Shown: positions 1-64,000 of the stretch, one piece after another | Position numbering within the stretch: position 1 is the first letter of the stretch | Layout of the letters: each line of letters begins with the position of its first letter | Sequence record: PX436236.1 | Strand: one strand, 5' to 3' | DNA length: 64,000 nucleotides | DNA from: a phage | Notes under the pieces: model-generated | The model's input: only the letters and a program-made list of their open reading frames with translations | Told to the model about the DNA's origin: nothing | Database searches by the model: none | Program-made: the position numbers and the translations under genes

Positions 1-18
1 CTTGCTGTAAACAACTTT

Positions 19-26
19 TATAAATA
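19..26 (+). promoter_or_regulatory. T4-type late promoter TATAAATA
   Basis: Exact TATAAATA about 29 nt upstream of the gene 24 ATG, followed by RBS AAGGAAAG. Confidence 0.8.
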
Positions 27-54
27 AACATATACCCTCAATAAGGAAAGCGCA

Positions 55-1338
55 ATGGCAAAGATTAACGAATTACTGCGCGAGTCAACAACTACTTCCA
101 GCAACTCATTGGGTCGCCCTAATCTTGTTGCTTTGACCCGTGCTACAACCAAATTGATTTACCGTGATATTATCGCCGAACAACGTACTAGCCAGCCTAT
201 TGCTGCACTGTATGGTGTCAAATATCTTACCCCTGATAATGAATTTAGTTTCCAGACAGGTGCCTCTTATGGTGGTGAAGTTGGTTCTAAAGACCGTGAA
301 ACTATCCCAGAACTCACAGATAAGGCCCAGGCGATTGCTCAGGGTGAATATTTCAAGTACCAGAATGTGGTTTATAAGGCTCTTAAAGCAAGCCCACTCG
401 CGTCCACTAGCGCCACAGAATTGGCTGATGCTCTTCAAGAAGGTTTAGTGTCATTAACATGTCGTCTGGTTCCTGATGCTGCCCATACCACTAAATTTGA
501 AGCGAGTGATGTAGAAATCTCTGATGCTGTATTCCAGGTTAATAAATGGAATGCTCCGGTTAAGACCCGTAAATTGAAGACGGCTTTGACTGTAGAATTA
601 GCGCAGGATATGGAATCAAATGGCTTTGACGCGCCGGCGTTCTTAGAAGACCTCTTGGCTACAGTAATGGCAGATGAAATTAATAAAGACGTTCTGCAAT
701 CTCTAATAACCGTATCCAAACGTTATAAAGTTACTGGTGTATCTGATAACGGCATCATCGATTTGTCTTATGACAGTGCTCCTGAATCTGCACGTAAACT
801 TTATGAACTCGTTTGTGAGATGAATTCTGAAATCCAGAAAACTACTTCTTATTCTGGCACGTTTGTTGTGGCTTCAAGTCGTGTGGCTGCAATGCTTGCA
901 GGTTCTGGCTGGTTAAAACATAAACCCGAAGATAATAATTGGCTTCCGGAAACTGCATACGGATATTTGTTGAATGGTCTGCCTCTGTTTTGTGACGTTA
1001 ACAGTCCATTAGATTATGTTACCGTTGGTGTTAAAGAGAATTACGGCGGTAATGAAGTTGTCGGTTCTATTTTCTACGCTCCCTATACCGAAGGCTTAGA
1101 TTTAGATGACCAAGAACACGTCGGTGCTTATAAGGTTATTGTTGACCCGGATTCATTACAACCTTCTATTTCTCTGATGGTTCGTTATGCACTATCAGCT
1201 AACCCGTACACCGTGGCTAAAGACGATAAAGAAGCTCGTGTTATCGATGCAACCAATATGGATTTAATGGCTGGACAGAGCAATATGTCTTATCTGGTTG
1301 GCGTTAAACTTCCGGCAATTATTTACGAGGCTGATTAA
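55..1338 (+). CDS. 24: Capsid vertex protein gp24
   Basis: 427 aa; near-identical over long stretches to remembered T4 gp24 (MAKINELLRESTTT..., FRIDKW/SRKLKT/TVELAQD block, C-terminal YALSANPYTVAKD). Confidence 0.9.
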   Translation: MAKINELLRESTTTSSNSLGRPNLVALTRATTKLIYRDIIAEQRTSQPIAALYGVKYLTPDNEFSFQTGASYGGEVGSKDRETIPELTDKAQAIAQGEYFKYQNVVYKALKASPLASTSATELADALQEGLVSLTCRLVPDAAHTTKFEASDVEISDAVFQVNKWNAPVKTRKLKTALTVELAQDMESNGFDAPAFLEDLLATVMADEINKDVLQSLITVSKRYKVTGVSDNGIIDLSYDSAPESARKLYELVCEMNSEIQKTTSYSGTFVVASSRVAAMLAGSGWLKHKPEDNNWLPETAYGYLLNGLPLFCDVNSPLDYVTVGVKENYGGNEVVGSIFYAPYTEGLDLDDQEHVGAYKVIVDPDSLQPSISLMVRYALSANPYTVAKDDKEARVIDATNMDLMAGQSNMSYLVGVKLPAIIYEAD

Positions 1339-2618
1339 TGTCTAAGATTGTAGACCTAATTAAAGAATCCACATTGACGGCTGCCAACTCGGTTGGCCGT
1401 CCTGCTCTTCTTTCATACACCCAAGCAACTAATAAACGAATCTTTAAAGCCCTAGTTGCTGAACAAAAAACAAATCAACCGGTTGCTGCTCTGTATGGGG
1501 TACGTGTACTGAATCCTGACGACAAAATGACTTATCTTGGTGGAGCAACATTTGCGGGCCAGATTGGTATGACGGAACGTGAAAATATTCCAGAATTTAC
1601 TGATTCATCTACAGCTTATGCGGTCGGTGATATGTTCCAGTTTGAAAGCGTAGTGTTTAAAGTTCTAGAAGCATCTCCTTTCGCCGGAACCACAGAAACC
1701 AACCTCAGCGAAGTTATTTCTGAAGCAGTGGCAGCCGGCCATATCCGTATGGTGTCGGATGCTGCTATTACTTCTAAATTTGAACAAGGCCATCCTGAAA
1801 TTGCTGAAACCGGATTCCGTATCGACAAATGGCAATCTGAAGTTAAATCACGTAAACTGAAAACTTCATTGACAGTCGAATTAGCCCAAGACCTAGAATC
1901 TAACGGGTTTAATGCTCCTAATTTTGTTGAAAATCTGCTAGGCATTCAAATGGCAGAAGAAATTAATAAGGATGTATTACAGTCATTAATTACCGTGAGC
2001 TCTCGTTTTAAAGTCCAGGGTGTTTCTGAAAAGGGTGTATTAGACCTTACCAACCCTCGCTACGATAATGCCCAGGACCGTGCTCGCACATTATATTATT
2101 ATATGTGTGAGATGAACTCTGCCGTCCAACGACAGACTTCTTTTGCCGGGACTTATGCAGTAGCTAGTTCTCGTTGTGCTGCTATTCTCGCCGCCTCTGG
2201 TTGGGTTGAGAAAAAGGAAGACCAGGACGAATTGGCTTATGGTATATTAAAGAATGGCCTACCACTTTATGCTGATATGAATAGTCCATGTGATTATGTT
2301 ATTGTTGGTGTAAATGCCCAGATGGGTGAAGGACAGACGGTCGCATCTTTATATTATGCGCCTTATACGGAAGGTTTGAATGTGGTTGACGAAGAAGGTG
2401 ATACTTCAGTTGGTGAATTTAAGGTTATTGTTGACCCGGAAAGCTTACAACCTACAGTAGCATTGCTTGCTCGTTATGCATTGTCTGCAAACCCTTATAC
2501 CGTCGCTAAGGACGATAAAGAAGCCCGCATTATTGATGGTTCTGATATGGACAAAATGGCTAATCAAAGTCAATTGAGTTCTTATCTCGGCGTAAAATTA
2601 CCGCCTTTAGAAAAATAA
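1338..2618 (+). CDS. gp24 paralog (second vertex-protein-like gene)
   Basis: 426 aa, roughly 55 percent identical to the upstream gp24 by eye, same conserved blocks; start overlaps upstream stop (TAATG). Confidence 0.8.
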   Translation: MSKIVDLIKESTLTAANSVGRPALLSYTQATNKRIFKALVAEQKTNQPVAALYGVRVLNPDDKMTYLGGATFAGQIGMTERENIPEFTDSSTAYAVGDMFQFESVVFKVLEASPFAGTTETNLSEVISEAVAAGHIRMVSDAAITSKFEQGHPEIAETGFRIDKWQSEVKSRKLKTSLTVELAQDLESNGFNAPNFVENLLGIQMAEEINKDVLQSLITVSSRFKVQGVSEKGVLDLTNPRYDNAQDRARTLYYYMCEMNSAVQRQTSFAGTYAVASSRCAAILAASGWVEKKEDQDELAYGILKNGLPLYADMNSPCDYVIVGVNAQMGEGQTVASLYYAPYTEGLNVVDEEGDTSVGEFKVIVDPESLQPTVALLARYALSANPYTVAKDDKEARIIDGSDMDKMANQSQLSSYLGVKLPPLEK

Positions 2619-2621
2619 AAG

Positions 2622-2637
2622 GGACCGTAAGGTCCCT
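2622..2637. terminator. Bidirectional intrinsic terminator hairpin
   Basis: GGGACC-GTAA-GGTCCC stem-loop with T-runs on both sides, between convergent gp24 paralog (+) and rnlB (-). Confidence 0.65.
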
Positions 2638-2644
2638 TTATCGT

Positions 2645-3652
2645 TTATTTGGATACTAGTTCAATCCATACATGTCTTAATGTTTCTTTTACGCACTCAA
2701 TGAGCTGCTTTTTAACTTCAACGGGATTTTCCGCATCAGTTAATTCCAATTCTTCACGGGCGGCTTCTTCAAGGATATCCTGGACTGTCAAGCCCATCAC
2801 CTTTCCGAAATCCTTCGGCGATACTTCGCCAATCTTACTGATGACATTGTTAATGCGGTTAACAGTCACATAATCGGTGAATTGCCACATCAAATCCATA
2901 TCGTCTTGGGACAATACCACTGCAACTTTAATAGGCTTATCAGACTTTTTCTTCTCGCTGAATTTAGAGTTCTTACATTTAATCGCCACACGATTTCCGT
3001 TTGGAAGCCAGGTAGGAACATCAGGTTTCAATACAAAGCCTTCAGCCGTGAATACCTTACCTTCTACCTTAGGAATAAAATCGGTTGAGTTTGCAATAGT
3101 TAAGCCTGCGTTATCCACTGCAAAATTATAATCAGGAACAACTGAATCAAAATCATTAGGAAGTTTAATAAGGTCTTCAAAGCTACCGGTGGCCAGACAT
3201 GGAGCTACCTTAAACTTATGGATAATACAGAAGGCTTCCATCAATGTATCGGTTAGAACAGATTCTGAGCCATCTTCTTTAGTAACTCGGATATCGAACA
3301 CATAAAAGTCTTTATCACCATAGTCCACATTCTTCTGGATACCTGGCCCAGCGAATTCGCCGTAAATCTGATATGACTGGTAATTAATCGATTCGATTAG
3401 ATGTTGAACAGATTTAATAGAATCAGCATAGTTCTTAAGTACAATTTCATAGCCATAGAAATCTTCAGCAGGGAGGATAGGGCCAGTGCGCTTGGCGCAT
3501 GTGACTGCGTCACGTTCTATGATTAAACTAAAGTTGGTTCCATGAATCTTCTCACGTGCTACCCATTCACCACCAGTCAAACCGTTAGTACGGAGTTTTT
3601 CGATAAACTTACTGTTGTAGTGGTTTTCGAGACTGCTATATTTCTTGAACAT
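2645..3652 (-). CDS. rnlB: RNA ligase 2
   Basis: 335 aa; [16 protein letters not shown]... with KIHGTN nucleotidyltransferase motif; T4 Rnl2 size and synteny. Confidence 0.9.
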
Positions 3653-3738
3653 AAATCACCATAATAAATATAATTAAATAGAAGAGCTAGTAGTCTTCTG
3701 TCACCAAGCCAAATGGTTTAACGGAAGGACCTAGACCC

Positions 3739-3765
3739 ATTATATCACACCTAAATTTAAAGCAT
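3739..3765 (-). promoter_or_regulatory. Candidate MotA-dependent middle promoter for rnlB
   Basis: Minus strand reads TGCTTTA (MotA-box-like), 13 nt spacer, then TATAAT; sits about 90 nt upstream of the rnlB start. Confidence 0.4.
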
Positions 3766-3766
3766 A

Positions 3767-3976
3767 TTACTTTGAACTAGAACGCGCTTTGCGCCGAACC
3801 TTGTTGTTCAATCTTTTACGATAAACAACCTTTTCTTTCGCTTTAAATTTGGCCTTGGCTTGTTCTACATCAACCCATGCTTTGGCCATGTCCTTAGCGG
3901 TCCCGCCCATTTTTTTAGCAATTTCTATAAAATTCAACCCAGATTCGTGTAAAAAATGTACTTTAACCTTATCCAT
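3767..3976 (-). CDS. Small HTH-like basic protein (hypothetical)
   Basis: 69 aa from internal ATG (track ORF extends to 4015 without RBS); helix-turn-helix-like N-terminus and Lys/Arg-rich tail. Confidence 0.45.
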   Translation of the reverse strand: MDKVKVHFLHESGLNFIEIAKKMGGTAKDMAKAWVDVEQAKAKFKAKEKVVYRKRLNNKVRRKARSSSK

Positions 3977-4059
3977 AACAATTCTCTCGTTGAGTTGGTA
4001 AACCCATCTTAACATAGAATTTTTAACTTGTAAACAGGAATTTTGTACTTTAATGCAAA

Positions 4060-4077
4060 ATGGGCCTTGCGGCCCAT
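4060..4077 (-). terminator. Intrinsic terminator after hoc
   Basis: mRNA-sense hairpin AUGGGCC-GCAA-GGCCCAU (GNRA loop) followed by UUUGCAUU, 2 nt after the hoc stop. Confidence 0.6.
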
Positions 4078-4079
4078 TA

Positions 4080-4928
4080 TTAATAAATGTAATCGTATAT
4101 AATACCAGCTTCTAAAGCGGTGCGATGAATAATTCGACCATTACGAGATTCTTGTACATCAACCTCTGAATAGTCGGTAATCATTTTTTGAAGTGTATAT
4201 CGGTGCAAATAATACGGGCTATCCGGGTCATCTGTTTTCCAGTCTTTGCCTTCAAGAGTCATTTTCTGGATTTCATCCATAACCCACCAACCAACCCAAA
4301 TATATGCTGAATTACGAACAGGGAGTGGATGAACGTAAGGTAATTCGCCATCCGGAACCGGTGCGACTTTAGCCGTGACTGTTACATTACCGGTTTTTGT
4401 GACAGTCGCCGGGTTATAATCAGTCGCCGAAACCACAACAGAAACTTCAATAACCTGTGAACCTTCAGTGCTTGTATCGATTGCTAGAGTATCCGTGGTG
4501 CCAACTACAGGAGAACCGTCTTTCTTCCAAGAATAGGCAAAAGTAGCACCAGCAGGAGCGCCGACCACATTCGCTTTAAAAGAAGCTGGAGTGCCTTCCG
4601 GAACATTAATCGAAGCTGGGGTTAATGTCACAGAAACACCGGAAATGGTTTTATTCTGGATAGTTAAAGTTGTTTCGGCTTCAGCTGTTTCTGGTTCGCC
4701 GTCCGCCGGTGTAGTTGTTGCAACAACTTTAATAGTCTTGCTGCCTGCCGGGCCAACAGCAACATAATCCATTGCAGCAGTCACAGAAGATTGAGGAACG
4801 CCATCAACAGTCCAGACAAATGATTCAGTACCTTCAGCTGCAGCACCGGAACCGGTCGCAGTGAAATTGGTTGTTGCTCCAATAACGGCCGTAGCCGCCA
4901 AAGGAGCCATATCTACGGTATAAGCCAT
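4080..4928 (-). CDS. hoc: Hoc outer capsid protein (Ig-like domains)
   Basis: 282 aa; Thr/Val-rich Ig-like repeats plus C-terminal capsid-binding-like region; T4 position between rnlB and inh. Confidence 0.7.
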   Translation of the reverse strand: MAYTVDMAPLAATAVIGATTNFTATGSGAAAEGTESFVWTVDGVPQSSVTAAMDYVAVGPAGSKTIKVVATTTPADGEPETAEAETTLTIQNKTISGVSVTLTPASINVPEGTPASFKANVVGAPAGATFAYSWKKDGSPVVGTTDTLAIDTSTEGSQVIEVSVVVSATDYNPATVTKTGNVTVTAKVAPVPDGELPYVHPLPVRNSAYIWVGWWVMDEIQKMTLEGKDWKTDDPDSPYYLHRYTLQKMITDYSEVDVQESRNGRIIHRTALEAGIIYDYIY

Positions 4929-4937
4929 AATAAACCC

Positions 4938-5609
4938 TTATTTTAAAGTGACAAAAGATGAGTTACGAGTTTCACGTACTAATACTGAACCATTACGATT
5001 AATGTAATAAATCAGACTAAATAATGTTTGGTGGGCAGAAGGATGTTGGAAAGCAGTTGGACGTTCTTTCCAATCCGGAGTCTCAGAAATCCATTGGTAA
5101 ATCCACCAAGGAACGGTGCAATAACCTGGGTTCTTACCGATAAGCAAAAGATTAGGACTGAAGTTTTCAGGTAAAGAGAATACAGGTTTTTCAGATTCAA
5201 CAACCTTGGCTATAGCCCCTTTGAATTTCTCTTCGTCAAATGGAACATCCTCTTCGATAATCTCTACCTTAGGAAGTTCGGCTACCTCAACGACTTCTAC
5301 TGCAGCCTCAGGGGCATCGAACAACAGGGTGGCTTCTTCTTTAGCTGGTTCAGCACCATCAACAAATTCGTTAGCACCTGTAAGTTCGTCGGCAGCATCA
5401 ATCAAATCAGAAATGGACAACCCTTCGGTTTCTGGGAGTGGTTCGTCAGCCAAGGCTTTAAGGCCTTCAGAGATATCGATAATCAAATTATCAAACGAAC
5501 GGGTTTTCTTAAGTTTTAAACCGAACTGTTCGCCGTATTCGATTAACTTAGCTTTAGCTTCTTTTTTATCTTCGAGTGCACGAAGCTCTTCAATATATTG
5601 AGTATCCAT
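4938..5609 (-). CDS. inh: Inh-like inhibitor of prohead protease
   Basis: 223 aa acidic protein in the T4 inh position (T4 Inh is about 226 aa); synteny-based. Confidence 0.55.
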   Translation of the reverse strand: MDTQYIEELRALEDKKEAKAKLIEYGEQFGLKLKKTRSFDNLIIDISEGLKALADEPLPETEGLSISDLIDAADELTGANEFVDGAEPAKEEATLLFDAPEAAVEVVEVAELPKVEIIEEDVPFDEEKFKGAIAKVVESEKPVFSLPENFSPNLLLIGKNPGYCTVPWWIYQWISETPDWKERPTAFQHPSAHQTLFSLIYYINRNGSVLVRETRNSSFVTLK

Positions 5610-5628
5610 AATTAGTCTCTTGTTGGTG

Positions 5629-5636
5629 TATAAATA
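5629..5636 (+). promoter_or_regulatory. Late promoter TATAAATA for uvsW
   Basis: Exact TATAAATA 29 nt upstream of the uvsW ATG in the inh/uvsW divergent intergenic region. Confidence 0.7.
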
Positions 5637-5642
5637 TAACTA

Positions 5643-5650
5643 TATTTATA
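5643..5650 (-). promoter_or_regulatory. Late promoter TATAAATA for inh-hoc
   Basis: Minus-strand TATAAATA about 34 nt upstream of the inh start; divergent partner of the uvsW late promoter. Confidence 0.65.
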
Positions 5651-5664
5651 ACTGAGAATTACTT

Positions 5665-7161
5665 ATGCAAATTCAAGTACATTTTGATAATTTTAGTCAT
5701 GTCCGTATTGAATGCGATGAATCTACATTCTACGAACTCAGAGACTATTTTAGCTTTGAAGCTGATGGATATAAATTCAACCCTAAATTTCGTTATGGTC
5801 AATGGGACGGACGTATTCGCCTTCTGGATTACAACCGTAAACTTCCTTATGGATTGGTCCCTCAAATTAAAAAGTTCGCTGAACAATTTGAATACTCTCT
5901 GTGGATTGACCCACGTATTCTTGAACAGGAAGATATTTCTCGTGAAGATTTTGATTCATGGGTGGCTTCTCAAGAAATTTATTCAGGGTCTACCAAGATT
6001 GAGCCTCATTGGTATCAGAATGAAGCCGTATACAACGGCCTGACAAAACGTCGCGCAATTCTGAATTTACCTACATCTGCAGGTAAATCATTAATCCAGG
6101 CACTCCTGAGTCGATATTACGTTGAGAACTATGAAGGTAAAATCCTCATCTTAGTTCCTACTACTGCACTTGTCGACCAGATGATTAACGACTTCATCGA
6201 TTATCGTCTGTTCCCTAAAGCCGCAATGCTTGGTATTCGTTCAGGTACTGCTCGTGATTCCGATGCAATGATTTATGTTTCAACTTATCAAACCGCTATC
6301 AAGCAACCTAAAGAATGGTTTGCTCAGTTCGGTATGTTTATGAACGACGAATGCCATTTGGCTACAGGTAAATCTATTTCTACTATCATCGAAGGCCTAA
6401 CCAACTGTATGTTTAAATTCGGTTTGTCGGGTTCTTTAAAAGATGGTAAAGCTAATTTAATGCAATATATGGGCTTGTTTGGTGATGTGTTTAAGCCAGT
6501 ATCCACCTCCCAATTAATGGAAGAAGGACAGGTTACTGACCTTAAAATCAACAGTATTTTCCTTCGATACCCAGACGAATTCACGGTTAAAATGAAAGGT
6601 AAAGATTACCAATCAGAAATCAAGGTCATTACTAAGGCTACTCGTCGTAATAAATGGGTTGCTAATTTAGCTGTTAAACTCGCTAAGAAAGAAGAGAACG
6701 TATTCCTGATGTTTAAAAACATCGAACACGGTAAAACTCTTTTTGAAATGGTTAAAGAGCAACATAAAGAAGTTTATTACGTATCAGGTGAAGTTAATAC
6801 CGAAACGCGTAATGCTCTGAAGGTAATGGCGGAAAATGGTAAGGGTATTATTGTTGTGGCAAGTTATGGTGTGTTCTCTACAGGTATTTCCGTTAAGAAC
6901 CTTCACCACGTTGTATTTGCCCATCCAGTAAAATCTAAAATCATTGTACTCCAGACAATTGGTCGTGTACTCCGTAAACATGCCTCTAAATCAACAGCAC
7001 AGGTGTGGGATATCATCGACGACATGGGTGTTAAGCCTAAATCAGCTACGGCTAAAAAGAAATATGTTCATTTGAACTACGCCCTCAAACACGCTTTAGA
7101 ACGTATTCAACGTTATGCTGATGAGAAATTTAATTACGTAATGAAACAGGTGGATTTATGA
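5665..7161 (+). CDS. uvsW: UvsW SF2 DNA helicase
   Basis: 498 aa; Walker A LPTSAGKS, DECH box; matches T4 UvsW size and position. Confidence 0.9.
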   Translation: MQIQVHFDNFSHVRIECDESTFYELRDYFSFEADGYKFNPKFRYGQWDGRIRLLDYNRKLPYGLVPQIKKFAEQFEYSLWIDPRILEQEDISREDFDSWVASQEIYSGSTKIEPHWYQNEAVYNGLTKRRAILNLPTSAGKSLIQALLSRYYVENYEGKILILVPTTALVDQMINDFIDYRLFPKAAMLGIRSGTARDSDAMIYVSTYQTAIKQPKEWFAQFGMFMNDECHLATGKSISTIIEGLTNCMFKFGLSGSLKDGKANLMQYMGLFGDVFKPVSTSQLMEEGQVTDLKINSIFLRYPDEFTVKMKGKDYQSEIKVITKATRRNKWVANLAVKLAKKEENVFLMFKNIEHGKTLFEMVKEQHKEVYYVSGEVNTETRNALKVMAENGKGIIVVASYGVFSTGISVKNLHHVVFAHPVKSKIIVLQTIGRVLRKHASKSTAQVWDIIDDMGVKPKSATAKKKYVHLNYALKHALERIQRYADEKFNYVMKQVDL

Positions 7162-7385
7162 AAACCTTTAAAGAAGTTATTCAAGAAGCATCTATTGAAA
7201 GCTTCATGGCTAAAATTGGTTCTTGTCAGACTATGGACGGTCTGAAGGAACTAGAGAAGTATTACAAAACTCGTAGTAAGGAAGCTGAACTTCGTGATTC
7301 GGACGATATTAGCGTGCGTGATGCATTGGCTGGTAAGAGAGCTGAATTGGAGTCGATGGACGACGAGGAAGAGGAAGATTTCTAA
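7158..7385 (+). CDS. uvsW.1: UvsW.1
   Basis: 75 aa acidic-tail protein; ATGA overlap with the uvsW stop; T4 UvsW.1 is about 76 aa. Confidence 0.75.
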   Translation: MKTFKEVIQEASIESFMAKIGSCQTMDGLKELEKYYKTRSKEAELRDSDDISVRDALAGKRAELESMDDEEEEDF

Positions 7386-7393
7386 ACAAAAAA

Positions 7394-7415
7394 GGCCCAA
7401 CCTTTCGGAAGGGCC
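7394..7415 (-). terminator. Intrinsic terminator at end of the uvsY operon
   Basis: Minus-sense GGCCC..CC-GAAA-GG..GGGCC hairpin followed by UUUUUUG. Confidence 0.55.
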
Positions 7416-7444
7416 AATAACCATAAATGGCTATACACACTAGA

Positions 7445-7612
7445 CTAAAGTAGTAATTGGGTTTCGTTCAGCTGTTCTTCAGTGTTTTCCGTAACAGGCA
7501 GGCTTTGAACGTAATTATAGCATGAGCCCGGATGAACCGGACCTTTTTCTGTTTCAACAACCAATGCAGCATCGATTGGAGTTTTACAGACAACGCAAAT
7601 CTTATCTGACAT
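7445..7612 (-). CDS. UvsY.-2-like small Cys-containing protein
   Basis: 55 aa ORF below the track cutoff: MSDKICVVCKTPIDAALVVETEKGPVHPGSCYNY...; RBS AAGGAG upstream; T4 uvsY.-2 position. Confidence 0.5.
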   Translation of the reverse strand: MSDKICVVCKTPIDAALVVETEKGPVHPGSCYNYVQSLPVTENTEEQLNETQLLL

Positions 7613-7640
7613 GATTGTCTCCTTAGTTTAACTTACATAC

Positions 7641-7745
7641 CTATTTATTACTTGCTAAAGCAGCATTAATGAATTTTTGGAGTTCGTCCATCCGCTCTTT
7701 AGATGGTTTAGGGCATTTATTGATGACTGGTTTACGATAACTCAT
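7641..7745 (-). CDS. Small ORF in the uvsY.-1 position (hypothetical)
   Basis: 34 aa ORF (MSYRKPVINKCPKPSKERMDELQKFINAALASNK); ATGA start/stop overlap with uvsY suggests translational coupling. Confidence 0.3.
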   Translation of the reverse strand: MSYRKPVINKCPKPSKERMDELQKFINAALASNK

Positions 7746-8176
7746 TTGCCCGCCTCAAATTGTCTCATCTCATGCATGGTCTTAAGGTTAAAACCACGAG
7801 CCTTAATAGCATCAAGTGCTGAACTACAAAAGTCTTGTAATAAAGCCCAATACTGAATTGATGTGTCGATTTTAATTACACTAGAATCCGCAGCCATAAC
7901 GGTCTTTAATTCAGATTTCTCATATTGGTCCATACAAACCTCATCACCAGGCTCTCCACGTCCCGTGTAGAAATCTAATCGCTTCTTAAGTGAGGTCTTT
8001 TTCTGGATTTCTAATCTCATTATTTCTTTCTTACAATTCGTATACAGCCTTAGCCATTTGCTGTGCAGCAAAACGTTGTTCTGTACTTCATATTGTAAAC
8101 GAGTTCCATCAATCTTTAAATCTTCATCCAAAGCATCTTGAAACGACTCCAACTTGTACTCAATCTCTTTACTCAT
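7742..8176 (-). CDS. uvsY: UvsY recombination mediator
   Basis: 144 aa from internal ATG with RBS AGGAAA; matches remembered T4 UvsY (KLQYE..NNV.L.SKWL, YEKSE.KTV, QYW..L.DFCS.ALDAIK.RGF). Confidence 0.9.
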   Translation of the reverse strand: MSKEIEYKLESFQDALDEDLKIDGTRLQYEVQNNVLLHSKWLRLYTNCKKEIMRLEIQKKTSLKKRLDFYTGRGEPGDEVCMDQYEKSELKTVMAADSSVIKIDTSIQYWALLQDFCSSALDAIKARGFNLKTMHEMRQFEAGK

Positions 8177-8234
8177 CGCATGTTTCCTGTGTAATAACCA
8201 TAGGACCATTATACACTATTCATTTGAACAGCAA

Positions 8235-8624
8235 TTAACCACTCTGTGAGAGCTGGATTCTAATTTGCTCTAATGTATCCGGGTCATCAACGATACTAAA
8301 CTGAACGGTCACGATAATCGAGTTATCATCGTACACAGGTGTCACACCTACAGCTAGAGCAGAAATTCTGGGTTCGAAGTTCCGCACTGCGGAAACTATA
8401 TTACGCTTAATGGTATCCGTGATTAATGGAGTAATATTCTCAAACAATTGGTTGCTGATGTCACAACCGAATTCAGGCATAAAAGGGCGCGAACCCTTGC
8501 GAGTAGTAATAATGCCTAACAAACTATTTTTTACTGCGCGAGCACCTGTAGCTTTAGCGACGTCTCTATTCCAAGACGTCCTCATTTCAGGGTCTAAATC
8601 TGAATACATTTTATTGATATTCAT
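8235..8624 (-). CDS. 25: Baseplate wedge protein gp25
   Basis: 129 aa; close match to remembered T4 gp25 (SLLGIITTRKGSRPF.PEFGCD). Confidence 0.9.
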   Translation of the reverse strand: MNINKMYSDLDPEMRTSWNRDVAKATGARAVKNSLLGIITTRKGSRPFMPEFGCDISNQLFENITPLITDTIKRNIVSAVRNFEPRISALAVGVTPVYDDNSIIVTVQFSIVDDPDTLEQIRIQLSQSG

Positions 8625-9247
8625 TACATCACCTTAAAGAACTCTTTAAGTCCCTCAATAACGTGGACGGTGTGTTCACCACATTCACAAGAAATAGGTA
8701 TAGCCAAAATAGGCTTAGGGGCGACTAGTGCATCATAAACTTCTTTTATATCTTTTTCTGTTATCACAGAATAAAGGTCATCAAGTTCCGCATCGCTTAA
8801 ATCGGAAAGAAGAAGCTTTTCGCCTGCAGAAGTTAAAATATAATCGATACACCCTGCGACCATCATAGCTCTATTTTTATCTTCAAAGAGTTTAGGATAT
8901 CTGAAAACAATTTTAAAGTTGCCAAAGTCTTTAATAACATCCGGCTCTTTACCCAATGTTGCTCGAGTTAGTGTCATAGGGACAACCTGTGAGCGACCAC
9001 AACTACAACTCCACTCACGTTCTATATTCACTTCAGCTAATGAATGGGCCCACAGGTTTATCACCAGGAGCTCAGATTCTTGCTTGTTTAAATCACGAGC
9101 ATCTGTGCAATTCGAAATGAGTTCATTGATAAAGGACTCTATTCTGCCTTCTAATTTAGCTTGGAGCAAGTCCTTATACTCTCTGAGGGTAAATGCTCTG
9201 CATTTTATGGTTTTGTTTTTAATTTTTACGTCAAAAGTATAATTCAT
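8624..9247 (-). CDS. 26: Baseplate hub protein gp26
   Basis: 207 aa in T4 gene 26 position; TAATG overlap with gene 25. Confidence 0.7.
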   Translation of the reverse strand: MNYTFDVKIKNKTIKCRAFTLREYKDLLQAKLEGRIESFINELISNCTDARDLNKQESELLVINLWAHSLAEVNIEREWSCSCGRSQVVPMTLTRATLGKEPDVIKDFGNFKIVFRYPKLFEDKNRAMMVAGCIDYILTSAGEKLLLSDLSDAELDDLYSVITEKDIKEVYDALVAPKPILAIPISCECGEHTVHVIEGLKEFFKVM

Positions 9248-9265
9248 TGTCTTCTCCTTTAAGCT

Positions 9266-9273
9266 TATTTATA
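9266..9273 (-). promoter_or_regulatory. Late promoter TATAAATA for genes 26-25
   Basis: Minus-strand TATAAATA about 19 nt upstream of the gp26 start; part of palindrome TATTTATAAATA. Confidence 0.7.
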
Positions 9274-9277
9274 AATA
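9270..9277 (+). promoter_or_regulatory. Late promoter TATAAATA for genes 51-27-28-29-48-54
   Basis: Plus-strand TATAAATA about 21 nt upstream of the gp51 ATG; overlaps the divergent minus-strand copy. Confidence 0.7.
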
Positions 9278-9297
9278 CATCAATAAGAGGACACCCT

Positions 9298-10050
9298 ATG
9301 GCTAATATAGTACGTTGTGAAATGCCTGATGGAGTCCACCGATTTAAACCTTTTACAGTAGCTGATTATCGTGATTTTATTTTGATTCGAAATGACATGA
9401 ATAATAAATCGCCTGAAGAGCAAAAACAAATTTTAGATGAGTTACTGGAAGAATACTTCGGTGAATATCCTATGTCATGGCGCCCATATATGTTCATTGA
9501 ACTTTATACGTCATCACTCGGCAAGACCAAAATTCCTATCCGATACACTTGTAGTAAGTGTGAAAAGGATAGACAAGTTTTATTCAATTTGAAACAGACC
9601 AAGTTAGATAATCCCACAATTGAAGTGGCCGGCTTGAAGCTAACATTCAAATTTCCGGAAATAGAATATCAAGACAAATCCGAATTGATTCTGAACACCC
9701 TCCAAACCGTGGAAGATGAAAACGGGAAATATAATTGGACTGACCTTTCTGAAGAAGACCAATTAGCCGTAATAGATGCTATAGACTTATCCACTTTAGA
9801 GGATATAGTCAAACAAACTAGCCCTATTAATTTTGAACTAAAATATGGATGCTGTAATCGTAGAACAATTACGTATACCGATATTTTAGAGGTGTTTAAG
9901 CTTATAGTCAACCCGGATGAGATATTTTTATTTTACCAAATAAACCATTTACTGGTAAAGAACAATTATTCATTAGAAAGCATTATGCAGATGATTCCAA
10001 TCGAACGCGGTATTGCTTTGTCTTTGGTTGAAAAGGACCTTAAGAAATGA
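9298..10050 (+). CDS. 51: Baseplate hub assembly protein gp51
   Basis: 250 aa from ATG with RBS AGAGGA (track ORF uses upstream TTG); T4 gene 51 position. Confidence 0.7.
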
Positions 10051-11216
10051 GTTCAAAAACTATGCAACGTGAAGGCTTTCCTAATATTAGTATACGCCTT
10101 TACGAAGATTATGACGCCTGGTTAGAGCATCGTTTTGTTGAACTAGGCGCGACATTTACTACTCTAACAATGCGAGATGGGCTTTACGGTAGTAATGAAG
10201 GGTTGCTTCAGTTTTATGATGCAAAGAACCTTCATACTAAAATGGATGGTGAGCAGATTATTCAAATTTCTGTTAAGAATGCTAACTCTGAACGTACCCA
10301 ATCAAGAATTTATGGAAGTAAACACTTTGCTGTAGGAGTGGATTCGAAGGGCGACAATATCATAACAATACAACTCGCCCCAATCCACTTTTTAGAGAAT
10401 CTTAAATTTAGTCGTATGTTCTTCCCGAGTGTTCAAGAAACATTAACTGAAATGATTGGTGTTATTTATCAAGACCGTCCGCTTCTTGCTCCTCCTTTGA
10501 ACGGGATAAACGTTTACGTTCCTAATGTTCCTTGGTGTGATTCAATGGACCGTTATATGGAATTTGTACGAGAAGTAGGTATGGCCGTTGAATCTGATAA
10601 ATTTGTATTTGTCTGGGAAGATATAGATGGTATTTCTATCATGGACTACGAATTTATGGTTAACCAAGAGCCTATTAATTTTGTAGTGGGTGAGCCGCGA
10701 TTAATAGGTCAATACGTTCAAGATATGGATACACCTATCGCATTTGATTTTGAATGGTTAACTAAAGCCAACCAACATTCCAGAAAACCATATGAAAACG
10801 CTACTGTATACGCCCACTCTTTCTTAGACAAAAACGCCACACGAATTACTTTTGGTGACGGGCAAAACAGTATATTGGTTTCTCGCTCCGGTGGATATTC
10901 TGATTATACCTACCGAAACGGTTTTGAAGAAGCCGATAGATTAGTTACTATGGCCCAATACGATGGATACGCTCATTGTAAGGTATATGGTAACTTTGAA
11001 CTAACTCCAGGCGATAAGATTAATTTCTATGACCCTAAAAACCAATTCCAGTACGATTTTTATGTAGACGAAGTTATTCATGAAGTGAGTAACAATACAT
11101 CAATTACAAACCTTTATATGTTTACTAATGGTAAGCCTATTAAGATTGAAGAACCGCCGAAGGTTAAAAATGAACTTAAAACTGATACTCCCGATCAAGA
11201 AAATAACGCTGGGTGA
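10047..11216 (+). CDS. 27: Baseplate hub protein gp27
   Basis: 389 aa (T4 gp27 is about 391 aa); ATGA overlap with gene 51. Confidence 0.8.
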
Positions 11217-11697
11217 CAAAGAGATTTCCATTCCTAAATTGGGTCTTAAACACCAGAAATTGGTTAAAGATGAAAAGGACCCTTACAAGGCCCTCTATAT
11301 GACAATGGAATCCATTTGTAAAGGACTGTCTGCAGCAGAAACAGATTTTGCTGCTTTACACCTTTTAGAATTCAACGGACGATTAAAAGAAAAAGTAACT
11401 AAAGATGGATTCACATATAATTTAAATGACCTTTATATTTGCCAACGACTTGAATTCCAGTTCCAAGGTAAGACATTTAAATTTAAATCACACGAACCAT
11501 TTCAAACATTTGGTCCTGTTGATAGTGTACTACAATCTCTTTATCTTGGTGATGATGTACCAGATTTTCTGGATATGCCTGCCTTTGTTGCTACATGGGC
11601 CGACGATATAACTTCTACTGTAGCTATCCCTGGTCCTAATGGTCCTATCAAAGGATTGCTTAAAATCATGGATATCTTAAATGAAGAACGAATCTAA
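11170..11697 (+). CDS. 28: Baseplate hub distal protein gp28
   Basis: 175 aa from internal ATG (T4 gp28 is about 177 aa); overlaps the gp27 3-prime end. Confidence 0.65.
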
Positions 11698-13417
11698 TCA
11701 GAATAGTTTTCGTCGCAATAAACTGATTGAAGAAATGGCTCCTCAGCGTCGTGCTGAGGCGCTAGCCCAAACTCAGAACGACGAATTAGGAAATATATCA
11801 GATGTTTTATCCGATTCCCAGGCGGCGTCTGAATTGCTCTCTGAAGTTGTTGAGACAAAGTCTAACCAGATTATTAATTCTGTAGACCGAGTAGACAAAA
11901 GCGTCCAAGATGTTGTCGCTGGAACAGAATTAACGGCTGAAGCCATATCAGAACAAACCCAACAGTCTAAAGCTCTTTCGGATGCATTAAACGAAAAGAT
12001 TAATAAGCTTTCTAATATGTTGGAGGCTAAATTTTCTGGTATTTCTATTCCACCGGAAGGGAGCTCATTAAAGGTTATTGAAGACTCTATTCCAGAAGAA
12101 CCTAAGGCCGAAACTCCTAAAGTTCCTGCTGTTGTTGAAGATATTCTTCCACCTGAAGATAATAAACCTGACGCCGAATTTATGCCTGAGCCTCCTAAAA
12201 ATTCAGATGAAGGTAAAGAAGGTGATAAGACTTCTCTTTCCGAGAAAATCGAAGCCCTTACTAAAATAACTGAAAAGGGATTTAAAGCTTCTATAGGCGT
12301 CGCTGATAGAATTTCAGGCATGCTTTTTAAGTATACCATTACCGCTGCCGCTGAAGCTGCTAAACTCGCAGCAGGTTTAGTCCTTTTAATATTTGGTATA
12401 GATGCCATTCGCGTATACTTCCAATATTTCATGGACCAATTTGAGTCAGGGTGGAAAGAATTTAACGATAAGTTTAAAGAGTGGGGACCATTACTTGAAG
12501 GGCTAATGACATGGGCCAAGAATGCTGAAGCCATGTTTAGTGAAGGAAACTGGTTAGGTCTGGCTGAAGCTATTATTCGTGGTATGGTTAATCTTACCAA
12601 AAATATGGCACAACTTTTAATGCTTGGTATTTCTAAGTTGATTTCTGCTATTTTAAGTAAAATACCTGGTATGGGTGATTTAGCTGAAAACGTAGAGGCT
12701 TCTGCTTTAATGTCATATCAGCAAAATACCGGAGCCACTTTGGACGATGAAGACCAAACTAAAGTGGCCAAGTACCATGATAGACGTTCAGCCGAGGCTT
12801 TAGAAACAGCCGAGAAAATGAATAAGAAGTATAAGGATAAACCTGAGCTTATAAACCAGGCAGAGAAATACGGTAATCTTACTAAAGAACAAGCCGACCA
12901 ATTACGCGCAGGTGGAATTGACACAAGCTTCCGTGACCTCCCTGAAGAAGAACGTTTAGAGTATTTCAAGAAACGTGATAAAGCTCAGGCTGATATTATT
13001 CGTTTGACACAAACCGCTGATAATATAATGAAGCCAGATTCTAAAGATATCGAAAATGCTAAAGCATTTAAAGCTGATATCGAGAAACAATTGGCCGACC
13101 CTATTATGGCTAAAGGTGGGGCACCGAAAGACCTTAATATCCAGCAATTACTTGATAAGATGAATAAATCTTTAGAGAAATTTAATGAAGCTGAAAAGCC
13201 TAAACCTGCTTCTGTAGCGGAATCTCCTGAAAATACCCAGGTTAAAAAGGTTGATGAGCAAATGAGAGCAAAGGAAAATGCTAAATATAGTCAGCAAGCT
13301 CCAACTCAAATAAATCAGCAAACGAATATCAAGAAAACGAGTAAGACAAGCTATAATATGCCCCCACAGTCCTCTACTCCTGCTCCTGGTATGCGTCAAG
13401 CTACTAAAGTTAATTAG
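11681..13417 (+). CDS. 29: Baseplate hub / tail length determining protein gp29
   Basis: 578 aa; extended, coiled-coil-like and low-complexity; T4 gp29 size and position. Confidence 0.8.
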   Translation: MKNESNQNSFRRNKLIEEMAPQRRAEALAQTQNDELGNISDVLSDSQAASELLSEVVETKSNQIINSVDRVDKSVQDVVAGTELTAEAISEQTQQSKALSDALNEKINKLSNMLEAKFSGISIPPEGSSLKVIEDSIPEEPKAETPKVPAVVEDILPPEDNKPDAEFMPEPPKNSDEGKEGDKTSLSEKIEALTKITEKGFKASIGVADRISGMLFKYTITAAAEAAKLAAGLVLLIFGIDAIRVYFQYFMDQFESGWKEFNDKFKEWGPLLEGLMTWAKNAEAMFSEGNWLGLAEAIIRGMVNLTKNMAQLLMLGISKLISAILSKIPGMGDLAENVEASALMSYQQNTGATLDDEDQTKVAKYHDRRSAEALETAEKMNKKYKDKPELINQAEKYGNLTKEQADQLRAGGIDTSFRDLPEEERLEYFKKRDKAQADIIRLTQTADNIMKPDSKDIENAKAFKADIEKQLADPIMAKGGAPKDLNIQQLLDKMNKSLEKFNEAEKPKPASVAESPENTQVKKVDEQMRAKENAKYSQQAPTQINQQTNIKKTSKTSYNMPPQSSTPAPGMRQATKVN

Positions 13418-13425
13418 GATTAATA

Positions 13426-14514
13426 ATGAAAGTAAAAGAACTTGACTTTGATGTAGCCTCCTTGTTTAAAGGAGGTTCAAAGACCTCCGCAGGTCAATCT
13501 AAAACACCACCAATAAAAACCACGGTAACCGCTCAGTATCCAGCTGAGCGGGCTTCAGGTAATGATACCTCAACCGATATGGTATTAAACGACCTCTATA
13601 AAAATGGATTGCTTTTTACCGCATATAATTTTAGTTCTCGTGTATCTCCGGATTTGCGTAACGACCGTTCGAGTCAAATGACTAAAAAGTTCTCAAGTGC
13701 AGCCAGCAAATTAACAGGCAATAGTGGAACATATAGTGCTGTTAAAAACTTATTTGGTGGAAATACTAAGGGCGTTAAATTTGATACCCAAGCCTTAGCT
13801 AATATCCTTTTACCTCGTTCTAAATCTGATGTGGATTCCGTGTCACATAAATTTAATGATGTTGGTGAGTCCTTAATTACTAAAGGCGGTGGTACTGCTA
13901 CAGGTATTTTAAGTAACGTTGCTAGTACCGCGGTATTTGGTGCATTAGAATCTGTGACCAACGGCGTAATGGCTGATTCAGGCGAACAGATATACACTAC
14001 AGCTCGTAGTATGTACGCCGGTCCGGATAACCGTACTAAGGTATTCACTTGGGAAATGACTCCACGAAATGCCCAAGACCTTATCCAGATTATTAAAATA
14101 TACGAAATCTTCAACTATTATTCTTACGGCGAAACGGGTAATTCGGCTTTCGCAGGTGAATTAAAAGAGAAGATTGATACTTGGTATCGTTCTACATTTA
14201 AAAAAGAAGCTATTGACAAGTTTGATGGTAAGCTATTAGGGGAAAGTATTACAAGCTTCCTTTCTAATGTTATTGTGGTAAGTAACCCAACCATTTGGTA
14301 TATCCGAAACTTTGGTGATAGCAGTTCATATGATGGTCGTGAAGATATTTTTGGCCCATGCCAAATCCAGAGTATCCGTTTTGATAAAACTCCGGACGGT
14401 CATTTTAACGGATTGGCTATTGCTCCTAACTTACCATCTACGTTTAGTTTAGAAGTTACTTTCCGTGAAATTATTACTCTGAACCGTGGCTCACTTTATA
14501 CGGAAGGATTCTAA
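13426..14514 (+). CDS. 48: Baseplate tail-tube junction protein gp48
   Basis: 362 aa (T4 gp48 is about 364 aa); synteny. Confidence 0.8.
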   Translation: MKVKELDFDVASLFKGGSKTSAGQSKTPPIKTTVTAQYPAERASGNDTSTDMVLNDLYKNGLLFTAYNFSSRVSPDLRNDRSSQMTKKFSSAASKLTGNSGTYSAVKNLFGGNTKGVKFDTQALANILLPRSKSDVDSVSHKFNDVGESLITKGGGTATGILSNVASTAVFGALESVTNGVMADSGEQIYTTARSMYAGPDNRTKVFTWEMTPRNAQDLIQIIKIYEIFNYYSYGETGNSAFAGELKEKIDTWYRSTFKKEAIDKFDGKLLGESITSFLSNVIVVSNPTIWYIRNFGDSSSYDGREDIFGPCQIQSIRFDKTPDGHFNGLAIAPNLPSTFSLEVTFREIITLNRGSLYTEGF

Positions 14515-15443
14515 TGTATACTTTACAAGAATTTCAGAATCAGGCAATTAATATTGACCTACAAAGGAATAACCTGTTTAGTGTGGTATTTGCCACAGTT
14601 CCTTCTTCTAAATCTCAGACGCTCCTCGACCAGTTCGGTGGAGCTTTATTTAACAATATCCCATTGAATAGCGATTTGTTTGGTATTACACAAGGAGAGT
14701 TGACCCAAGGTGTTACGACATTAGTGACAGCGGGCACTCAGAAGTTGATTCGTAAGTCAGGCATAAGTAAATATTTGATTGGAGCTATGTCATCCAGGGT
14801 TGTGCAGAGCTTACTAGGAGAGTTTGAAGTAGGTACATATCTGATGGATTTTTTCAATATGGCCTATCCTACGGCAGGTCTTTTAGTCCACGCCGTTAAA
14901 ATCCCGGATAATACTTTGAACTATGAAATGGATTTGAACCACAACTCACCTAACATCAAAATTACCGGAAGAGAATATTCTCCATTAGTATTAAGCTTCC
15001 GTATGGATTCTGAAGCTGCTAACTACCGTGCTTTTAATGATTGGGTCAATAGTGTTCAAGACCCTATTACACAATTAAGAGCATTACCGGAGGATGTTGA
15101 AGCTGACATTCAAGTCAACCTTCATTCCCGTAATGGATTACCACATACGGTAGTAATGCTTAATGGTTGCGTTCCAATGAGCGTATCTTCCCCGGAATTA
15201 TCTTACGACGGTGATAACCAAATTGCTTCATTTGATGTTACATTTGCTTATAGAAGTGTACAGACTGGTGCAGTTGGCAAACAAGCTGCTTATGAATGGT
15301 TGGAAGATAAAGTCCTTAAAGGCGTGGCGGGTATAAGTGAGAGCAATTCCCTGAGTTCTTCAGTAGCTAAATTAAGCCGACTTTCAGGAGCTTCTAGTGG
15401 ATTAACAGGATTGGTTAATAGTGGAATATCGAGGTTGTTATAA
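14514..15443 (+). CDS. 54: Baseplate tail-tube initiator gp54
   Basis: 309 aa; TAATG overlap with gene 48; T4 position. Confidence 0.8.
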   Translation: MYTLQEFQNQAINIDLQRNNLFSVVFATVPSSKSQTLLDQFGGALFNNIPLNSDLFGITQGELTQGVTTLVTAGTQKLIRKSGISKYLIGAMSSRVVQSLLGEFEVGTYLMDFFNMAYPTAGLLVHAVKIPDNTLNYEMDLNHNSPNIKITGREYSPLVLSFRMDSEAANYRAFNDWVNSVQDPITQLRALPEDVEADIQVNLHSRNGLPHTVVMLNGCVPMSVSSPELSYDGDNQIASFDVTFAYRSVQTGAVGKQAAYEWLEDKVLKGVAGISESNSLSSSVAKLSRLSGASSGLTGLVNSGISRLL

Positions 15444-15450
15444 CAAAAAA

Positions 15451-15468
15451 GGAGAGCATATGCTCTCC
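15451..15468. terminator. Bidirectional terminator (perfect 18-nt palindrome)
   Basis: GGAGAGCATATGCTCTCC flanked by an A6 run and T-rich sequence, between convergent gene 54 (+) and a small minus-strand ORF. Confidence 0.7.
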
Positions 15469-15477
15469 TTTAGGGGT

Positions 15478-15768
15478 TTATTTACGGAACGAAATGAAAC
15501 CTGCTGTGGTCATTAGTGGTTGCTTTTTAACAAACACCGTAACCGAAATAGGAGCTTCGGATTCGAGTTGTCCTGTCACTACACCGTTAAAAATGTTTTC
15601 GGTTTGTTCTGGATAAGAAAAATTCTCAACAGGTCGGATATCAAACTGTTTGTCTTCACCGAAAACTCGACGTAATTCATTACCCACTGCACTGTCAAAC
15701 TCTTCAGAAGCAGGGATAACGTTTTCAACTACCAGTTCTTGACCATTAAAACGGAATGCAGATTTCAT
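15478..15768 (-). CDS. Hypothetical early protein downstream of alt (alt.-1 position)
   Basis: 96 aa; own early-type promoter and RBS GAGGAGAACATT upstream. Confidence 0.55.
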   Translation of the reverse strand: MKSAFRFNGQELVVENVIPASEEFDSAVGNELRRVFGEDKQFDIRPVENFSYPEQTENIFNGVVTGQLESEAPISVTVFVKKQPLMTTAGFISFRK

Positions 15769-15796
15769 AATGTTCTCCTCATGTTTGTGTAAGGTA

Positions 15797-15826
15797 ATAG
15801 TACCACATCCTTGTGGTGTTGTAAAC
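15797..15826 (-). promoter_or_regulatory. Early sigma70-type promoter (GTTTAC-N18-TACTAT)
   Basis: Minus-strand -35-like GTTTAC and -10-like TACTAT about 25 nt upstream of the 96-aa ORF start. Confidence 0.55.
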
Positions 15827-17949
15827 TACATTTTGAATTTATTTGATAAAGAAGAGATATCCAAAGACGCTGCAAGGATTTCCATAGCCTCGTTGCTTTC
15901 AGAAACAGATTCATTAACCAAGAATTGACTGAACCCATCCATCAGGCGAACTTCACCAGTTTCCATCAAATGGTCACCATCGTAAACAGATTCGCTGAGC
16001 TCTGAAGGAGGCGTTACGGTAGCTTCCATAAGGTATTTGTGAGATACTCTATCATTCATGGCAAAAGCCGCTACTTTATCAACCTTCAACAATAATCCAC
16101 GCGGAAGGATAATTTCTGCTTCTTCGGCATATTCTGTAAGGTCACCAGGAGCGATAACTTTAACTGCTTCAGCACCTCGAATAACCATACCAATTTCAGC
16201 AATTCTATCTGCAGGACCTTCAGGTGCAATTGGATTACCAAACTCGTCTTCTTCCCATTCTACCTCTTCGTCATCGACTTCACCCACATCAGATGAACTA
16301 CCACTAGCCAATTTAAACAACTCATCAGCGGAGGACAAAGAACCTTCACCACCAACAAAAACGGCTTGGTTGTCGAGGGCCATATAATTTTTACCGAATT
16401 CACCAAAGATGTTAGGCTTTAATGAGGCTGACACAAAGTTCTTAAAGTAAAATGTTTTGTTATCGATATTATGGCGCAGAATTTTGTATGGCAAATCCTG
16501 ACCACGATACAAAATAGTACCCTTAGGAAGTTTAATACCCTTAGTAAATGCTGAGTCTAAATCCTTAATCAATTTAATAGCCGTTGTATTGTTTTCGGAT
16601 TCAGGTTTACCTAAAAGGAATAAGTTCATAGGAGCATATTCAGCCGCGCAATATTCAATAATAGCATTGCTTTCATCTTTGGTTAGGTCCTTAGGTTTAA
16701 TGAGCTCGCCTGAATAAGCATATGCATCACTAATAGAATCGTTAATCAGTTTATAAACGGCTTCCATAGCGAAAGCAATTCGAGATGCTTTCTCTGAAGG
16801 GGAACCCTTAAAACGGGTACTCAGGTTATTAACAATTTTCTTAATAATATCCAGACTATTGGTTGTATTGATTTGCGAAAGGCCACTTAAAAGTCTATCG
16901 ACTTCTGTATTAAAAAATGCCATATTATTAGAGTAAATTTCAAACCCTTGTTTATCTCTATTAGCATAATTTAGTTTAAATTTACTATCAGTCATTAAAG
17001 CGTGTGTGAGAGCAATAGTGTATCTAAAGTTGGCAAGGTCCTCGCTCTTAGATTTAAACTGAGAAGCCTGACGCATTTTAGTAATGGCACCTTTTTTAAA
17101 GTTCTGACTAATCTGTTCAATACCTTCGTTCTCAGGGCCTTCAGCCGTGTGAACCGGTACAGAAGCTTCAAACTCGTTATAAACCTGCAATTCTTTAGGG
17201 GACAAAGTTTCAGGCTCAGCAGTAGAATACTGCGCCGCCGCTGCCATACGACGCGAAATCTTAGTACGAGTAATGACAGCCTTATCAGTACGTTTCTCTT
17301 CAACTTGTGCAATAGATGCCGCTACGGCTTCGACCTTACTTACAGCCTGGCCGGTTTTCTTAGAAACATACACTTCGCCAACTTTAGACTCAACTTTAGT
17401 ATAAAGATCGGCATTAATTTCAGGCATACCCTTGATATCTTCAATATTAGCACCACGACGTACTAAAAGAACGTAGGTATGTTTTCCGCTGAATTGGAAC
17501 ATGTCGTCAACAACTTTAAACTTACCACCGGTACGAGCCATAGCCAAGCGAGCTAATACGCGCTGAACGGTAGGACCTTTACCTTTCATTTTCTTAGTAG
17601 GGAAACGGAACAAAACCGCGTCCATTTTAAGTTTGTTTATTTGTTCATATATGGTATCGAAAATGGTGTTCAGTGTACCGAGTGGATCGGTACCCAAACC
17701 ACCCTTGAGTTCTGCCGGGGCGCCTTTAGCAGATAAACTCATTAGGATGACATGGACGTACTTATCGCCTGGCTTAACCATTTTAATAGCGTCTCCTTGA
17801 GACGCATAAGATACCATACGAGCAACCAGATTATCATTACCTGGTGCTTGGATAGAGAAAATCTGTGGAATACCGGAACCCGGTTTAAGATTTGTTACTG
17901 GATAGTTTTTAGCGGAATCACTATCAAAAACCTCATTTAAATTTTCCAT
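15826..17949 (-). CDS. alt: Alt-like ADP-ribosyltransferase, paralog 1
   Basis: 707 aa; conserved N-terminal about 235 aa shared with the two upstream paralogs; C-terminal R-S-ExE ART motifs (LYRG, FVSASL, EAEIILPRG); N-terminal LNE gp21-protease-like site. Confidence 0.85.
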   Translation of the reverse strand: MENLNEVFDSDSAKNYPVTNLKPGSGIPQIFSIQAPGNDNLVARMVSYASQGDAIKMVKPGDKYVHVILMSLSAKGAPAELKGGLGTDPLGTLNTIFDTIYEQINKLKMDAVLFRFPTKKMKGKGPTVQRVLARLAMARTGGKFKVVDDMFQFSGKHTYVLLVRRGANIEDIKGMPEINADLYTKVESKVGEVYVSKKTGQAVSKVEAVAASIAQVEEKRTDKAVITRTKISRRMAAAAQYSTAEPETLSPKELQVYNEFEASVPVHTAEGPENEGIEQISQNFKKGAITKMRQASQFKSKSEDLANFRYTIALTHALMTDSKFKLNYANRDKQGFEIYSNNMAFFNTEVDRLLSGLSQINTTNSLDIIKKIVNNLSTRFKGSPSEKASRIAFAMEAVYKLINDSISDAYAYSGELIKPKDLTKDESNAIIEYCAAEYAPMNLFLLGKPESENNTTAIKLIKDLDSAFTKGIKLPKGTILYRGQDLPYKILRHNIDNKTFYFKNFVSASLKPNIFGEFGKNYMALDNQAVFVGGEGSLSSADELFKLASGSSSDVGEVDDEEVEWEEDEFGNPIAPEGPADRIAEIGMVIRGAEAVKVIAPGDLTEYAEEAEIILPRGLLLKVDKVAAFAMNDRVSHKYLMEATVTPPSELSESVYDGDHLMETGEVRLMDGFSQFLVNESVSESNEAMEILAASLDISSLSNKFKM

Positions 17950-17952
17950 TAT

Positions 17953-20034
17953 TTACCCTTGGATGAATTTTTCTGGGATGTCATAGAGGTCTATGCATGA
18001 AGCCAAAAGAGGCAGTACATCAAACCGTGTAGATTTAACAAATGAATCAAAAGATACAGGGCTTTCGGAAGTATCGAAGTCATCTTGATATACGACCAAC
18101 TCGCCGGTTTCCATTAGTACGTCACCATCATATACCACAGATTCTTGAAGCTCATCTGTTGTCATAACTTCAGCTTGGATGAGTTTTGTATTACTAGATG
18201 TTGTTCCATCATTATTAGAAGCATCTGTTATTTTATTAACTTTGACCATTAATCCACGTGGTAGAATAACTTCAGCTTCAGTTGCTATTCCGAGATTTCC
18301 TGGATATACGACATTAACTTTATGAGCTCCATCAATCGCCCATCCTATTTGAACTTTAACATAATCAGGATTTTCTTTATATGCTCTTATTTCATTAGGA
18401 TTAATAGTTATTCCTTCTTCATTTTTATCAACTGTCAATTCGTTGCGAACTTCCGGTTCTAAAAGACCAATACCAGCGTGCGTAACACCAAAACGTCCGA
18501 AAATTATAGGAGTTAAAGAAGTAGATACAAAATTTCTAAAATAAAACACTTTATTTTTAACTAGTGCTTCGTATATAGGAGCAGTCATACTCTGTGCACG
18601 ATAAACTGTAATGCCTTCCGGTATACGGTCACCATTTTCAAAAGCTGAATCTAAATTATTTACAGCGGATTCGATATCTTTTTCGCTCATAACCTCATAG
18701 TTCTGAGGATTATAACGTCCTAAAAGAAGATTATTTATGTCTGTATATCCTGAACCACAATATTCTCTGATACCACGCTTTTGTGATGGAGTATATTTAG
18801 AACCTTCACGAGCAATAGTAATATCAACCATAATACCACCACCCACACCAGCAAAACTATACACGCGTTTTTTAATGAACTTAGTCTTGGCTGCTTTCCA
18901 CTTGGCCTCTGTCAATTCGTTCCAAAGGTCATCAGGTTGGCCTTTACGAGTTCTGTTATGGATAGCCAGCCACTCGCCTTTATATTCTTCGAAAATGGTA
19001 TTAATAGCAGAGGCATATTTTTCTAGAGCTTTAACAGATGTCAAAGGTTCGTTTTTTATTGCTGTAAGAATTTTCTCTTTAATTTTCTCTTGGATTTCGC
19101 CAATACCGTGAAGTGGGAACATTTTATAATCGTAATGCAATTCTTCAGCAGTGCCTTCAGCCACTATATTAGCAACCTTATTTTTAGCCGCAGGAGAATT
19201 GTTATTAGTGACCATTTCCTGGGCCTCAGGGATTAATGGAACTGTTGCCGGTTTATTAAAATCTACTGCAGTAGCTTCATATTTCTTAAACAGCTCACTT
19301 TCATTACGATAAGATTCTAACGATTGACTTGCTGCAATAGCACGTCGAGAAATCTTAGTCTTGGTTATAACCATTTTATCAGTGCGACGTTCTTCAACCT
19401 TAGCAATACTACCGGCGATAGCAGTTTCTTTAGTAACCTGCACGCCTTCTTTTTTAGAAATATAAACTTCACCGACATCAGAATCTACCTTAGTATACAA
19501 TTCAGCATTAATTCCAGGCATACCTTTGATATCTTCTATATCAGCTTGTTTACGAACTACCAGGATGTAAGTATGTTTACCGGTAAATTGGTACATAGCC
19601 GGAACTACTTTAAAACGTCCACCTGTTTTCTGTGCTACCAAACGTTGGATAATCCGTTGAACGATAGGGCCTTGACCTTTCATTTTCTTAGTAGGGAAAC
19701 GGAACATCACGGCATCCATACGAAGCTTTTTAACTTGGTCATAAACCACATCAAAAATAGTATTAATCGCATCTACGGGAGTAGGGCCTAGGCCACCTTT
19801 AAGTTCGGCAGGCGAACCTTTAGCTGAAAGGCTCATAAGGATAACGTGGGCATATTTATCACCCATCTTAACCTGTTTAATAGCATCACCTTCAGAAGCA
19901 TAGGATACCATACGTGCTACTAACTGAGACTCCGCGTCTCCAATCTTCCAAATCTGAGGTACTTTAAGTTTTGGGTTCAAGTTCACAACAGGCAGTGTAC
20001 CTTCGGACTCGAACACTTCATTTAATTGGGTCAT
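17953..20034 (-). CDS. alt: Alt-like ADP-ribosyltransferase, paralog 2
   Basis: 693 aa; same N-terminal module; ART motifs VYRA, FVSTSL, EAEVILPRG; divergent middle and C-terminus. Confidence 0.85.
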   Translation of the reverse strand: MTQLNEVFESEGTLPVVNLNPKLKVPQIWKIGDAESQLVARMVSYASEGDAIKQVKMGDKYAHVILMSLSAKGSPAELKGGLGPTPVDAINTIFDVVYDQVKKLRMDAVMFRFPTKKMKGQGPIVQRIIQRLVAQKTGGRFKVVPAMYQFTGKHTYILVVRKQADIEDIKGMPGINAELYTKVDSDVGEVYISKKEGVQVTKETAIAGSIAKVEERRTDKMVITKTKISRRAIAASQSLESYRNESELFKKYEATAVDFNKPATVPLIPEAQEMVTNNNSPAAKNKVANIVAEGTAEELHYDYKMFPLHGIGEIQEKIKEKILTAIKNEPLTSVKALEKYASAINTIFEEYKGEWLAIHNRTRKGQPDDLWNELTEAKWKAAKTKFIKKRVYSFAGVGGGIMVDITIAREGSKYTPSQKRGIREYCGSGYTDINNLLLGRYNPQNYEVMSEKDIESAVNNLDSAFENGDRIPEGITVYRAQSMTAPIYEALVKNKVFYFRNFVSTSLTPIIFGRFGVTHAGIGLLEPEVRNELTVDKNEEGITINPNEIRAYKENPDYVKVQIGWAIDGAHKVNVVYPGNLGIATEAEVILPRGLMVKVNKITDASNNDGTTSSNTKLIQAEVMTTDELQESVVYDGDVLMETGELVVYQDDFDTSESPVSFDSFVKSTRFDVLPLLASCIDLYDIPEKFIQG

Positions 20035-20042
20035 AATCTATC

Positions 20043-21938
20043 CTATTTAAATAAATTTGCTAATTTTTCCATAGAATCTTCATACATAATTCTATCATAA
20101 TTTCCAAACGAGAATCCGGTGCTATATGAATTTTCCTCTGTGATTTGCTCGGTAGCTACAACTTCACATTCCACTAAAACATATTTACCAATTGAACCCA
20201 TAGGTCCCTTGGAAGCACCGTATACTTTATTAATCTTAAGCATAACCCCACGAGGAAGAATTACTTCGGTTTCTGTAGACCAATTAGCCAAGTCACCGGG
20301 CACAATAACCTTAATTTTATCAGCACCTTTAATAATTAACCCTAGCTTAATGGTATCTCTAGCACTTCCGGTCGCACTTTTAATGGTGTCTTCAAGATTA
20401 CTATCTATATCGCTAGAAAGAGCTTCAGGGTCTAAGTTGGATTGAGCATGACCCATTTCACCGAAAATATTAGGAGCCAATGAAGTTGATGCAAAAATAG
20501 GAAGATACATCACCTTATGTTTTATAGAATTCAAAGCCATTTCGGTAGGCATTATCTGAGAACGATACACTATGGTTCCTTTAGGAAGTTTTGTACCATT
20601 TTCAAATGTAGAATCCAACTCACCAATCATTTTTATCATTTCATCGGTGGTATCTGTTTTACCTAGCAAAAAGTTGTTTATATGGTTGTAGCCGCCACGA
20701 GTATACTTTTTGACTGCCTCTTCTTGAGGTTTGGATAAATTAGGATTATCAGATATCTTAAACAATGGTTGGATAGATTTTGTATAAACTGCTACTAAGG
20801 ATTTTATTACTTCCTTGATTTTAGATTCTCTAGCCCAAGTACCTTTAACTGAATCATCTAAAAGGGCCGCAGCGACTAGTCTAAGAATGTCTACATTAGA
20901 TTTACCTGATTTTAAAGCCTCTATGACACTATTAGATTTATCTAAAGAATCTGATGCCTCTAAAGCAAACTTTATATCAGCAATTAGTTTAAGTTTGCGC
21001 TCGTCTACTTCAAATGATGGATTAACACCGTTAAAAATATAATCCAAATATTCTGCCATTTCTTTAGAGGCGTCTTTTAATATTTTATTACTGGCTAAAG
21101 CTATTTGGCTTTCTTTAGAATCTTCAGAAGAATGAACGGAACTAGTAGCAGAATAATCTGCATAAGCTTTTTTGTGCTCTGCCGAAAATTTACTCAATCC
21201 TGTAGGCTCGGCGGTAGAATATAACGCATTTATAGCGGCCCGTTTAGAAACCTTAGTCTTGGTTATAACCATTTTATCAGAACGTGATTTTTCTATTTCG
21301 TCTATAGACTTAGCTATAGCTTCTAATTTGGTAACATCTTCGCCTGTTTTCTTTGAAACATACACATCACCGACTTCAGATTCGACTTTAGTATACAATT
21401 CCGGATTAATATTAGGAATACCGTTTATTGATTCTATATTTTTATTTTTACGATAGATAAAAACATATGAATGTTTGCCTGTATATTGATACAAGGCATC
21501 AAGGACCTTGAATTGCCCACCTGCTCTAGTAGCTATTAATTTGGCTAGAACTCGTTGTACAGCTTTTTCCTGACCTTTCATTTTCTTAGTAGGAAAACGG
21601 AACATAACGGCATCCATACGGAGCTTTTTAACTTGTTCATAAACCGTATCAAATATAGAACGAATAGCGGAAATGGGGTTACTACCTAAACCACCTTTGA
21701 GTTCTGCCGGGGCCCCTTTAGATGATAGGCTCATTAAAATAATATGAACGTATTTGTCACCCGGTTTAACTTGGCGGATTGTATCACCTTCAGAAGTATA
21801 TGAAACCATGCGTGCAACAAGGTTCTCATTACCTTCAGCCTTTATATTCCAAATCTGCGGTACTTTAAGTTTAGGGTTTAAATTGACAGCTGATAAATCT
21901 ATAGCGCCGTCAAATACCTCATTCAATTGTTCGGACAT
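20043..21938 (-). CDS. alt: Alt-like ADP-ribosyltransferase, paralog 3
   Basis: 631 aa; same N-terminal module; ART motifs VYRS, FASTSL, ETEVILPRG; divergent C-terminus. Confidence 0.85.
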   Translation of the reverse strand: MSEQLNEVFDGAIDLSAVNLNPKLKVPQIWNIKAEGNENLVARMVSYTSEGDTIRQVKPGDKYVHIILMSLSSKGAPAELKGGLGSNPISAIRSIFDTVYEQVKKLRMDAVMFRFPTKKMKGQEKAVQRVLAKLIATRAGGQFKVLDALYQYTGKHSYVFIYRKNKNIESINGIPNINPELYTKVESEVGDVYVSKKTGEDVTKLEAIAKSIDEIEKSRSDKMVITKTKVSKRAAINALYSTAEPTGLSKFSAEHKKAYADYSATSSVHSSEDSKESQIALASNKILKDASKEMAEYLDYIFNGVNPSFEVDERKLKLIADIKFALEASDSLDKSNSVIEALKSGKSNVDILRLVAAALLDDSVKGTWARESKIKEVIKSLVAVYTKSIQPLFKISDNPNLSKPQEEAVKKYTRGGYNHINNFLLGKTDTTDEMIKMIGELDSTFENGTKLPKGTIVYRSQIMPTEMALNSIKHKVMYLPIFASTSLAPNIFGEMGHAQSNLDPEALSSDIDSNLEDTIKSATGSARDTIKLGLIIKGADKIKVIVPGDLANWSTETEVILPRGVMLKINKVYGASKGPMGSIGKYVLVECEVVATEQITEENSYSTGFSFGNYDRIMYEDSMEKLANLFK

Positions 21939-21960
21939 AATAATTCCTCTTTAATAACCT

Positions 21961-21968
21961 TATTTATG
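21961..21968 (-). promoter_or_regulatory. Candidate late promoter variant CATAAATA for the alt operon
   Basis: Minus-strand CATAAATA (one mismatch to TATAAATA) about 23 nt upstream of the first alt ATG. Confidence 0.35.
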
Positions 21969-21974
21969 CCAGAA

Positions 21975-21990
21975 AAGGCCCGAAGGCCTT
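21975..21990 (-). terminator. UUCG-loop hairpin after the ligase-distal ORF
   Basis: mRNA-sense AAGGCC-UUCG-GGCCUU overlapping the stop codon, followed by UUUUCUGG. Confidence 0.55.
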
Positions 21991-22213
21991 AAAGTGGTAG
22001 CAACGTACGGTATACTTCAAATTTAGGACCCTTTTCATAGCGGTCGAAATTATCTTTAAAATCAGCGAATGCGATTTCATTTTCAAATTCAAGGACAATT
22101 TGGGACACTGCGGTGGAGACATCGCCACCTTCTTTATATCCAATAACCACGGTTTCTAAATAAGCTTTCATATTATAGTCCAGTTTGAGACCAATCGCCA
22201 AATACATCTTCAA
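21989..22213 (-). CDS. Hypothetical protein
   Basis: 74 aa ORF downstream of ligase; start uncertain (alternative ATG at 22171). Confidence 0.45.
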   Translation of the reverse strand: MKMYLAIGLKLDYNMKAYLETVVIGYKEGGDVSTAVSQIVLEFENEIAFADFKDNFDRYEKGPKFEVYRTLLPL

Positions 22214-23696
22214 ATGAATCGGCTTCCGTTTTATCGAAACGCCAACCTTTAATAGTTGGAAGGAAAATACTTACAGTATCAGTGCGTCCTTTAGAATGAA
22301 CCCACCCATTACATTCACAGTCGGCAATACGCCCAATCAACTTACCTTCACGGGCTTGTTTCATAAGAAGTTCACGGTCTAAATCAGGACGATCTTCCAA
22401 TGGAATCAATACCTTTTTACCAGATTTATCTTTCTTATGGGTGGTATCTTTAAAACCAGAACCACAGTCAGTTGTAATACGACGACAACGTGATACTAAC
22501 TCTATACCGCCAATCTTATTGGGGTCCTTCGAGTGTTCATAGTAACCTACTACTTCTAAAGCAATATCGATTACTTCTTTGAACTTGATAAGATTCTTAG
22601 AACGGCGGTTCTCCCAGTAGGAGTCCATGTTCTTAAGGATAATACCTTCCAAGCGTTTACCGATATATTTCTTATAAACCGCTTTAGCTTCAGCCAAATT
22701 GTTAACCCATTGGTTTTCAATAGCTTCAACACGCGTTGTACCATGCAATACGACATTATGGGCAACCATAAGTTCTAAGGCTGTAAAGCGTACATCATAC
22801 TTATCGCCTTTAATTTTACCTTCGGAATATACGACATCCAATGGGACATAATCCCATGCCTGTAATACCATACCTGCGGCTTCGGTCGGAGTAATAGTTC
22901 CTTGAAGAGCCTTGTTAGCCAAGCCGTTTGAAGTGGAACGATCGGCGACAGTTTGGAATTCCTTAGCCTTACTTAATTCAGGAAGTTCCTCATCAAACAT
23001 ACTAAACAAATCATTAGATGCTTTAGGTTCTACTTTAGGAGTATGGTAAACTAATTCACCATCAATCATAACACCATTAGGATGACGTTGACGAGCTTCT
23101 TCGGTCATCACCATTAATTCAGCAGCTAAAAGATGAAGCCCTTGGTATTCATTACCACCACGAGTAAGGAACGTCACACCATCATTACGAACTTCAGCAA
23201 AACAACGAGCGCCATCAGCTTTTAATTGAGCAAACGCTGGCCATTTAATATTTTTCTTAATCAAAGCTTCATCATAAGAACTCGCCAACATCTGCGGTTG
23301 TTCAGGGATTAAACCTTTCCAAACCTTGTTAGCAATAGAAATCGATGCACCACATTCAAGGTCGCGCATCATTACACGACGTAATACCTCGGCATCCGGG
23401 GCCTTAGCATCAGCAATGATTTGAGCCAGTTCTTCAATAGCCGCATTACCCGTAATCTTACGTGTGGCTAATGTGAATTCAGCGAAATCAAGAAGGTCTT
23501 CAAGAGTAATCATACCAAAGGATTGAGATGTAAATCCAGGTTCTGGCCACTTTTTAATACCGTAGTTCAGACGACGGGTATAAGCCATACGATAAACACG
23601 TTTCAGAAGCTCATTGTTCTTTTCACGAGCAATAATGGCTTCTTTAGCTTTAGTAGAATCAATAGCAGCAATTTCGTTTAAAATATCTAAAATCAT
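22173..23696 (-). CDS. 30: ATP-dependent DNA ligase gp30
   Basis: 507 aa from internal ATG with RBS GAGGTG; matches remembered T4 ligase throughout (MILKILNEIA.., FAQLKADGARCFAEV, ECNGW). Confidence 0.9.
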   Translation of the reverse strand: MILDILNEIAAIDSTKAKEAIIAREKNNELLKRVYRMAYTRRLNYGIKKWPEPGFTSQSFGMITLEDLLDFAEFTLATRKITGNAAIEELAQIIADAKAPDAEVLRRVMMRDLECGASISIANKVWKGLIPEQPQMLASSYDEALIKKNIKWPAFAQLKADGARCFAEVRNDGVTFLTRGGNEYQGLHLLAAELMVMTEEARQRHPNGVMIDGELVYHTPKVEPKASNDLFSMFDEELPELSKAKEFQTVADRSTSNGLANKALQGTITPTEAAGMVLQAWDYVPLDVVYSEGKIKGDKYDVRFTALELMVAHNVVLHGTTRVEAIENQWVNNLAEAKAVYKKYIGKRLEGIILKNMDSYWENRRSKNLIKFKEVIDIALEVVGYYEHSKDPNKIGGIELVSRCRRITTDCGSGFKDTTHKKDKSGKKVLIPLEDRPDLDRELLMKQAREGKLIGRIADCECNGWVHSKGRTDTVSIFLPTIKGWRFDKTEADSFEDVFGDWSQTGL

Positions 23697-23706
23697 AATC
23701 ACCTCA

Positions 23707-23985
23707 TTAGTCATGGATTCTATTATAAGCCACATCAGCCAAAAGCAAGTCTAATCGCTTATGATAAGAGAACACAAATCTCATTCGCCCATCAGATTTG
23801 AACTTGGACATAAAGTGGACATAAATGAATCCCTGTTCGACGCATTCGCGCCAAACAGGATGGTCTTTAGCCGGATTTACATCAAATGAGTAATCATGAT
23901 TCACATGACGAATAAACTGGTTTACATGACCATAATCCATTGTAGTGGTAGGACCATAGTCTGAAATTGTATGAACTACAAACAT
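23707..23985 (-). CDS. Hypothetical protein (30.1 region)
   Basis: 92 aa from internal ATG with RBS GAGG. Confidence 0.5.
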   Translation of the reverse strand: MFVVHTISDYGPTTTMDYGHVNQFIRHVNHDYSFDVNPAKDHPVWRECVEQGFIYVHFMSKFKSDGRMRFVFSYHKRLDLLLADVAYNRIHD

Positions 23986-23986
23986 A

Positions 23987-24625
23987 TTAACCTCGAGCAA
24001 TCCATTCAACTGCGGCATTATTACGAAGGGATTCGATTGCTGCGATATCGTCCCATGAATTAACCTTTACGGCTAAATTAGGTTTAAAGTCACGTTCACC
24101 ACGAGCTAACCAATAAACTTGGATATCCATGAGAACATTAGATGCAGCATCACAGTGGTGAGCCAAATCATCAACATAAAACTTAATACGTTTACCGTAC
24201 GTATTTTTAGCTCTTATGAAGAGGTCTTCTTTTGATTCTGAATGACCACACATCAGAATCTCCTTGAATGCGCCAGGGAACAAAGCATTCAAATTGAATT
24301 GTCTATTCAGCAGGGCATCAATTGAGTCGCCTAGCGCAGTCACGGCTACAAAATCGAAGTCTTTTTTGAGCCTGTTGATATGTTTTAATGCGTCCATGTA
24401 AGGAGACAGATAACGAATAAAATCTGACTGATTATATTTCTCGATTAAACGAGCGCCTAATTCATTATCACAATTAAACAGCTCGCCTGGAGATAAGAAA
24501 CGTTCGTCCTGAATCATATTCAAAATATGTTCTAAAGGCAAATTATATTTCTGTGCGAAATAAGGCAAGCCGGACTGCCAACTTAAACATACTCCATCGA
24601 TATCTGTTAAGATAACTGGTTTCAT
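23987..24625 (-). CDS. HAD-superfamily hydrolase-like protein
   Basis: 212 aa; N-terminal ILTDIDGV (HAD motif I DxDG), later TALGDS and VDD acidic motif. Confidence 0.5.
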   Translation of the reverse strand: MKPVILTDIDGVCLSWQSGLPYFAQKYNLPLEHILNMIQDERFLSPGELFNCDNELGARLIEKYNQSDFIRYLSPYMDALKHINRLKKDFDFVAVTALGDSIDALLNRQFNLNALFPGAFKEILMCGHSESKEDLFIRAKNTYGKRIKFYVDDLAHHCDAASNVLMDIQVYWLARGERDFKPNLAVKVNSWDDIAAIESLRNNAAVEWIARG

Positions 24626-25080
24626 AATAAATCTCTCAATTTGTTTAGGATGTCGATAAACTCTTTTTCAGTTAGTATTGTATCACATTCTGTAAGGTGG
24701 CTCGCCATCGAATGCTTTAAAACTTTGCCCTTTGTAGCTTGTAATGCGTCGCGGAATCCTTTGTTTTGGAGCGCTGCTTCAAAATATGCATTTGTATACA
24801 ACTCTTTCCATGATGTAGAGTATCTTGAAAAGGGAATTCCAAGCCAGAACAGCGTCCCACGGTCCGCAGCTCTAGCATAAGCTCTTCCAGTTTGTTGTGC
24901 GGCCAGACCGGACATCCCAAATATACGTTTTTGTTGTTCATGATTTCTCACCTTACATCCTTGGAGGAATCCTTCGAGCCCACCAAATTGGATACCATCC
25001 ATAACGAAAGGCCATTTAGCAAAGTTACTTAATGCACACGATGGCCATGGAAAATTGCTTCTTATTTCTAACTCAGACAT
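24622..25080 (-). CDS. NADAR/YbiA-like (DUF1768-like) protein, tentative
   Basis: 152 aa from first ATG (track uses GTG); segment LSNFAKWPFVMDGIQFGGLEGFLQGCK resembles the YbiA/NADAR SNF..WP..VDG..E.FQ..K core. Confidence 0.4.
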   Translation of the reverse strand: MSELEIRSNFPWPSCALSNFAKWPFVMDGIQFGGLEGFLQGCKVRNHEQQKRIFGMSGLAAQQTGRAYARAADRGTLFWLGIPFSRYSTSWKELYTNAYFEAALQNKGFRDALQATKGKVLKHSMASHLTECDTILTEKEFIDILNKLRDLL

Positions 25081-25285
25081 CTTTGACACTTATAATTTCG
25101 ACATCAGCCCAATGACCATAACCAGGTAGACGGTCTTTAATAGATAATCCGCCGTCAGATTTCAGCATTTTAATTGTTTTAGTATATGGTTCATCTTGTG
25201 GATGCACAGGAGATAAATCAGTTACACGATAAGTCACTTCGACCATTTCCGTACCTAATAATTTCTGAATCAATTTCTTAAACAT
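25073..25285 (-). CDS. Hypothetical protein
   Basis: 70 aa ORF with RBS GAGGA. Confidence 0.5.
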   Translation of the reverse strand: MFKKLIQKLLGTEMVEVTYRVTDLSPVHPQDEPYTKTIKMLKSDGGLSIKDRLPGYGHWADVEIISVKDV

Positions 25286-25286
25286 A

Positions 25287-25481
25287 TTATCCTCGCTTTA
25301 AACATTTGATTACAGACAGTTCACCGCCCATGCGAACGTCTTCAGTTCCATCGACCCATAAGACGGTGTAGGCTTCTTTAATAGTAACATTACCTAATTT
25401 AAAAGCAGGTAGAACCTTTGAAATCATTCCAGGAATACCTACGCCTTTTAACTGGACTGTTTGCGATAAAAATAGTTGCAT
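25287..25481 (-). CDS. Hypothetical protein
   Basis: 64 aa ORF; TAATG overlap with the upstream gene. Confidence 0.45.
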   Translation of the reverse strand: MQLFLSQTVQLKGVGIPGMISKVLPAFKLGNVTIKEAYTVLWVDGTEDVRMGGELSVIKCLKRG

Positions 25482-25768
25482 TAGAACCTCATCTGAAAGC
25501 CGTGTGATTTAACATTACCGCCGTAGATGTCAGAGGTGTTGACTTCACGGGCGGCACTAGGGTCGATATTGATATCACGGTTGAGCTTAGTGATTGCTAA
25601 GGTATCACGACCATTAACAGTACGGAATTCTACAGGGCATACAACATCAGCATAGGCCTTAATAGATTCACGAGTAGGTTGTTTGTCGGCAGGAACGTCT
25701 TTACCTGCTTTAGAGAAAACAACTTCACAGAAATTTTTACGAGTATCGAAATAAGTGGTCATAAACAT
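25481..25768 (-). CDS. Hypothetical protein
   Basis: 95 aa from internal ATG preceded by the conserved leader GAGGAAAATATT; the track start at 25801 lies inside a hairpin. Confidence 0.5.
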   Translation of the reverse strand: MFMTTYFDTRKNFCEVVFSKAGKDVPADKQPTRESIKAYADVVCPVEFRTVNGRDTLAITKLNRDINIDPSAAREVNTSDIYGGNVKSHGFQMRF

Positions 25769-25783
25769 AATATTTTCCTCAAA

Positions 25784-25799
25784 GGAGGCCGAAGCCTCC
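25784..25799 (-). terminator. C(UUCG)G hairpin
   Basis: mRNA-sense GGAGGC-UUCG-GCCUCC followed by UUU and then the RBS of the next gene; likely partial terminator or stabiliser. Confidence 0.5.
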
Positions 25800-25809
25800 A
25801 TTTTTAAGA

Positions 25810-26175
25810 TTAGATATCGAATTCGTTCAGAACTACATCAAAGATTGCTTCCAGGTGTTCAGGTTTAGCTCGGTTGCTCAGGATGTGACGAATCCAGGTT
25901 TTAACCAGAAGCTTACGATTAACGCCGTTCCAGCAAGGATGAGTACCTAAATCACGTTGACGGAAATCATCATCTAAAGCTATTTTAAAAGAAGAACCTT
26001 CTTTAGTGATTGAAAGAGTGATACCATTTTCAAAGCGCATATAAACGTAGTTAGGAGACATGCACTGTTCGATTTCGCACACCGCGCCGTTGTTGTGTTT
26101 CCACAGGCAAATAACTTCAGAAGAACCAGCGATACCGTTAGAAACATATTTACGTTCGAAGTTGATGTAGTTCAT
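25810..26175 (-). CDS. Hypothetical protein
   Basis: 121 aa; RBS AAACAAACTGGAGAATAAA identical to that of the next upstream gene. Confidence 0.5.
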   Translation of the reverse strand: MNYINFERKYVSNGIAGSSEVICLWKHNNGAVCEIEQCMSPNYVYMRFENGITLSITKEGSSFKIALDDDFRQRDLGTHPCWNGVNRKLLVKTWIRHILSNRAKPEHLEAIFDVVLNEFDI

Positions 26176-26216
26176 TTTATTCTCCAGTTTGTTTTCGTAT
26201 TATTTGGTACAGGTCT

Positions 26217-26246
26217 ATAATAACACAACCTGTACCAAAGTAAAAC
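26217..26246 (-). promoter_or_regulatory. Early promoter cassette with inverted repeat (PeSL-like)
   Basis: Minus-strand GTTTTAC-N17-TATTAT; the -10 sits inside an 11-bp perfect inverted repeat (26204-26214 / 26228-26238). Confidence 0.55.
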
Positions 26247-26248
26247 AT

Positions 26249-26581
26249 TTATTTCACAACATTCCAATTTTTCATATCAAGTTTACCAACTTTTTTCATC
26301 TGAGCAATCAGACGTTCAGCACGTGTACGGGCATTAACATAATAGAATTCACCATTTTTGTTTTCTTCAATACGACCAGTAATTACAGTTTTCAGTTCAT
26401 AAATCCAACCTGTAAAGAAGTTGTGAAGCTCGATGGTGAATGTAAAATCAGTACCCATACCTTCAGTTGTTTCAACTTCGATGATATCACCTTCAACTGC
26501 AGTCAGGACCCACATGGTTTCTTGATATTCACCGTTGAAACATTTAGCTTTAACAGATGCATTCAGATTTACAGTTTTCAT
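26249..26581 (-). CDS. Hypothetical protein
   Basis: 110 aa; promoter-leader nearly identical to that at 26176-26246. Confidence 0.5.
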   Translation of the reverse strand: MKTVNLNASVKAKCFNGEYQETMWVLTAVEGDIIEVETTEGMGTDFTFTIELHNFFTGWIYELKTVITGRIEENKNGEFYYVNARTRAERLIAQMKKVGKLDMKNWNVVK

Positions 26582-26622
26582 TTTATTCTCCAGTTTGTTT
26601 TAGTATTATTTGGTACATGTCT

Positions 26623-26651
26623 ATAGTATCATGCCTACCGGAGATGTACAC
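26623..26651 (-). promoter_or_regulatory. Early promoter cassette (duplicate of the 26217-26246 cassette)
   Basis: Minus-strand GTGTAC-N17-TACTAT; the flanking about 45 nt is near-identical to 26176-26220. Confidence 0.5.
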
Positions 26652-26679
26652 CCTTTTTTAAAGATTTAGAAACAAAAAT

Positions 26680-26697
26680 GGGACTCCGAAGAGTCCC
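26680..26697 (-). terminator. Intrinsic terminator with UUCG loop
   Basis: mRNA-sense GGGACUC-UUCG-GAGUCCC followed by AUUUUUGUUUC. Confidence 0.7.
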
Positions 26698-26702
26698 ATA
26701 AC

Positions 26703-26864
26703 TTATGCCTGAGGCTTACCAAAGCAAGCAGCATCTGCACGCAATACTGCACGAGCACGAGCTTGAAGCTTATCAACTACCTGATTGATACGCTTGTTGG
26801 ACGCACGCTTGTAACCAGCGCGTTTAGAGGTACCGTCAACTACTTTAACTTCTTTCTTAGCCAT
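26703..26864 (-). CDS. Small basic protein (hypothetical)
   Basis: 53 aa ORF below the track cutoff (MAKKEVKVVDGTSKRAGYKRASNKRINQVVDKLQARARAVLRADAACFGKPQA), pI strongly basic; weak RBS; terminator immediately downstream. Confidence 0.4.
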   Translation of the reverse strand: MAKKEVKVVDGTSKRAGYKRASNKRINQVVDKLQARARAVLRADAACFGKPQA

Positions 26865-27126
26865 TTTAAATCTCTTAAATTAGGATGCAGGACTTATTGG
26901 CGTTGCCTGCGCAAGCCCTCAAGGGGAACATAGGTTTCGGATATTTAACGACAGGATAACCATAAACCTCGTCATCATACCAACCACGACTTAGACAGAT
27001 AACCTTTTTCTGACGCGTGATAGTACAAAATACATTCAAGAGGTACACCGTAAAACTGTTGGGGTCTTAAAACTATAATGATTCGCAAATCATTAATCAA
27101 ACAGTTCGACGGCTCCTCGATTTAAC

Positions 27127-27375
27127 TTACTTCAGGGTAATAATAAAATGACGTACTGCTTTACGAGCTGCTGAAGCCAAAGGCTTAGCAAATTTCAGTT
27201 CATCTTTAGCTTCCAGTTCAGCAGCCAGAGTAGCCTGAGCAGGATTCAGATGTTTGAAATAACGCAGGATTTCCAGTGCTTCGGCTTCAACATCAATAGA
27301 TGCGCCGTAGTTTTCGTGACCGTTGTTCCAAGCGTTGCGTTGCAGTTCAAGAGCGTGATTCAATTGTTTGTTCAT
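27127..27375 (-). CDS. rIII: rIII lysis inhibition accessory protein
   Basis: 82 aa (T4 rIII is 82 aa); position downstream of gene 31. Confidence 0.6.
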   Translation of the reverse strand: MNKQLNHALELQRNAWNNGHENYGASIDVEAEALEILRYFKHLNPAQATLAAELEAKDELKFAKPLASAARKAVRHFIITLK

Positions 27376-27513
27376 TTTAGTTTCTCAATTCGAGATAAAG
27401 ATTGGTGGACACGTTCTTCTGAATTTCACTTCCTTTCGGCAAGTCTCTCAGTTGTAGTCCACCGCTTAGGATTCTCCGGTTAACTAACTAGTCCGGCAGC
27501 CAATCCATATTAT

Positions 27514-27521
27514 TATTTATA
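27514..27521 (-). promoter_or_regulatory. Candidate late promoter TATAAATA upstream of rIII
   Basis: Minus-strand TATAAATA immediately after the gp31 stop, about 140 nt upstream of the rIII ATG; could be a chance match in AT-rich DNA. Confidence 0.35.
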
Positions 27522-27845
27522 TCACTTATAAAGGCAAGGAATAGCTTTATAGTGACAGGTAACGAATTTTTGTTTAATTTCTTTAGGTTGTTTAATACCC
27601 AATGCAACCAAAGGATGAGGCACGTTAGCAATCTTACCAACAGGAAGTGGAGTCAAATCACCTACTTCACAAAAATCTTCAGGGACATCAGGTCCTACAG
27701 AATAAATTTCACAAAGTTCAGGGATTTCACCTTGATGAAGTTTGCCAATAACGATACCAGATGCAGTAGTTTCTTCATCACCAGCTTGTTTTGGTTCGGA
27801 AACGAGAATAACATATTCTCCGACCGCTTTAATAGGAAGTTCCAT
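27522..27845 (-). CDS. 31: Co-chaperonin gp31 (GroES-like)
   Basis: 107 aa; near-identical to remembered T4 gp31 ([41 protein letters not shown]). Confidence 0.9.
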
Positions 27846-27903
27846 ATTTAATCCATATTGTTTTGTTGATAGATTAATAATAACACGCTATTCTTAAAGC
27901 ATA

Positions 27904-28203
27904 TTACAGGACAAGCAGAGTTTCAGTCTGAAGGCCGTTAATAGAAATCAGCTTATCGAAACGGAATGAGCGCCAATCATTAACCTTGGTATCAAATACT
28001 CTGATATAATTAACAGGTTCTTTATTGGCTTCTGGCCCAGGGGCCTGGACTTCTTTATACGGCAGCAGGTCTAAGTCGCGAGTACAAGTCATACGACGGG
28101 CACTACCATCAGCTTTTTCAAACAGGACTTCGTGAAAACCAACAGACAAAATAGTCTTGACTTTTTCACGGAGACGAATAGTTTCTTGTTCGGTTAAAAT
28201 CAT
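27904..28203 (-). CDS. Hypothetical protein (31.1 region)
   Basis: 99 aa ORF, T4 31.x position. Confidence 0.5.
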   Translation of the reverse strand: MILTEQETIRLREKVKTILSVGFHEVLFEKADGSARRMTCTRDLDLLPYKEVQAPGPEANKEPVNYIRVFDTKVNDWRSFRFDKLISINGLQTETLLVL

Positions 28204-28205
28204 AA

Positions 28206-28439
28206 TTATTCCAGAATAGTTTTGATAGTGGTTGCATTACGCTCTTTTAGAGCTCTTAATAGGCTATGGCAATTATCAAGAATAGGCACCGTTTTATATT
28301 TCATTTCAGCGCGAACCCACTCGGATTTATAGTACGATTTCCAACGAGAGAAAAAGTACTTTTTATATTCTACTGAATAGGCTATCAGGTTTTCACCTTT
28401 TGAGTTCAGACCTGAAAATTTAACTAAACGAAATTTCAT
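28206..28439 (-). CDS. Hypothetical protein (31.2 region)
   Basis: 77 aa ORF. Confidence 0.5.
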   Translation of the reverse strand: MKFRLVKFSGLNSKGENLIAYSVEYKKYFFSRWKSYYKSEWVRAEMKYKTVPILDNCHSLLRALKERNATTIKTILE

Positions 28440-28462
28440 TTTGTTTCCTTCAATTAGGATGC

Positions 28463-28768
28463 TTAGCCTTCGATTTTTATATAATCAATGCGGACAATAT
28501 ACTTGGTTTCGCCGCCACGAGTTTCTTTACGAACTTCACGGACTAATACCAATTCTGGGTTTACATTTACCAATTGGTCAATAACATATTCGATATCACT
28601 AGTAGAATGAGTCGAAATTTCGCCAGTAGAATTGCCTTTAAGCTGTTCAATAACATAAAGTGGACCTACTTTAATAGATTTGATACCTTTTTGGAGAAGA
28701 GCATCAATAAATGTATCTGTGTAATCAACAGTAACCACTTGTTTAGGTTTTTCAAATAAAATATTCAT
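28463..28768 (-). CDS. Hypothetical protein
   Basis: 101 aa ORF; TAATG overlap with cd. Confidence 0.5.
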   Translation of the reverse strand: MNILFEKPKQVVTVDYTDTFIDALLQKGIKSIKVGPLYVIEQLKGNSTGEISTHSTSDIEYVIDQLVNVNPELVLVREVRKETRGGETKYIVRIDYIKIEG

Positions 28769-29313
28769 TATTCACCGCAATAGTTTTGAATTGATTCCCA
28801 GTTCAAAGAACGGAGACCTGTACGATTATACTGGATAACTTCGATGCCTGATTCACGGAGGATATCGTCCCAACCTTCAGGATTTCGGTCATAGAGCTCA
28901 GCATAAACCAATGTTTTAATTCCGGACTGCGCAATAGACTTAGCACAATCAGCGCACGGAGATAACGTCACGTACATCGTAGCGCCATCAATAGAACTTC
29001 CGGTACGAGCTGCAAACAAAATAGCATTCAGTTCGGCATGGATTTCATTTTTAGATGACCATGCAGCGTGAGCCATACGGTGTTCTTTAAGAAGAACGGA
29101 TTTGTGCGACATCCGCGTTGGGTCATACACAACACGAGTCCAGTCCTGTTCCACAGCATGGTCACAACAGTTAACACCGCCGGACGGTGAACCGTTATAG
29201 CCTGTAGAGATAATGCGACCATTCTTTTCAATAACCGCGCCTACTTTCCATGAACAACATTTTGATTCTTGAGAAATCAGATATGCAATCTGAAGATATG
29301 TGCTTGCTTTCAT
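28768..29313 (-). CDS. cd: dCMP deaminase
   Basis: 181 aa; cytidine/deoxycytidylate deaminase zinc motifs HAELNAI and SPCADCA. Confidence 0.9.
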   Translation of the reverse strand: MKASTYLQIAYLISQESKCCSWKVGAVIEKNGRIISTGYNGSPSGGVNCCDHAVEQDWTRVVYDPTRMSHKSVLLKEHRMAHAAWSSKNEIHAELNAILFAARTGSSIDGATMYVTLSPCADCAKSIAQSGIKTLVYAELYDRNPEGWDDILRESGIEVIQYNRTGLRSLNWESIQNYCGE

Positions 29314-29543
29314 TCTACGTACACTCGCTGCGCTTCGACCAGACCATCAGAACCAAGTTTCAACTGGGTAATCTGGTCGCCATTTTTAGGATTAACGATA
29401 ACCAATACCGCACGTGGTGATTCCTGAATTACTCGCAGAGTTGCGTCAGGAAAACGTACAGAAACCTTATTAATCAGGGCCTGAGCAAATTCTTTAACTT
29501 TAACTTGGAACTGCTCTACAGTAATAGGTTGTTCGCTCAGCAT
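29310..29543 (-). CDS. Hypothetical protein (cd.1 region)
   Basis: 77 aa; ATGA overlap with cd. Confidence 0.5.
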   Translation of the reverse strand: MLSEQPITVEQFQVKVKEFAQALINKVSVRFPDATLRVIQESPRAVLVIVNPKNGDQITQLKLGSDGLVEAQRVYVE

Positions 29544-30097
29544 TAGATGGTCTCCAACTTAAGTTGTTTGGTAGTGGTAGCTTGGGTAACGTCGCCTTTA
29601 ACAATATAACACACTTGTTGGAACGACTTAGTCAAAAGCTCTTCAGCCTGACGATCGGCTTGTTCCTTTGTGTTATGGCGAGAATGAACTTCAATCTTAC
29701 CATTTTTAACAATAAGCACTTTCCAATCGGCCGTAGCTTTTACTGGCTTAGGTTCTGGCTTTACAGCAATACTCGTAGTAGCCAGTGGACGTACTACTTC
29801 AATAAAGTATTCGAATTCATGGGCAAAGGCGCCTACTGAATTAAAAAGAACACTAGTTGCATCATCGGGATTACCTGTGATTTTGCTCAGGTCAACAAAC
29901 ATCAACTCATCGTATACACGAATTCGGCTTACACGTGGCTTCCCGTTATGGTAATCAATTTCAACTTCAAACGGGTTCATACCTACATACTTGGCAAAAG
30001 CTGTATTGAGGCCGTAAGCGCCGTTATTAGTGAATTTGTTTTTAGTGTATTCACCAACGAACTTATAAAACTTACGCTCTTCAAAGAACTGGCTCAT
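29543..30097 (-). CDS. Hypothetical protein
   Basis: 184 aa from internal ATG with RBS GAGGAAA; early promoter upstream. Confidence 0.5.
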   Translation of the reverse strand: MSQFFEERKFYKFVGEYTKNKFTNNGAYGLNTAFAKYVGMNPFEVEIDYHNGKPRVSRIRVYDELMFVDLSKITGNPDDATSVLFNSVGAFAHEFEYFIEVVRPLATTSIAVKPEPKPVKATADWKVLIVKNGKIEVHSRHNTKEQADRQAEELLTKSFQQVCYIVKGDVTQATTTKQLKLETI

Positions 30098-30127
30098 TTC
30101 GATTTCCTCATTTGTTTCGGTAGGACT

Positions 30128-30157
30128 ACTATACCACAGTCCTACCATAGTGTAAAC
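30128..30157 (-). promoter_or_regulatory. Early promoter cassette with inverted repeat (PeSL-like)
   Basis: Minus-strand GTTTAC-N18-TATAGT; -10 inside a 9-bp inverted repeat GGTAGGACT/AGTCCTACC (30119-30146). Confidence 0.55.
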
Positions 30158-30159
30158 AC

Positions 30160-30438
30160 TTAAATTGCTTCGACAACTACCGTTTGTTTCTGGAAGTCCA
30201 TTTTGCATGAAATAGTCAAAATGTGGTTATCAATTTTAAATGGAACGATTGCAAATGCTGCACCTGGCGTGAGTTGAACAGTGATTGCATCAACTGCATC
30301 CGGGAACATGATTTCCAGAATAGCAGACAAACGACCATGCACCTTTAGTTCAGTCGACGTGTCGACGGGTTCGTATAGGTAATCAGATACAATCTGACTA
30401 AAAACTACTTTAACAATTTCAGAATAAGTAGGGAACAT
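30160..30438 (-). CDS. Hypothetical protein
   Basis: 92 aa ORF. Confidence 0.5.
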   Translation of the reverse strand: MFPTYSEIVKVVFSQIVSDYLYEPVDTSTELKVHGRLSAILEIMFPDAVDAITVQLTPGAAFAIVPFKIDNHILTISCKMDFQKQTVVVEAI

Positions 30439-30445
30439 AATTACC

Positions 30446-30661
30446 TCAGTGTACAGTATGGACCTTCACGTTAACAATAAACCGGTCAACGACTTCAGTC
30501 AGAGGAACGAACTCAACATAGTACTCGCCTTTGTAACGTTCATTGAGGTCATTACGAAGGGCTGCTAGTGAGTTAACGAGGGTAGGAGACATATTCTGAC
30601 CTACCAGTTTCTGAAGCTCTTTATAAGCTTCTTCTTCAACTTCGTGGTGTTTGTTATACAT
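30446..30661 (-). CDS. Hypothetical protein
   Basis: 71 aa from internal ATG; the track ORF extends further upstream. Confidence 0.4.
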   Translation of the reverse strand: MYNKHHEVEEEAYKELQKLVGQNMSPTLVNSLAALRNDLNERYKGEYYVEFVPLTEVVDRFIVNVKVHTVH

Positions 30662-30850
30662 AATGTTCTTCCAAGAAGGCAAGGAGTTCAGGAGCGGATT
30701 TAAAAATACCACCATCGACCTTGTCTTCATCTTTATAGTCCATAACATCCAGGCCAATACGTCCATCAGTTAAAGGCCATACGCCGAAGAAAAAGCATTT
30801 ACGTTTTTCAATTTCTTCGATTGTACGAAAAATCTTTTCGATATTATTCA

Positions 30851-30851
<1 letters not shown>
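30654..30851 (-). CDS. Hypothetical protein
   Basis: 65 aa from internal ATG overlapping the pseT stop (TAATG). Confidence 0.45.
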
Positions 30852-32091
<1,240 letters not shown>

Positions 32092-32222
32092 TATACTCTG
32101 CTCCCAAGAGTTTGTAAACTACTTTCCGAAAAGACCATGCATACACATGCTGAACACAATCCCAAAACAAAAGAATGCAGCGCCAAATCTAACGGCATCC
32201 CAACCGCAAACGCATGTCTCAA

Positions 32223-32513
32223 TCATTTGCACTTCCCCTCTTTTAGTCCAGAACGATAATAACATAACATAGATTTCTGGTCTTGTACATATCTTTTTAC
32301 GTCATTCAACCAAATACGATGTTCTTGGGAGTCTTCGAAAGGCATTCCAACCCAGGCCTTACCGTCGATTACCTTAACCTGCCATTTAACATTATGTTCG
32401 GCGATAGGTTGTGGCCATGAAGGATGCAGTTGTTGCTTAGGCACTACAGGGATGTCCTGGGTACATCCAACTAACAAGCCAATAGATAATACTACTACAG
32501 ATAATTTAATCAT
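32223..32513 (-). CDS. pseT.2: Outer-membrane spanin subunit (lipoprotein)
   Basis: 96 aa; signal peptide with lipobox LVGC; ATGA overlap with the upstream i-spanin. Confidence 0.7.
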   Translation of the reverse strand: MIKLSVVVLSIGLLVGCTQDIPVVPKQQLHPSWPQPIAEHNVKWQVKVIDGKAWVGMPFEDSQEHRIWLNDVKRYVQDQKSMLCYYRSGLKEGKCK

Positions 32514-32863
32514 TCTGTAATGCTCCTGAAGTCTTGGGCAAAGGAATCGAAGGACTTGTTGATTTGTTTTTCGACCAATCCTGGCTTACTTGCCACCACG
32601 TGCGCCTTCTTCGAATCTTTACGGAGCTTTTCATTTTCTACCTTAATTTTATCCATTCGGGCATTCATTTCAGTAGTACGGAATTCAATATCAGAGTATT
32701 GACCACGAAGGTCCTCTACAGCTTCAGCGTTCTGTTTAGCTGTTTGCTGGGTTGTTTTCAGTTCTTCGGTAAGGGTATCAATACGGCTTGATTGATACGA
32801 AATAAAACCATAAGCACCTACTGCAATGGCTCCAGCTAAAAGGTAAATACTTAATTTAGACAT
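32510..32863 (-). CDS. pseT.3: Inner-membrane spanin subunit
   Basis: 117 aa; N-terminal transmembrane helix followed by coiled-coil-like periplasmic segment. Confidence 0.7.
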   Translation of the reverse strand: MSKLSIYLLAGAIAVGAYGFISYQSSRIDTLTEELKTTQQTAKQNAEAVEDLRGQYSDIEFRTTEMNARMDKIKVENEKLRKDSKKAHVVASKPGLVEKQINKSFDSFAQDFRSITE

Positions 32864-33351
32864 TTGGTAATAATCTCGATGATGTCATCACGTGACAGGG
32901 AATTAATAAGAACCGTTTTAGGATTTTCACACTGAATTTTATACGTTTCAAACATAAAACATAATTCTTCAGCAGTATGGTAAGGACTTGAAATGCCAAG
33001 GCGATTAAACTTGTCGCTTAATGGGTCACAAATCAAATAGAAAGTGATGCCTGAGATTTTAACATTAGGTTGGCTAATATTAATGAACACCTCGGCATCG
33101 TACTTGGAAAGGTTGTTTCGGAGAAACTCAACCATAGAGTTAACAGCTTCGGGCATGGCTTCACGCTTTTCTTCTGCATAACGGGTAGAGTATTCTTTTT
33201 GCTTGATTTTCTTTTTAGCATTTTTAGCTAAAGTAACACGAAGATCGGTCAGGTAACCTACTGCACGAGAACCTTTAAAAACTTGGATGCCGTCAGTAGA
33301 GTCACCAAAAGCCTTAACAACCATTTCGTTAGTAATCATTTGCATATTCAT
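32851..33351 (-). CDS. alc: Alc-like host transcription inhibitor
   Basis: 166 aa (T4 Alc is about 167 aa); position between rnlA and the spanins. Confidence 0.55.
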   Translation of the reverse strand: MNMQMITNEMVVKAFGDSTDGIQVFKGSRAVGYLTDLRVTLAKNAKKKIKQKEYSTRYAEEKREAMPEAVNSMVEFLRNNLSKYDAEVFINISQPNVKISGITFYLICDPLSDKFNRLGISSPYHTAEELCFMFETYKIQCENPKTVLINSLSRDDIIEIITKCLN

Positions 33352-33381
33352 TTTGTTTTCTCCTCATTAGTTGGTAAGTCT

Positions 33382-33410
33382 ATACTAACACGTCATGAGG
33401 AGATGTAAAC
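33382..33410 (-). promoter_or_regulatory. Early promoter cassette
   Basis: Minus-strand GTTTAC-N17-TAGTAT followed by the conserved leader and RBS for alc. Confidence 0.5.
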
Positions 33411-34558
33411 TACTCTACCACAATTTCTTTCAAATATTTTTCAGGGATTTGGGCCTTATGATTTTTCAAGAACACAGAGTTAATCTGGTCCATGACCGTA
33501 TCATAATTAATACCGCCTACGTACGCCTGCATAAGAATAGAGAACAACCCTGGGAAGTCCTTAAGGATTAGCTGTCCAGTAACGGCATAGTCTTTACGGT
33601 CGCGACCTTTGAGTTGAGAGTAAGCTGCTTCTAACAAGGCTAATGATTGTTCTAGGTAATCTAAATGGATGCGTTCAAAGGCATCGATTTTCTCGATAGC
33701 AAAGGAATCTGTACTGAACAGACCACGAAGGTCATCAGTTCCACCAGCCACTACAACTTCAAACAAACGTTCGTTGTTGTTAATGGAATCTTTGGTATGA
33801 TGCAGTGCACTGTACCAGGCGGTTTTGAGTTTAAAGAACGTACCATCTTTCAGTACAAAGATGAAACCTTCAATACCTTCTTGTTTACGGATGTTTTCTA
33901 CGAAATCACCTTCAGCGAGGTCATAGCTTTCAACCAAATGCTTACGCAGGGCCCCATCTTTAAACAATTCAGCATACGGAATATATTCACCTGTTTCATT
34001 ATTACGAACGTTTAACAGGATGAGGTTTGTTTCTTGGTAAGCCAGCACGATACGGTTGGTAGGTGCTACATATTCAAGGTTGCAGGTATACCCAGCTTTG
34101 GTGATTTCTTCTAGACGTGCGGCAAAAGCCTCGTTCTCAGGGAGACGAAGGAACCGTAAAGAATCATGCACCATTGATGAATGGATAGAGCCTTTAGATT
34201 TAACAGAAAGATACTGTCGGTCCATGAATGTAGAAATCAGAGAACCATCTTCCTTAGCCATTACGAGGTCGATATTTTCTGGCGACAAATCTAGACCGAT
34301 AGTCATAGGGTTTTCGTCGAGGTTAAAGAACTTTTGCATAGGACGAGCGGCAATACGTACAGGACCTTTCTCGTCCATTTCAAACATAATGCCTCGGCAC
34401 TCTAGTGCGCCGTCTTCCAACCAATCACTGTATGATGCGTAGTTATAACTAAAGATGCGATAGTTGACTCCTAGAGCACTCTGAAAGTCTTTAAAGAAGA
34501 ACTTAGATTTAGTCGAGTTTTTAACCAGGGCCATCAAGTTATCATATAATTCAATCAT
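33410..34558 (-). CDS. rnlA: RNA ligase 1
   Basis: 382 aa; strong match to remembered T4 Rnl1 (YRIFSYNYASYSDWL, ECRGIMFEMD, RIVLAYQE). Confidence 0.9.
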   Translation of the reverse strand: MIELYDNLMALVKNSTKSKFFFKDFQSALGVNYRIFSYNYASYSDWLEDGALECRGIMFEMDEKGPVRIAARPMQKFFNLDENPMTIGLDLSPENIDLVMAKEDGSLISTFMDRQYLSVKSKGSIHSSMVHDSLRFLRLPENEAFAARLEEITKAGYTCNLEYVAPTNRIVLAYQETNLILLNVRNNETGEYIPYAELFKDGALRKHLVESYDLAEGDFVENIRKQEGIEGFIFVLKDGTFFKLKTAWYSALHHTKDSINNNERLFEVVVAGGTDDLRGLFSTDSFAIEKIDAFERIHLDYLEQSLALLEAAYSQLKGRDRKDYAVTGQLILKDFPGLFSILMQAYVGGINYDTVMDQINSVFLKNHKAQIPEKYLKEIVVE

Positions 34559-34968
34559 TGCTTTATCCTATGTTGGGTATTCCAAGGTGGATTAAATTTC
34601 TTTATGAACATTGGCTCTTCAAGAGACATGGTCTCAACTGACATAGTTCCAAGTTCGTTAGTCATCGACAGATTAAAGCACTGCCGTGCATAGAACTCTA
34701 CCTTTTTACCTGCCATTAATGCTTCATGAATCAGAATGGACTTGGTCGAATCTGACGTTTGGTCCTTACGATTAATAGCGGTTCGGTAGTAGTTGATGCG
34801 CTTACGAAGATTTTTAGTCTTCCCGATGTAGACTAGTATATCATCAACCGCTATAGCATATATGACATTTTGTTTATTTGGTACTGTGAGTGGAGCAATG
34901 CTGGCGTCATCTTGGAGTTCTAGGGTGACGTACTTGATAAAGCTAAATTCGTCTGCGATTTCTTTCAT
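34555..34968 (-). CDS. denA: Endonuclease II (GIY-YIG family)
   Basis: 137 aa from internal ATG; GIY-YIG motifs (VIYAIAV...VYIGKTKNLRKRINYY); T4 DenA is about 136 aa. Confidence 0.75.
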   Translation of the reverse strand: MKEIADEFSFIKYVTLELQDDASIAPLTVPNKQNVIYAIAVDDILVYIGKTKNLRKRINYYRTAINRKDQTSDSTKSILIHEALMAGKKVEFYARQCFNLSMTNELGTMSVETMSLEEPMFIKKFNPPWNTQHRIKQ

Positions 34969-34976
34969 AGCAATAA

Positions 34977-34990
34977 GGGGCCGAAGCCCC
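34977..34990 (-). promoter_or_regulatory. C(UUCG)G hairpin upstream of the denA start
   Basis: mRNA-sense GGGGC-UUCG-GCCCC between the nrdB stop and the denA ATG; no U tract, so likely a stabilising or attenuating structure. Confidence 0.45.
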
Positions 34991-34995
34991 ATTCC

Positions 34996-36174
34996 TTAAA
35001 AATATTTCTTGTACGATGCCATTACTTTTTCATCGACATCGTTATCAATTTGTGCTACAAGGTAAGAACTGATTTCCACTTCCTGAGGAGCAGCCTGTAC
35101 AGCATCAGAGTTCAGGTATTCGCGAATCCAAGGATAAGGATGGCGGGCAGGAGCATCGGTAATAGGACACGGTAAGCCACATTGCTTCATACGAGAAACT
35201 GTCAGGTAATCGACAAAAGCACCCATGTTCTGAGTATTTAATCCAGGGCAAGTACCATCTTTGAACAGGTGAGCTGCCCATTCTTTTTCTTGACGGTTAA
35301 CTTCCATGAAAATATCAACTGCTTCTTGTTCACACTCTTGAGCAATTTTAACCCATTCATCACCATCAGTACCAAGTTGAAGTTGACGAATAATGTACTG
35401 GGTACCCTTAAGGTGAAGCTGTTCATCACGTGCAATGAACTTCATAATCTTAGCATTACCTTCCATGATTTCCATGTTTTTATGGAAGTTAAAGGTGCAT
35501 GCGAAAGATACATAAAAACGAATAGCTTCCAATGCGTTGATTACATGAAGGCAAAGGTAAAGGGATTTCATTAGCTCACGCTTCCAATACATCTCATGCT
35601 CAATAGCATCTTCAATATCGTCTTCGTCTGCATTAATTTCTTTTTGGTATTCGATATCAGCTTTAGCATTCTGCCAATAGCGAGTTTTCTCAATAACGTC
35701 GTCGTAATAACGACCAATAGATTCAGCACGTTTCATAATAGCGTCATCTAACAGAATTTCATCAAATACCTTTGACGGGTCTGTATAGAGGTTACGCATG
35801 ATATGGGTATATGAACGAGAGTGAATAGTCTCACTAAAGGTCCATGTAGCCACCCATGTATCAAGGCTAGGGTCTGAAATCAAGGCTTGAAGTGCAGCAG
35901 AAGGAGCACGTCCTTGGATACTATCCAGAAGTGATTGATACTTCAGATTATTGGTAAAAATATTTTGCTGGAATTGTGGAAGCTTATTAAACTGGGCAGC
36001 ATCCATCATCAAGTTAACTTCCTCTGGACGCCAGAAAAAACTCAACTGCTTCTCACAAAGCTCTTCGAATACTTTATGGCGTTGGATATCATAACGAGCA
36101 ATACCCAATCCTGAACCAAAGAACATCGGTTCGACTAAAACATCAACTGGGGTGGTATTAAAAACTGTAGACAT
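34996..36174 (-). CDS. nrdB: Ribonucleotide reductase small subunit
   Basis: 392 aa from internal ATG (alternative start at 36204); high similarity to remembered T4 NrdB; no intron or HEG interruption. Confidence 0.9.
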   Translation of the reverse strand: MSTVFNTTPVDVLVEPMFFGSGLGIARYDIQRHKVFEELCEKQLSFFWRPEEVNLMMDAAQFNKLPQFQQNIFTNNLKYQSLLDSIQGRAPSAALQALISDPSLDTWVATWTFSETIHSRSYTHIMRNLYTDPSKVFDEILLDDAIMKRAESIGRYYDDVIEKTRYWQNAKADIEYQKEINADEDDIEDAIEHEMYWKRELMKSLYLCLHVINALEAIRFYVSFACTFNFHKNMEIMEGNAKIMKFIARDEQLHLKGTQYIIRQLQLGTDGDEWVKIAQECEQEAVDIFMEVNRQEKEWAAHLFKDGTCPGLNTQNMGAFVDYLTVSRMKQCGLPCPITDAPARHPYPWIREYLNSDAVQAAPQEVEISSYLVAQIDNDVDEKVMASYKKYF

Positions 36175-36227
36175 GTTATTCTCATTTGTTAGTGACTCAT
36201 CCATGAGTCAATTATAATCAGATTTTA

Positions 36228-38483
36228 TTAAAGCTTACAAGCTGCACAATCGTCGGCTTTAGGAGTTTCGATTTCGTAGTCATCAGTACCAGAGCCATCA
36301 CGGGTGTTATGATAGTAAAGGTTCTTACCGCCGTAGTACCAGAAATACAGCAGGTCATCAAGCATTACCGACATCGGAACTTTTCCTTTTGGGAAAATCT
36401 GTGGGTCGTAATATGTATTCGCTGATGCTGATTGACACACCCATTTCAACGCTATTGCCACTTGGGTAAGATAAGGTTTATTACCTTTCTTAGCAAGGGT
36501 CCAAGCGTAATCGTAGAGTCCTTGGTTATGTTCTACATTAGGAACTACCTGACGGAAGTTACCTTCTTTAGATTCTTTAATACTTACCGGACCACGTGGA
36601 GGTTCGATACCGTTTGTAGAGTTGGAAACCTGGCTGCTTGATTCACACGGCATAAGTGCTGATAATGTGCTATTACGGATGCCATGTTTAGCCAAGTCTT
36701 CCCGCAACGACGTCCAGTCACAAACATAGTTAGGGGCTGCGATTTGGTCAATCTTTTTATTGTACCAGTCGATAGGTAATTCGCCTCGAGACCATTTAGT
36801 GTCTGAATAATACTCGCAAGGTCCTTTTTCTTCGGCCAACCTGATTGATGCTCGGATAAGTCCATATTGTAATCTCTCAAACAGTTCATGAGTTAAATCG
36901 TTTGCGTCTTCATAAGAAGCAAAGTTGCTTGCTAACCAAGCGGCATAGTTCGTAACACCAACACCCAGGTTGCGACGTTTCTTGGCCTTCAGAGCTTCAG
37001 GAACAGGATAATCTTGGTAGTCTAACAAGTTATCAAGTGCACGGACTTGTACTTCAGCCAGCTCGTTGATTTTGTCTTGGTCCTGCCAATCGAAGTTATC
37101 CAGCACAAATGCAGACAACGTACACAATCCGATTTCAGCGTCCGGACTATTCACATCAGTAGTCGGGATAGCAATTTCACAACACAAGTTGCTCTGACGA
37201 ATAGGAGCTTTTTCACGAATAAATGGTGTGAAGTTGTTAGTGTTATCAACGAACTGAGGATAAATTCGTGCAGTGCCTGAACGTTCAGTCATGAACAATT
37301 CGAAAAGGTCGCGTGCCTTAATACGTTTCTTACGAATACTAGGGTCTTTTTCTGCGGCTTCATACAATTCACGGAAACGGTCTTGGTCTTCGAAATAAGA
37401 ATAGTAAAGCTCACCACCCATTTCATGAGGACTAAACAACGTGATGTAATCATTTTTACCGAAACGTTCCATCATAAGGTCGTTCATCTGGATTCCGTAG
37501 TCCATATGGCGAATACGGTTCTCATCGACACCTTTGTTGTTTTTCAGAACGAGCAGATTTTCAACTTCCAAATGCCAAATAGGATAATAAGCAGTAGCAG
37601 CGCCGCCACGGATTCCACCTTGTGAACATGATTTAACAGCAGTCTGGAAATGTTTCCAGAATGGAATAACACCGGTATGCTTGACTTCGCCCATGCCAAT
37701 ACGAGAACCTTCAGCACGAATCATACCAACGTTGATACCAATACCGGCACGTTTAGAAATGTATTCAATTATTGAGTTAGCAGTTTTGTTAATAGATTTC
37801 AGTGAGTCGCCTGCTTCAATAACCACACAAGAACTAAATTGACGGGTTGGTGTACGTGCTCCAGCCATAATAGGAGTTGGTAATGAAACCTGACGGGTAC
37901 TTACAGCATCATAAAAACGAATAATATGTGCTAAACGATTACCTGGCTCGTCTTGGTGTAAGGCCATACCAATACACATGATAGCGAACTGAGGGGTTTC
38001 GTAGATTTTACCGGTTGTTTTATCTTTAACCAGATATTTCTCTTTAAGCTGCATCGCACCAGCATAAGTCAATTCGAAATCGCGTTCATGCTTTATATGA
38101 GATTCTAAGAAAGTAATTTCTTCTGCAGAATATCGAGACAACAATTCAGGGTCATATTTACCTTCGTTAACACAATAGGAAATATGGTCGATAAAGCTAC
38201 GTGGTTCGAACTGGCCGTAAACTTCTTTACGCAGTGCAAACATCAATTGCTTTGCAGCAACATACTGATAGTCAGGTTCTTCAACCGAAATAAGGTTGGC
38301 TGCGACCTTAACAGTCAGATTCTGGATATCTTTGGTAGTCATACCATCACGAAGGTGAGATTTGATTTCTTCGTATAATTCATAGGGGTCGATTTGGGTT
38401 CCTTCACAGCCCCAAGTCAGAACTTTAATAATTTTTTGTGCGTCAAAATCTTGGGATACACCACTACTTTTTTGTACTTGCAT
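36228..38483 (-). CDS. nrdA: Ribonucleotide reductase large subunit
   Basis: 751 aa; class I RNR alpha features; RBS GAGGAAA. Confidence 0.9.
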   Translation of the reverse strand: MQVQKSSGVSQDFDAQKIIKVLTWGCEGTQIDPYELYEEIKSHLRDGMTTKDIQNLTVKVAANLISVEEPDYQYVAAKQLMFALRKEVYGQFEPRSFIDHISYCVNEGKYDPELLSRYSAEEITFLESHIKHERDFELTYAGAMQLKEKYLVKDKTTGKIYETPQFAIMCIGMALHQDEPGNRLAHIIRFYDAVSTRQVSLPTPIMAGARTPTRQFSSCVVIEAGDSLKSINKTANSIIEYISKRAGIGINVGMIRAEGSRIGMGEVKHTGVIPFWKHFQTAVKSCSQGGIRGGAATAYYPIWHLEVENLLVLKNNKGVDENRIRHMDYGIQMNDLMMERFGKNDYITLFSPHEMGGELYYSYFEDQDRFRELYEAAEKDPSIRKKRIKARDLFELFMTERSGTARIYPQFVDNTNNFTPFIREKAPIRQSNLCCEIAIPTTDVNSPDAEIGLCTLSAFVLDNFDWQDQDKINELAEVQVRALDNLLDYQDYPVPEALKAKKRRNLGVGVTNYAAWLASNFASYEDANDLTHELFERLQYGLIRASIRLAEEKGPCEYYSDTKWSRGELPIDWYNKKIDQIAAPNYVCDWTSLREDLAKHGIRNSTLSALMPCESSSQVSNSTNGIEPPRGPVSIKESKEGNFRQVVPNVEHNQGLYDYAWTLAKKGNKPYLTQVAIALKWVCQSASANTYYDPQIFPKGKVPMSVMLDDLLYFWYYGGKNLYYHNTRDGSGTDDYEIETPKADDCAACKL

Positions 38484-38513
38484 AATTTCCTCAATGTGTT
38501 AGGTTCTACAATT

Positions 38514-38538
38514 ATTCTATCATAGAACCTGTTAAGCA
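38514..38538 (-). promoter_or_regulatory. Candidate MotA-dependent middle promoter for nrdA
   Basis: Minus-strand TGCTTAA (MotA-box-like), 12 nt spacer, TAGAAT; about 30 nt upstream of the nrdA ATG. Confidence 0.4.
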
Positions 38539-38611
38539 TGGACTGATATTTATAGAATGAAATTCAGTCCGACCATAATAACCAAAAACAGAGTACAGAT
38601 TATTTGAATTT

Positions 38612-40294
<1,683 letters not shown>

Positions 40295-40319
40295 TTTATT
40301 CTCCTTAGTTGATAAGGCT

Positions 40320-40349
40320 ATAGTATCACTACCATAGCCTGGTGTAAAC
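40320..40349 (-). promoter_or_regulatory. Early promoter cassette with inverted repeat (PeSL-like)
   Basis: Minus-strand GTTTAC-N18-TACTAT; 7-bp inverted repeat AGGCTAT/ATAGCCT (40315-40340) around the -10. Confidence 0.55.
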
Positions 40350-40595
40350 TTATTTTTGAATTAAGCCCATATAAAATTTAGCGTCTTCCGGGTGCATACC
40401 GTCACAATACTCGTCAGCCATAAAGCGGGTAAGGTCTTCAAGAGGACCTTGGACTTCAATTTGCATACTACAGAATTGGGTATCTTTAATATGGGTCATA
40501 ACTAAAGAAGGATAACGATTACGGATAACTTCGTAAGTGTATTCAAAATCAACGATATCAATATTAACCTTAGCCATTTTATTTTCCTCACTCAT
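40350..40595 (-). CDS. Hypothetical protein
   Basis: 81 aa; conserved leader and RBS GAGGAAAAT. Confidence 0.5.
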
Positions 40596-40609
40596 TAGTT
40601 GATAGGTCT

Positions 40610-40638
40610 ATAGTATCATGTTTAAAGGCATTGTAAAC
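40610..40638 (-). promoter_or_regulatory. Early promoter cassette
   Basis: Minus-strand GTTTAC-N17-TACTAT within the conserved motif GTTGATAGGTCTATAGTATCA. Confidence 0.55.
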
Positions 40639-40640
40639 AC

Positions 40641-40901
40641 TTATTTTTGAATTTTATCAAGCCATTTACCAAGTTTAATCATTTCTTTGGTAGCTTTTTC
40701 CATACTTCTAAATTTAACCAGTAAAGGTTGGGCATCAACACCCATAACTAAGGTGGTTACAAGACTATGTTCACCTACAAGCCATAATGAATAAGTTTGG
40801 ATATCGAGCCCGTAATTTCGGTCTTTATGAACTCGTACACCCATCACTTCAAATTTCTCACTGGCTTTTTCTACTGCATCCAGGAAATCATCTTTAGTCA
40901 T
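40641..40901 (-). CDS. Hypothetical protein
   Basis: 86 aa from ATG with RBS AAGG (the track ORF starts at an upstream TTG). Confidence 0.45.
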   Translation of the reverse strand: MTKDDFLDAVEKASEKFEVMGVRVHKDRNYGLDIQTYSLWLVGEHSLVTTLVMGVDAQPLLVKFRSMEKATKEMIKLGKWLDKIQK

Positions 40902-40902
40902 A

Positions 40903-41292
40903 TTAGGCCTTAAAAGTTTTTTGCAAAAGTTCAATGATTTGGTCAACGTTCTGTTCGGTGACAATGCAATGGATTTGAGTCACACCGGCCTTAGCAATAG
41001 GCTCATCGATTTCTTTATCTTCCACAACATATTCACGGAAGCAATAGAACTCGTCTTCATGCAACTCAAAATAATTTGGCGCCAACCCAACTTCATTATA
41101 AATCTCGCCGTTAGCGCATTCGATTTCAGTCACAAATTTGTCGCCATCCATAGTCACCATATCCTTTACTTCAAACCAACCGCCGTTGTCTTGGATAAGG
41201 CCGACCATGCTTTTATTATTTTCATATTCGTCCATTTCAATAAAGTCTTTAATGCATTCAGGACGAAGTTCATAAGTTTTACCGATTTCCAT
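40903..41292 (-). CDS. Hypothetical protein
   Basis: 129 aa acidic protein; conserved early leader. Confidence 0.5.
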   Translation of the reverse strand: MEIGKTYELRPECIKDFIEMDEYENNKSMVGLIQDNGGWFEVKDMVTMDGDKFVTEIECANGEIYNEVGLAPNYFELHEDEFYCFREYVVEDKEIDEPIAKAGVTQIHCIVTEQNVDQIIELLQKTFKA

Positions 41293-41320
41293 TTTATTTC
41301 CTCATGTAGTTGATAGGTCT

Positions 41321-41349
41321 ATAGTATCACGTTTAAAGGCGTTGTAAAC
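41321..41349 (-). promoter_or_regulatory. Early promoter cassette
   Basis: Minus-strand GTTTAC-N17-TACTAT. Confidence 0.55.
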
Positions 41350-41365
41350 CATTAAATGCCAAAAA

Positions 41366-41385
41366 GGGAAGACCGAAGTCTTCCC
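41366..41385 (-). terminator. Intrinsic terminator after gene 32
   Basis: mRNA-sense GGGAAGAC-UUCG-GUCUUCCC followed by UUUUU. Confidence 0.7.
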
Positions 41386-41401
41386 ATTATAAATCAATAA
41401 C

Positions 41402-42307
41402 TTATAGACCAGCTAACAGGTCGTCCAGACCATCGTCATCAGAAGGACTTACTGACGGCTCAGGAGTAGTGGAACGAGTCGGTGTAGATGGTTTAGAATC
41501 ATATGCATCAAGGTCTGCACTGAATGCGTCCAGGTCATCACCAATCTTATCAGCGGCTGCAGAAGCTTTAGCGGCAGCACCACCAAGAGCAGCTGTACCA
41601 ACAACTTTCTTAAACTTGGCTTCGTTAGTTTCGAATGATTTGAAATCGAGCAGTTTAGAAAGGTCGTGCATTTCTTCCATCAATTTAGCTTGGTAAGCTT
41701 CATCATTGATGTTAGGAATTTCAGACTGACCCATGAATTTGGAATCGTCATAGTTCTTGAAGTCGCCAACTTTCTTAGATTTCAGTACGAAGTTCGCACC
41801 ATCAAACGGACATGTTACGTCAACCGGCACTTCACCAATATCGGTATCAACTTCAACCATCTGGTTGATTTTATCCATAATTTTCTGACCGAAACGGAAT
41901 TTAAACACTTTACCTTCGTTAGCAGGCACTGCACTATCCTTAATAACAAGGATGTTAGCCCAGAAGGAAGTTTTACGTTTCATCAGTTTGTATTCGGCAT
42001 TATTAGTATTAAAGGTATCATTCTGGTTCATGTATTTACATACAGGACATGAATCGAAATCACCGTGTGTAGACGTACAGTTTTCAATGTACCATTGACC
42101 ATTTTTCTTAAAGCCGTGGTTAACGAGCTTAATGAATGGAGATGGATTTTCTTCGTTTTTCGAAGGTAGGAAACGAATTACCGCAGTACCAACGCCATTG
42201 TCATCTTTCAATTTCCATTCAGCTTTATCATCGGAAGAGAAAGAAGAACCACCTTTCATTGCAGACAGTTGAGCAGCCAGTTGGGAAGGGTCTTTACGTT
42301 TAAACAT
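41402..42307 (-). CDS. 32: Single-stranded DNA-binding protein gp32
   Basis: 301 aa; near-identical to remembered T4 gp32 (MFKRK..., [24 protein letters not shown], acidic C-terminus). Confidence 0.95.
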
Positions 42308-42396
42308 ATTATTTACCTTAGCAGATTTAGCAGTTATATTTTATTAACAGTTTTTAACAGATTGAGTTAGTATATTAACACAGTTGGTTTGAAGCA
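42308..42396 (-). promoter_or_regulatory. Gene 32 leader / candidate autogenous translational operator
   Basis: AU-rich 5-prime leader with repeated UUAA(A/U) elements (GTTAATATACTAAC...CTGTTAAAAACTGTTAATAAAATATAAC) resembling the T4 gene 32 operator. Confidence 0.45.
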
Positions 42397-43050
42397 TTAA
42401 AACTTACAAGATTTGATAGTTTCAATGAACAATTTACGAGCTTCTAAATTATCGATTATAAGAATTTTCTTATAAGCATTTAATTTAGTCGAATACTTAG
42501 ACCATACTAAATCGTTGGTCTGTTCATCATGTTTATTTATTATATCCATAAATGAATCAAGCAAAATAAACGTTTCGAATGAAATCACATTCGATTGAAG
42601 GAGCTTAAAAATATAGCTCGAGTTAACTTTTTTATTATAATCAAAAATTTCAGAAAGCGCTTGAACTTCCACTTTCTTACTAAAATAATAAATGTTTTTG
42701 ATATCATCCTCAAAAACTTGTTTTATTCTTTTAAGTCTACCGATATATTCTCGGTAAAAGACTAAGGCGTCAGCATCACTGATGTCGCCAATCCATGCGT
42801 CTTGGTTAGCCACCAAGTTACTCATGAAGATAAGAGCAAGCTCTTTCAAAGTGTATTTATCACTCAATTTCTCAAAGAAATATTTGTCACGACGTTTTTG
42901 ATAAGCCGTATCAGAGATTCGCATGACCCAGTTATATTTTATAACGTCGTATTTGGCATTGAAGTGATGTTTGAGCATTAAGTATAGTGAATATACGCTC
43001 TTACCATTCACCATACGGTTATTGTTTGGTGGCATGCGAATCTTAATCAT
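42397..43050 (-). CDS. 59: Helicase loader gp59
   Basis: 217 aa, same length as T4 gp59; long identical stretches (YDVIKYNW.MR.SD.AYQKRRDKYFF, ELALIF.SNLVANQDAWIGDISDADALVFYREYIGRLK). Confidence 0.95.
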   Translation of the reverse strand: MIKIRMPPNNNRMVNGKSVYSLYLMLKHHFNAKYDVIKYNWVMRISDTAYQKRRDKYFFEKLSDKYTLKELALIFMSNLVANQDAWIGDISDADALVFYREYIGRLKRIKQVFEDDIKNIYYFSKKVEVQALSEIFDYNKKVNSSYIFKLLQSNVISFETFILLDSFMDIINKHDEQTNDLVWSKYSTKLNAYKKILIIDNLEARKLFIETIKSCKF

Positions 43051-43349
43051 AACAAGAAATCCAGAGTATTAGTTTTTTGCGTTCGAGCCATTGAAGGTCG
43101 AAGCAAGTTATCATCAATGGCTTCGTTCATAATTTTATCAATAATTCCTGCAGGCAAATAACGAGCAAAGTTACCTTCAGGGATGCTGTTCTCTTCCAAC
43201 CATGCGGTAGCCGCTTCGAGGTAACTACAACCTTCAGCTTCAACAAAGGCCTCAATATCAAGGCCATTCTGTTGTTTGTTTACGAGCACATGGACAGGTT
43301 CGGAAGCGGTATTAACCGCTCCATCAAAATCATTCAAAGATTGTGTCAT
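43047..43349 (-). CDS. 33: Late transcription accessory protein gp33
   Basis: 100 aa; ATGA overlap with gene 59; T4 position. Confidence 0.6.
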   Translation of the reverse strand: MTQSLNDFDGAVNTASEPVHVLVNKQQNGLDIEAFVEAEGCSYLEAATAWLEENSIPEGNFARYLPAGIIDKIMNEAIDDNLLRPSMARTQKTNTLDFLL

Positions 43350-43599
43350 ACAGTTCTACCACTTCAGTTTTTTCGTCTTCGAAACGTTCACGGGTGCCTT
43401 TATGGTACAGAGAGAACAGTTGGTTAAACATTTTACCGTCTACACCAAGTTCAGTCTTAGCACGGTCTTTGATATCTTTAATTTCGTCACCGTAAGCTTC
43501 CATTTTTAATTTAGTATCAGAAGCCGACTTAATCAGTTGTGCCAATGTGTTACCATGTTCTTCTTGATTGAATTCAACTTTCACTTTTTCTTTAGCCAT
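43330..43599 (-). CDS. dsbA: Double-stranded DNA-binding protein DsbA
   Basis: 89 aa from internal ATG with RBS AAGGTGA; matches remembered T4 DsbA (ELGVDGKMFN.L..LYHK, VVELYDT.F). Confidence 0.75.
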   Translation of the reverse strand: MAKEKVKVEFNQEEHGNTLAQLIKSASDTKLKMEAYGDEIKDIKDRAKTELGVDGKMFNQLFSLYHKGTRERFEDEKTEVVELYDTIFE

Positions 43600-43609
43600 T
43601 ATATTCACC

Positions 43610-44557
43610 TTAATAAAAATCAGCTACTGTAGCAGTTAGTTTAGACAAACCAGATTTAACGAAATAAGGATAAACTTTAGATTTCGAAGGTTTGTTATAC
43701 GTATTATATCTTTCAGTAATTAAAGCAACAATATCATCTGGAATAAAGTCCATATCAATTAAGATTTGGTTTTCACAGAAACGTTCATATTGTTCTTCAG
43801 TAAGAAGTGTTTTAATTATATCATGGTCGTAATAATTCAGAGCAATTGCTTCAAGTTCCTTGGCACGAGTGCTAGGAGTACGTTCGCCTTCAACCATCGT
43901 CAACCAGTAATCACCACGAACTTTAATACTCGCGACGTTATCCTTGCGGTCGCCTTTAACAACCTTAGTTACACAATCTAATAATGAATCGCCAGATTTT
44001 GTTTTGACGAATTTTTTCTGCATTGGAGACCATTGTTTTACCCCAGGGAATTTATGGAGTTGAGTAAAGTCGCCATCCGAAGAACCAATCATAACTGGAT
44101 GGCCTAAAGCCGTGAGGATTCGGGTTAAAACAGCAATATGGTCATCAGCTTCGATTGTATCGATATTCATAACAATATAAGGCATGTTTTGTTCCAGTTC
44201 ATCAACAATAATATGCATTGCTGTGAATAAACCTTCCCAATCAAATGGTGATTCGTCACGTGCCTTAGCACGGTTTTTCTTATAATAAGGTGAATAGCGA
44301 CGACGCCAATAACCTGATTTAGAGTTATCAACACAAATAACCAGTTGGTTGTACCCCTGTTTTTTAAAGTCTTTAATATTTTTCTTAATTGAATTCAACA
44401 CGAGGTGTCGAAGCATTGCTGTAGTTACTTTAGGAAATCCAGCATTCTCACCAAACTCTTGGAAAGCTGCAGCCATAATGATTTGGCTGAAATCTAGGAG
44501 TAAAAATCCATCTTTTTGTTGGTCTTCTTCAGGAAGTAAAAAATCTAAATCGTTCAT
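43610..44557 (-). CDS. rnh: RNase H (5-prime to 3-prime exonuclease)
   Basis: 316 aa from internal ATG with RBS GAGG; conserved blocks (IDFSQI, GYWRR, ADDHIAVL, SSDGDFTQLHK, RTPS). Confidence 0.9.
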   Translation of the reverse strand: MNDLDFLLPEEDQQKDGFLLLDFSQIIMAAAFQEFGENAGFPKVTTAMLRHLVLNSIKKNIKDFKKQGYNQLVICVDNSKSGYWRRRYSPYYKKNRAKARDESPFDWEGLFTAMHIIVDELEQNMPYIVMNIDTIEADDHIAVLTRILTALGHPVMIGSSDGDFTQLHKFPGVKQWSPMQKKFVKTKSGDSLLDCVTKVVKGDRKDNVASIKVRGDYWLTMVEGERTPSTRAKELEAIALNYYDHDIIKTLLTEEQYERFCENQILIDMDFIPDDIVALITERYNTYNKPSKSKVYPYFVKSGLSKLTATVADFY

Positions 44558-44588
44558 ATGAACCTCTGTCCAATTAGTGTAGAGGTTC

Positions 44589-44617
44589 ATTATATCACGA
44601 CCCTAGAAGAAGTAAAC
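44589..44617 (-). promoter_or_regulatory. Early promoter for rnh
   Basis: Minus-strand GTTTAC-N17-TATAAT; the -10 overlaps the track's upstream ATG, which supports the downstream start at 44557. Confidence 0.5.
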
Positions 44618-44624
44618 ACTTTGC

Positions 44625-44632
44625 TATAAATA
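44625..44632 (+). promoter_or_regulatory. Late promoter TATAAATA for gene 34
   Basis: Exact TATAAATA 33 nt upstream of the gp34 ATG; RBS AAGGAAA. Confidence 0.75.
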
Positions 44633-44664
44633 GTTCTATACCCTGAAAACGAAAAGGAAATAAA

Positions 44665-47600
44665 ATGGCCGATATTTTAAAACCTGCCTTCCGTGCTACA
44701 TCCGGACTCGATGCTGCAGGCGAGAAAGTTATCAATGTTGCCAAAGCCGATTACAATGTATTAGACGACGGCGTCAACGTTGAATTCTTTATAGATGAGA
44801 ACACCATCCAGGCGTACGACGAGACGCGCGGATATAAGAAAGGGTTTGCCGTAATCCATGACCAACGTATCTGGGTTGCTCAACGTGATATCGATGCTCC
44901 AGCAGGAACCTTTGTACCGGGTTATTGGACTGCAACTCGTACTGACCCTAAATGGATTACCGTAGCATCTCCTACACGCCAGCTGGCTTCCGGTGAATAT
45001 ATTGCTGTGGATTCTGCTGCTAGCTTTACTACATTTACCCTGCCTCCGAACCCTACTGATGGTGATACCATCGTAATCAAGGATATTGGTGGCCGTGTAG
45101 GTTATAATGAAATTAAGCTCCAGTCTAGTTCTGCTCCAGGTGGTGGTAATCAGAAAATTGTCCGTTTCGGTAACCAGTTCACTGAGACCTTAATTACGAA
45201 GCCTTTTTCCTATAATATGATTATCTTTGCCAACCGTTTATGGCATTTCTGGGAAGCAGCTAATGAAGAACGTGGTATTCGTGTAGAACCGAACACCGCC
45301 CAGTTCCAATCACAAGCGGGTGATAACGTTTTACGTCGTTATACTTCGGGTGCAGTAATTAAGTTTACTCTTCCTAAGTATGCGAACCAAGGTGATATTA
45401 TTAAAACCGTTGATATCGATGGTTTAGGAAGTAAATTCCACTTAATCGTTGAAACATTTGATGCGTCATCTTCATTAGGTAAGCCTGGCCAGCATAGCAT
45501 GGAATTCCGTACTTCAGGTGATGGATTCTTTGTTTATAACTCTACCGAAAAATTATGGTATGTTTGGGACGGCGACCGACAAACTCGTTTACGTGTAATT
45601 CGTGACGATGTTGAACTCTTGGCTAACGAAAGTGTTATTGTTTTTGGTCCTAATAACACGACACCCCAGACAATTAATATCACATTACCTACCGGTGTGG
45701 CCCAGGGTGATGTCGTTAAGATTGCTCTGAACTATCTCCGTAAAGCTCAGACGGTAAATATTAAGGCTGCCGTAGGAGATAAGATTGCTTCATCCGTCCA
45801 GTTGCTTCAATTCCCTAAACGTTCAGAATATCCGCCAGAAACCGAATGGGTATTGAATGACGTACTGACCTTTAATGGCAATATAAGTTATACTCCGGTT
45901 ATTGAACTGAGTTATATCGAAGACACCACTACAGGTGGCAAATATTGGGTTGTTGCCCAGAACGTTCCTACTATAGAACGTGTGGATTCTAAAGATGATT
46001 TAACTCGTGCTCGTTTAGGTGTTATTGCCCTTGCGTCCCAGACTCAAGCAAACGTCGACCATGAAAATAATCCTGAAAAAGAACTGGCAATTACTCCGCA
46101 GACTTTAGCTAATCGTGTAGCGACTGAATCTCGTCGTGGTATTGCTCGTATTGCTACTACTGCTCAGGTGAACCAGGACACAACCTTCGCATTCCAGGAC
46201 GATTTGATTATTTCTCCTAAGAAATTAAACGAACGTACTGCAACCGAAACACGTCGTGGTGTTGCTGAAATTGCTACGCAAGTTGAAACCAATGCTGGTA
46301 CAGATGATACTACAATCATCACTCCTAAGAAGCTACAAGCACGCCAGGGTTCGGAAAGTCTTTCAGGTATTGTAACATATACCTCTACTGTAGGAACCAC
46401 TCCTGCGACTGCTAGGGACACCGTAGGTACTAACGTTTATAATAAGAACGTAGGCAATTTGGTTATTTCTCCTAAAGCTCTTGACCAGTATAAAGCTACC
46501 CAAGTTCAACAGGGTACGGTATATCTTTCTAACCAATCTGAAGTTAACGCAGGTCAAACTGCAAGTGGATTTGCCAACAGTGCTGTTTCTCCTGAAACAT
46601 TACATGCTCGTGTGGCTCTTGATACTCGTACAGGGTTAATTGAAATTGCTACGCAACAGGAAACTGATACTGGAACAGATTATACTCGTGCAGTAACGCC
46701 TAAAACGTTAAATGATAGGAAAGCTACGGAAGGATTGACTGGTATTGCTAGAATTGCAACACAGGTAGAATTTGATGCTGGTACGTTAGATAATGTTATT
46801 TCAACTCCGTTGAAAGTTAAAACAAGATTTAATGATACTGCTAGAACTTCTGTCTCAGCAGCCAGTGGTTTGGTTGAATCAGGAACCTTATGGAACCATT
46901 ATACACTAGATATTAGAGAAGCAAATGAGACTCAACGTGGTACTGCTCGCCTGGCAACCCAGACCGAAGTCAACGTTGGTACCGATGATAAAACTATCAT
47001 CACTCCTTTGAAATTGCATTCTAAAAAATCTACTGAAAGTTCTGAAGGTATTATTCGTGTTGCAACGAATACCGAAACAACTGCAGGAACTTCTAAAGTT
47101 CTGGCTGTAAGCCCTTCTGGTTTAAAATATGTAGTACAAACCGAAACCACTTGGGAAGCTACTGCACTTCGTCGTGGATTTGTTAAACTAACCGAAGGTG
47201 CTTTAACCCATTCAGGAAATAAAGTTACTGGTTCTGGTGTTAAATTTAACTCAGGTACAGGCCTTTACGAGAACGATGATACTGTTCTGAATGCAGCGAA
47301 CTATCCTAAAACAGGTTATGCTGTTTCATCTTACGAGATGAATAAAACTTTACAGAACTTTTTACCTATAAATGCTACGGCTGTGAACTCCGAGAAATTG
47401 GATGGCCTAGATTCACTTCAGTTCATTCGTAGAGACGTTGACCAAACGGTTAATGGTTCTTTAACGTTGACAAAACAATTGAACCTGGCAGCTCCTCTAG
47501 TGTCTTCTAGTACTGCTAATATTACCGGCAATACTATTTTAGGTTCTCTGGAAGTAACCGGAAATTCTACTTTTAAAAATGATGTATCTGTTAGCTCAGG

Positions 47601-48714
47601 TAAATCTATTAAATTTGTAGGCCCACAGTCAGGCGCCGGTACTTGGAACTCTCAAGGTGATACTTTAGCTCCGATTTTTGCCGAGATAAATTCGACCCCA
47701 GATGCCAAGTTCCATCCTATTGTTAAACAACGTTTAGGGCAAGGTACGTTCTCTTTAGGCACTGTAAATGATGGAACTCGTGATTTTAAAATACATTATC
47801 TTCCATCGCCGGGTTCTTTAGAATCTTTCTACTGGACCTTTAATACGACTGGTGACTTTGCTGTTAATAGTGGTTCCATTAGTATTTCTAAGAATGCTAA
47901 TATCACAGGTATAACCACTTCTAACGGTGTTTCTACAACTACATTAAATGCTTCTGCTCTGTCTTCATTACAAAACGTAACTACTTCAGGTACTATCGTT
48001 TCCACCGGACAGGTATCGGCAAATAATGGTTTGGTTGCTCAAAAATACGTCCGCTCTGTTGGTGTTAAACCTACATTAGCATCGCAGGCCCCTACTGCAG
48101 AAACAGTTGGCTTCTGGTCTGTCGATATCAATGATTCGGCTACATTTAACCTATTCCCAGGTTATTGGACGATGAAAACTAAACGTCAGGTTAATATTGA
48201 TACGGTCCAAACTAAACCTGCCGGTGTTTCTGATGAGATATGGAATGCTTCTGGTTGGTTGACGGAAACGGGTGCATTTAGTTCTCCGGCTATTCGTTAT
48301 CGTAACGAAGACGGTAGTTTTGGTGACGAAGTTCTCAGTACGACGGGTCAGAAATTACGTGGTACTTGGTTTGATTATTCTGTTCGTGATAAGGAAGTTA
48401 AATATCCTGGTACGTTAACTCAGTTTGGTAATACATTGGATTCATGTTATCAGGATTGGGTGTGCTATCCTACAGGACTGAATGGTGGTACTATTCGTTA
48501 TACACGTACCTGGCAGAAAAATAAAAACGCATGGACTACGTTCTCTATGGTCTATACGGCAGATAACCCTCCTTCTGCGGAAGAGGTTGGTGCATTGCCT
48601 GCTGATAACGCCACAATGGGTAACATTACAATCCTTGATTGGTTACGTATTGGTAACGTTCGTATTATTCCTGACCCGGTCACTAAATCCGTTAAGTTTG
48701 AGTGGATTGAATAA
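44665..48714 (+). CDS. 34: Long tail fibre proximal subunit gp34
   Basis: 1349 aa; long near-identical stretches to remembered T4 gp34, including shaft repeats and the C-terminus GNVRI.PDPV.K.VKFEW.E. Confidence 0.95.
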   Translation: MADILKPAFRATSGLDAAGEKVINVAKADYNVLDDGVNVEFFIDENTIQAYDETRGYKKGFAVIHDQRIWVAQRDIDAPAGTFVPGYWTATRTDPKWITVASPTRQLASGEYIAVDSAASFTTFTLPPNPTDGDTIVIKDIGGRVGYNEIKLQSSSAPGGGNQKIVRFGNQFTETLITKPFSYNMIIFANRLWHFWEAANEERGIRVEPNTAQFQSQAGDNVLRRYTSGAVIKFTLPKYANQGDIIKTVDIDGLGSKFHLIVETFDASSSLGKPGQHSMEFRTSGDGFFVYNSTEKLWYVWDGDRQTRLRVIRDDVELLANESVIVFGPNNTTPQTINITLPTGVAQGDVVKIALNYLRKAQTVNIKAAVGDKIASSVQLLQFPKRSEYPPETEWVLNDVLTFNGNISYTPVIELSYIEDTTTGGKYWVVAQNVPTIERVDSKDDLTRARLGVIALASQTQANVDHENNPEKELAITPQTLANRVATESRRGIARIATTAQVNQDTTFAFQDDLIISPKKLNERTATETRRGVAEIATQVETNAGTDDTTIITPKKLQARQGSESLSGIVTYTSTVGTTPATARDTVGTNVYNKNVGNLVISPKALDQYKATQVQQGTVYLSNQSEVNAGQTASGFANSAVSPETLHARVALDTRTGLIEIATQQETDTGTDYTRAVTPKTLNDRKATEGLTGIARIATQVEFDAGTLDNVISTPLKVKTRFNDTARTSVSAASGLVESGTLWNHYTLDIREANETQRGTARLATQTEVNVGTDDKTIITPLKLHSKKSTESSEGIIRVATNTETTAGTSKVLAVSPSGLKYVVQTETTWEATALRRGFVKLTEGALTHSGNKVTGSGVKFNSGTGLYENDDTVLNAANYPKTGYAVSSYEMNKTLQNFLPINATAVNSEKLDGLDSLQFIRRDVDQTVNGSLTLTKQLNLAAPLVSSSTANITGNTILGSLEVTGNSTFKNDVSVSSGKSIKFVGPQSGAGTWNSQGDTLAPIFAEINSTPDAKFHPIVKQRLGQGTFSLGTVNDGTRDFKIHYLPSPGSLESFYWTFNTTGDFAVNSGSISISKNANITGITTSNGVSTTTLNASALSSLQNVTTSGTIVSTGQVSANNGLVAQKYVRSVGVKPTLASQAPTAETVGFWSVDINDSATFNLFPGYWTMKTKRQVNIDTVQTKPAGVSDEIWNASGWLTETGAFSSPAIRYRNEDGSFGDEVLSTTGQKLRGTWFDYSVRDKEVKYPGTLTQFGNTLDSCYQDWVCYPTGLNGGTIRYTRTWQKNKNAWTTFSMVYTADNPPSAEEVGALPADNATMGNITILDWLRIGNVRIIPDPVTKSVKFEWIE
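46090..47110 (+). repeat. gp34 shaft repeat region (intragenic tandem degenerate repeats)
   Basis: Recurring about 40-codon units ending in ATExRRG(I/V)A(R/E)IAT(T/Q)..(V/E)N..T.DT; approximate bounds. Confidence 0.5.
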
Positions 48715-48722
48715 GAGGTATT

Positions 48723-49844
48723 ATGGAAAGATTTATGGCAGAATTTGGACAAGGATATGTCCAGGTTCCTACATTATCTGAAAACAATGCTGTAAGGTAT
48801 AAACTTAGTATAGCGGGTAGTTGTACTAAGTCTACCACAAAAGCATATGTTAAATTTCAAGATGGGAACTTCGGTTCCCAGAATTTTCAAAATGGATTAA
48901 ACCTTATAGAAATTGATGTTAGTGCTGAACCTAAAATAGTGGCTAACAAAACTTATAGTTTTACAAAAGATTTTGATGTTATTTCTGAAGCTTTTATAAC
49001 GTATATAAATTCTATACCGGCCAATAGAATAGTTTGTTTAGTATCTTCTGGTAGATTAAATGCTTCACAAAAACTTATCGATTGGTTCCGTGCAGCAGGA
49101 AGTACCGCATTCCCGTCTAAATGGTTGATAGACCGGTTTGAGCCGTCTTATTCTGCATTTTATGTTTCAGGAAGGAATGCTATAGTAATGGAACATGTGC
49201 TTTATAATGATGGGGTATTGGTCGAAGATGTTTCTACTCCATTAGAAGTGGTATTTGATGATATCAGTGATGTCGGTGGTACAGGATATCCTGTCAGAAT
49301 TGTTGAAGACGAAAGCACTTATCTAAGCAATGATGGAGATGAAATTAAGCGATTTCCTACCGAATCTCCTACCACCCCATTAACAGATTATAACATGAAG
49401 CCAGGTGAATTCTTTTACCTTAAGTTTCAATTAATGCGCGACCAAGCTTTAAAAGACGTAGGGACTTCTCAGATGTCTGTTAGATTTTTTAATGCCTCAG
49501 GTGCTTTAACCGGGACAGTTAATATGGACGTTCCTTCCAACGTTCCTGCCGGTGCATGGATGACATTTGAACGGGTTGTAATGGTTCCTGAAGGTACTAC
49601 AGACTTTACCCTTTATGCCAGAAAAACCGCTTCGGCTGGCCAAGGCGGAGTTCGAAATGTTATGTTCGGTGAGATATCTGAATCAGAACCTCAGCCAAAA
49701 CCTGCTGAATTTGGTGTTAACGGTATTCGTATGAACTTTGGTACGGAAACTAAAAATATGGGTACTACCATAGCCCAGCTATATGATAAAACAGGCACTA
49801 AACCTGGTCAGGTTTGGGTCGCTGAATTTAGAGAAAAATATTAA
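48723..49844 (+). CDS. 35: Long tail fibre hinge protein gp35
   Basis: 373 aa (T4 gp35 is about 372 aa); RBS AAGAGG. Confidence 0.8.
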   Translation: MERFMAEFGQGYVQVPTLSENNAVRYKLSIAGSCTKSTTKAYVKFQDGNFGSQNFQNGLNLIEIDVSAEPKIVANKTYSFTKDFDVISEAFITYINSIPANRIVCLVSSGRLNASQKLIDWFRAAGSTAFPSKWLIDRFEPSYSAFYVSGRNAIVMEHVLYNDGVLVEDVSTPLEVVFDDISDVGGTGYPVRIVEDESTYLSNDGDEIKRFPTESPTTPLTDYNMKPGEFFYLKFQLMRDQALKDVGTSQMSVRFFNASGALTGTVNMDVPSNVPAGAWMTFERVVMVPEGTTDFTLYARKTASAGQGGVRNVMFGEISESEPQPKPAEFGVNGIRMNFGTETKNMGTTIAQLYDKTGTKPGQVWVAEFREKY

Positions 49845-49860
49845 GGAACCTTCGGGTTCC
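49845..49860 (+). terminator. Intrinsic terminator after gene 35
   Basis: GGAACC-UUCG-GGUUCC followed by UUUUUCGUUUUC. Confidence 0.7.
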
Positions 49861-49878
49861 TTTTTCGTTTTCTACGGC

Positions 49879-49886
49879 CATAAATA
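49879..49886 (+). promoter_or_regulatory. Candidate late promoter variant CATAAATA for genes 36-37-38
   Basis: CATAAATA 33 nt upstream of the gp36 ATG, directly after a terminator. Confidence 0.35.
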
Positions 49887-49919
49887 TATAAAAGGCTATA
49901 ACTCCCAAAGGAAACTCAA

Positions 49920-50567
49920 ATGGCAGATTTAAAATTAGGTTCTACAGCAGGAGGTTCAGTATTATGGCACCAAGGTAATTTTCCCTTAACGCCTGTATCA
50001 AACGACCTTCTTTACAAAACATATAAAGTTTATACCGAATATAATAAACCACAAGCCACTGATAACGACTTTGTTTCAAAAGCAAATGGTGGTAATTATA
50101 AGAATAACGTGTATTTTGAAAAAGGGCTGACCTTTAATGATACTAATGGATACGGTATTAAATTAGGAACAAGAACTGGTGGAGCACCGTTCACGGCTTC
50201 TTTCCGTATTAAAGGCGCTTTTGGATATGAAACGGAAAACGGTACTCCATTTATAATATTTGACCCGAATACAGCAGTTGGTGCTAAACGACTTACCGTA
50301 ATGGGTGATTCATTATTCCGTCAGGTATACGATGAATCTGGCCGCGTATTCAGCCCAGGCAACACCCCTACTAAAGCCCAAGTCGGATTGCCATTAGTAG
50401 ATAACGCAAAACAAGTCCAAATAAATAATACTAACATGCAAACAATGACCGGAGTACTTGCTGCTCCTAACTTTATTTCGCTGAATCCGGCCTCTGACGC
50501 AGGACACGTTCCTCGTTTTGACCAGATTGTTATTAAAGATTCTATTCAAGATTTTGGTTATTATTAA
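49920..50567 (+). CDS. 36: Long tail fibre distal connector gp36
   Basis: 215 aa; N-terminus MADLK.GST.GGSV.WHQGNFPL and C-terminus HVPRFDQIVIKDS.QDFGYY match remembered T4 gp36. Confidence 0.9.
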   Translation: MADLKLGSTAGGSVLWHQGNFPLTPVSNDLLYKTYKVYTEYNKPQATDNDFVSKANGGNYKNNVYFEKGLTFNDTNGYGIKLGTRTGGAPFTASFRIKGAFGYETENGTPFIIFDPNTAVGAKRLTVMGDSLFRQVYDESGRVFSPGNTPTKAQVGLPLVDNAKQVQINNTNMQTMTGVLAAPNFISLNPASDAGHVPRFDQIVIKDSIQDFGYY

Positions 50568-50575
50568 GAGGCATT

Positions 50576-53500
50576 ATGGCTACTTTAAAGCAAATCCAAT
50601 TTAAAAGAAGCAAAGTAGCCGGTGTACGTCCGGCACCGGCCCAGTTGGCTGAAGGCGAACTGGCTATTAACTTAAAGGACCGATTACTTTTTACTAAAGA
50701 CGATACTGGAGCGATTATCGACCTTGGCTTTGCTAAAGGTGGTAATATTGACGGCAATGTTATTCATACCGGTAACTACAACCAGACTGGCGATTACACC
50801 CTAAATGGTACCTTTACCCAAACAGGTGATTTTAATTTAACCGGTATTGCTCGTGTAACTCGTGACATTATTGCCGCTGGCCAGATAATGACCGAAGGCG
50901 GCGAGCTTATTTCTAAGAGTGCATCGACGTCCCATTTGAGATTTTTTGACGGCGCATCCCGCGAACGTGGCATTATCTTTTCGCCAAATAATGCTGGAGC
51001 GACCACTCAGGTAGTTAATATTCGCGTACAAGATTATGCGACAAGTGGCGAAAGCACCTACGCGTTTTCAGGCAATGGTGTGTTTTCTTCCCCTGAAGTT
51101 TTTGGATGGAAATCTGTATCAACTCCGGTAATTTATACCAATAAAGTTATTACTAATAAAAAGGTTAAAGGTGATTATGATATCTATTCAATGGCCGATA
51201 ATACCCCATTGGCAGAAAGTGAAACAGCTATTAACCACCTTCGTGTTATGCGAAATGCCGTTAGTTCGAGCATTTTCCATGAAGTTAAAGATAATGACGG
51301 AATAACCTGGTATGCCGGCGACGGCTTAGAAGCTTATCTTTGGTCATTTACCTGGTCCGGTGGATTGAAAGCAGGCCATTCTATTTCTGTAGGCACCCCA
51401 GGTAACTCTAAAGGATATTCTGAATTAGGAACGGCTTCAATTGCTCTTGGCGATAATGACACCGGGTTAAAATGGCATCAGGATGGATATTATTTCAGCG
51501 TTAATAACGGCACGAGAACTTTCCTGTACGGCCCTGCAGAAACCACCAGTCTTAGAAAAATGGTTATGGGTTATTCTGTAAACGGTACCGATTTAACCAC
51601 TCCTCCGTCGGAAAACTATGCTTTGGCGACGGTTGTCACTTATCATGATAATAACGCGTATGGCGACGGTCAAACTCTTTTAGGTTATTATCAAGGTGGC
51701 AATTATCACCACTATTTCCGTGGTAAGGGTACTACAAACGTTAACACCGCTGGTGGTTTGTTAGTTACTCCTGGTAATATTGATGTTGTTGGTGGTTCGG
51801 TTAATATTGATGGCCGCAACAATGCTTCTACACTAATGTTCAGAGGAAATACTACAGGAAGTAGTTCAGTTGATAATATGACTATCAGCGTTTGGGGTAA
51901 TACCTTTACTAATGTTGATGGCGACCGTAAAAACGTAATGGAAATATCTGATGCTACTAGCTGGATGCAATATATTCAACGAACAACTGCTGGTAAAGTC
52001 GAATCGGTTCTAAATGGCACCCAGATTGTTAATGAAAACTTGACTGTAGTAAAAAATGCTACATTTGACGGTACAATCAGCGCAGCCGGTGAAATCGCGA
52101 CAAATGCTGTAAATGGTCTTCGTATTTGGAACAATGATTACGGTGCCATTTTTAGACGTTCAGAAGGAAGTCTTCATATTATTCCAACTGCTTACGGTGA
52201 AGGTAAAAATGGTGATATCGGACCACTTCGTCCATTTAGTTTGGCTTTAGATACCGGTAAGGTTGTTATTCCTGACCTAGATTTGAGTTATGCTTCTTTT
52301 GCAGCAAACGGCTATATTAAATTCGGTGGACATGGTGCAGGTGCAGGCGGTTACGATATTCAATATGCACAAGCAGCTCCTGTTTTCCAAGAAATTGATG
52401 ATGACGCGGTAAGTAAATATTATCCTATTGTTAAGCAGAAATTCTTACAAGGAAAAGCTGTTTGGTCTTTAGGTACTGAAATTAATTCCGGGACTTTTGT
52501 TTTGCATCATTACAAAGAAGACGGGACCCAAGGTCATACATCAAGATTTAATGCTGATGGTACAGTTAATTTCCCGGATAACGTGCAGGTTGGCGGTGGC
52601 GAAGCTACTATTAGCAAAAATGGTAACATCTGGTCTGATATCTGGAAAACGTTTACTTCTGCCGGTGATGTAACCAATCTTCTTGGTGCTGTCTATAGCC
52701 GTGTTTCTAAAGAAGGCGACACAATGACAGGCCGCTTAACTCTTAATGCAAACTCGGATGCTATTGTTATTAACAGTGCTGCAACCGAATCTGGTTATGT
52801 GAAAGGACAAAAAGCAGGCGTTAATAACTGGTATGTTGGTAATGGCGGCGCTGATAACGCCCTATCGTTTTATAGTTTCCAAACTAATTCAGGCGTTAAT
52901 ATTCATAATAGTGGAGAAGTTGGTTTAGCTCCTCAAGGGGCGGATACTTTTTATTTTAATAGGGACCGTCTTTATATAAAGGCTTCACAATGGGCTGCAC
53001 ACCAAGCTGGCGATTGGGGAACTCAATGGAAGCAAGAAGCTCCGGTGTTTGTAGATTTTGGTAATGTTGGTAATGATAGTTATTATCCGATTATCAAAGG
53101 AAAATCTGGTATTACTAATGAAGGATATGTATCGGGTGTTGATTTCGGTATGCGTCGTATTACTAATACATGGGCCCAAGCTATTATCCGTGTTGGTAAC
53201 CAGGAAAATGGCAACGATCCTGCAGGTATTTTCGAATTCCACTCTAGTGGTTTATTTTACGCCCCGTCTTTAGTCCAGACTCCTGCAATTGGTGTTGGTA
53301 CTGTTAATGGATTAGGCTCTCCTAGTATTGCTATTGGTGATAACGACACAGGATTATCGCATGGTGGTGACGGCCGAATCAATATGGTTGCCAATGGTAT
53401 GCATATTGCTTCATGGTCTAGTTCTTACCATATCCATGAAGGTCTTTGGGATACCACTGGTGCTTTGTGGACTGAAACAGGAAGAGCTATTATTTCTTTT

Positions 53501-53896
53501 GGTCATTTAATCCAACAAAGCGATGCCTATTCAACATTTGTCCGTGACGTTTATGTTCGTTCTGATATTCGTGTTAAAAAAGACCTTGTTAAATTTGAAA
53601 ATGCTTCTGAGAAGCTTTCTAAAATTAACGGCTACACTTATATGCAGAAACGTGGCCTGGATGAAGAAGGTAATCAGAAATGGGAACCTAACGCTGGTTT
53701 AATTGCTCAAGAAGTTCAAGCTATTTTACCTGAATTGGTTGAAGGCGACCCTGATGGTGAAGCTTTACTTCGTTTGAACTATAACGGTGTAATTGGTTTA
53801 AATACAGCTGCAATCAATGAGCACACTGCAGAAATAGCAGAATTGAAATCAGAGATTGAAGAACTTAAAGCATTAATTAAATCATTGTTAAAATAA
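50576..53896 (+). CDS. 37: Long tail fibre distal subunit gp37 with C-terminal intramolecular-chaperone-like domain
   Basis: 1106 aa; N-terminal fibre motifs; C-terminal about 110 aa contains SDIRVKKD and a coiled-coil tail resembling self-cleaving tail-fibre chaperone domains. Confidence 0.85.
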
Positions 53897-53901
53897 TAAG
53901 A

Positions 53902-53915
53902 GGGGCTTCGGCCCC
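53902..53915 (+). promoter_or_regulatory. C(UUCG)G stem-loop between genes 37 and 38
   Basis: GGGGC-UUCG-GCCCC with no following U tract; the gp38 RBS GGAGG follows immediately. Confidence 0.45.
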
Positions 53916-53927
53916 TTGGAGGTTTAT

Positions 53928-54725
53928 ATGGCAGTAGCAGGACCGTGGATAGGAACTTCTGCAAGGGCGCAGACAGGAGACCCTTGGATGGCAGGAGCCG
54001 CTGTAAGATTAAGAATGGGTGTCCCATTTTGGATGAGTAATATGAACGGTCGGTCTGTTGAAGTAATTCACACCATAACAGCAAACCATAATTTTAATGG
54101 CCAGTGGTTCCGCGACCGCTGTTTTGAAGCAGGCAGCGCACCTATTGTGTTTAATATCACAGGCGATATAGTATCTTACGACCGTAATGTTCCATTGTTC
54201 TTTATGAATGCCGACACACCTAATGAATATGTCAATTTGACTATTCATGGAGGCGTGCATATGTGGGGTCGAGGTGGCCACGGTGGGTGGACCCATTCAG
54301 GTGGCGACGGTAACGGTCAATGGGGCGGTGATTGTATAGTCAACCATATAGGTCATAGACTACGTATTTGGAACTATGGGGTTATCTGTGGCGGTGGTGG
54401 TGGCGGTGGTGGCATTGCGTATCGTCCTCACTCAGGTGCTAACTGGCAAGATATCGGTGGTGGTGGTGGACGTCCATTTGGTCCTGGTGGCGGTGGTGGA
54501 TACTCCGGTGGTGGTGCTTCTTATGAAAGCCCTGGCGGTGGATACGATTATGGTAATGCCCACTCAGGTCGTGGCGGTGATGCTGGCGGCGCTGGCGGCA
54601 ACGCATGGAATGATGGTGGTAAAGTTCTTAAAGTTGGGGCTGGGGGCGGTTCTGGGGCTGCTGTTGCCGTTTCTGCTCCTGCATGGGGCGCGACAGGTAC
54701 GATTTACGGTCCTTGGCTTAGTTAA
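53928..54725 (+). CDS. 38: Receptor-recognising adhesin gp38 (T2/T6 type, glycine-rich motifs)
   Basis: 265 aa from ATG with RBS GGAGG (track uses upstream TTG); conserved N-terminal block [27 protein letters not shown] and multiple poly-Gly motifs. Confidence 0.85.
54391..54413 (+). repeat. (GGY)n simple repeat encoding poly-Gly in gp38
   Basis: GCGGTGGTGGTGGCGGTGGTGGC run; similar shorter runs nearby. Confidence 0.6.
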
Positions 54726-54730
54726 GAATT

Positions 54731-54738
54731 TATAAATA
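54731..54738 (+). promoter_or_regulatory. Late promoter TATAAATA for holin t
   Basis: Exact TATAAATA 19 nt upstream of the t ATG; RBS AAGGAG. Confidence 0.75.
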
Positions 54739-54756
54739 TCTTTAAAGGAGAAAAGT

Positions 54757-55410
54757 ATGGAACCAAAAGTAGGAATATCATTATCAGACCTACTTTTTGG
54801 ACTTCTTGATAGAATTTTTAAAGATACTTCTTCCGGGAAAGTTGTTTTTTCCCGGGTCCTAGTCGTAATATTATTGTTCTTTATGGCATTGGTTTGGTAT
54901 AAAGGCGAGTATATTCTAAACTTTTACAAAGAGACAACTTATGCCTCTTATACTGAAATGATTAGACAAGACCAGGACAATAGATTTAAAATTGCGGCTA
55001 TCGAGCAGCTCCGAATAGTGCATTCTTCTTCAGGCGCAGACTTCACAGCAATATATTCTTTTAGACCAACCAACATGAATTATTTTGTGGATATGGTGGC
55101 TTACGAGGGTAAATTACCGGAAACGGTAGACGCAAAAAACACGGGAGGGTTTCCAATTGACAAAACGTCAGTAGAATATATGGCGGGAGTTAACGGGAAC
55201 TATTTTGAATCAAGTACCGAAACTGTATTCCTTCCTACAAAGAAGAAAACACAATTCACGTATATGTTTTCGTGCCCGTTTTTTAATTTGGATAACGTCT
55301 ACGCCGGCTCGATATCGTTGTACTGGTATGATATCAAACCGGATTTAGGATTTCCTAGACTTTCGTCTATGTGCGGTCAGGCTGGGAGGACATTAGGTCG
55401 AACACGTTAG
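54757..55410 (+). CDS. t: Holin T
   Basis: 217 aa (T4 T is 218 aa); N-terminal TM segment and conserved blocks (DLLFG.LDR.FKD..GKV, YEGKLP, LPTKK, FNLDN.YAG, GR). Confidence 0.9.
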   Translation: MEPKVGISLSDLLFGLLDRIFKDTSSGKVVFSRVLVVILLFFMALVWYKGEYILNFYKETTYASYTEMIRQDQDNRFKIAAIEQLRIVHSSSGADFTAIYSFRPTNMNYFVDMVAYEGKLPETVDAKNTGGFPIDKTSVEYMAGVNGNYFESSTETVFLPTKKKTQFTYMFSCPFFNLDNVYAGSISLYWYDIKPDLGFPRLSSMCGQAGRTLGRTR

Positions 55411-55682
55411 AAATTGGAGGTATACATCATTAAATAACGGTGTATATCTTCATATCCTTCATTAAATTGCTCAATAAGAGTGTCACGTTCATCTTCAGTT
55501 AAAGACTTAAATAATTTGTTATAAGACAAACCATTAAGTTCCTTTCCATGTTCATTACGAATACCCAACTCATTCAAAAAGGCAATAAACTCATCACGAC
55601 GTTGCATGATGTCTTCACAATCCGTTTTAATCAAAATGGAAACAATAGTAGCAATTTCGGAAACAATTTCAATTTTAGTCAT
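55407..55682 (-). CDS. asiA: Anti-sigma70 factor AsiA
   Basis: 91 aa; matches remembered T4 AsiA (ASILIK, FIAFLNE.G, LI..FNEG.E...RYL.MYT). Confidence 0.9.
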   Translation of the reverse strand: MTKIEIVSEIATIVSILIKTDCEDIMQRRDEFIAFLNELGIRNEHGKELNGLSYNKLFKSLTEDERDTLIEQFNEGYEDIHRYLMMYTSNF

Positions 55683-55723
55683 AATATTCTCTTCAATTCA
55701 GTACGTCATTATCTGATAGGGCT

Positions 55724-55752
55724 ATACTAACATATCCTTAGGGATTGTAAAC
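55724..55752 (-). promoter_or_regulatory. Early promoter cassette for asiA
   Basis: Minus-strand GTTTAC-N17-TAGTAT. Confidence 0.55.
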
Positions 55753-55896
55753 ATGTTCTTCGTTCTTTTTAACATATTCCTGATACATCTCTTCTATTGG
55801 TTCCTGGAACTTAAAATCAGCTCCCAGGAATTCCTCAAAGCACTCCTGCTCACGTGTACGCATGCCTGTTACGGTATTCTCTAAGTTATGACTCAT
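55738..55896 (-). CDS. Small hypothetical protein
   Basis: 52 aa ORF below the track cutoff; RBS AAGGG; its 3-prime end overlaps the asiA promoter. Confidence 0.35.
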   Translation of the reverse strand: MSHNLENTVTGMRTREQECFEEFLGADFKFQEPIEEMYQEYVKKNEEHVYNP

Positions 55897-55985
55897 AGCC
55901 TTTACCCTTATGTTTCTGTTTACGTTTAGACTCTTTAAAGTTTTTCTTCTTATCCTTATGGACAGAAGCCTTATTGAAATCGTGC

Positions 55986-56267
55986 TTAGCTACCAGATTG
56001 TTCACGTAATTTCCTTAATTGATATTCAAGAGAGCTGATAATTTCTTTATTAGTTGCAATATACATATCACGTAGGAACGGCTTCAACCCTTCCATATTA
56101 CCATGGATTGTCTTAGAACTAATATTCTTTATATATTCGTGGTCTAAGGCATCCCAAGCTGGTTGGTTCACATAAGTTCCCCAATTATCTTCCACCATGA
56201 CATTCAGTCGTTTAACATGATTAATATGGGCTTCGATTGCATCAATTTGGAGTTGTTTAAGATTCAT
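55986..56267 (-). CDS. Hypothetical protein (arn region)
   Basis: 93 aa ORF between asiA and motA; T4 Arn is about 92 aa but the sequence could not be verified. Confidence 0.5.
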   Translation of the reverse strand: MNLKQLQIDAIEAHINHVKRLNVMVEDNWGTYVNQPAWDALDHEYIKNISSKTIHGNMEGLKPFLRDMYIATNKEIISSLEYQLRKLREQSGS

Positions 56268-56755
56268 TAGTAAAGGTCCTCAGAGTAAAGTTCTTTTTCA
56301 CTACCGCCACGTTCAATACGAACTTGATTAGCATAAGTTGCAATAATCATTGCTTCTTCGCGAGTCCAATAGTTTGAATATTGGTCAATAAATCCTTGGT
56401 CATCACCACAAACATGGTCTGATACAAGTTTATCACTTACCTGGTCGAGAACTTCAGCCATATCTTTAGAATAATGACGAGCACCAGGAATAACCAGAGT
56501 CCCACCGTCTTTTAACTTAAAGCGGTTGGCAGCACACACAATCCTGCGCTGATATTTTTCATTGTTGTTCCAATAGGCAATCTGCCAACATATTTCAGGA
56601 ACCTCTTCTAAAACATCCTCTTCTGTATATTCGGTGTAATCACCGTATGCCCGTAATTTAGCTGCTAGACTTTCAGGCGTCTCACGAGAAAGAGCTTTAT
56701 CTAATAAAGCCATACGGTCTTTAAAGGATAATGCTTTACCTTTTAATAGATTCAT
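56267..56755 (-). CDS. Hypothetical protein
   Basis: 162 aa ORF; overlaps neighbours by start/stop coupling. Confidence 0.5.
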
Positions 56756-57099
56756 TTGAAAATCACCTTATGGCCGTTATCTTTAGCAAATTCTTGAATT
56801 TTGGTGGCAGTTTCAATTAAATCACCTTTATAATAGGATGATAATTTAATATTAACTGTTTGGCCCTCGCCATACGAAGTTATATTTACCTTTTCAATAA
56901 AAATAATCTCAAGAAATCGTAATAACTGCATACCAAATTCAAGATAAACGTTATCAATCTGGAGATCGAGTTGGTAAATTTTCTTAATACCGCTTACCAA
57001 AGCTACACGCTCGTCCCAATCATTACGTTGTTCTTCAATCAATTTAAGGGAATGACCTTCACCGTCCCAGTTAAGTTCCATCGGAATCATTTGAACCAT
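56752..57099 (-). CDS. Hypothetical protein
   Basis: 115 aa ORF. Confidence 0.5.
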
Positions 57100-57416
57100 C
57101 CTTTAACACGTTGCCATAAAGTTTTCTGTTGAGCTTTATTTACACCAATTGAACGAATAACAGGTTGTGATTCCTGGTATTCTTTGTAGTCTGCTTGGTA
57201 CACCTCACCAGCAGCATCAACGAAAGAACCTAATGCCGCCATAAAAGTATCACGAGAACCGTATGGAGCGCCTGAATCATTACGGACGATTAAGTATTTA
57301 CCGACTTTAACCTTTATGATACTTCCAAGATAAGCACCGTGATACCAGATATCCCAACCTTCTTGGGTGTTTTCTTTACAACGCTGTAATTCACACAGAA
57401 TATTAAACTTGTTCAT
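57087..57416 (-). CDS. Hypothetical protein (motA.1 region)
   Basis: 109 aa ORF immediately downstream of motA. Confidence 0.5.
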   Translation of the reverse strand: MNKFNILCELQRCKENTQEGWDIWYHGAYLGSIIKVKVGKYLIVRNDSGAPYGSRDTFMAALGSFVDAAGEVYQADYKEYQESQPVIRSIGVNKAQQKTLWQRVKGWFK

Positions 57417-57430
57417 AATAATTTCCTCAG

Positions 57431-58066
57431 TCAGATAATTGCGTTGGTTACGGTTTTGATAACTTCAGATGATACGTTTTGGAAGTCGATATAAGTATTC
57501 TTACCACCAGTCTTAATCTTAACATCAAGATTCAAGGAAGTAAACACTTGTTTTTCTTTATCAGTCATATTATAACCGAAGATGCGCATCATTCCGTCAC
57601 GACGGACTTCAATTTGACGAATACCATTGGTACGTTTGGCGAATCGAACTTCAAGGTTGCTACGGTTTTCAGCAATTTCACGAATCTCGATACGGTCTTC
57701 TAATAAAGCTTTAACTTCATCAGCCAGTGTTACCATTTCAGGAGTAACACCACGTGAACTACGCGTTTTACGTTTTTCCAACATCTCTGGGGCATTTTCA
57801 GAAGCGAACAGGTCGGCAGCTTTTTGAACTAGGTCCATTGCTTCACCTGTAGCCACTAGTCCGTCACCAGATTTTTCGATGAATCCTTTCTTAATTAATA
57901 CACCGATATTAGAGTTAACTACCGCAGCACTAAATTGCTCACTCAGGGCTTCACGGACTTCGCCTGAAGTGATGAAGTTATGCTTGATGATATGTACTAA
58001 GATCGAAGCCGTTTTTTCATTCAGGGCGTCTTCAGAAGCTTTGATGATATAAGTAATTTTAGACAT
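57431..58066 (-). CDS. motA: Middle transcription activator MotA
   Basis: 211 aa, same length as T4 MotA; near-identical N-terminus (MSKITYIIKAS.D.LNEKTA...NSNIGVLIKKG..EKSGDGL) and RTNGIR/RIFGY blocks. Confidence 0.9.
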   Translation of the reverse strand: MSKITYIIKASEDALNEKTASILVHIIKHNFITSGEVREALSEQFSAAVVNSNIGVLIKKGFIEKSGDGLVATGEAMDLVQKAADLFASENAPEMLEKRKTRSSRGVTPEMVTLADEVKALLEDRIEIREIAENRSNLEVRFAKRTNGIRQIEVRRDGMMRIFGYNMTDKEKQVFTSLNLDVKIKTGGKNTYIDFQNVSSEVIKTVTNAII

Positions 58067-58101
58067 TTTGTATCTCCGATAACCATTTATTTGATAGGTC
58101 T

Positions 58102-58130
58102 ATAGTATCATGTTTAAAGCAGATGTAAAC
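58102..58130 (-). promoter_or_regulatory. Early promoter cassette for motA
   Basis: Minus-strand GTTTAC-N17-TACTAT. Confidence 0.55.
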
Positions 58131-58154
58131 TCTTTTTGCACTAAACCTAAAAAA

Positions 58155-58170
58155 GGAACCCGAAGGTTCC
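58155..58170 (-). terminator. Intrinsic terminator with UUCG loop
   Basis: mRNA-sense GGAACC-UUCG-GGUUCC followed by UUUUUU. Confidence 0.7.
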
Positions 58171-58275
58171 TTACTTTTTAAAGTTGGCTGCTATTAAACC
58201 TATAGCTAAGCCTGTCGCCAGGCCTAGGATAACAGCAAAGATACAGAGTAACAAGAACTCGACTCCAAGGCTCAT
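58171..58275 (-). CDS. Small hydrophobic peptide downstream of gene 52
   Basis: 34 aa single-TM-like ORF (MSLGVEFLLLCIFAVILGLATGLAIGLIAANFKK); ATGA overlap with the gp52 stop. Confidence 0.4.
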   Translation of the reverse strand: MSLGVEFLLLCIFAVILGLATGLAIGLIAANFKK

Positions 58276-59600
58276 AGAGCCTCCAAATCTTTAACATACT
58301 CAGTTACAACATCAGTGGTTTTCCAATATTGATGCTCTTCTTTCTTAGCCTTGGCTTCCAAAGCCAGTTTCTTGGCTTCATCAGAAGTGATATGGAAAAT
58401 GTTCATGGCCACTAGTTTATCAGCGTATTCGCCATAGACTTTATTACTAGCCAATTCTTCGGTTAAAACCTTGCGAGTCTTACCTTGGATAACCACTACA
58501 CCATCAATAACATCTTTGATGAATGTGGCTTTAGCCAATGCCAGTTTGAAAGCTTCTTCAGTTTCGATGATTTTACCATCAATACGTTTCTGTACAAAGG
58601 TCTTACGGACCTCAACGAAATCACGAATCAGTTCAACTGCATCTTCGTAAACCTTAAGTTTACCTTTTTCATTAATGACGGTCAGGTTTTGTGAACGACG
58701 TTCGATTAACCCGAAGTCCTTCATGATTTTTTCGTGCTTCTTGTTTTCTTCAGTAGGCAATTCATATTCTTTACGAATCTTAACCTTGAAGCCGAAACCG
58801 TTCTCGTCACAATCATCATCATATGTGATATACCCTTTGTCTTCCAGAGGGTCTAATATCTTGGCCACATACGTTTCACGGTCGTATTTGTATGGGATTT
58901 CCGTGATATGCATTTGGGTTCGAGATGTGAACTTATAGGTTCCACGAATCTCATAACTACCAGGTTCAATCTCAACAACATCACCGCGGAATTCAGGATA
59001 AGCCACTTTAGGTTTGGTTACGCGTTTTTCCTGAAGAACTTGCAATACAGTTTTCTTAACAGAATCAAAACTATGAGGAAGAATATTAGTTGCATAACCA
59101 GTTGCAATACCGGAAACGCCATTAAGAAGAACAGTAGGAATAATAGGCAGATAAAAAGCCGGTGGCTTATGTTCAACATCCGCATGAACCGGAGCATATT
59201 CTGTGTCCTTATAAACTTTTGCAAAGTTACTTCCAATACGAGCAAAAATATAACGAGAGGCTGCAGCTTTTTGAACCAATCGGGAGCCAAAGTTACCTTG
59301 ACCGTCTAACAATGGATAGTTGTTGTTCCATGTGTTAGCCATCAAAGCCCCTGCTTCCTGAGCAGAACCTTCACCGTGGTGATATCCGAGGTCGGCTACA
59401 CCACCAGCGATAGAAGCCAGTTTGTGGAATTTTTCTTTATTACCACGAGCCATATCAAGACAACGAGCCACTACAAAACGTTGTACAGGTTTAAAGCCAT
59501 CAATCATATTTGGAATGGCTCGGTTTTCGACAGTATACATTGCATAAGCCAATGCTTCGTTGTCGATAATACTTTTTAAACCACGAGATGTTAATTCCAT
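58272..59600 (-). CDS. 52: DNA topoisomerase II medium subunit gp52
   Basis: 442 aa, same length as T4 gp52; type II topoisomerase A-subunit-like N-terminus. Confidence 0.85.
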   Translation of the reverse strand: MELTSRGLKSIIDNEALAYAMYTVENRAIPNMIDGFKPVQRFVVARCLDMARGNKEKFHKLASIAGGVADLGYHHGEGSAQEAGALMANTWNNNYPLLDGQGNFGSRLVQKAAASRYIFARIGSNFAKVYKDTEYAPVHADVEHKPPAFYLPIIPTVLLNGVSGIATGYATNILPHSFDSVKKTVLQVLQEKRVTKPKVAYPEFRGDVVEIEPGSYEIRGTYKFTSRTQMHITEIPYKYDRETYVAKILDPLEDKGYITYDDDCDENGFGFKVKIRKEYELPTEENKKHEKIMKDFGLIERRSQNLTVINEKGKLKVYEDAVELIRDFVEVRKTFVQKRIDGKIIETEEAFKLALAKATFIKDVIDGVVVIQGKTRKVLTEELASNKVYGEYADKLVAMNIFHITSDEAKKLALEAKAKKEEHQYWKTTDVVTEYVKDLEAL

Positions 59601-59604
59601 AATT

Positions 59605-59745
59605 TTACCATACTAGTGAATGAATAGCCATAATAACATCGGAAATAAAAAGCACAACTTGGATAAGTCCGAACATTACTCCGTAATACAGCGCTACTAA
59701 TAATGCAGCAAGGGCTAAAGAGTAGCCCAAGATTTTATTAATCAT
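59605..59745 (-). CDS. Small membrane protein
   Basis: 46 aa hydrophobic ORF from internal ATG; overlaps the upstream small ORF stop. Confidence 0.4.
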   Translation of the reverse strand: MINKILGYSLALAALLVALYYGVMFGLIQVVLFISDVIMAIHSLVW

Positions 59746-59899
59746 TTTTAATCGTCTTAAGTAAACCGACAAAAGTAGAAAGAACCCAACCAATAAGCAG
59801 AAAACTTAAGAATATCGGACCAGGGGTCCACACACCTAAAAAGAAGCAAACTGAACAGACTATAGCCATAATAAGTTCAATAAAAACTAGGATAACCAT
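59738..59899 (-). CDS. Ac-like small membrane protein
   Basis: 53 aa hydrophobic ORF below the track cutoff with RBS GAGGAAAAT, in the T4 ac position (T4 Ac is about 51 aa). Confidence 0.45.
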   Translation of the reverse strand: MVILVFIELIMAIVCSVCFFLGVWTPGPIFLSFLLIGWVLSTFVGLLKTIKND

Positions 59900-59909
59900 A
59901 TTTTCCTCA

Positions 59910-59987
59910 TTAGCGTCCGAAGACGCCTTTAGTTTTAAGATTGTTACGATAGAACTGCATCACATGCTCGTTATGGAAATTACTCAT
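59910..59987 (-). CDS. stp: Stp peptide
   Basis: 25 aa [28 protein letters not shown], matching remembered T4 Stp; TAATG overlap with the ndd stop. Confidence 0.75.
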
Positions 59988-60436
59988 TAGTAAGCCTGCA
60001 GGATGAATTTAAAGTTATCAGCCAACATACGGTTCATTTCTTCCAGTGTCTGGAGGTCGGAACTATGATTACGAGTGAAAGCCATTGCAATTTGACCCTT
60101 ACCAAAACCTGTAGTCAGGGGTTTCATCTTAGAAGCCGGTACATAAAGAACTTCATACACAACACCGTTCACTGCCATAGTGCGAGCTGATTGAGAACGT
60201 TTCTTACGAATGTTAGCCACGATACCGTCGAGCCCTTGGGCCGAACGTTGATTACCGACATAAAAACGAGCCGCTACGACACGAGAATCAGCACCACCTT
60301 TAACAAAGAAGTAGAAGCCTGGTTGAGCAGAGATTTCTTTAGAAGGTTTACCATTTTGGTATTCACCGTTCTTAACATAAGCAACAGTAGTAGCACCAGC
60401 AGACAGAACGTTACGGCGAGTCATATAAGTATTCAT
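59987..60436 (-). CDS. ndd: Nucleoid disruption protein Ndd
   Basis: 149 aa; C-terminal half near-identical to remembered T4 Ndd ([56 protein letters not shown]). Confidence 0.9.
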
Positions 60437-60485
60437 ATCAATTTCCTCAGTAGATTAATGTTTTGTTATCCAGTCAACGAGAACC

Positions 60486-60514
60486 ATTATAACATGATTC
60501 TCGAGGTTGTAAAC
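60486..60514 (-). promoter_or_regulatory. Early promoter for ndd
   Basis: Minus-strand GTTTAC-N17-TATAAT (perfect -10). Confidence 0.6.
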
Positions 60515-60858
60515 TATTTTTGTAGCTGTTCTAAAATAAATCCGCTGGTGTAAAGGCTTGCATTATACAGGCGGTCAAGAGATAACGAATCCAATCCATA
60601 AGCTTCACGAATTGCATTGATAACACTTTCATAACTTGTATAATAAACGTCACGATAATCGCGGTCCATAGTCATGCGGAACTTAATAAATTTGTAGAAA
60701 CCAGTTTCAGGGTCCTGATAGAATGCAAATTCTGCAGACGCTAAATTTTTAAGGTTAACAGCTTTTGTGTCACCCGAATAACTTAAATCAAATGTTTCTG
60801 ACATGCTAATCTGTTTAAAGAACATAATGTTGCGATTACCAAAAAATAATTTAGACAT
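60514..60858 (-). CDS. Hypothetical protein (ndd.1 region)
   Basis: 114 aa from internal ATG with RBS AAGGAAAA. Confidence 0.5.
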   Translation of the reverse strand: MSKLFFGNRNIMFFKQISMSETFDLSYSGDTKAVNLKNLASAEFAFYQDPETGFYKFIKFRMTMDRDYRDVYYTSYESVINAIREAYGLDSLSLDRLYNASLYTSGFILEQLQK

Positions 60859-60868
60859 AATATTTTCC

Positions 60869-61081
60869 TTATTCAGCGTCAACAGAAATAGCCATCAGTT
60901 CATCAACAGTAAGGCATTGCACACTAGGGCCTACACAAAAACGCTTAGTTGAATCATAAAGGTCTGTAGCATTAACAGGTTGTAATTCAGTCCCAACTTG
61001 CAAAGGAGAAATGCGAATCAGTTGTTGGCCATTATGCAATACAAAGCTCTCGCCGACTACCACATCTTTAAAAAGTTTCAT
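60869..61081 (-). CDS. Hypothetical protein
   Basis: 70 aa from internal ATG with conserved leader GAGGAAAATATT. Confidence 0.5.
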   Translation of the reverse strand: MKLFKDVVVGESFVLHNGQQLIRISPLQVGTELQPVNATDLYDSTKRFCVGPSVQCLTVDELMAISVDAE

Positions 61082-61091
61082 AATATTTTCC

Positions 61092-61208
61092 TCAGAAGTT
61101 AAAGAATACACGTACATGGTCAATCATAAAAACGATTGGGAAAATGCTCAATACCATTAACAACACAAACATGTTCCAAATTGCTTTAAGTAAGTTTTTC
61201 ATAATCAT
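61092..61208 (-). CDS. Small hydrophobic peptide
   Basis: 38 aa ORF (MIMKNLLKAIWNMFVLLMVLSIFPIVFMIDHVRVFFNF) with RBS GGAG; below the track cutoff. Confidence 0.35.
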   Translation of the reverse strand: MIMKNLLKAIWNMFVLLMVLSIFPIVFMIDHVRVFFNF

Positions 61209-61228
61209 CTCCATTAGTTGATAGGTCT

Positions 61229-61257
61229 ATAATACCATGATTAATGGAGATGTATAC
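61229..61257 (-). promoter_or_regulatory. Early promoter cassette
   Basis: Minus-strand GTATAC-N17-TATTAT in the conserved GTTGATAGGTCTAT motif. Confidence 0.5.
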
Positions 61258-61347
61258 TGATTTATGCCAATTTCCACAACAATAAACTAAAACATACGCA
61301 AATCACTGGGATACAGGCCATCCAAATAAGGCACCACATTTTGCTAC

Positions 61348-61614
61348 TCAAAACACCACCTCTTTTATCTCAATTAATCCCCTGTGCAATGCAGTACGAA
61401 GGTCATAAAGAATATCTATGCCGTCAACATTATCCAGTTTTCCATCAATAAGCTTTTCTAAATCTTCCTTTGATGCGATTAAGGGACGGAGAAATTTACA
61501 TTCAGAAAGAGATAACTCTGTAGTAACATCACCACCTTCACCTGATGCATCATACATAGCGGCAACAACCATACCTGTAACTTTGTGTTTAGCGTAATAT
61601 AATTTGATATCCAT
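61348..61614 (-). CDS. Hypothetical protein
   Basis: 88 aa ORF with conserved early leader. Confidence 0.5.
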   Translation of the reverse strand: MDIKLYYAKHKVTGMVVAAMYDASGEGGDVTTELSLSECKFLRPLIASKEDLEKLIDGKLDNVDGIDILYDLRTALHRGLIEIKEVVF

Positions 61615-61642
61615 TTTGTTCTCCTCATTAGTTGATAGGAAG

Positions 61643-61671
61643 ATAGTAACACCGTCCGTGGCATTATAACT
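61643..61671 (-). promoter_or_regulatory. Degenerate early promoter cassette
   Basis: Conserved TACTAT -10 and leader, but the -35 region is replaced by AGTTAT/TATAAT-like sequence. Confidence 0.35.
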
Positions 61672-61898
61672 TAAGCAACAGAATGTTTTGGATGCTGTTT
61701 AGCCCAACCTACTAAAAATTCCCAATACTTTTCGATAGAACCGTAAAGATTAATTACTGTAGGAGTGGTAACTTCAGTCCAATCTTTTTGAACATTACCC
61801 GTTTTAATATTGGTAAGCTTGTGAAACACTTTACCATTCTCAAATTTATATTCTTCGATTTTACGATTGATTGCTTTAACATAAGTAATAGAAGTCAT
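61671..61898 (-). CDS. Hypothetical protein
   Basis: 75 aa from internal ATG with conserved leader GAGGAAAATATT. Confidence 0.5.
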   Translation of the reverse strand: MTSITYVKAINRKIEEYKFENGKVFHKLTNIKTGNVQKDWTEVTTPTVINLYGSIEKYWEFLVGWAKQHPKHSVA

Positions 61899-61929
61899 AA
61901 TATTTTCCTCTCGTGTAGTTGATAGGAAG

Positions 61930-61959
61930 ATAGTAACACCATCCATGGCGTATGTAAAT
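61930..61959 (-). promoter_or_regulatory. Early promoter cassette
   Basis: Minus-strand ATTTAC-N18-TACTAT. Confidence 0.5.
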
Positions 61960-61973
61960 ACTATTTTAAAAAT

Positions 61974-62531
61974 TTATAAGGCGAGATACCAGCCGTTGTA
62001 ATTACTCTTACGGACTAGCTTTGTGATGGCTTCTCTGTCACCAGAGAACTTAGGAGTGAACAGGACGTCGCCTGCCTCATTTACTGAAGTGTCGAATATA
62101 ATTATACAGTCTGCAACTTTATGATTCAGGAGCGGTCCCAGGTTAATCCCTGTTCCATACGGGAAGTCACCAGAGTATCCTGTAGTGCAGGAAATCCACT
62201 TAGAATCTGATTGGTGGGTCTTAACCTCTACACGAAGTCCACAGTACATAGGATGCGCTAAAACATCCCAGGCATAGGTATAAGGGTCATCATGGTCTTC
62301 CAGACCACTGTTAACGTATCCTTTCAACCAATCAGCCACCATATACTCGGCATACGTTGCAATGACACACCGAGTCAATACTTCTTTCTTATCTTGGGAC
62401 GGGTCTTGGCTTAAGGAATACAATACGGTGTCCTTAATCTTGACCTTCATTTCACCTGTTAAATCAGATGTCTTCAGGGTAAATGTCGGCATCTTCGACA
62501 GTCGAACTAGTCCCGGATTTGACGGATTCAT
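61974..62531 (-). CDS. denB: Endonuclease IV DenB-like
   Basis: Start at the ATG with RBS GGTGGTGA gives 185 aa, equal to T4 DenB length; position between ndd and rIIB; sequence not verified from memory. Confidence 0.55.
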   Translation of the reverse strand: MNPSNPGLVRLSKMPTFTLKTSDLTGEMKVKIKDTVLYSLSQDPSQDKKEVLTRCVIATYAEYMVADWLKGYVNSGLEDHDDPYTYAWDVLAHPMYCGLRVEVKTHQSDSKWISCTTGYSGDFPYGTGINLGPLLNHKVADCIIIFDTSVNEAGDVLFTPKFSGDREAITKLVRKSNYNGWYLAL

Positions 62532-62781
62532 AATCACCACCAATATACAATTCTTCGACGTGAACATTACCAAAATAGATACGAGAGTTTTCACTCAATT
62601 TACTGTGGTCTAATTTTTTAAGGTTTTCAATTGAATCAAAAATCACGTCTGCGGCGAAAAGATGGCCCGTGGCTTTATCGGATTTGATTACATCTACACA
62701 ATAAACCTTATCTACCACATGGTTACCTTGGAGATATGAATTTTTGATATCTTCGTCGCCAACATTCATATAATTAATCAT
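62464..62781 (-). CDS. Hypothetical protein
   Basis: 105 aa from ATG with RBS GGTGAG; overlaps the proposed denB start by about 68 nt. Confidence 0.45.
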   Translation of the reverse strand: MINYMNVGDEDIKNSYLQGNHVVDKVYCVDVIKSDKATGHLFAADVIFDSIENLKKLDHSKLSENSRIYFGNVHVEELYIGGDYESVKSGTSSTVEDADIYPEDI

Positions 62782-62782
62782 T

Positions 62783-62980
62783 TTACTCACCGAAATAAGA
62801 AATACGAACTTCTAAACAATGAGCATAAGCACCCATCGCGTCCAGTTGGGCAATCAGTAACCCTTGTTGACGGATATCAAGAGTTTCAAAAACACCACCT
62901 TCAATAAAGGTTTCTAGTGCGTTAATTTTAAGAACCAACTGGTCGTATTCTTCAACTACACGTGCTTGGTAACCTAACAT
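62783..62980 (-). CDS. Hypothetical protein
   Basis: 65 aa ORF with RBS GAGG directly downstream of rIIB. Confidence 0.5.
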   Translation of the reverse strand: MLGYQARVVEEYDQLVLKINALETFIEGGVFETLDIRQQGLLIAQLDAMGAYAHCLEVRISYFGE

Positions 62981-62992
62981 AATTCCTCATTA

Positions 62993-63008
62993 GGAGGCCG
63001 AAGCCTCC
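62993..63008 (-). promoter_or_regulatory. C(UUCG)G hairpin after rIIB
   Basis: mRNA-sense GGAGGC-UUCG-GCCUCC, identical to the hairpin at 25784-25799; no U tract; next RBS follows immediately. Confidence 0.5.
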
Positions 63009-63017
63009 GTTATTTAT

Positions 63018-63986
63018 TTAGTATTTGTATTCGTTTGCGAACTGTTCGGTGACGTCTTCCAGAACTTCATAATAACATACACGCATTTTAGCATCACCGT
63101 AATCGACCGGAATACTAACAACATCACGTGGGTTAACTTTACATGAAACCACTTTACAGCTTGAGTTACCAAAATGACCGATATAACTACGAGAGCAAAC
63201 GTGCAGACCACTTGAACAGGTTACTTCATCATCGTCATTTACACGAGAACGAGGCATTTTAACCGGTTTGCCTGGTGAGTTATCAAACGTACCGGTACGG
63301 CAGTCGGTGTAATCGGAGTTAACCACCTTCCACGTAATAAAGTGACCATCTTCAGTAATTTTGATGTCGTTTGCCACCAAGAAGTCGAACAAACGTTGTA
63401 CAGCTTTTTCGCTTGGGTTTTCTAACAGGTTCTCAAGGAACGGCAGGTAGAATTCGAAGTCTTCACCGTTTTCCATTGAAGTGATAATACGGTCAATCAA
63501 CCCTGAACGCAATTCAATGCCTTGGTAAACCAGACGTCCACCTTCAATACGAACGTTGCCTTTAACAAAGGCCTTAACGGCTTCTTTAATGGAAATCAGT
63601 TTAATCGCGTCATCGAAACGAGATTCTTTAAGAGCCTGTACGATGGCATCAAAATGTTTGTTCTTATTAGTGGTGTTCCATACTGTACGACCTTCAGTGA
63701 TGGATACGAATTTAGAACTCGCGTTCCAGATAATTTCAGGGCGAGAGCCGCCAATAGTAACTTCAACGGGAACTTCACGAGGCTCGTTAGGAACTGTTAC
63801 TTTGATATTTCCGGTAATAACTACCTGGGCCTGTCCAGCTCCTTTAGCATTTTTCAGGACTTTACGGATTGTATCAACTGATACACTGTACCAGTCAGCC
63901 AACTCATTCTGAGTATAATTACCAGAAATATATAACTTAACGATTTCAACTTGCTCAGCGGAGGTCAAACACTTAATATTGTACAT
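63018..63986 (-). CDS. rIIB: rIIB membrane-associated protein
   Basis: 322 aa; N- and C-termini match remembered T4 rIIB (MYNIKCLT..EQ.EIVKLY.SGNYTQ.ELADW, KPVKMPRSRVNDDD, CYYEVLEDVTEQF). Confidence 0.9.
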   Translation of the reverse strand: MYNIKCLTSAEQVEIVKLYISGNYTQNELADWYSVSVDTIRKVLKNAKGAGQAQVVITGNIKVTVPNEPREVPVEVTIGGSRPEIIWNASSKFVSITEGRTVWNTTNKNKHFDAIVQALKESRFDDAIKLISIKEAVKAFVKGNVRIEGGRLVYQGIELRSGLIDRIITSMENGEDFEFYLPFLENLLENPSEKAVQRLFDFLVANDIKITEDGHFITWKVVNSDYTDCRTGTFDNSPGKPVKMPRSRVNDDDEVTCSSGLHVCSRSYIGHFGNSSCKVVSCKVNPRDVVSIPVDYGDAKMRVCYYEVLEDVTEQFANEYKY

Positions 63987-64000
63987 AATATTTCCTTAGA

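Follow-up and report, generated by a model that had tools for sequence, protein, structure and literature searches.

The tandem gene pair and its expression signals

The window analysed here, a 64,000-nucleotide stretch of phage DNA (PX436236.1), is itself Dhakavirus DNA; over positions 1–3700 it is 99.9% identical to the Dhakavirus phage PSD2002 and 92% identical to phage JS10. Near its start, two consecutive open reading frames of 427 and 426 residues occupy positions 55..1338 and 1338..2618 on the + strand, as a first-pass annotation of the sequence had reported. GenBank already annotates both genes as vertex proteins, and the names given to them in JS10, 24a and 24b, are used below. The features of the locus are as follows.

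19–26, + strand: TATAAATA, a T4-type late-promoter motif upstream of 24a (candidate promoter)
44–48, + strand: Shine-Dalgarno-like AAGGA, 6 nt 5' of the 24a ATG, as read from the sequence
55–1338, + strand: gene 24a, 427-residue capsid vertex protein, the ortholog type of T4 gp24 (70% identical)
55–84, + strand: predicted 24a propeptide of 10 residues, MAKINELLRE, identical to the T4 gp24 propeptide and, by analogy, a probable substrate for cleavage by gp21
1327–1330, + strand: GAGG Shine-Dalgarno for 24b, within the final codons of 24a, 7 nt 5' of the ATG
1336–1340, + strand: TAATG stop/start overlap of 24a and 24b (predicted translational coupling)
1338–2618, + strand: gene 24b, 426-residue second gp24-family vertex protein, a member of a distinct conserved paralog clade
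1338–1367, + strand: predicted 24b propeptide of 10 residues, MSKIVDLIKE, ending in an (L/I)-x-E motif and followed by Ser-Thr
2618–2639, no strand assigned: hairpin AAAGGGACC-GTAA-GGTCCCTTT between the convergent 24b and rnlB, terminator-like on both strands
2645–3652, minus strand: rnlB, convergent with 24b

The T4 late promoter consensus is TATAAATA, and in a motif scan the copy at 19–26 was the sole + strand match in 1–2618, with none upstream of 24b. A promoter belonging to 24b itself was considered and rejected, as no TATAAATA lies inside 24a and sigma-70-like matches are at chance level (9 vs 10.3 expected). The TAATG overlap noticed in the first-pass annotation was recovered exactly, with the 24a TAA at 1336–1338 and the 24b ATG at 1338–1340. 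Tight 24a/24b junctions (TAATG, TAAATG, TAATATG, TGATATG or ATGA) were seen in 19/19 loci compared. The GAGG in the final codons of 24a is present at 16 Dhakavirus, Gelderlandvirus and L014–L016 loci among the 19 compared; at the same position GTGAG is found in L017–L019 and GAGTGA in L020.

The pair ends at what had been called a bidirectional terminator, and the hairpin at 2618–2639 fits that description. It has a 9-bp, G+C-rich stem, lies between the stop codons of 24b and rnlB, and folds with a minimum free energy of −17.7 kcal/mol (z = −3.05; equally stable shuffles, 0/200). Relative to 24a, 24b is slightly less adapted to the codon usage of gp23 in 11/12 genomes.

Family, fold and predicted processing

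Both proteins match the Gp23/Gp24 capsid family of Pfam, PF07068, with E-values of 3e-98 (24a) and 1e-96 (24b) and scores of 330 and 325 bits (cut-off, 24.4), and both match PHROG 138 (2e-131 and 2e-123). This bears out the family membership originally assigned to them. In the PDB, T4 gp24 is matched at 8e-198 by 24a and at 1e-151 by 24b, the latter being a full-length match to 1YUE, and gp23 is matched at ∼1e-11 by both; the identity of the two proteins to gp23 is ∼25%. These comparisons identify 24a and 24b as predicted gp24-type vertex proteins and not as gp23.

When aligned with each other by BLASTP, 24a and 24b are identical at 237/428 positions (55%, the value originally estimated by eye), with 77% positives, an E-value of 3e-178 and three small indels separating 24b from 24a. 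The description of the first copy as nearly identical to T4 gp24 has to be corrected, since the two proteins share 297/424 residues (70%) and near-identity is confined to approximately the first 40 residues. The 24b protein is 56% identical to T4 gp24 over its full length, with no domain lost.

An AF2 model of 24b built from a 62-sequence alignment reached a pLDDT of 74.3 and a pTM of 0.70; a shallow alignment of 22 close homologs gave a pLDDT of only 41. The best PDB match of the model is 5vf3_a, T4 gp24* in its mature, in-capsid conformation (TM 0.84/0.86), vs 0.56–0.61 for gp23*. The modelled 24b thus has the HK97 fold with an inserted I domain and can be superposed on gp24*.

In T4, residue 11 is the first residue of gp24*, a 10-residue propeptide having been removed by the gp21 prohead protease (PMC9958956), and the chain in 5vf3_a does start at residue 11. 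The gp21 cut takes place within assembled proheads (PMC9958956; PMC9546572). The predicted gp21-type cleavage contexts, with the cut marked by a slash, are ELLRE/ST in 24a and DLIKE/ST in 24b. Across the 24b proteins, the N-terminus M-x-K-I-x-x-L-I-x-E/ST is found in 17 of 19 compared. In L017–L019 the same L-I-x-E/ST lies one residue earlier, L020 reads LIYE/SN, and L033 and L035 keep L-(I/L)-x-E/S, followed by N and V, respectively. L-(I/L)-x-E followed by Ser is therefore present in all 24b N-termini read, and residues E10 and S11 of 24b are invariant in alignments.

Distribution, ancestry and selection

The synteny of the head-gene cluster downstream of gene 23 in the window matches that of T4, JS10, JS98 and PSD2002. 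Within Dhakavirus, the phages JS98, JS10, IME08, Bp7, WG01, QL01 and PSD2002 carry the same locus with two 'gp24 head vertex protein' genes, in the order seen in the window (gp23 – small reverse ORF – 24a – 24b – rnlB) and with no difference of substance. The window 24b is of the WG01/JS10 type, which at the protein level is ∼91% identical to the JS98 type, and the corresponding value for 24a is 95–96%. The order gp23-24a-24b also occurs in Gelderlandvirus, Marfavirus, some Kanagawavirus, FBB1-like phages and metagenome contigs. Orthologous 24a–24b pairs, in the same order and with tight junctions, are carried by Gelderlandvirus (UTK0003, CGG4-1), Marfavirus (Marfa, MY02), Kanagawavirus (Q7622, Kosakonia 305) and phages like Erwinia phage FBB1; the 24b proteins of these phages, which differ in host and genus, are 67–85% identical to that of the window. 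At a coverage of at least 80% of the 24b DNA, ∼131 phage records match. Carriers of 24b are a subset of the enterobacterial T4-like phages. In relatives outside Dhakavirus, some annotators call all three genes (gp23, 24a and 24b) 'major head protein'.

The tandem pair had already been annotated in a known phage genus and is conserved across at least five lineages. Of the tandem duplication first suggested for this DNA, two tandem gp24-family genes remain, the second intact and diverged, but not a duplication particular to this genome, since at least five lineages share the pair. The T4 genome contains a single gene 24, as had been stated. Among ∼30 loci, 24b was never found without 24a, and a 24a-type gene stands alone in many lineages; the idea that 24b is a replacement for 24a was rejected, there being no locus with 24b alone.

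Trees were constructed by neighbour-joining (NJ) only, with bootstrap. In these, 24b forms a separate clade across at least five genera (99–100% bootstrap), and the 24a-type genes form one clade with the single gp24 of T4 that excludes 24b (86–97% bootstrap). Because 24b falls outside the clade of all 24a and T4 gp24, 24a is nearer to T4 gp24 than to the adjacent 24b. The alignment and phylogeny proposed in the first-pass annotation as a check on both copies accordingly place the second reading frame in a gp24-family paralog clade and do not make it a different gene; the implied picture of a T4-like original beside its own diverged copy is contradicted by the same two clades. Together, the sequence comparisons point to 24a and 24b being old lineages, with 24b an ancient paralog of gene 24.

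Tandem position, equal length and 55% identity would all suit an origin of 24b by recent duplication of the neighbouring 24a within one lineage, with rapid divergence or decay under way. Such an origin for 24b is, however, highly improbable: 24b is monophyletic and shut out of the 24a + T4 gp24 clade at the bootstrap values given above, 24a shares 70% of its residues with T4 gp24 and only 55% with 24b, the dN/dS of 24b is 0.06, and the two genes diverge about in step, with identities between genomes (24a/24b) of 97/97, 87/83, 73/79 and 65/67%. In-paralogs arising from recent duplication within one genome were likewise rejected, as the copies are not each other's closest relatives (NJ bootstrap 86–97%).

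As for the deeper origin of 24b, NJ bootstrap support for its sister group is split between Jiaodavirus/Tegunavirus (22–41%), the 24a/T4 clade (7–11%) and a basal position (1–6%), and the sequences would fit either an ancient duplication followed by losses or acquisition from a divergent T4-like phage. The gp23 tree mixes one-copy and two-copy lineages and conflicts with the gp24a tree; this conflict, with the two kinds of lineage interleaved, indicates that the head module is mosaic.

Using the Nei–Gojobori method on many genome pairs, the median dN/dS was 0.06 for 24b (range 0.04–0.14) and 0.07 for 24a. Purifying selection is equally strong on the two genes. Across ∼30 loci from at least five lineages there were no frameshifts and no stops; a pseudogene or decaying copy was rejected on the low dN/dS and on the intact, conserved state of 24b in these loci.

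Seventeen sites are at least 90% conserved within each clade yet differ between 24a and 24b, and 11/17 are derived in 24b. Eight of the 17 fall within T4 residues 25–68 (hypergeometric p = 5e-4). In T4, residues 26–29 of one gp24* subunit pair with an I-domain linker of the subunit next to it in the pentamer, linker 1 covering approximately residues 60–81 (PMC9546572). In the alignments, the 24b-specific changes are thus concentrated in the predicted N-arm and I-domain linker 1. Some of the 'derived' states of 24b (N32, R56, F267 and D164) are also seen in distant gp24s, so that part of the signal of a functional shift may represent retained ancestral states. The single gp24 of Jiaodavirus/Tegunavirus is ∼63% identical to both 24a and 24b. 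An a/b chimera formed by unequal crossing-over was rejected as its source, given that 11/17 diagnostic sites show the 24a state and 3 the 24b state, and that the states do not switch from one type to the other along the chain from N to C.

The altered positions also bear on whether 24b is a vertex protein at all. It is changed at positions that are the same in every close gp24 (L34R, Y57V, T68G, E335Q and L415Y) and carries the three small indels relative to 24a, which would be in keeping with a protein that retains the capsid fold but serves in assembly, occurs only in proheads or acts as a decoy, and is missing from mature heads. Moreover, in T4 the gp21 protease is believed to be switched on when gp24 binds the vertices (PMC9958956), so that a paralog could regulate maturation. 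Set against this, 24b is conserved in the manner of a structural protein (dN/dS 0.06, 56% full-length identity to T4 gp24), its model superposes best on the mature, in-capsid gp24* (5vf3_a), and the propeptide motif has been kept. A role outside the mature vertex is therefore quite unlikely.

A proposed role for 24b

The gene structure, family, fold, selection, distribution and phylogeny documented above lead to the proposal that 24b is probably a functional second vertex (penton) protein, an ancient paralog kept downstream of 24a as a co-expressed accessory subunit. Late transcription of both genes would start from the single TATAAATA at 19–26 and yield one bicistronic mRNA ending at the hairpin at 2618–2639. 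Translation of 24b would proceed through coupling to 24a, by way of the TAATG overlap and the GAGG within the 24a end, and coupled translation would be expected to produce 24b at a level similar to, or somewhat lower than, that of 24a. The protein would then enter the prohead like gp24, lose its first 10 residues to gp21 after Glu10, and be located at the five-fold vertices. As 24b is never found alone, we propose that 24a does the indispensable vertex job and that 24b would act as the accessory subunit.

The 24b changes are concentrated in elements predicted to pair neighbouring pentamer subunits, and their location suggests that 24b would more likely form homopentons than mix freely with 24a. 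Homopentons would give capsids with two kinds of corner. In T4, all 55 gp24* at the 11 vertices are without significant conformational differences (PMC9546572), and nothing in the structure of a prolate T4-type head thus obviously calls for two vertex proteins. It is rather doubtful that 24a and 24b form two penton types at different sets of the eleven non-portal corners, or are mixed in a controlled ratio. One possible split of penton types would be between the single apical corner and the ten shoulder corners. The first-pass annotation had raised the possibility of a heterogeneous or conditional vertex composition.

A different use of the second gene would be as an interchangeable, condition-dependent alternative that does the same job as 24a and is of benefit in certain settings or hosts, for example through a different capsid stability in the gut or by making the phage less visible to bacterial defences that sense the vertex protein. 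T4 without gp24 at its vertices is less stable at low pH, which suggests that vertex composition affects fitness outside the cell (PMC10580926), and a single substitution in the T6 vertex protein, A380V, leads to escape from type IV Thoeris, which suggests that vertex proteins are under immune pressure (PMC13243611). The full gp24 fold and protease motif of 24b would also fit. However, supplying wild-type vertex protein restored immunity in the T6 study (PMC13243611), so that an additional copy would leave the first one exposed, and alanine occupies the position equivalent to A380 in 24a as well as in 24b. Furthermore, interchangeability predicts some lineages with 24b only, vs 0 of ∼30 loci found, and the probable co-transcription and coupling leave no visible switch and no sign of separate regulation. 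Conditional exchange of the two proteins consequently seems unlikely.

A literature search found no proteomics, genetics or structural (including cryo-EM) work on 24b or a two-copy phage, the JS98 genome and gp24 crystal-structure papers being outside the search; no paper discussing the second copy was found, and the proteomic papers found concerned one-copy phages. The role of the second copy has apparently had no experimental study. T4 is the reference for large prolate capsids and has one vertex protein, whereas many of its relatives have long kept a second paralog under strong selection; the two-copy phages include some used or proposed for therapy (the JS98/JS10 group and S16-like Salmonella phages). 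Should both proteins prove to be head components, the accepted inventory of T4-type capsid proteins would be incomplete for the two-copy genera, and the 24a/24b pair would be a natural system for the specialisation of capsid proteins by position. Were 24a and 24b to form two pentons or a controlled mix, the shell would contain three specialised proteins (gp23, 24a and 24b) vs the two of T4.

A close known system is T4 gp24 itself (1YUE, 5VF3, 7VS5), which shares with the 24a/24b proteins the family, length, fold and, by prediction, the 10-residue propeptide ending in L-x-E, and whose gene likewise follows gene 23, precedes rnlB and has a late promoter motif upstream. The differences are that T4 has one gene, for which 24a (70%) is a closer counterpart than 24b (56%), and that 24b departs from gp24 at otherwise invariant positions of the N-arm and I-linker. 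An older parallel is the gp23 to gp24 duplication, gp24 having been described as derived from gp23 and optimised for the vertex position (PMC9958956; PMC10580926). In both cases a capsid gene was copied in the same head-gene cluster, with both copies under purifying selection. However, 24a and 24b share 55% identity and differ only putatively in position or function, whereas gp23 and gp24 are ∼20–25% identical and occupy demonstrated distinct positions.

Layout of the gene pair

The first-pass annotation had described two consecutive ORFs of 427 and 426 amino acids on the same strand, joined by a TAATG overlap, and all of these structural details are correct. The bidirectional terminator it placed after the second ORF was also recovered, as a hairpin more stable than 200 of 200 shuffled sequences (z = −3.05).

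19–26: TATAAATA, a T4-type late-promoter motif, the sole copy ahead of or inside the pair
55–1338, plus strand: 24a ORF, 427 amino acids, near the start of the window
7 nt 5′ of the 24b ATG, plus strand: GAGG, within the final codons of 24a
1336–1338: 24a stop codon TAA, its last A being the first base of the 24b ATG (TAATG)
1338–2618, plus strand: 24b ORF, 426 amino acids
2618–2639: hairpin with a 9-bp G+C-rich stem, between 24b and rnlB, scored terminator-like on both strands in a scan
2645–3652, minus strand: rnlB (RNA ligase), convergent to 24b

We consider it reasonably probable that 24b is an accessory vertex subunit beside an indispensable 24a. The two genes would be transcribed together, translation of 24b would be coupled to that of 24a, and the 24b product would be processed by the prohead protease. 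In 11 of 12 genomes, 24b is slightly less well adapted than 24a to the codon usage of gp23, a pattern compatible with 24b expression equal to or somewhat below that of 24a, as for a coupled downstream gene.

Elsewhere in the window, TATAAATA occurs as a divergent pair between inh and uvsW (5629–5636, plus strand; 5643–5650, minus strand) and as a second opposite-strand pair overlapping at 9266–9277; the pairs at 5629–5650 and 9266–9277 may be back-to-back late promoters. No tRNA genes were found by ARAGORN across window positions 1–64000.

Family, fold and 24b-specific changes

Both products match Pfam PF07068 and PHROG 138. Solved structures of T4 gp24 were matched over their full length (E = 8e-198 for 24a and 1e-151 for 24b), and those of gp23 at about 1e-11 only. 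The proposed gp24/gp23-family membership of both ORFs therefore holds and can be narrowed, both being predicted gp24-type vertex proteins. An AlphaFold2 model of 24b, with an alignment of 62 sequences as input (pLDDT 74, pTM 0.70), superposed best on gp24*, the cleaved chain of the mature T4 capsid (5vf3_a; TM 0.84/0.86), and much more poorly on gp23* (TM 0.56–0.61). The low-confidence stretches of the model, residues 1–32 and 348–360, coincide with disordered stretches of T4 gp24* (PMC9546572).

Aligned with each other, the 24a and 24b proteins show 55% identity and 77% similarity (E = 3e-178) and differ by three small indels; the identity agrees with the earlier estimate by eye. The first copy had also been called nearly identical to T4 gp24, which does not stand: 24a is 70% identical (297/424) and 24b 56%. 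Near-sameness is limited to about the first 40 residues of 24a, which probably gave rise to the impression.

In T4, the first 10 residues of gp24 are cut off by the gp21 protease inside the assembled prohead (PMC9958956; PMC9546572), and chain 5vf3_a begins at residue 11. In all 24b N-termini, L-(I/L)-x-E precedes Ser (in most cases Ser-Thr) and lines up with ELLRE/ST, the cleavage site of T4 gp24. Retention of this protease motif argues that 24b still enters proheads; a role for 24b other than at the vertex is considered unlikely.

At 17 alignment columns, states at least 90% conserved inside each clade differ between the 24a and 24b clades, and at 11 of these it is 24b that has the odd state relative to other close gp24s. 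T4 residues 25–68 contain 8 of the 17 diagnostic columns versus 22 of 154 conserved columns (p = 5e-4), and the least similar 20-residue blocks are 61–80, 281–300 and 21–40. In structures of the T4 prolate head, gp24* residues 26–29 make a parallel β contact with an I-domain linker of the adjacent gp24* in the same pentamer, residues 11–20 extend onto an adjacent gp23 hexamer, and linker 1 comprises roughly residues 60–81 (PMC9546572). By analogy with T4, the 24b-specific changes gather in two elements predicted to clasp adjacent subunits, the N-terminal element and linker 1. Because of this clustering, it is more likely that 24b would form its own pentons than that it would mix freely with 24a. 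The 24b states N32, R56, F267 and D164 are found in distant gp24s too, and may be ancestral.

Distribution and ancestry

Over bases 1–3700, the window shares 99.9% identity with Escherichia phage PSD2002 (Dhakavirus wg01), 99.3–99.7% with Bp7 and WG01, among others, and 92% with JS10. The JS10 GenBank record already labels the pair 24a and 24b, and the JS98 RefSeq record labels both genes '24'. Since the PSD2002, Bp7, WG01 and JS10 records annotate two vertex genes, the pair is a known property of the genus. The JS98 genome paper reportedly notes the duplication; no discussion, proteomics, genetics or structure of the second copy was found in the literature searched.

Queried with 24b, a set of 5.8 billion proteins yielded a graded series of matches: 24b-type proteins at 66–90% identity (matches P0001–P0021), then P0022–P0024 at 62%, which by trees are single gp24s of Jiaodavirus type, and then ordinary gp24s at 52–60%. 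At least 80% of the 24b DNA is covered in about 131 of 50,697 phage records. Each 24b-type gene with readable context lies directly 3′ of a 24a-type gene, after gp23.

Loci carrying both genes (L numbers, relatives' loci compared)
Dhakavirus: L001, L005–L011, L022, L036, L037
Gelderlandvirus: L003, L012, L013
Marfavirus: L017–L019, MY02 (L040)
Kanagawavirus: L038, L039 (Q7622, Kosakonia 305); probably also L014–L016
FBB1-like Erwinia phages: L020, L041–L044
Metagenome contigs, 24a in T4/CC31 or PM2 groups: L033, L035

All junctions compared are tight (TAATG, TAAATG, TAATATG, TGATATG or ATGA overlaps), each with a purine-rich Shine–Dalgarno-like element: GAGG in Dhakavirus, Gelderlandvirus and L014–L016, and GTGAG or GAGTGA in L017–L020. 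Vertex composition affects capsid stability (PMC10580926) and sensing by the type IV Thoeris defence system (PMC13243611), as would suit a 24b that is an interchangeable, condition-dependent alternative to 24a. This is rather unlikely, however, as no separate regulation of 24b is seen and there are no 24b-only genomes, no locus with readable context having 24b without 24a.

A single gp24 gene is present in Tequatrovirus (at the T4 locus, as first annotated), a Jiaodavirus-like phage, Tegunavirus and Acinetobacter phages. Protein and DNA searches gave apparently one gp24 in PEi20 (Kanagawavirus), unlike Q7622 and Kosakonia 305, and that genus seems polymorphic for 24b. The pair is long-established, widely conserved and annotated in Dhakavirus and several other genera, and is not peculiar to this genome.

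Neighbour-joining (distance) trees of 166 sequences (200 bootstraps), rooted with more distant gp24s from a 50%-identity representative library and rerun with gamma-corrected distances, placed all 24b genes in one clade (99–100%). The 24a-type partners and the single gp24s of T4, CC31, PM2, PEi20 and relatives formed a clade without 24b (86–97%), and both clades sit inside a larger 'close' gp24 group, apart from distant gp24s (90–100%). As 24b lies outside the 24a and T4 clade, the 24a/24b split is older than the radiation including T4; in T4-type phages, 24b was either lost or never present in their line of descent. Median dN/dS (Nei–Gojobori, many genome pairs) is 0.07 for 24a and 0.06 for 24b, so purifying selection is equally strong on both. 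A recent or decaying duplicate is refuted by the separate clade and the dN/dS of 24b.

Bootstrap values for the sister of 24b were 22–41% for Jiaodavirus/Tegunavirus, 7–11% for the 24a/T4 clade and 1–6% for a basal position; 24b may stem either from an ancient in-place duplication or from ancient acquisition of a divergent gp24. Branching is broadly parallel in the two clades (FBB1-like basal, Dhakavirus beside Gelderlandvirus), and identity to the window's 24a/24b drops roughly in step (97/97, 87/83, 73/79 and 65/67%). Some T4/CC31- and PM2-group members (L033, L035) carry 24b, and one-copy and two-copy lineages are interleaved in the gp23 tree, so repeated loss, head-module gene exchange, or both are needed. 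Gelderlandvirus falls with the Jiaodavirus-like phage and L033 in the gp23 tree (gp23 genes, L001–L040) and beside Dhakavirus in the gp24a tree; neighbouring head genes thus lack one common history, which makes the head module a mosaic.

When the window is compared with JS98-type loci (IME281 and JS98; L006/L007), synonymous divergence is 0.49–0.66 for 24a and 1.18–1.23 for 24b, so the two genes have different histories within Dhakavirus; this suggests that a recombination breakpoint lies near their junction and that the genus holds two types of 24b allele. JS10 (L001 7658–10301 against window 3652–4080) has an extra 369-nt ORF beside rnlB, and, in the interval from 24.3 to hoc, a 'tail fiber-like protein' gene and another copy of hoc, all absent from the window. 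Comparison of the sequences marks the region adjoining the vertex genes as a hotspot for insertions and deletions in this genus. FBB1-like contigs carry two extra same-strand genes between 24b and the rnlB region (about 335–346 and 165 amino acids; L041 4845–6382, L042 4826–6341, L044 2634–4140), which have no Pfam match and are absent from the window and L043.

Comparison with the T4 and T6 vertices

What 24b does can be addressed by experiment and is of moderate interest for capsid biology. Two penton types, each with its own placement, are unlikely. All 55 gp24* subunits of T4 are conformationally alike (PMC9546572), which counts against any strong model with two corner classes. In T6, the vertex-protein change A380V leads to escape from type IV Thoeris (PMC13243611); the equivalent of T4 A380 is alanine in both proteins, A379 in 24a and A381 in 24b, if T6 and T4 numbering coincide. 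Thoeris immunity came back when wild-type vertex protein was supplied (PMC13243611), so the first copy would still be sensed in the presence of a second.

Follow-up and report, generated by a model that had tools for sequence, protein, structure and literature searches.

Alt is a textbook phage enzyme that is injected with the DNA. Studies of Alt have been confined to the protein of T4, a phage that no longer has its second copy. The 64,000-nt stretch of phage DNA analysed here (PX436236.1; the window) carries three adjacent genes for Alt-like proteins, which raises the question of whether they supply one activity in triplicate or several distinct injected enzymes. The window belongs to a Dhakavirus (T4-like, JS98/WG01-type) and is 98.4% identical to phage WG01 in this region. 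The locus is very probably an array of three genes that are ancient paralogs of T4 Alt. This arginine-specific mono-ADP-ribosyltransferase (ART) of the prohead core is injected with the DNA.

Organization and expression signals of the locus

The three genes encode proteins of 707, 693 and 631 aa (AltA, AltB and AltC), lie co-oriented on the minus strand and are separated by gaps of 3 and 8 nt in the ORF list, in agreement with the near absence of intergenic space described in the first-pass annotation. Transcription runs from AltC through AltB to AltA. DNA ligase (gene 30) and alt.1 flank the locus on one side, and alt.-3 and the baseplate gene 54, which is convergent to the minus-strand block, on the other.

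15448-15471, minus strand: intrinsic-terminator-like hairpin with T-run (10-bp stem, 5 GC pairs, then TTTTTTGTT)
15478-15768, minus strand: alt.-3 homologue, 96 aa (DUF5498, Pfam PF17602, E 6.7e-34)
15825-15797, minus strand: sigma-70-like promoter match, the alt.-3 homologue's own
15826-17949, minus strand: AltA, 707 aa, orthologue of the widespread second alt (RB32 alt.-2, PP01)
17953-20034, minus strand: AltB, 693 aa, T4 Alt orthologue
20043-21938, minus strand: AltC, 631 aa, a rare third type
21961-21968, minus strand: late-promoter-like CATAAATA, 7/8 match to T4 TATAAATA, 22 nt upstream of the AltC ATG
21977-21988, minus strand: hairpin GGCCTTCGGGCC with UUCG tetraloop, then a T-run, directly after the alt.1 stop codon
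21989-22171, minus strand: alt.1 homologue, 60 aa from the ATG at 22171 (Phage_blade PF24647, E 2.8e-29)

The alt.1 homologue, flanked by the DNA ligase gene and the array, is 67% identical to T4 Alt.1, and the alt.-3 homologue, the last co-oriented gene of the block, is 58% identical to T4 Alt.-3. The terminator-like hairpin at 15448-15471 closes the minus-strand block after alt.-3 and before gene 54.

An identical copy of the hairpin GGCCTTCGGGCC occupies the equivalent place upstream of T4 alt, and a terminator upstream of alt is kept in five of six genomes (Nolan 2006, PMC1524935). In T4, the same hairpin is followed by the canonical TATAAATA at the position equivalent to CATAAATA, which departs from it with a C at position 1; no exact TATAAATA was found near the array. 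A Shine-Dalgarno sequence, AAGAGGAA, lies between CATAAATA and the AltC ATG, and the genes further downstream have one each. By analogy with T4, CATAAATA is a putative gp55-type late promoter, and this one promoter would give a polycistronic AltC-AltB-AltA message.

Domain architecture and conserved motifs

Each Alt consists of four parts: an alpha/beta N-terminal module (PF26846), a purely helical middle domain, of which unrelated types exist, an ART core resembling C3/VIP2, and a C-terminal tail that starts right after a conserved (L/I)-x-E.

AltC, 21240-21938, minus strand: N-module, aa 1-233
AltC, about aa 239-395: helical middle
AltC, about aa 396-601: ART (R459, S484/S486, E556/E558)
AltC, 20046-20135, minus strand: predicted C-propeptide, aa 602-631, after ITE-601
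AltB, 19339-20034, minus strand: N-module, aa 1-232
AltB, about aa 238-405: middle
AltB, about aa 406-631: ART (R479, S504/S506, E586/E588)
AltB, 17956-18141, minus strand: predicted C-propeptide, aa 632-693, after LQE-631
AltA, 17245-17949, minus strand: N-module, aa 1-235
AltA, 16540-17229, minus strand: helical middle, about aa 241-470
AltA, about aa 471-653: ART (R482, S507/S509, E610/E612)
AltA, 16204-16293, minus strand: acidic disordered insertion inside the ART domain, aa 553-582
AltA, 15829-15990, minus strand: predicted C-propeptide, aa 654-707, after LSE-653

A Pfam scan assigned PF03496 (ADPrib_exo_Tox) to AltA, AltB and AltC with 63.3, 124.5 and 51.9 bits, respectively (gathering cut-off 23.4 bits). 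The family phrog_802 ('Alt-like RNA polymerase ADP-ribosyltransferase') matches AltA and AltB end to end and AltC over residues 1-617, all except a short tail. Close relatives of the window proteins carry PF26846 (Tevenvirinae_ADPRT) and PF03496 as precomputed annotation; PF26846 in the window proteins is read from that annotation, from phrog_802 and from BLAST with the T4 Alt N-terminus.

The catalytic R, S-x-S and E-x-E are complete in AltA, AltB and AltC, so that the full R-S-ExE signature proposed for each ART could be located residue by residue, and E-x-E is followed by (I/V)ILPRG in all three. The proposed L-x-E cleavage site near residue 6 is likewise present, as LNE-6 in AltA and AltB and LNE-7 in AltC; these predicted gp21 sites align with ITE-6 of T4 Alt, which is cleaved at ITE-6 and LTE-619 as determined by mass spectrometry (PMC5694885). 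A C-terminal (L/I)-x-E is found at aligned positions (LSE-653 in AltA, LQE-631 in AltB, ITE-601 in AltC), of which LQE-631 aligns with the mapped LTE-619 site. Disorder in the AF2 model of AltA begins exactly at residue 653, the predicted C-terminal cleavage site. We surveyed these motifs in 60 sequences, namely 56 family representatives (50% identity clusters), the three window proteins and T4 Alt. E6, the catalytic R and E-x-E are kept in all 60, the two serines of S-x-S in 60/60 and 59/60, and the glutamate of the C-terminal site in 58/60, with L, I or V at -2 in 55/60. These comparisons support the assignment of all three proteins to the Alt-family ARTs, with a shared N-module and diversified, apparently intact catalytic domains.

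One or two of the paralogs might nevertheless not be injected, and either act late in the cell that makes the phage, as Mod-type enzymes do, or be packaged but not ejected. Packaging is demonstrated for T4 Alt alone, and in at least 16 metagenome contigs an insertion of 8 nt directly behind the N-module splits an A-type gene and leaves a free 415-aa effector. We consider this reading quite improbable for the window, where all three proteins keep the N-module and both gp21-type motifs, relevant only inside the prohead, and where one late-promoter-like site precedes the array at the same position as in T4 alt.

The structural model of the N-module gives weak GNAT-like and DNase-I-like matches. 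It is very unlikely, in our estimate, that the module is an enzyme in its own right, a GNAT-like acyltransferase, and does not serve in packaging or delivery, which would make the Alts bifunctional. The part of Alt that targets the protein to the head is not named in the literature searched. Among the binary-toxin and C3-like ARTs (Vis, C3bot2, VIP2, CPILE-a/BECa, CdtA, C2-I), the binary toxins use a second ART fold as their N-terminal adaptor, which docks to a pore. This two-ART layout (VIP2/Iota-Ia/CdtA type) was rejected for the Alts, since the N-module model has no ART matches and the middle is all-helical. Delivery differs as well: binary toxins and the interbacterial ART toxins Tre1 and Lmo0066 use a toxin translocon or a T6SS, whereas Alt is ejected from the phage head.

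Divergence and distribution of the paralogs

The paralogs match one another with BLASTP E-values of 1e-143 to 1e-154, and the similarity is distributed unevenly. Identity is 62-67% in the N-module (about aa 1-232), 11-15% in the middle segments, 35-41% in the ART domains and 19-40% in the tails. These values bear out both the conserved N-terminal region of about 235 aa and the divergent catalytic regions of the first-pass annotation. Its description of the middles as essentially unrelated holds for A-B and B-C but not for A-C, as the AltA and AltC middles are remote homologues (hhalign probability 87.6%, E 3.5e-6, 157 columns).

AltB is collinear with T4 Alt (gpAlt, NP_049811) over its full length with 47% identity (E = 0), rising to 62% in the ART and 58-59% in the tail. 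The two systems share the neighbourhood, the hairpin followed by a late-promoter-like layout, the R-S-ExE triad and both aligned gp21 motifs. By contrast, the window has three genes against the one gene and a remnant in T4, its N-modules are only 42-45% identical to that of T4 although the AltB ART reaches 62%, and AltA and AltC have different middles and ARTs only 37-40% identical to that of T4 Alt.

AltA occupies the same slot as the second Alt of other phages (RB32 alt.-2, YP_803136; PP01 gp215; JS10 'alt'/alta), immediately downstream of the Alt orthologue. It is 47% identical to RB32 alt.-2 in the middle, 57% in the ART and 63% in the tail, whereas its N-module is of Dhakavirus type, with 45% identity to RB32 against 62-67% to the paralogs of its own genome. 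AltA also differs by its 30-aa acidic insertion in the ART domain; the JS10 and MX01 copies are 96-99% identical to AltA, segment by segment. The AltA-type effector is found in 457 phage records at a query coverage of at least 80%, among roughly 1200 Alt-bearing phage records. The AltC effector at 95% identity or more is present in only 8 phage records, and the closest other type-C gene is gene 1 of phage 212 (ART 70% identical).

The statement that T4 carries a single alt is misleading. T4 alt.-1 and alt.-2 match residues 1-56 and 62-116 of RB32 alt.-2 with 95-96% identity and are, judging by this alignment, a deletion remnant of the second alt; the T4 congeners RB32 and PP01 have two full alt genes each. 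The three-alt arrangement is genuine but mostly annotated already in sister phages. In WG01, ABTNLS3 and PSD9 the three genes are annotated as 'Alt-like RNA polymerase ADP-ribosyltransferase (x3)', and the LQ5 publication lists three Alt genes (PMC12895675), with a GenBank record that had no annotation in the collection searched. These relatives with the same three annotated genes largely take away the novelty of the triplication, the paralogs there being known from annotation. Duplications of alt were described in 2006 (PMC1524935), and an 'expanded target range' has been published for two Alt paralogs (PMC13600099).

Pairwise comparison of the window N-modules gives pS values of 0.61-0.76 and dN/dS of 0.14-0.21; because synonymous sites of the N-module are saturated, the paralogs must be old. 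AltA, AltB and AltC are under strong purifying selection, with whole-gene dN/dS of 0.03-0.08 against PSD9 and JS10 and of 0.02-0.10 in those ART and middle segments that have enough substitutions for an estimate.

This pattern bears on redundant dosage, in which the three genes would provide a higher dose of one activity towards the same targets (RNA polymerase alpha and others) and their divergence would be neutral drift. The common arginine-type E-x-E triad and overall architecture fit this reading, and T4 Alt alone modifies at least 27 host proteins (PMC8120803), which possibly leaves little room for specialisation. We regard it as unlikely, given the strong purifying selection on each gene, the unrelated types of middle domain and the persistence of effector types as distinct lineages across genera, with the A type in 457 records. 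Moreover, A-type ARTs of Dhakavirus and Tequatrovirus are 57% identical, while paralogs within a genome reach only 35-41%, a divergence comparable to that between ModA and ModB (30%), which have different targets. ModA and ModB of T4 are likewise R-S-E mono-ARTs of the same phage group and reprogramme host transcription and translation, but they comprise about 200 aa, lack the N-module and cleavage motifs, and are products of early genes that are not packaged. BLASTP detected no similarity of ModA or ModB to the three Alts at E 1e-3, and their genes are not encoded within the 64,000-nt window.

Cassette exchange and proposed function

In comparisons between phages, the N-modules sort with the lineage of the phage and the effector parts with their type. 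Three independent mosaics break at the junction of N-module and middle, and two of the three break again close to the C-terminal cleavage site. In RB32 alt, the N-module is of T4 type (96-100% nt), the ART is close to that of the window AltB (82-97% nt, 95% aa), and the tail, from about codon 611, is once more of T4 type. In the 681-aa gene of MX01, an A-type N-module passes at codon ~240 into a phage-212-type effector, followed by a B-like tail. Between the AltC genes of the window and PSD9, the N-module accounts for 60 synonymous differences and the remainder for 2. The breakpoints and the grouping by lineage and type therefore show that Alt arrays, whether they hold a single gene or three and more, are assembled by cassette exchange, which is well supported by these comparisons. 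The proposed conserved delivery module with a variable effector gains strength from other phages, in which recombination breaks fall at the module boundary. No paper describing Alt cassette exchange was found in the literature searched, though one may exist.

Our tentative reading, held at slightly less than even confidence, is that the T-even Alts form a cassette system, in which a lineage-bound delivery frame and swapped effectors give each phage a custom injected arsenal with different targets. The frame, which would tend to stay with the phage lineage, would comprise the PF26846 N-module and sometimes also the C-terminal propeptide. As tails cluster by effector type in several comparisons, the propeptide is not always part of the lineage-specific frame. 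The effector cassette, the helical middle plus the ART core, would be swapped between genera and tandem paralogs at two fixed junctions, so that a given phage may inject anything from a single ART to three or more, with host targets that differ between them and perhaps include defence proteins. A strict rule of one N-module type per head was ruled out by phage 212, whose genome encodes two N-modules of only 43% mutual identity.

Polymorphic toxins and MuF-fused head effectors likewise combine a conserved N-module with exchangeable effectors, breakpoints at the boundary and delivery into a target cell. Polymorphic toxins, however, draw on diverse toxin superfamilies, whereas Alt cassettes are nearly all ART (PF03496 in 57 of the 65 N-module-bearing cluster representatives), and the Alts lack immunity genes, silent cassette arrays and a MuF domain. 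Membership in the polymorphic toxin systems was rejected, since the cassettes are almost only ART and no immunity-like gene was seen in the alt array.

About 40 copies of T4 Alt reside in the head core; the enzyme is ejected with the DNA and ADP-ribosylates Arg265 of RNA polymerase alpha. For the AltA-type and AltC-type proteins, we infer packaging, processing, activity and targets by analogy. AltA, AltB and AltC would all enter the scaffolding core, where the gp21 prohead protease would remove 6-7 N-terminal and 30-62 C-terminal residues, and the mature enzymes would be ejected with the DNA. AltB would then modify RNA polymerase alpha and other T4 Alt targets, and AltA and AltC may modify different or partly overlapping host proteins, possibly defence factors. 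The paralogs are dispensable at least in the laboratory, because the AltA-type gene is gone from T4 and alt mutants of T4 are viable under laboratory culture.

It is possible, but rather doubtful, that the extra Alts mainly inactivate host defence proteins, such as the toxins of toxin-antitoxin systems, with a cassette turnover that tracks the defence repertoire of the host. ADP-ribosylation of MazF by T4 Alt relieves the antiphage action of this protein (PMC8120803), mutation can enable the neighbouring alt.-3 to block CmdTAC, and array composition differs between near-identical phages (C-B-A, B-D-A or B-A). The effector types are nonetheless old and conserved rather than hypervariable, as the low dN/dS of their ART and middle segments indicates. 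Such a counter-defence role is compatible with the cassette system and represents a more specific form of it.

The fixed recombination junctions also mark natural fusion points at which foreign cargo could be joined for loading into T4-like heads. Should the AltA-type and AltC-type enzymes act on different host proteins, most T-even phages would inject a multi-enzyme ADP-ribosylation toolkit, and the T4 model would understate the complexity of the first minute of infection.

Domain anatomy and processing motifs of the Alt array

The alt array comprises three adjacent genes for Alt-like ADP-ribosyltransferases, which are separated by gaps of 3 and 8 nt, each downstream gene being preceded by its own Shine-Dalgarno sequence:

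15826-17949, minus strand, AltA, ORF of 707 aa
17953-20034, minus strand, AltB, ORF of 693 aa
20043-21938, minus strand, AltC, ORF of 631 aa

AltA, AltB and AltC all match PF03496 (ADPrib_exo_Tox) well above the Pfam gathering threshold, and PHROG 802 ('Alt-like RNA polymerase ADP-ribosyltransferase') covers AltA and AltB from end to end and residues 1-617 of AltC; a scan of NCBIfam returned no matches. Paralog identity is 62-67% over the N-terminal ~232 residues (the N-module), 11-15% in the middle segment, 35-41% in the ADP-ribosyltransferase (ART) domain and 19-40% in the tail. The ORFs, the PF03496 and PHROG 802 matches and the segment identities confirm the three-paralog array with a common N-terminal part that the first-pass annotation had proposed. 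Intact catalytic residues (R, S-x-S and E-x-E) and an intact N-terminal LNE are found at the places it had given, and its description holds overall except for the strand, which is minus, and the relation between the middles of A and C (see below). Neither ModA nor ModB is present in the window.

In the full AF2 model of AltA (pLDDT 71.7), the N-module (residues 18-228) leads through a linker helix into a middle domain (residues 251-470) that is entirely helical; the ART core spans residues 480-645, and the tail is disordered. Within the ART, an acidic insertion separates the S-x-S motif from E-x-E and falls inside a low-confidence stretch that encompasses residues 517-581:

16204-16293, minus strand, acidic insertion of AltA (aa 553-582), disordered in the AF2 model

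The insertion contains 13 D/E and 1 K/R in 30 residues and is absent from the consensus of Tequatrovirus A-type proteins.

T4 Alt is present in ~40 copies in the head core. As determined by mass spectrometry, gp21 cuts T4 Alt at ITE-6 and LTE-619, with the removal of 63 C-terminal residues (PMC5694885). AltA, AltB and AltC carry (L/I)-x-E at both positions aligned with these sites, and the predicted C-propeptides, which would be cut off behind the C-terminal site (C-site), are 54, 62 and 30 residues long, respectively. The C-terminal gp21-type site was missed in the first-pass annotation. Motifs were aligned over 60 sequences: T4 Alt, AltA, AltB and AltC, and 56 representatives of the family clustered at 50% identity. 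The Glu of the N-terminal site is invariant (60/60) and that of the C-site is found in 58 of the 60; the catalytic residues show little or no variation. The predicted C-site of AltA, residue 653, is exactly where confident structure stops in its model.

Relatives of the array and the T4 remnant

The 6.1-kb alt region is 98.4-98.6% identical to that of the Dhakavirus phages LQ5, ABTNLS3 and WG01. WG01, ABTNLS3 and Shigella phage PSD9 have these three genes, with annotations as Alt-like or as NAD(+)--arginine ADP-ribosyltransferases; the LQ5 publication names them as well (PMC12895675), and the LQ5 GenBank record carries no annotation in the collection searched. Synteny with T4 is exact (DNA ligase, alt.1, alt array, alt.-3, terminator and convergent gene 54). 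AltB aligns with T4 Alt over the full length at 47% identity (E = 0), and AltA and AltC at 32-34%; by this full-length similarity, AltB is assigned as the T4 Alt orthologue.

The AltA-type effector (middle plus ART) was found at a query coverage of at least 80% in 457 phage records, many of them Tequatroviruses at ~50% identity, and RB32 and PP01 contain a full second alt gene (685 aa) in the slot of AltA. T4 alt.-1 and alt.-2 match residues 1-56 and 62-116, respectively, of RB32 alt.-2 at 95-96% identity, implying that the AltA-type paralog of T4 was lost by deletion, as is also hinted in the T4 GenBank note. The first-pass annotation, largely right in its reading, was therefore misleading in contrasting the array with a single alt in T4, because alt.-1/alt.-2 is the remnant of an AltA-type gene.

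The AltC type is rare, with 8 records at an identity of at least 95% and a diverged copy in phage 212. Array variants in Dhakavirus are B-A in JS10 and B-D-A in MX01 and QL01, where D is a fourth Alt type shared with phage 212. By hhalign, the middle-domain profiles of A and C are related with a probability of 87.6% and those of B and D with one of 100%, and no relation was found between the two groups by this profile comparison. The middles, initially described as unrelated, are so for A/B and B/C, but not for A/C.

A tblastn search with the N-module located 1825 places in 1202 phage records, with 1-5 copies per genome; a homologue search of proteins with the same query gave only 3 matches. 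In Escherichia phage 04086 (L004, 11086-13648) the gene at the AltA position is broken into ORFs of 269 and 608 aa, and the N-module part ~aa 122-197 is repeated, which accounts for the five N-module places in this genome; the arrangement is due either to unequal crossing-over within the array or to faulty assembly. Metagenome Tequatrovirus-like contigs (L014, 3183-5248; L015; L016) carry an A-type alt that is broken in two by an 8-nt insertion at ~codon 260: the first ORF (273 aa) holds the N-module alone, and the second (415 aa), which restarts at Met271, the effector alone. At least 16 contigs, drawn from several samples, have this split gene, in which delivery module and effector would be naturally uncoupled.

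Purifying selection and cassette recombination

Pairwise comparison of the window N-modules gives pS values of 0.61-0.76, at which synonymous sites are saturated, and dN/dS values of 0.14-0.21. Recent gene conversion as the source of the within-genome N-module similarity was rejected on account of this saturation; together with the dN/dS values, it indicates that the similarity is maintained by purifying selection, and the paralogs of the window genome are old. In comparisons with close relatives, dN/dS over the whole gene is 0.03-0.08 for each of AltA, AltB and AltC, which are therefore functional genes. The sole N-module tract at 95% nucleotide identity is a 60-nt stretch (RMDAVMFRFPTKKMKGQ) in AltB and AltC:

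19675-19734, minus strand, AltB copy of the tract, codons ~101-120
21576-21635, minus strand, AltC copy of the tract, codons ~101-120

R112 and G120, both near-invariant, fall within the tract, which reflects either gene conversion over a short distance or unusually strong constraint.

Across phages, the segments give conflicting groupings: the N-modules follow phage lineage, and the middle, ART and tail follow type. Paralogous N-modules share 62-67% identity in Dhakavirus, 67-68% in Tequatrovirus and 82% in Thanatos-2, and those of Dhakavirus versus Tequatrovirus 42-46%. RB32 alt is 96-100% identical to T4 alt at the nucleotide level over codons 1 to ~230, 40-70% over codons 240-610, and again 85-99% from ~codon 611; its codons ~400-610 are 82-97% identical in nucleotides (95% in amino acids) to AltB of the window. 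In the MX01 D gene, an A-type N-module (73-98% nucleotide identity) gives way at ~codon 240 to the phage-212 effector (83-99%), and the tail is B-like. AltC of PSD9 (L013, 4518-6413) and of the window (20043-21938) differ at 60 synonymous positions in the N-module and at 2 in the other 400 codons, in phages that are 97% identical overall. Because the N-module dS of 0.55 is set against a near-identical remainder of the gene, N-module replacement seems still to be taking place within populations.

These three independent mosaics identify the middle-plus-ART cassette as the unit of exchange. In each mosaic the cassette is bounded on the left by the conserved K-I-S-R-R linker; in RB32 alt and the MX01 D gene, where a right boundary is seen, this falls close to the C-terminal cleavage site. 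The strict idea that an N-module co-evolves with its own head is weakened by phage 212, whose two N-module types are 43% identical.

N-module fold, expression signals and predicted targets

The AltB N-module was modelled as a confident alpha/beta domain (pLDDT 83, pTM 0.83). A Foldseek search with this model gave no match below an E value of 0.026, and no convincing solved relative. Its K-x-x-G-x-G loop is similar to the pyrophosphate loop of GNATs, with a last position that is unconserved across the family, and the possible GNAT resemblance is regarded as a lead only. Structure comparison of the model led us to reject the N-module as a degenerate ART similar to the VIP2 adaptor. A profile search of 1.84 billion representatives yielded 72 N-module clusters; PF03496 was found in 57 of the 65 scanned, and there is hardly any non-ART cargo. 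Among the representatives, P0064 and P0066 show degenerate ART motifs by eye, and P0072 and P0073 have the appearance of low-complexity noise. In the rare P0065 (1142 aa) and P0068 (541 aa), an Alt-like N-module (first ~160-185 residues) precedes sequence with no Pfam ART match. The former contains an ART-like segment, judged by eye, and then a ~650-aa extension, and the latter has no recognisable ART or R-S-E motifs; both are possible non-canonical cargoes.

The array is flanked by the following features:

21977-21988, minus strand, 12-nt hairpin GGCCTTCGGGCC with a UUCG tetraloop, upstream of AltC and 3' of the alt.1 stop codon
15825-15797, minus strand, promoter-like site of alt.-3 (sigma-70/early-like match), between alt.-3 and AltA
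15478-15768, minus strand, alt.-3 homologue (DUF5498), 58% identical to T4 Alt.-3

The alt.1 stop codon is followed by the hairpin, a T-run, CATAAATA, a Shine-Dalgarno sequence and the AltC start. Upstream of alt in T4, the same hairpin (L001, ~7541-7552) precedes the canonical TATAAATA; the hairpin is identical in T4 and this Dhakavirus, and the flanks have diverged. No exact TATAAATA was found near the alt array. A strong terminator lies 3' of alt.-3, and the simplest reading would be one late operon, AltC-AltB-AltA. The alt.-3 promoter match consists of TTTACA, a 17-nt spacer and TACTAT, with a TG upstream. In T4, the CmdTAC ADP-ribosyltransferase defence system is evaded by mutants in which the C-terminus of Alt.-3 is extended (PMC11618068).

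Alt duplications were noted in 2006 for T4 alt.-1/alt.-2, RB49ORF183c, 44RRORF188c and the full-length 44RRORF187c (PMC1524935), and an 'expanded target range' was argued in 2026 for two Alt paralogs in a Tequatrovirus (PMC13600099). Our literature search turned up no experiments on Alt proteins of other than the T4 type, and nothing on JS98 and alt. The array is already annotated in sister phages and conceptually anticipated; added here are the orthology map (AltB as T4 Alt, AltA as RB32 alt.-2 and the T4 remnant, and the rare AltC), the conserved C-terminal processing site, the evidence for cassette exchange with defined junctions, and a first look at the N-module fold.

By analogy with T4 Alt, the three proteins would be synthesised late, enter the scaffolding core, be trimmed by gp21 at both ends and be ejected with the DNA, and host proteins would be Arg-specifically mono-ADP-ribosylated within the first minute of infection. 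AltB would act on RNAP alpha, EF-Tu, MazF and the remaining T4 Alt targets. More speculatively, AltA and AltC may act on other targets, because the middle domains are unrelated, the ART divergence is comparable to that of ModA versus ModB, and each type has been retained long-term across genera.

Follow-up and report, generated by a model that had tools for sequence, protein, structure and literature searches.

Orthologues of T4 genes 30.3 (adfN) and 30.2 in a Dhakavirus-like phage: an orphan NADAR-fold protein next to a predicted NT5C-like HAD phosphatase

Two minus-strand open reading frames lie side by side between positions 23,987 and 25,080 of the 64,000-nucleotide window of phage DNA analyzed here (sequence record PX436236.1). 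The upstream frame, ORF-B (24622..25080, minus strand), encodes a protein of 152 aa from its ATG, with a GTG in the same frame at 25089; it is the orthologue of T4 gene 30.3 (adfN) and, by orthology, codes for a putative NADAR-fold DNA ADP-ribosylglycohydrolase. The downstream frame, ORF-A (23987..24625, minus strand), is the orthologue of T4 gene 30.2 and encodes 212 aa predicted to form a C1-capped, NT5C-like HAD phosphatase, in a short form without the C-terminal tail of T4. The sequence itself shows the overlap between them (24622..24625, minus strand): ‘tcat’ on the plus strand, hence ATGA on the minus strand, holds both the stop of ORF-B and the start of ORF-A. T4 has an identical 4-nt overlap between 30.3 and 30.2. 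The original prediction of two coupled frames joined by ATGA is thus borne out, in its coordinates as in its strand.

The neighbouring genes are also readily assigned. Upstream of adfN are small ORFs matching T4 30.4 to 30.7, and the 30.4 orthologue (25073..25285, minus strand; 70 aa, phrog_2042 E=4.8e-34) ends in an 8-nt overlap of its stop with the start of adfN. On the other side a single small gene, the T4 30.1 orthologue (23707..24018, minus strand; DUF3045, Pfam PF11243 E=5.9e-16 over residues 12-101 of the listed ORF), separates 30.2 from the gene for the ATP-dependent DNA ligase, T4 gp30 (22173..23735, minus strand; PF01068 E=3e-22). The true start of 30.1 is likely to be the ATG at 23985, one base past the 30.2 stop, and that of the ligase is likely to be M14 of the listed ORF, at about 23696. 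Beyond the ligase, three Alt-like ADP-ribosyltransferase genes stand in tandem at 15826-21938, all on the minus strand (15826-17949, 17953-20034 and 20043-21938; PF03496 E=2.5e-17, 4.5e-36 and 7.6e-14), and are considered here as context only; the ligase and three ADP-ribosyltransferases named in the original prediction are therefore in place. The T4 reference gene order is alt, alt.1, 30, 30.1, 30.2, 30.3, 30.4. In a scan for promoters and terminators, promoter-like sites were not enriched and the 30.3/30.2 junction gave no convincing signal.

At the DNA level the window has 99.7% identity with Enterobacteria phage vB_EcoM_IME540 and 94-99% with Bp7, IME08, WG01 and QL01. The source is a Dhakavirus-like T-even phage, and both ORFs are orthologues of T4 30.3 and 30.2, names that are used in some related phage records; in most database records both genes are listed as ‘hypothetical protein’. 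The first reading of the sequence did not recognize either frame as a characterized T4 gene, and this has to be corrected, as gene 30.3 has been published as AdfN, with genetic and biochemical evidence (PMC11825919, PMC11125620). ORF-B has 177 homologues and ORF-A has 123 (E<=1e-3 for ORF-B), and tblastn finds each gene in about 1,400-1,500 phage records (1423 and 1511) with an identical host spectrum, numbers which indicate that both are real genes rather than chance ORFs.

The ORF-B product and T4 gp30.3 share 86% identity along their full 152 aa, and none of the 22 substitutions falls at a catalytic position. In Pfam the ORF-B product matches PF08010 (‘Phage_30_3’; 215.1 bits, cutoff 36, E=3.6e-64). 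The segment first described as NADAR-like, LSNFAKWPFVMDGIQFGGLEGFLQGCK, lies at residues 17-43. PF08719, the NADAR family itself, is not matched by the single 152-aa sequence in Pfam and NCBIfam searches; two gp30.3 homologues (P0023 and P0098) are also matched by PF08719, and some homologues carry YbiA or DUF1768 as their source names. The sole PDB sequence match of gp30.3 is YbiA (2b3w), with E=1.2 for the single sequence and 0.021 for a 55-sequence profile. This sequence link to classical NADARs is weak, and the predicted structure settles the assignment. The AlphaFold2 model has a pLDDT of 95.3, and its meaningful Foldseek matches in the PDB are the three solved NADAR structures only, with YbiA 2b3w at the top (E=5.8e-5, TM 0.67), together with PnNADAR of Phytophthora (8bau, with ADP-ribose) and the Geobacter lovleyi NADAR (8bat). 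Residues E36, K43 and H123 are present and are invariant across 55 homologues, and the C-terminal helix is intact, the alignment reaching T4 residue 152 and the model placing the helix at 138-151. The NADAR call made for ORF-B from the letters alone is upheld by these fold matches and residues. The protein is a member of the phage gp30.3/AdfN subfamily of NADAR (PF08010, related to PF08719), and the window allele retains all features known to matter for AdfN.

Resistance of T-even phages to DarTG1 has been mapped to gene 30.3, which was renamed adfN (Johannesman et al., Nat Commun 2025, PMC11825919). In that report, protection by T4 AdfN is weakened by E36A and by K43A, the C-terminal helix is needed, and RB69, which has lost this helix through a frameshift, is DarTG1-sensitive; purified AdfN takes ADP-ribose off DarT1-modified DNA, and T5 and Bas25 are rescued only weakly. 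An independent study adds that T4 AdfN hydrolyzes guanine-ADPr but not thymine-ADPr in vitro, and that a His in the last strand is a recognized hallmark of phage NADARs (PMC11125620). In the HIDEN-SEQ transposon preprint T4 gene 30.3 is non-essential on K-12 and conditionally essential under DarTG1 challenge (log2FC -7.25, q=0). An anti-defence role, which was among the options raised for the locus, is therefore correct for the NADAR member, the T4 orthologue being AdfN against DarTG1. The identification of gp30.3 as AdfN was published in 2023-2025, and AdfN biology gains nothing new here.

The likeness to T4 AdfN covers the genomic position, the ATGA overlap with 30.2, and E36 and K43 together with the phage-type His123, and the window protein keeps the helix that RB69 lacks. 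The DarG1/DarT1-associated NADAR antitoxins and E. coli YbiA (PF08719; 8bat, 8bau, 2b3w) have in common with it the alpha+beta NADAR fold and the Glu/Lys catalytic pair. There are several differences: in its last strand gp30.3 has a His where the DarG1 and YbiA NADARs carry Asp or Glu, the N-terminal extension of DarG1 is absent, and gp30.3 is an orphan with no adjacent DarT, its neighbours being 30.4 and 30.2. Also unlike the DarG1 antitoxins, T4 AdfN is no antitoxin in uninfected cells, since it does not rescue E. coli from DarT1 toxicity (PMC11825919). Membership in a DarTG1 toxin–antitoxin system was considered and rejected, as no ADP-ribosyltransferase gene adjoins 30.3 and T4 AdfN fails in this rescue; gp30.3 is an orphan counter-defence gene and not part of a TA module.

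Over residues 1-191 the ORF-A product shares 74% identity with T4 gp30.2, and the low-complexity C-terminal tail of T4 (~85 aa) is missing from it. All four HAD motifs can be placed, with D8-I-D10-G-V as motif I, T96 as motif II, K132 as motif III and D152-D153 as motif IV, and the strings quoted for this frame are found at residues 5-12 (ILTDIDGV), 96-101 (TALGDS) and 151-153 (VDD). Among 46 homologues D8, D10, K132, D152 and D153 are invariant and T96 is nearly so; D8, D10 and D153 are still invariant in an 84-sequence alignment that extends down to 21% identity. The AlphaFold2 model (pLDDT 94.1) has a HAD core and a four-helix C1 cap. The motifs and model agree with the initial HAD call, and we regard gp30.2 as a predicted phosphatase of the HAD superfamily.

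Simple searches would have misled for both proteins. Pfam and NCBIfam searches with the single gp30.2 sequence give no significant match to any curated HAD model, and its only Pfam match is to NT5C (PF06941) at 13.8 bits (E=0.053); the gathering score is 24.8, and gp30.2 is therefore not to be listed under NT5C in Pfam. Phmmer searches of the PDB with the single sequences of both proteins return weak matches only. Of the checks suggested at the outset, profile searching thus succeeded in part, PF08010 being recovered for ORF-B while PF08719 went unmatched and ORF-A gave nothing beyond the sub-threshold NT5C match, and structure prediction succeeded for both frames, with a NADAR fold for ORF-B and a HAD core and C1 cap for ORF-A. 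Because naive profile searches miss both folds and family profiles and structure prediction are needed, neither fold call is trivial.

Profiles of the wider family indicate where gp30.2 belongs among the HAD enzymes. NT5C is the commonest Pfam family among its members (40 of 84), and the profile of the broad family aligns along the whole of 3bwv, a putative 5’(3’)-deoxyribonucleotidase (E=9e-8); structure comparison by itself cannot tell NT5C apart from the other C1-capped HADs. The NT5C enzymes (PF06941; cdN and mdN, PDB 2jao and 4mum, and bacterial 3bwv) have the HAD core with a C1 helical cap, the DxDGV motif I and the DD motif IV, as in gp30.2, and gp30.2 W16, an aromatic residue 8 positions past the nucleophile, aligns with a Phe of cdN. 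Identity to these enzymes is about 15-18%, which goes with the score below the Pfam threshold. On this sequence evidence the NT5C-type 5’(3’)-deoxyribonucleotidases appear to be the closest described family, and gp30.2 is most likely a (deoxy)nucleoside-monophosphate phosphatase. A literature search returned no paper on gp30.2 and no biochemical data on its homologues.

The original prediction also treated the two products as a pair that processes ADP-ribose and is tied to the three ADP-ribosyltransferases of the phage, either reversing self-ADP-ribosylation or salvaging ADP-ribose. The ATGA overlap, the shared orientation of 30.3 and 30.2, the nearby Alt-like genes and the nearly identical sets of ~1,400-1,500 phage genomes in which both are found could be read in this way, and a comparative-genomics paper describes phage NADARs as expressed early along with ADP-ribosyltransferases. 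The transposon data, which come from the HIDEN-SEQ preprint, point elsewhere: under DarTG1 challenge, where 30.3 insertions are lost, insertions in T4 30.2 are neutral (log2FC -0.12, p=0.61, q=1, 71 TA sites), a value in which redundancy could hide a helper role of 30.2. With adfN upstream of 30.2, no effect of these insertions can be hidden by polarity; on K-12, and in the comparison of M9 with LB, 30.2 insertions are neutral as well (HIDEN-SEQ preprint), and none of the conditions looked at gave T4 30.2 a phenotype. Neither T4 alt insertions (DarTG1 sheet) nor those in modA or modB (RnlAB sheet) have a significant fitness effect, and the substrate demonstrated for the NADAR in published work is guanine-ADPr on DNA, made by the host DarT1, and not a product of the Alt-like enzymes. 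The link to the phage’s own ADP-ribosyltransferases is thus unsupported rather than disproved.

The genome comparisons bear on the same question. AdfN is adjacent to gp30.2 in 19 of 68 gp30.2 loci, gp30.2 lies within 6 kb of AdfN in 20 of 81 AdfN loci, most of the distant AdfN loci have no gp30.2 within 6 kb, and in several genomes the two genes are 55-60 kb apart, so that their adjacency is lineage-specific. Their co-occurrence at the genome level carries no information, because both genes are quasi-core in the Straboviridae. HAD phosphatases, moreover, cleave phosphomonoesters, and ADP-ribose is no obvious substrate for such an enzyme. A Rosetta-stone search found no fusion of a gp30.2-type HAD with a ligase or a NADAR, and the sole informative fusion is to a Pol-beta-like nucleotidyltransferase. 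The notion of an ADP-ribose-processing pair is not supported: 30.2 and 30.3 are not a functional pair, given that DarTG1 depletes insertions in 30.3 and not in 30.2 and that gp30.2 is syntenic with the ligase, and we think it quite improbable that the two enzymes act together on products of the phage’s ADP-ribosyltransferases.

A related proposal is that gp30.2 helps AdfN. The AdfN report proposes that a further T-even protein is required for full AdfN activity (PMC11825919), and gp30.2, whose gene is coupled in translation to adfN both in T4 and in this phage, would be a candidate. The contrast between 30.2 and 30.3 insertions in the T4 library under DarTG1 and the AdfN loci without gp30.2 nearby both argue against it; on the HIDEN-SEQ DarTG1 data and the synteny we reject gp30.2 as the potentiating factor, and leave this proposal only the slightest likelihood. 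Gene 30.4 was also weighed as a partner of AdfN. Insertions in T4 30.4 are mildly depleted under DarTG1 (log2FC -1.79, q=0.014; HIDEN-SEQ preprint), which is most simply a polar effect on adfN, and the gene is restricted to 15 close T-even relatives. The other genes upstream of adfN are diverse, and neither 30.4 nor another conserved neighbour was retained as a partner.

The gene that does accompany 30.2 is that for DNA ligase, which lies downstream in 68 of 68 gp30.2 loci and within 500 bp in 66 of these; a 4-nt overlap between the HAD gene and the start of the ligase gene is seen in one distant T4-like genome. It is gp30.2-(30.1)-ligase that forms the conserved module, with AdfN as a movable neighbour. 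This raises the question of whether gp30.2 could act together with the ligase on the ends of nucleic acids, for instance as a DNA 3’-phosphatase like the HAD domain of T4 Pnkp, which would render nicks fit for ligation. The C1 cap in HAD enzymes typically excludes macromolecular substrates, and the Pnkp and Tpp1 phosphatases have no such cap; gp30.2 is predicted to carry one, of four helices. Its strongest profile links are to the NT5C nucleotidases, and T4-like gene order is broadly conserved, which makes synteny alone weak evidence. In addition, distant members of the gp30.2 family outside the T4-like phages adjoin genes of nucleotide metabolism without a ligase, their neighbours including NrdAB (ribonucleotide reductase) and ThyA (thymidylate synthase), FEN/RNaseH, PhoH and a second NT5C-like gene. 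An action on DNA ends is accordingly an unlikely explanation of the ligase synteny.

We therefore favour, with a probability of about 0.85, the reading that 30.3 and 30.2 are Dhakavirus-type orthologues of two T4 early genes which encode AdfN and an NT5C-like HAD phosphatase as two independent enzymes. The two genes are adjacent and translationally coupled in T-even-type genomes. For AdfN, the host toxin DarT1 would ADP-ribosylate guanines of the phage DNA and so block replication; AdfN, a putative stand-alone NADAR-fold hydrolase, would cut the guanine-ribose N-glycosidic bond, freeing ADP-ribose and restoring the base, and the phage could then replicate in DarTG1-carrying cells. We infer this activity for the window protein from its 86% identity to T4, from E36, K43 and H123, and from the intact C-terminal helix. 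gp30.2 would be a Mg2+-dependent HAD phosphatase whose four-helix C1 cap is expected to enclose small-molecule substrates, and it would most likely dephosphorylate (deoxy)nucleoside monophosphates and so edit the nucleotide pool during infection. Its conserved genomic partner is the DNA ligase gene and not AdfN, and it is probably dispensable for the anti-DarTG1 function of AdfN.

A more specific role for gp30.2 is suggested by comparison with phage T5. T5 Dmp is an early-gene deoxynucleoside-5’-monophosphatase that blocks Kongming immunity by depleting dAMP, and so combines a metabolic with an anti-defence role (bioRxiv 10.1101/2024.12.20.629578); this preprint contains no report on T4-like phages, and gp30.2 is not known to have an anti-defence phenotype. 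Dmp is an early phage gene like gp30.2, and HAD-type motifs can be recognized in it by eye (DLDGT, TARL, IDDH); by analogy it would be the nearest functional counterpart of gp30.2. Membership of gp30.2 in the Dmp family was rejected, as hhalign gives a probability of 4.3% over a 58-column stretch around motif IV only, and Dmp itself has no match in Pfam. Since gp30.2 is quasi-core, has intact catalytic residues and always lies just upstream of the ligase, it is a reasonable candidate to act against nucleotide-sensing defences. That gp30.2 is a Dmp-like early dNMP phosphatase with a counter-defence role, or in a variant that it is coupled to the ligase through a common task in DNA metabolism, is speculative, and we would give this reading only a small chance.

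For annotation, the 152-aa gene could be named adfN (anti-DarT1 NADAR) and the 212-aa gene an NT5C-like HAD phosphatase, and gp30.2 can be taken off the list of candidates for the additional T-even factor needed by AdfN. Should the Dmp-like role hold, gp30.2 would destroy dNMPs derived from host DNA (dAMP or m6-dAMP) that feed or trigger nucleotide-sensing defences such as Kongming (dITP) or PUA-Cal-HAD, and the 30.2-30.3 segment would be an islet of two independent enzymatic anti-defence genes in ~1,400 sequenced Straboviridae.

Of all the small genes of the region, the HAD phosphatase gene 30.2 has by far the most constant linkage, its partner being DNA ligase. When the gp30.2-to-ligase block (22173–24625, minus strand) was compared with 68 viral contig loci (L082–L149; 43–100% identity), DNA ligase was found directly downstream of the gp30.2-type HAD gene in all of them, and at a further locus (L152) the HAD and ligase genes share a 4-nt overlap. 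We found no published explanation for this constant linkage.

The C-terminus of gp30.2 (encoded at 23987–24060, minus strand) is of the short form in this lineage, giving a protein of 212 aa, and T4 gp30.2 and many other homologues carry a Pro/aromatic-rich tail of 60–90 aa, several of them with a common GIEYL..RQPTA-like motif near the tail end. As this lineage lacks the tail, the core enzyme can do without it. In the 591-aa metagenomic protein P0294, a Pol-beta-like nucleotidyltransferase domain containing a GDLDIIIE motif (phrog_24943, annotated as ‘DNA polymerase’) is fused to a gp30.2-type HAD domain (residues 385–581); this fusion points tentatively to nucleotides or nucleic acids as substrates of the gp30.2-type HAD family.

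The wider region encodes three tandem Alt-like ADP-ribosyltransferase paralogues (PF03496; 15826–21938, minus strand) of 707, 693 and 631 aa, whereas in T4 only one alt gene occupies this position. Around genes 30.1 to 30.8 there are more terminator-like sites than expected (10 versus 3.8). On the minus strand there is a hairpin with a 13-bp stem (23831–23860) within the 30.1 coding region, and a clean hairpin of the terminator type, with a T-run after it (26678–26699), just upstream of a 30.8-like ORF (26249–26581).

Within adfN, the T4 gene 30.3 orthologue coding for a predicted DNA ADP-ribosylglycohydrolase, lies a 74-aa alternative-frame ORF (24717–24941, minus strand) that is the counterpart of the annotated T4 30.3’. 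The frame is open in both phages, but their identity is only 62% in the 30.3’ frame, against 86% in the main adfN frame, so that purifying selection acting on it independently is not indicated. The T4 30.4 orthologue (25073–25285, minus strand), which is restricted to close T-even relatives, runs 8 nt into adfN, its stop overlapping the start of that gene; the same 8-nt overlap exists in T4. In the HIDEN-SEQ transposon screen of T4, 30.4 has a log2 fold change of -1.79 (q=0.014) under DarTG1 challenge and is the only significant gene besides 30.3 in those DarTG1-sheet rows that were examined. The simplest reading of this signal is a polar or translational-coupling effect. Gene 30.4 is nevertheless the one neighbouring gene remaining as a candidate for the putative additional T-even factor proposed for full AdfN activity.

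Follow-up and report, generated by a model that had tools for sequence, protein, structure and literature searches.

The stretch of DNA analysed here (the window: 64,000 nucleotides of a phage genome, sequence record PX436236.1) can be placed by its sequence in the genus Dhakavirus, among the T4-type myoviruses. The 3 kb around the repeat discussed below have 99.2% identity with phage IME540 and 97-99% with E33, WG01, QL01 and Bp7. Gene order follows from the annotation of IME08, T4 and Bp7, with all genes on the minus strand: gene 31 (27522-27845), rIII (27127-27375), 30.9 (26703-26864; 53 aa), 30.8 (26249-26581; 110 aa), 30.7 (25810-26175; 121 aa) and 30.6 (25481-25801). The products of 30.8 (PF06019, E=6e-48) and 30.7 (PF06919, E=1e-50) share 78% and ~90% identity with T4 gp30.8 and gp30.7, respectively, and each gene occurs in about 1000 phage records. 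Both ORFs have the positions and sizes given in the original prediction, which also held that the two proteins are unlike each other; BLASTP between them finds no similarity (E=26), in keeping with their separate Pfam families. Gene 30.8, present here as what we call the w allele, forms a module between two regulatory cassettes, referred to as cassette B (upstream of 30.8) and cassette A (upstream of 30.7).

What exactly is repeated in front of these two genes? A repeat finder pairs 26577-26631 with 26171-26225 (its family D10, the second being the reference copy) at 51 identical positions out of 55 (93%); the copies, both on the minus strand, are 406 bp apart and each runs from the -10 box to ATGAA. 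The near-identical part thus begins with the -10 hexamer and ends at ATGAA, 47 nt plus the start codon in all, and includes a 39-mer leader, TGTACCAAATAATACNAAAACAAACTGGAGAATAAAATG, found exactly twice in the window (minus strand, 26173-26211 and 26579-26617) and never in 100 dinucleotide-preserving shuffles (expected 0). Read on the coding strand, each copy consists of promoter, AGAC(A/C)TGTACCAAATAATAC(T/G)AAAACAAACT and then GGAGAATAAA-ATG. The near-identity of some 50 bp ahead of both ORFs is therefore as predicted, but the prediction had an entire promoter duplicated, and this is not the case: the -35 hexamers are unlike (GTGTAC vs TTTTAC), the 17-nt spacers match at only 4 of 17 positions, and the shared part begins at the -10.

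Judged from sequence, both cassettes would carry a promoter of the T4 early type, with -35 and -10 set 17 nt apart. Cassette B (26582-26651) comprises a -35 GTGTAC (26651-26646), a 17-nt spacer (26645-26629), a -10 TACTAT (26628-26623) and a leader (26622-26582); it belongs to the GTTTAC-N17-TAYTAT family, and the same promoter stands here in other genera. Cassette A (26176-26245), parsed with the T4-early pattern, comprises a -35 TTTTAC (26245-26240), a spacer (26239-26223), a -10 TATTAT (26222-26217) and a leader (26216-26176). A generic sigma-70 scan caught cassette A only, in a register shifted by 1 nt, and returned 11 sites where 10.8 were expected; since such a scan is uninformative here, a T4-specific pattern is needed, and GTTTAC-N17-TAYTAT occurs three times in the window against an expectation of 0.05. 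In the TuIa record AJ621579 a -35, a -10 and a ribosome-binding site are annotated upstream of 30.7; that cassette has B-type upstream sequence, and TuIa lacks 30.8. The -35 of cassette B is preceded by TTTTTGTTTCTAAATCTTTAAAAAA, and ~5 nt separate the 30.8 stop codon from the -35 of cassette A. At the other end of each cassette the Shine-Dalgarno (SD) spacing is GGAG, 6 nt, ATG, and the element GGAGAATAAAA supplies the SD of 30.8 (26581-26591) and of 30.7 (26175-26185). Both copies match exactly GGAGRAYARAA, the strong RegB/S1 cleavage-site consensus (GG*AGRAYARAA) given in the review of Uzan and Miller (2010; PMC3014915), whose T4 early promoters the cassettes also resemble in their GTTTAC-N17-TAYTAT layout. 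This motif has four matches in the window against 0.27 expected, two of them being those in cassettes A and B. We therefore read GGAGAATAAAA-TG as a probable ribosome-binding site that is also a candidate strong RegB site, at which the transcripts would be cleaved.

Cassettes A and B are not alone: at least ten such cassettes are found in the 64 kb, all on the minus strand and all ahead of small ORFs. From the -10 to the ATG, A and B are the most similar pair (94%), the next reaching 87% and the median being 62%. The second-best pair (40577-40638 and 41292-41349, minus strand; ~711 bp apart) precedes frd.3 (PF05798) and frd.2 (PF03197), in an arrangement like that at 30.8/30.7.

The two cassettes differ in the stem-loops they are predicted to form. 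Between 30.9 and cassette B lies an intrinsic terminator, a hairpin ATGGGACTC-TTCG-GAGTCCCAT with a T-run behind it (26678-26699, minus strand; -18 kcal/mol, z=-4.0), which is annotated as a terminator in relatives. In cassette A, folding predicts a stem-loop of 12 bp or more, TTTGGTACAGGT...ACCTGTACCAAA, at 26203-26239 (minus strand), enclosing the -10; it reaches -18.8 kcal/mol (z=-3.5) in a 76-nt construct from -35 to ATG (26245 to 26170) and -20.2 kcal/mol (z=-4.3) in an 80-nt fold. A stem of comparable strength is found at the A position in every genus tested except Karamvirus (EcL8g), and stems of at least 10 bp are built from unrelated sequences in X20/Gravdalen, VAC36, PEi20, 92A1 and Roth17; the A-type stem sequences across genera are TTTGGTACAGGT, GGTGAGAGTCTG, TTGGTGTAGGAGTA, GCTGATTGAGTGTG, GTGAGATAACA and TTGGGTGGT. 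As for the Karamvirus, Enterobacter phage EcL8g, an 11-bp stem in its 30.7 cassette (CCTCCGTTGTA/TACAACGGAGA) masks the SD (probability of being unpaired 0.00), so that an SD-masking design replaces the hairpin around the -10.

In cassette B the predicted element is a long-range stem (26587-26644, minus strand), in which TCTCCGGT (26644-26637) pairs with ACTGGAGA (26594-26587). By computation, the SD is unpaired with a probability of 0.11 in a read-through RNA vs 0.73 in an RNA from the cassette's own promoter, whose start was assumed to lie ~7 nt after the -10; controls with a shuffled 5' part average 0.65, and 7% of them are as low as the real sequence. The same contrast, made with different pairing sequences, appears in T4, HX01, X20, Gravdalen, VAC36 and PEi20, and it is absent from Roth17, C6 and 92A1. 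Within the window, seven of the ten cassettes behave like B, with an SD mostly paired (probability unpaired at most 0.35) when folded from the -35 and open when folded from their own promoter (ATG at 61202, 60436, 58066, 44557, 41292, 33351 and 26581). Three cassettes have the spacer motif ACATCTCC in common, and the SD side compensates in each pairing: CTCCATTA/TAATGGAG, CTCCTCAT/ATGAGGAG and TCTCCGGT/ACTGGAGA.

Is the repeat the trace of a recent duplication, or were both cassettes there before? Nine T4-like lineages were compared (Tequatrovirus, Mosigvirus, Dhakavirus, the VR20 type, Klebsiella phage Roth17, Winklervirus, Marfavirus, Kanagawavirus and Serratia phage 92A1). All nine keep the order 30.9-30.8-30.7, and in all nine 30.8 and 30.7 each have their own GTTTAC-type promoter and GGAG-type SD block at the same positions. 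On these alignments each cassette is an old one, with orthologues in the other T4-like genera. Since both promoters sit at the same positions in the nine lineages, the repeat appears to reflect a lineage-specific homogenisation of two pre-existing cassettes, with no fresh duplication. The homogenised part is the leader core of ~24 nt, which varies freely among genera. Within Dhakavirus genomes the A and B cores are 85-100% identical (92-100% in nine of the ten compared; the 85% is that of VR5, whose A leader is a variant), and the repeat is kept in every Dhakavirus examined; the corresponding figure is 75-79% in Mosigvirus, and T4 and the VR20 type have low values. Over the -10 and the leader together, A and B within Dhakavirus genomes are 92% identical, vs at most 86.5% between orthologues. 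Marfavirus has the same excess (88.5% vs at most 80%) with a sequence unlike that of Dhakavirus. In a position-by-position reading of the alignment the Dhakavirus leader is about equally far from the A and the B leader of HX01.

Could shared function alone account for this likeness, the -10 and the SD/RegB block being required of both copies without any copying or recombination between them? The end blocks invite the thought, as TAYTATAGACNTGTACC and GGAGAATAAAATG are common to both cassettes in several genera and partly to other cassettes of the window, and GGAGAATAAAA fits a functional consensus (PMC3014915). The leader core does not follow: because it differs between genera yet is near-identical between the copies inside Dhakavirus genomes, constraint does not explain the A-B identity, and the separate excess in Marfavirus, with different sequence, points the same way. 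Moreover, no structure is predicted for the leader (0 kcal/mol), and Rfam covariance models find no match at E<=1 in 25000-28000. Convergence as the complete explanation is thus largely refuted, and we regard it as improbable. Homogenisation of the leader is the better account, and the process behind it would most likely be gene conversion or unequal homologous recombination between the copies. Two further observations concern leaders. In PSD9 (locus sequence L024, 1230-1275) and VR5 leader A diverges after ...AAAACAAAC, its 3' end is 9 nt longer and the SD is AAGGA; in PSD9 the N-terminal third of 30.7 has diverged too, with a recombination junction inside leader A. In Aeromonas phage B614 (L008, 1100-1500) a 30.8 homologue follows the DNA primase gene and 30.7 is missing; the GTTTACA promoter cassette of this homologue and the preceding cassette share the leader segment CAAGTTAAACGAAA, so neighbouring cassettes with common leader sequence recur far from coliphages.

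The gene between the cassettes is itself exchanged. Aligned with IME08, the window shows ~100% identity over 30.9, the terminator and the whole of cassette B, drops to 35-68% across the 30.8 ORF only, and is back at 100% from the spacer of cassette A. A base-level three-way alignment of window, IME08 and HX01 places the left crossover zone in cassette B, at GGAGAATAAAATGAAAA (26575-26591, minus strand), and the right one in cassette A, at TTTACTTTGGTACAGGTT (26227-26244, minus strand). The IME08 allele encodes 122 aa, 39% identical to the window's protein and likewise PF06019, and is of the type of Mosigvirus HX01. The w allele of the window is present in 33 of 45 close relatives, and the other 12 have the 39%-identical one (i). 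Carriers of i are scattered by flank similarity, yet their alleles are 98-99% alike, an incongruence from which it follows that the exchange happened or spread repeatedly. Ordinary homologous recombination in conserved intergenic DNA suffices for such an allele replacement, which taken alone is no proof of a special role of the cassettes.

In other genomes 30.8 is missing from this place. In Mosigvirus G2285 the order is 30.9, terminator, cassette B and then 30.7 directly, with 30.8 missing at the locus; its sequence equals HX01 cassette B up to ...AAAACAA and HX01 cassette A/30.7 from CTGGAG on. Such a contiguous junction without 30.8 at the locus, where relatives carry ~443 bp more, occurs in at least eight Mosigvirus genomes and in the TuIa fragment (the Mosigvirus deletions were reached through a truncated 30.7 match, H80). 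The crossover lies just before CTGGAG in G2285, in TATAGACTTGTACCA in SQ17, where the B promoter is fused to the A leader, and within GGAGAATAAAATGAA in AV109 and the TuIa fragment. With three or more different crossover points, no fewer than three separate events must have taken place within the A/B homology, and the junction sequences identify the deletions of 30.8 as recombination between two cassette copies (B x A). In G2285 (L037, 1801-2250) a second deletion has shortened 30.7 to 74 aa and taken out the 30.6 region; the next gene is a homologue of the window's 70-aa ORF (25073-25285).

Does the same happen in the window's own genus? A synthetic deletion-junction query against the phage collection returned no Dhakavirus without 30.8, all 45 close relatives keep both genes, and no Dhakavirus record has 30.8 missing or duplicated. 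In IMG/VR neither the deletion junction predicted for the window phage nor its circle/duplication junction has a match; the leader's only matches there are six genome contigs of Dhakavirus type, which have the native arrangement, and metagenomes gave no match to it or to the junctions. Because of this lack of Dhakavirus losses or duplications of 30.8 and of own junctions in IMG/VR, recombination between paralogous cassettes is documented, at the level of sequence, only in the sister genus Mosigvirus.

Genes are also gained at the edges of cassettes or terminators. In C6 (L023, 741-1097) a 118-aa gene with a terminator hairpin of its own has been added between the 30.9 terminator and cassette B; one extra gene stands between 30.8 and the 30.7 promoter in Roth17, and two in each of X20, Gravdalen, VAC36 and PEi20. 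The C6 ORF is proline-rich, has a weak match to phrog_17531, no Pfam match and a TTCG-loop terminator, and is inserted precisely between the T-run of the 30.9 terminator and the AT-rich start of cassette B. Gene content at the site thus varies among relatives, against the uniform content that would have refuted the prediction. The prediction that a gene was inserted or swapped by recombination between cassette copies stands as far as swap or removal at the cassettes is concerned (IME08, G2285, SQ17, AV109, TuIa), and is not supported for a recent insertion or duplication.

Under that last reading, 30.8 (or 30.7) arrived as a cassette-plus-ORF module and duplicated a resident promoter-leader. 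Integration of a circle at a cassette would, in a published model (PMC2839356), leave two flanking copies; deletion followed by re-acquisition could also yield identical leaders, and SQ17, with its B promoter on an A leader, is the intermediate that such a course needs. The arrangement 30.9-30.8-30.7 with separate promoters is, however, that of all nine lineages compared, both genes are present in all 45 close relatives, and A and B are unlike each other in their -35/spacer halves, where each has a hairpin design of its own, conserved among orthologues. A recent insertion consequently seems unlikely to us. Exchange mediated by a homing endonuclease was also considered; the ORFs between 25.4 and 27.4 kb are the genes annotated as 30.6-30.9 and rIII in relatives, and the Pfam scan covered 30.7 and 30.8. 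Chance resemblance of intergenic sequence, for which nothing speaks except that the region is AT-rich, can be dismissed given the empty shuffles and the persistence of the repeat throughout the Dhakavirus genomes.

What remains, and what we take to be the probable explanation, is that the two repeats belong, as neighbours, to a dispersed family of T4-type cassettes with early promoters, that they act as recombination joints and that their leaders have been homogenised. In each cassette an early promoter (-35/-10) would be combined with a stem-loop that has its 5' arm upstream of the point where the cassette's own transcript begins; a short A-rich leader without structure follows, and GGAGAATAAAA-TG closes the cassette. 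In Dhakavirus the leader core would have been homogenised between two constrained end blocks. As these blocks are conserved within the genome and between phages, the T4 recombination system would find in them short patches of homology. When phages co-infect, crossing over between their orthologous cassettes would then swap the 30.8 allele, and exchange between paralogous copies would delete 30.8 and, in the published model, release a 406-bp circle.

Such cassettes have been described as PeSLs (promoter-early stem-loops), composites of early promoter, stem-loop and SD/start codon; according to the two papers concerned (Arbiol 2010, PMC2839356; Comeau 2014, PMC4122927), variable genes lie between PeSLs and are lost, gained or replaced by recombination at them, mini-circles were demonstrated in RB49/phi1, and T4 recombination needs less than 50 bp of homology. 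PeSL stem-loops lie between -35 and -10 or overlap the -10 (PMC2839356). The likeness is close: cassettes A and B have at sequence level the early promoter, the stem-loop (upstream of the promoter or over the -10), the SD and the start codon, belong to a family repeated upstream of small genes of unknown function, and fit the T-even promoter consensus given for PST/T4 (TTTACW...TAYWAT), and the indel and replacement junctions between close relatives sit in or beside them. The AT-rich tract of PeSLs is weak before cassette A. There are differences, in that the genes flanked here are conserved T4 genes and not ORFans, the near-identity of A and B is limited to the stretch from -10 to ATG, and the stems are not of the GGGG/CCCC type of RB49. 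A term search of PMC2839356 gave neither '30.7' nor '30.8', the part of PMC4122927 consulted makes no mention of 30.9-30.8-30.7 or of Dhakavirus or Mosigvirus cases, and the literature search returned no paper describing the 30.9-30.8-30.7 locus. The lambdoid exchange of Botstein and Campbell (as treated in PMC2839356) is similar in that short conserved intergenic sequences flank interchangeable genes, and different in that the linkers here are regulatory cassettes in a lytic T4-type genome. By its sequence, then, the 30.8 locus matches the published PeSL model, the mechanism is already known and no new kind of system is revealed; only the logic of two hairpin designs and the concerted evolution of the leaders go somewhat beyond the published description.

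What could the hairpins be for? At the T4 genes e, soc, 49 and I-TevI, inhibitory RNA structures keep read-through transcripts silent (PMC3014915). Cassette B is predicted to resemble these in having the 5' arm upstream of its own promoter start, so that the SD would be sequestered only in longer RNAs. The T4 examples are late or middle promoters inside early read-through transcripts, whereas cassette B would be an early promoter behind another early unit and its terminator, known from prediction and covariation. Because the spacer supplies the 5' arm, which a transcript started by the cassette itself would not include, only RNA initiated upstream would fold, and the conserved, covarying hairpins may accordingly silence read-through transcripts. 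Tentatively, and with somewhat less than even confidence, one may go further and propose that the cassette stem-loops, beyond any role as terminators, discriminate between transcripts by origin while the fixed end blocks double as recombination patches driving gene conversion of the leader. In this proposal the B-type design would mask the SD/RegB site, and the A-type design would fold around the -10 and leave the SD free; both designs are conserved among orthologues, with full covariation across genera. The two end blocks of the cassette would be kept fixed by the demands of the hairpins and of the RegB/S1 motif, and these blocks would lead to repeated leader gene conversion between neighbouring cassettes, independently in Dhakavirus and Marfavirus.

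One locus thus combines an allele replacement, at least three independent deletions mapped inside a regulatory repeat of ~50 nt, and insertions at cassette edges, an unusually clean natural record of accessory-gene shuffling by T4-type phages. It extends the PeSL model to Dhakavirus and Mosigvirus coliphages and to conserved (non-ORFan) genes, and the promoter, RegB-site and hairpin elements, if functional, suggest a reason why the repeat persists. Coliphages of both genera are in wide use in phage therapy collections.

Several minor observations concern the surroundings. Gene 30.6 of the window (25481-25801; 106 aa) is swapped for a 204-aa gene in HX01 (L004, 2339-2953) and TuIa (L025, 550-1164), where it is annotated '30.6A'; the replacement has a nucleotide identity of only 15-50%, lies directly downstream of the conserved 30.7 and is another modular replacement in the 30.9-30.6 region. 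WG01 (L002, 574-1008) has two consecutive 213-bp ORFs vs one in the window (25073-25285), which may be a tandem duplication of a 30.4-like gene and is probably the source of the ~225 extra bases of WG01 in the 3-kb comparison; QL01 has ~300 extra bases in the same comparison. Finally, three tandem paralogues of ~2 kb at 15826-21938 (minus strand; 707, 693 and 631 aa), each with an ADP-ribosyltransferase domain (PF03496), adjoin the DNA ligase gene gp30 (22173-23735); they look like a triplicated alt-type gene and explain the repeat families D1, D6, D8 and D12, with 69-74% nucleotide identity.
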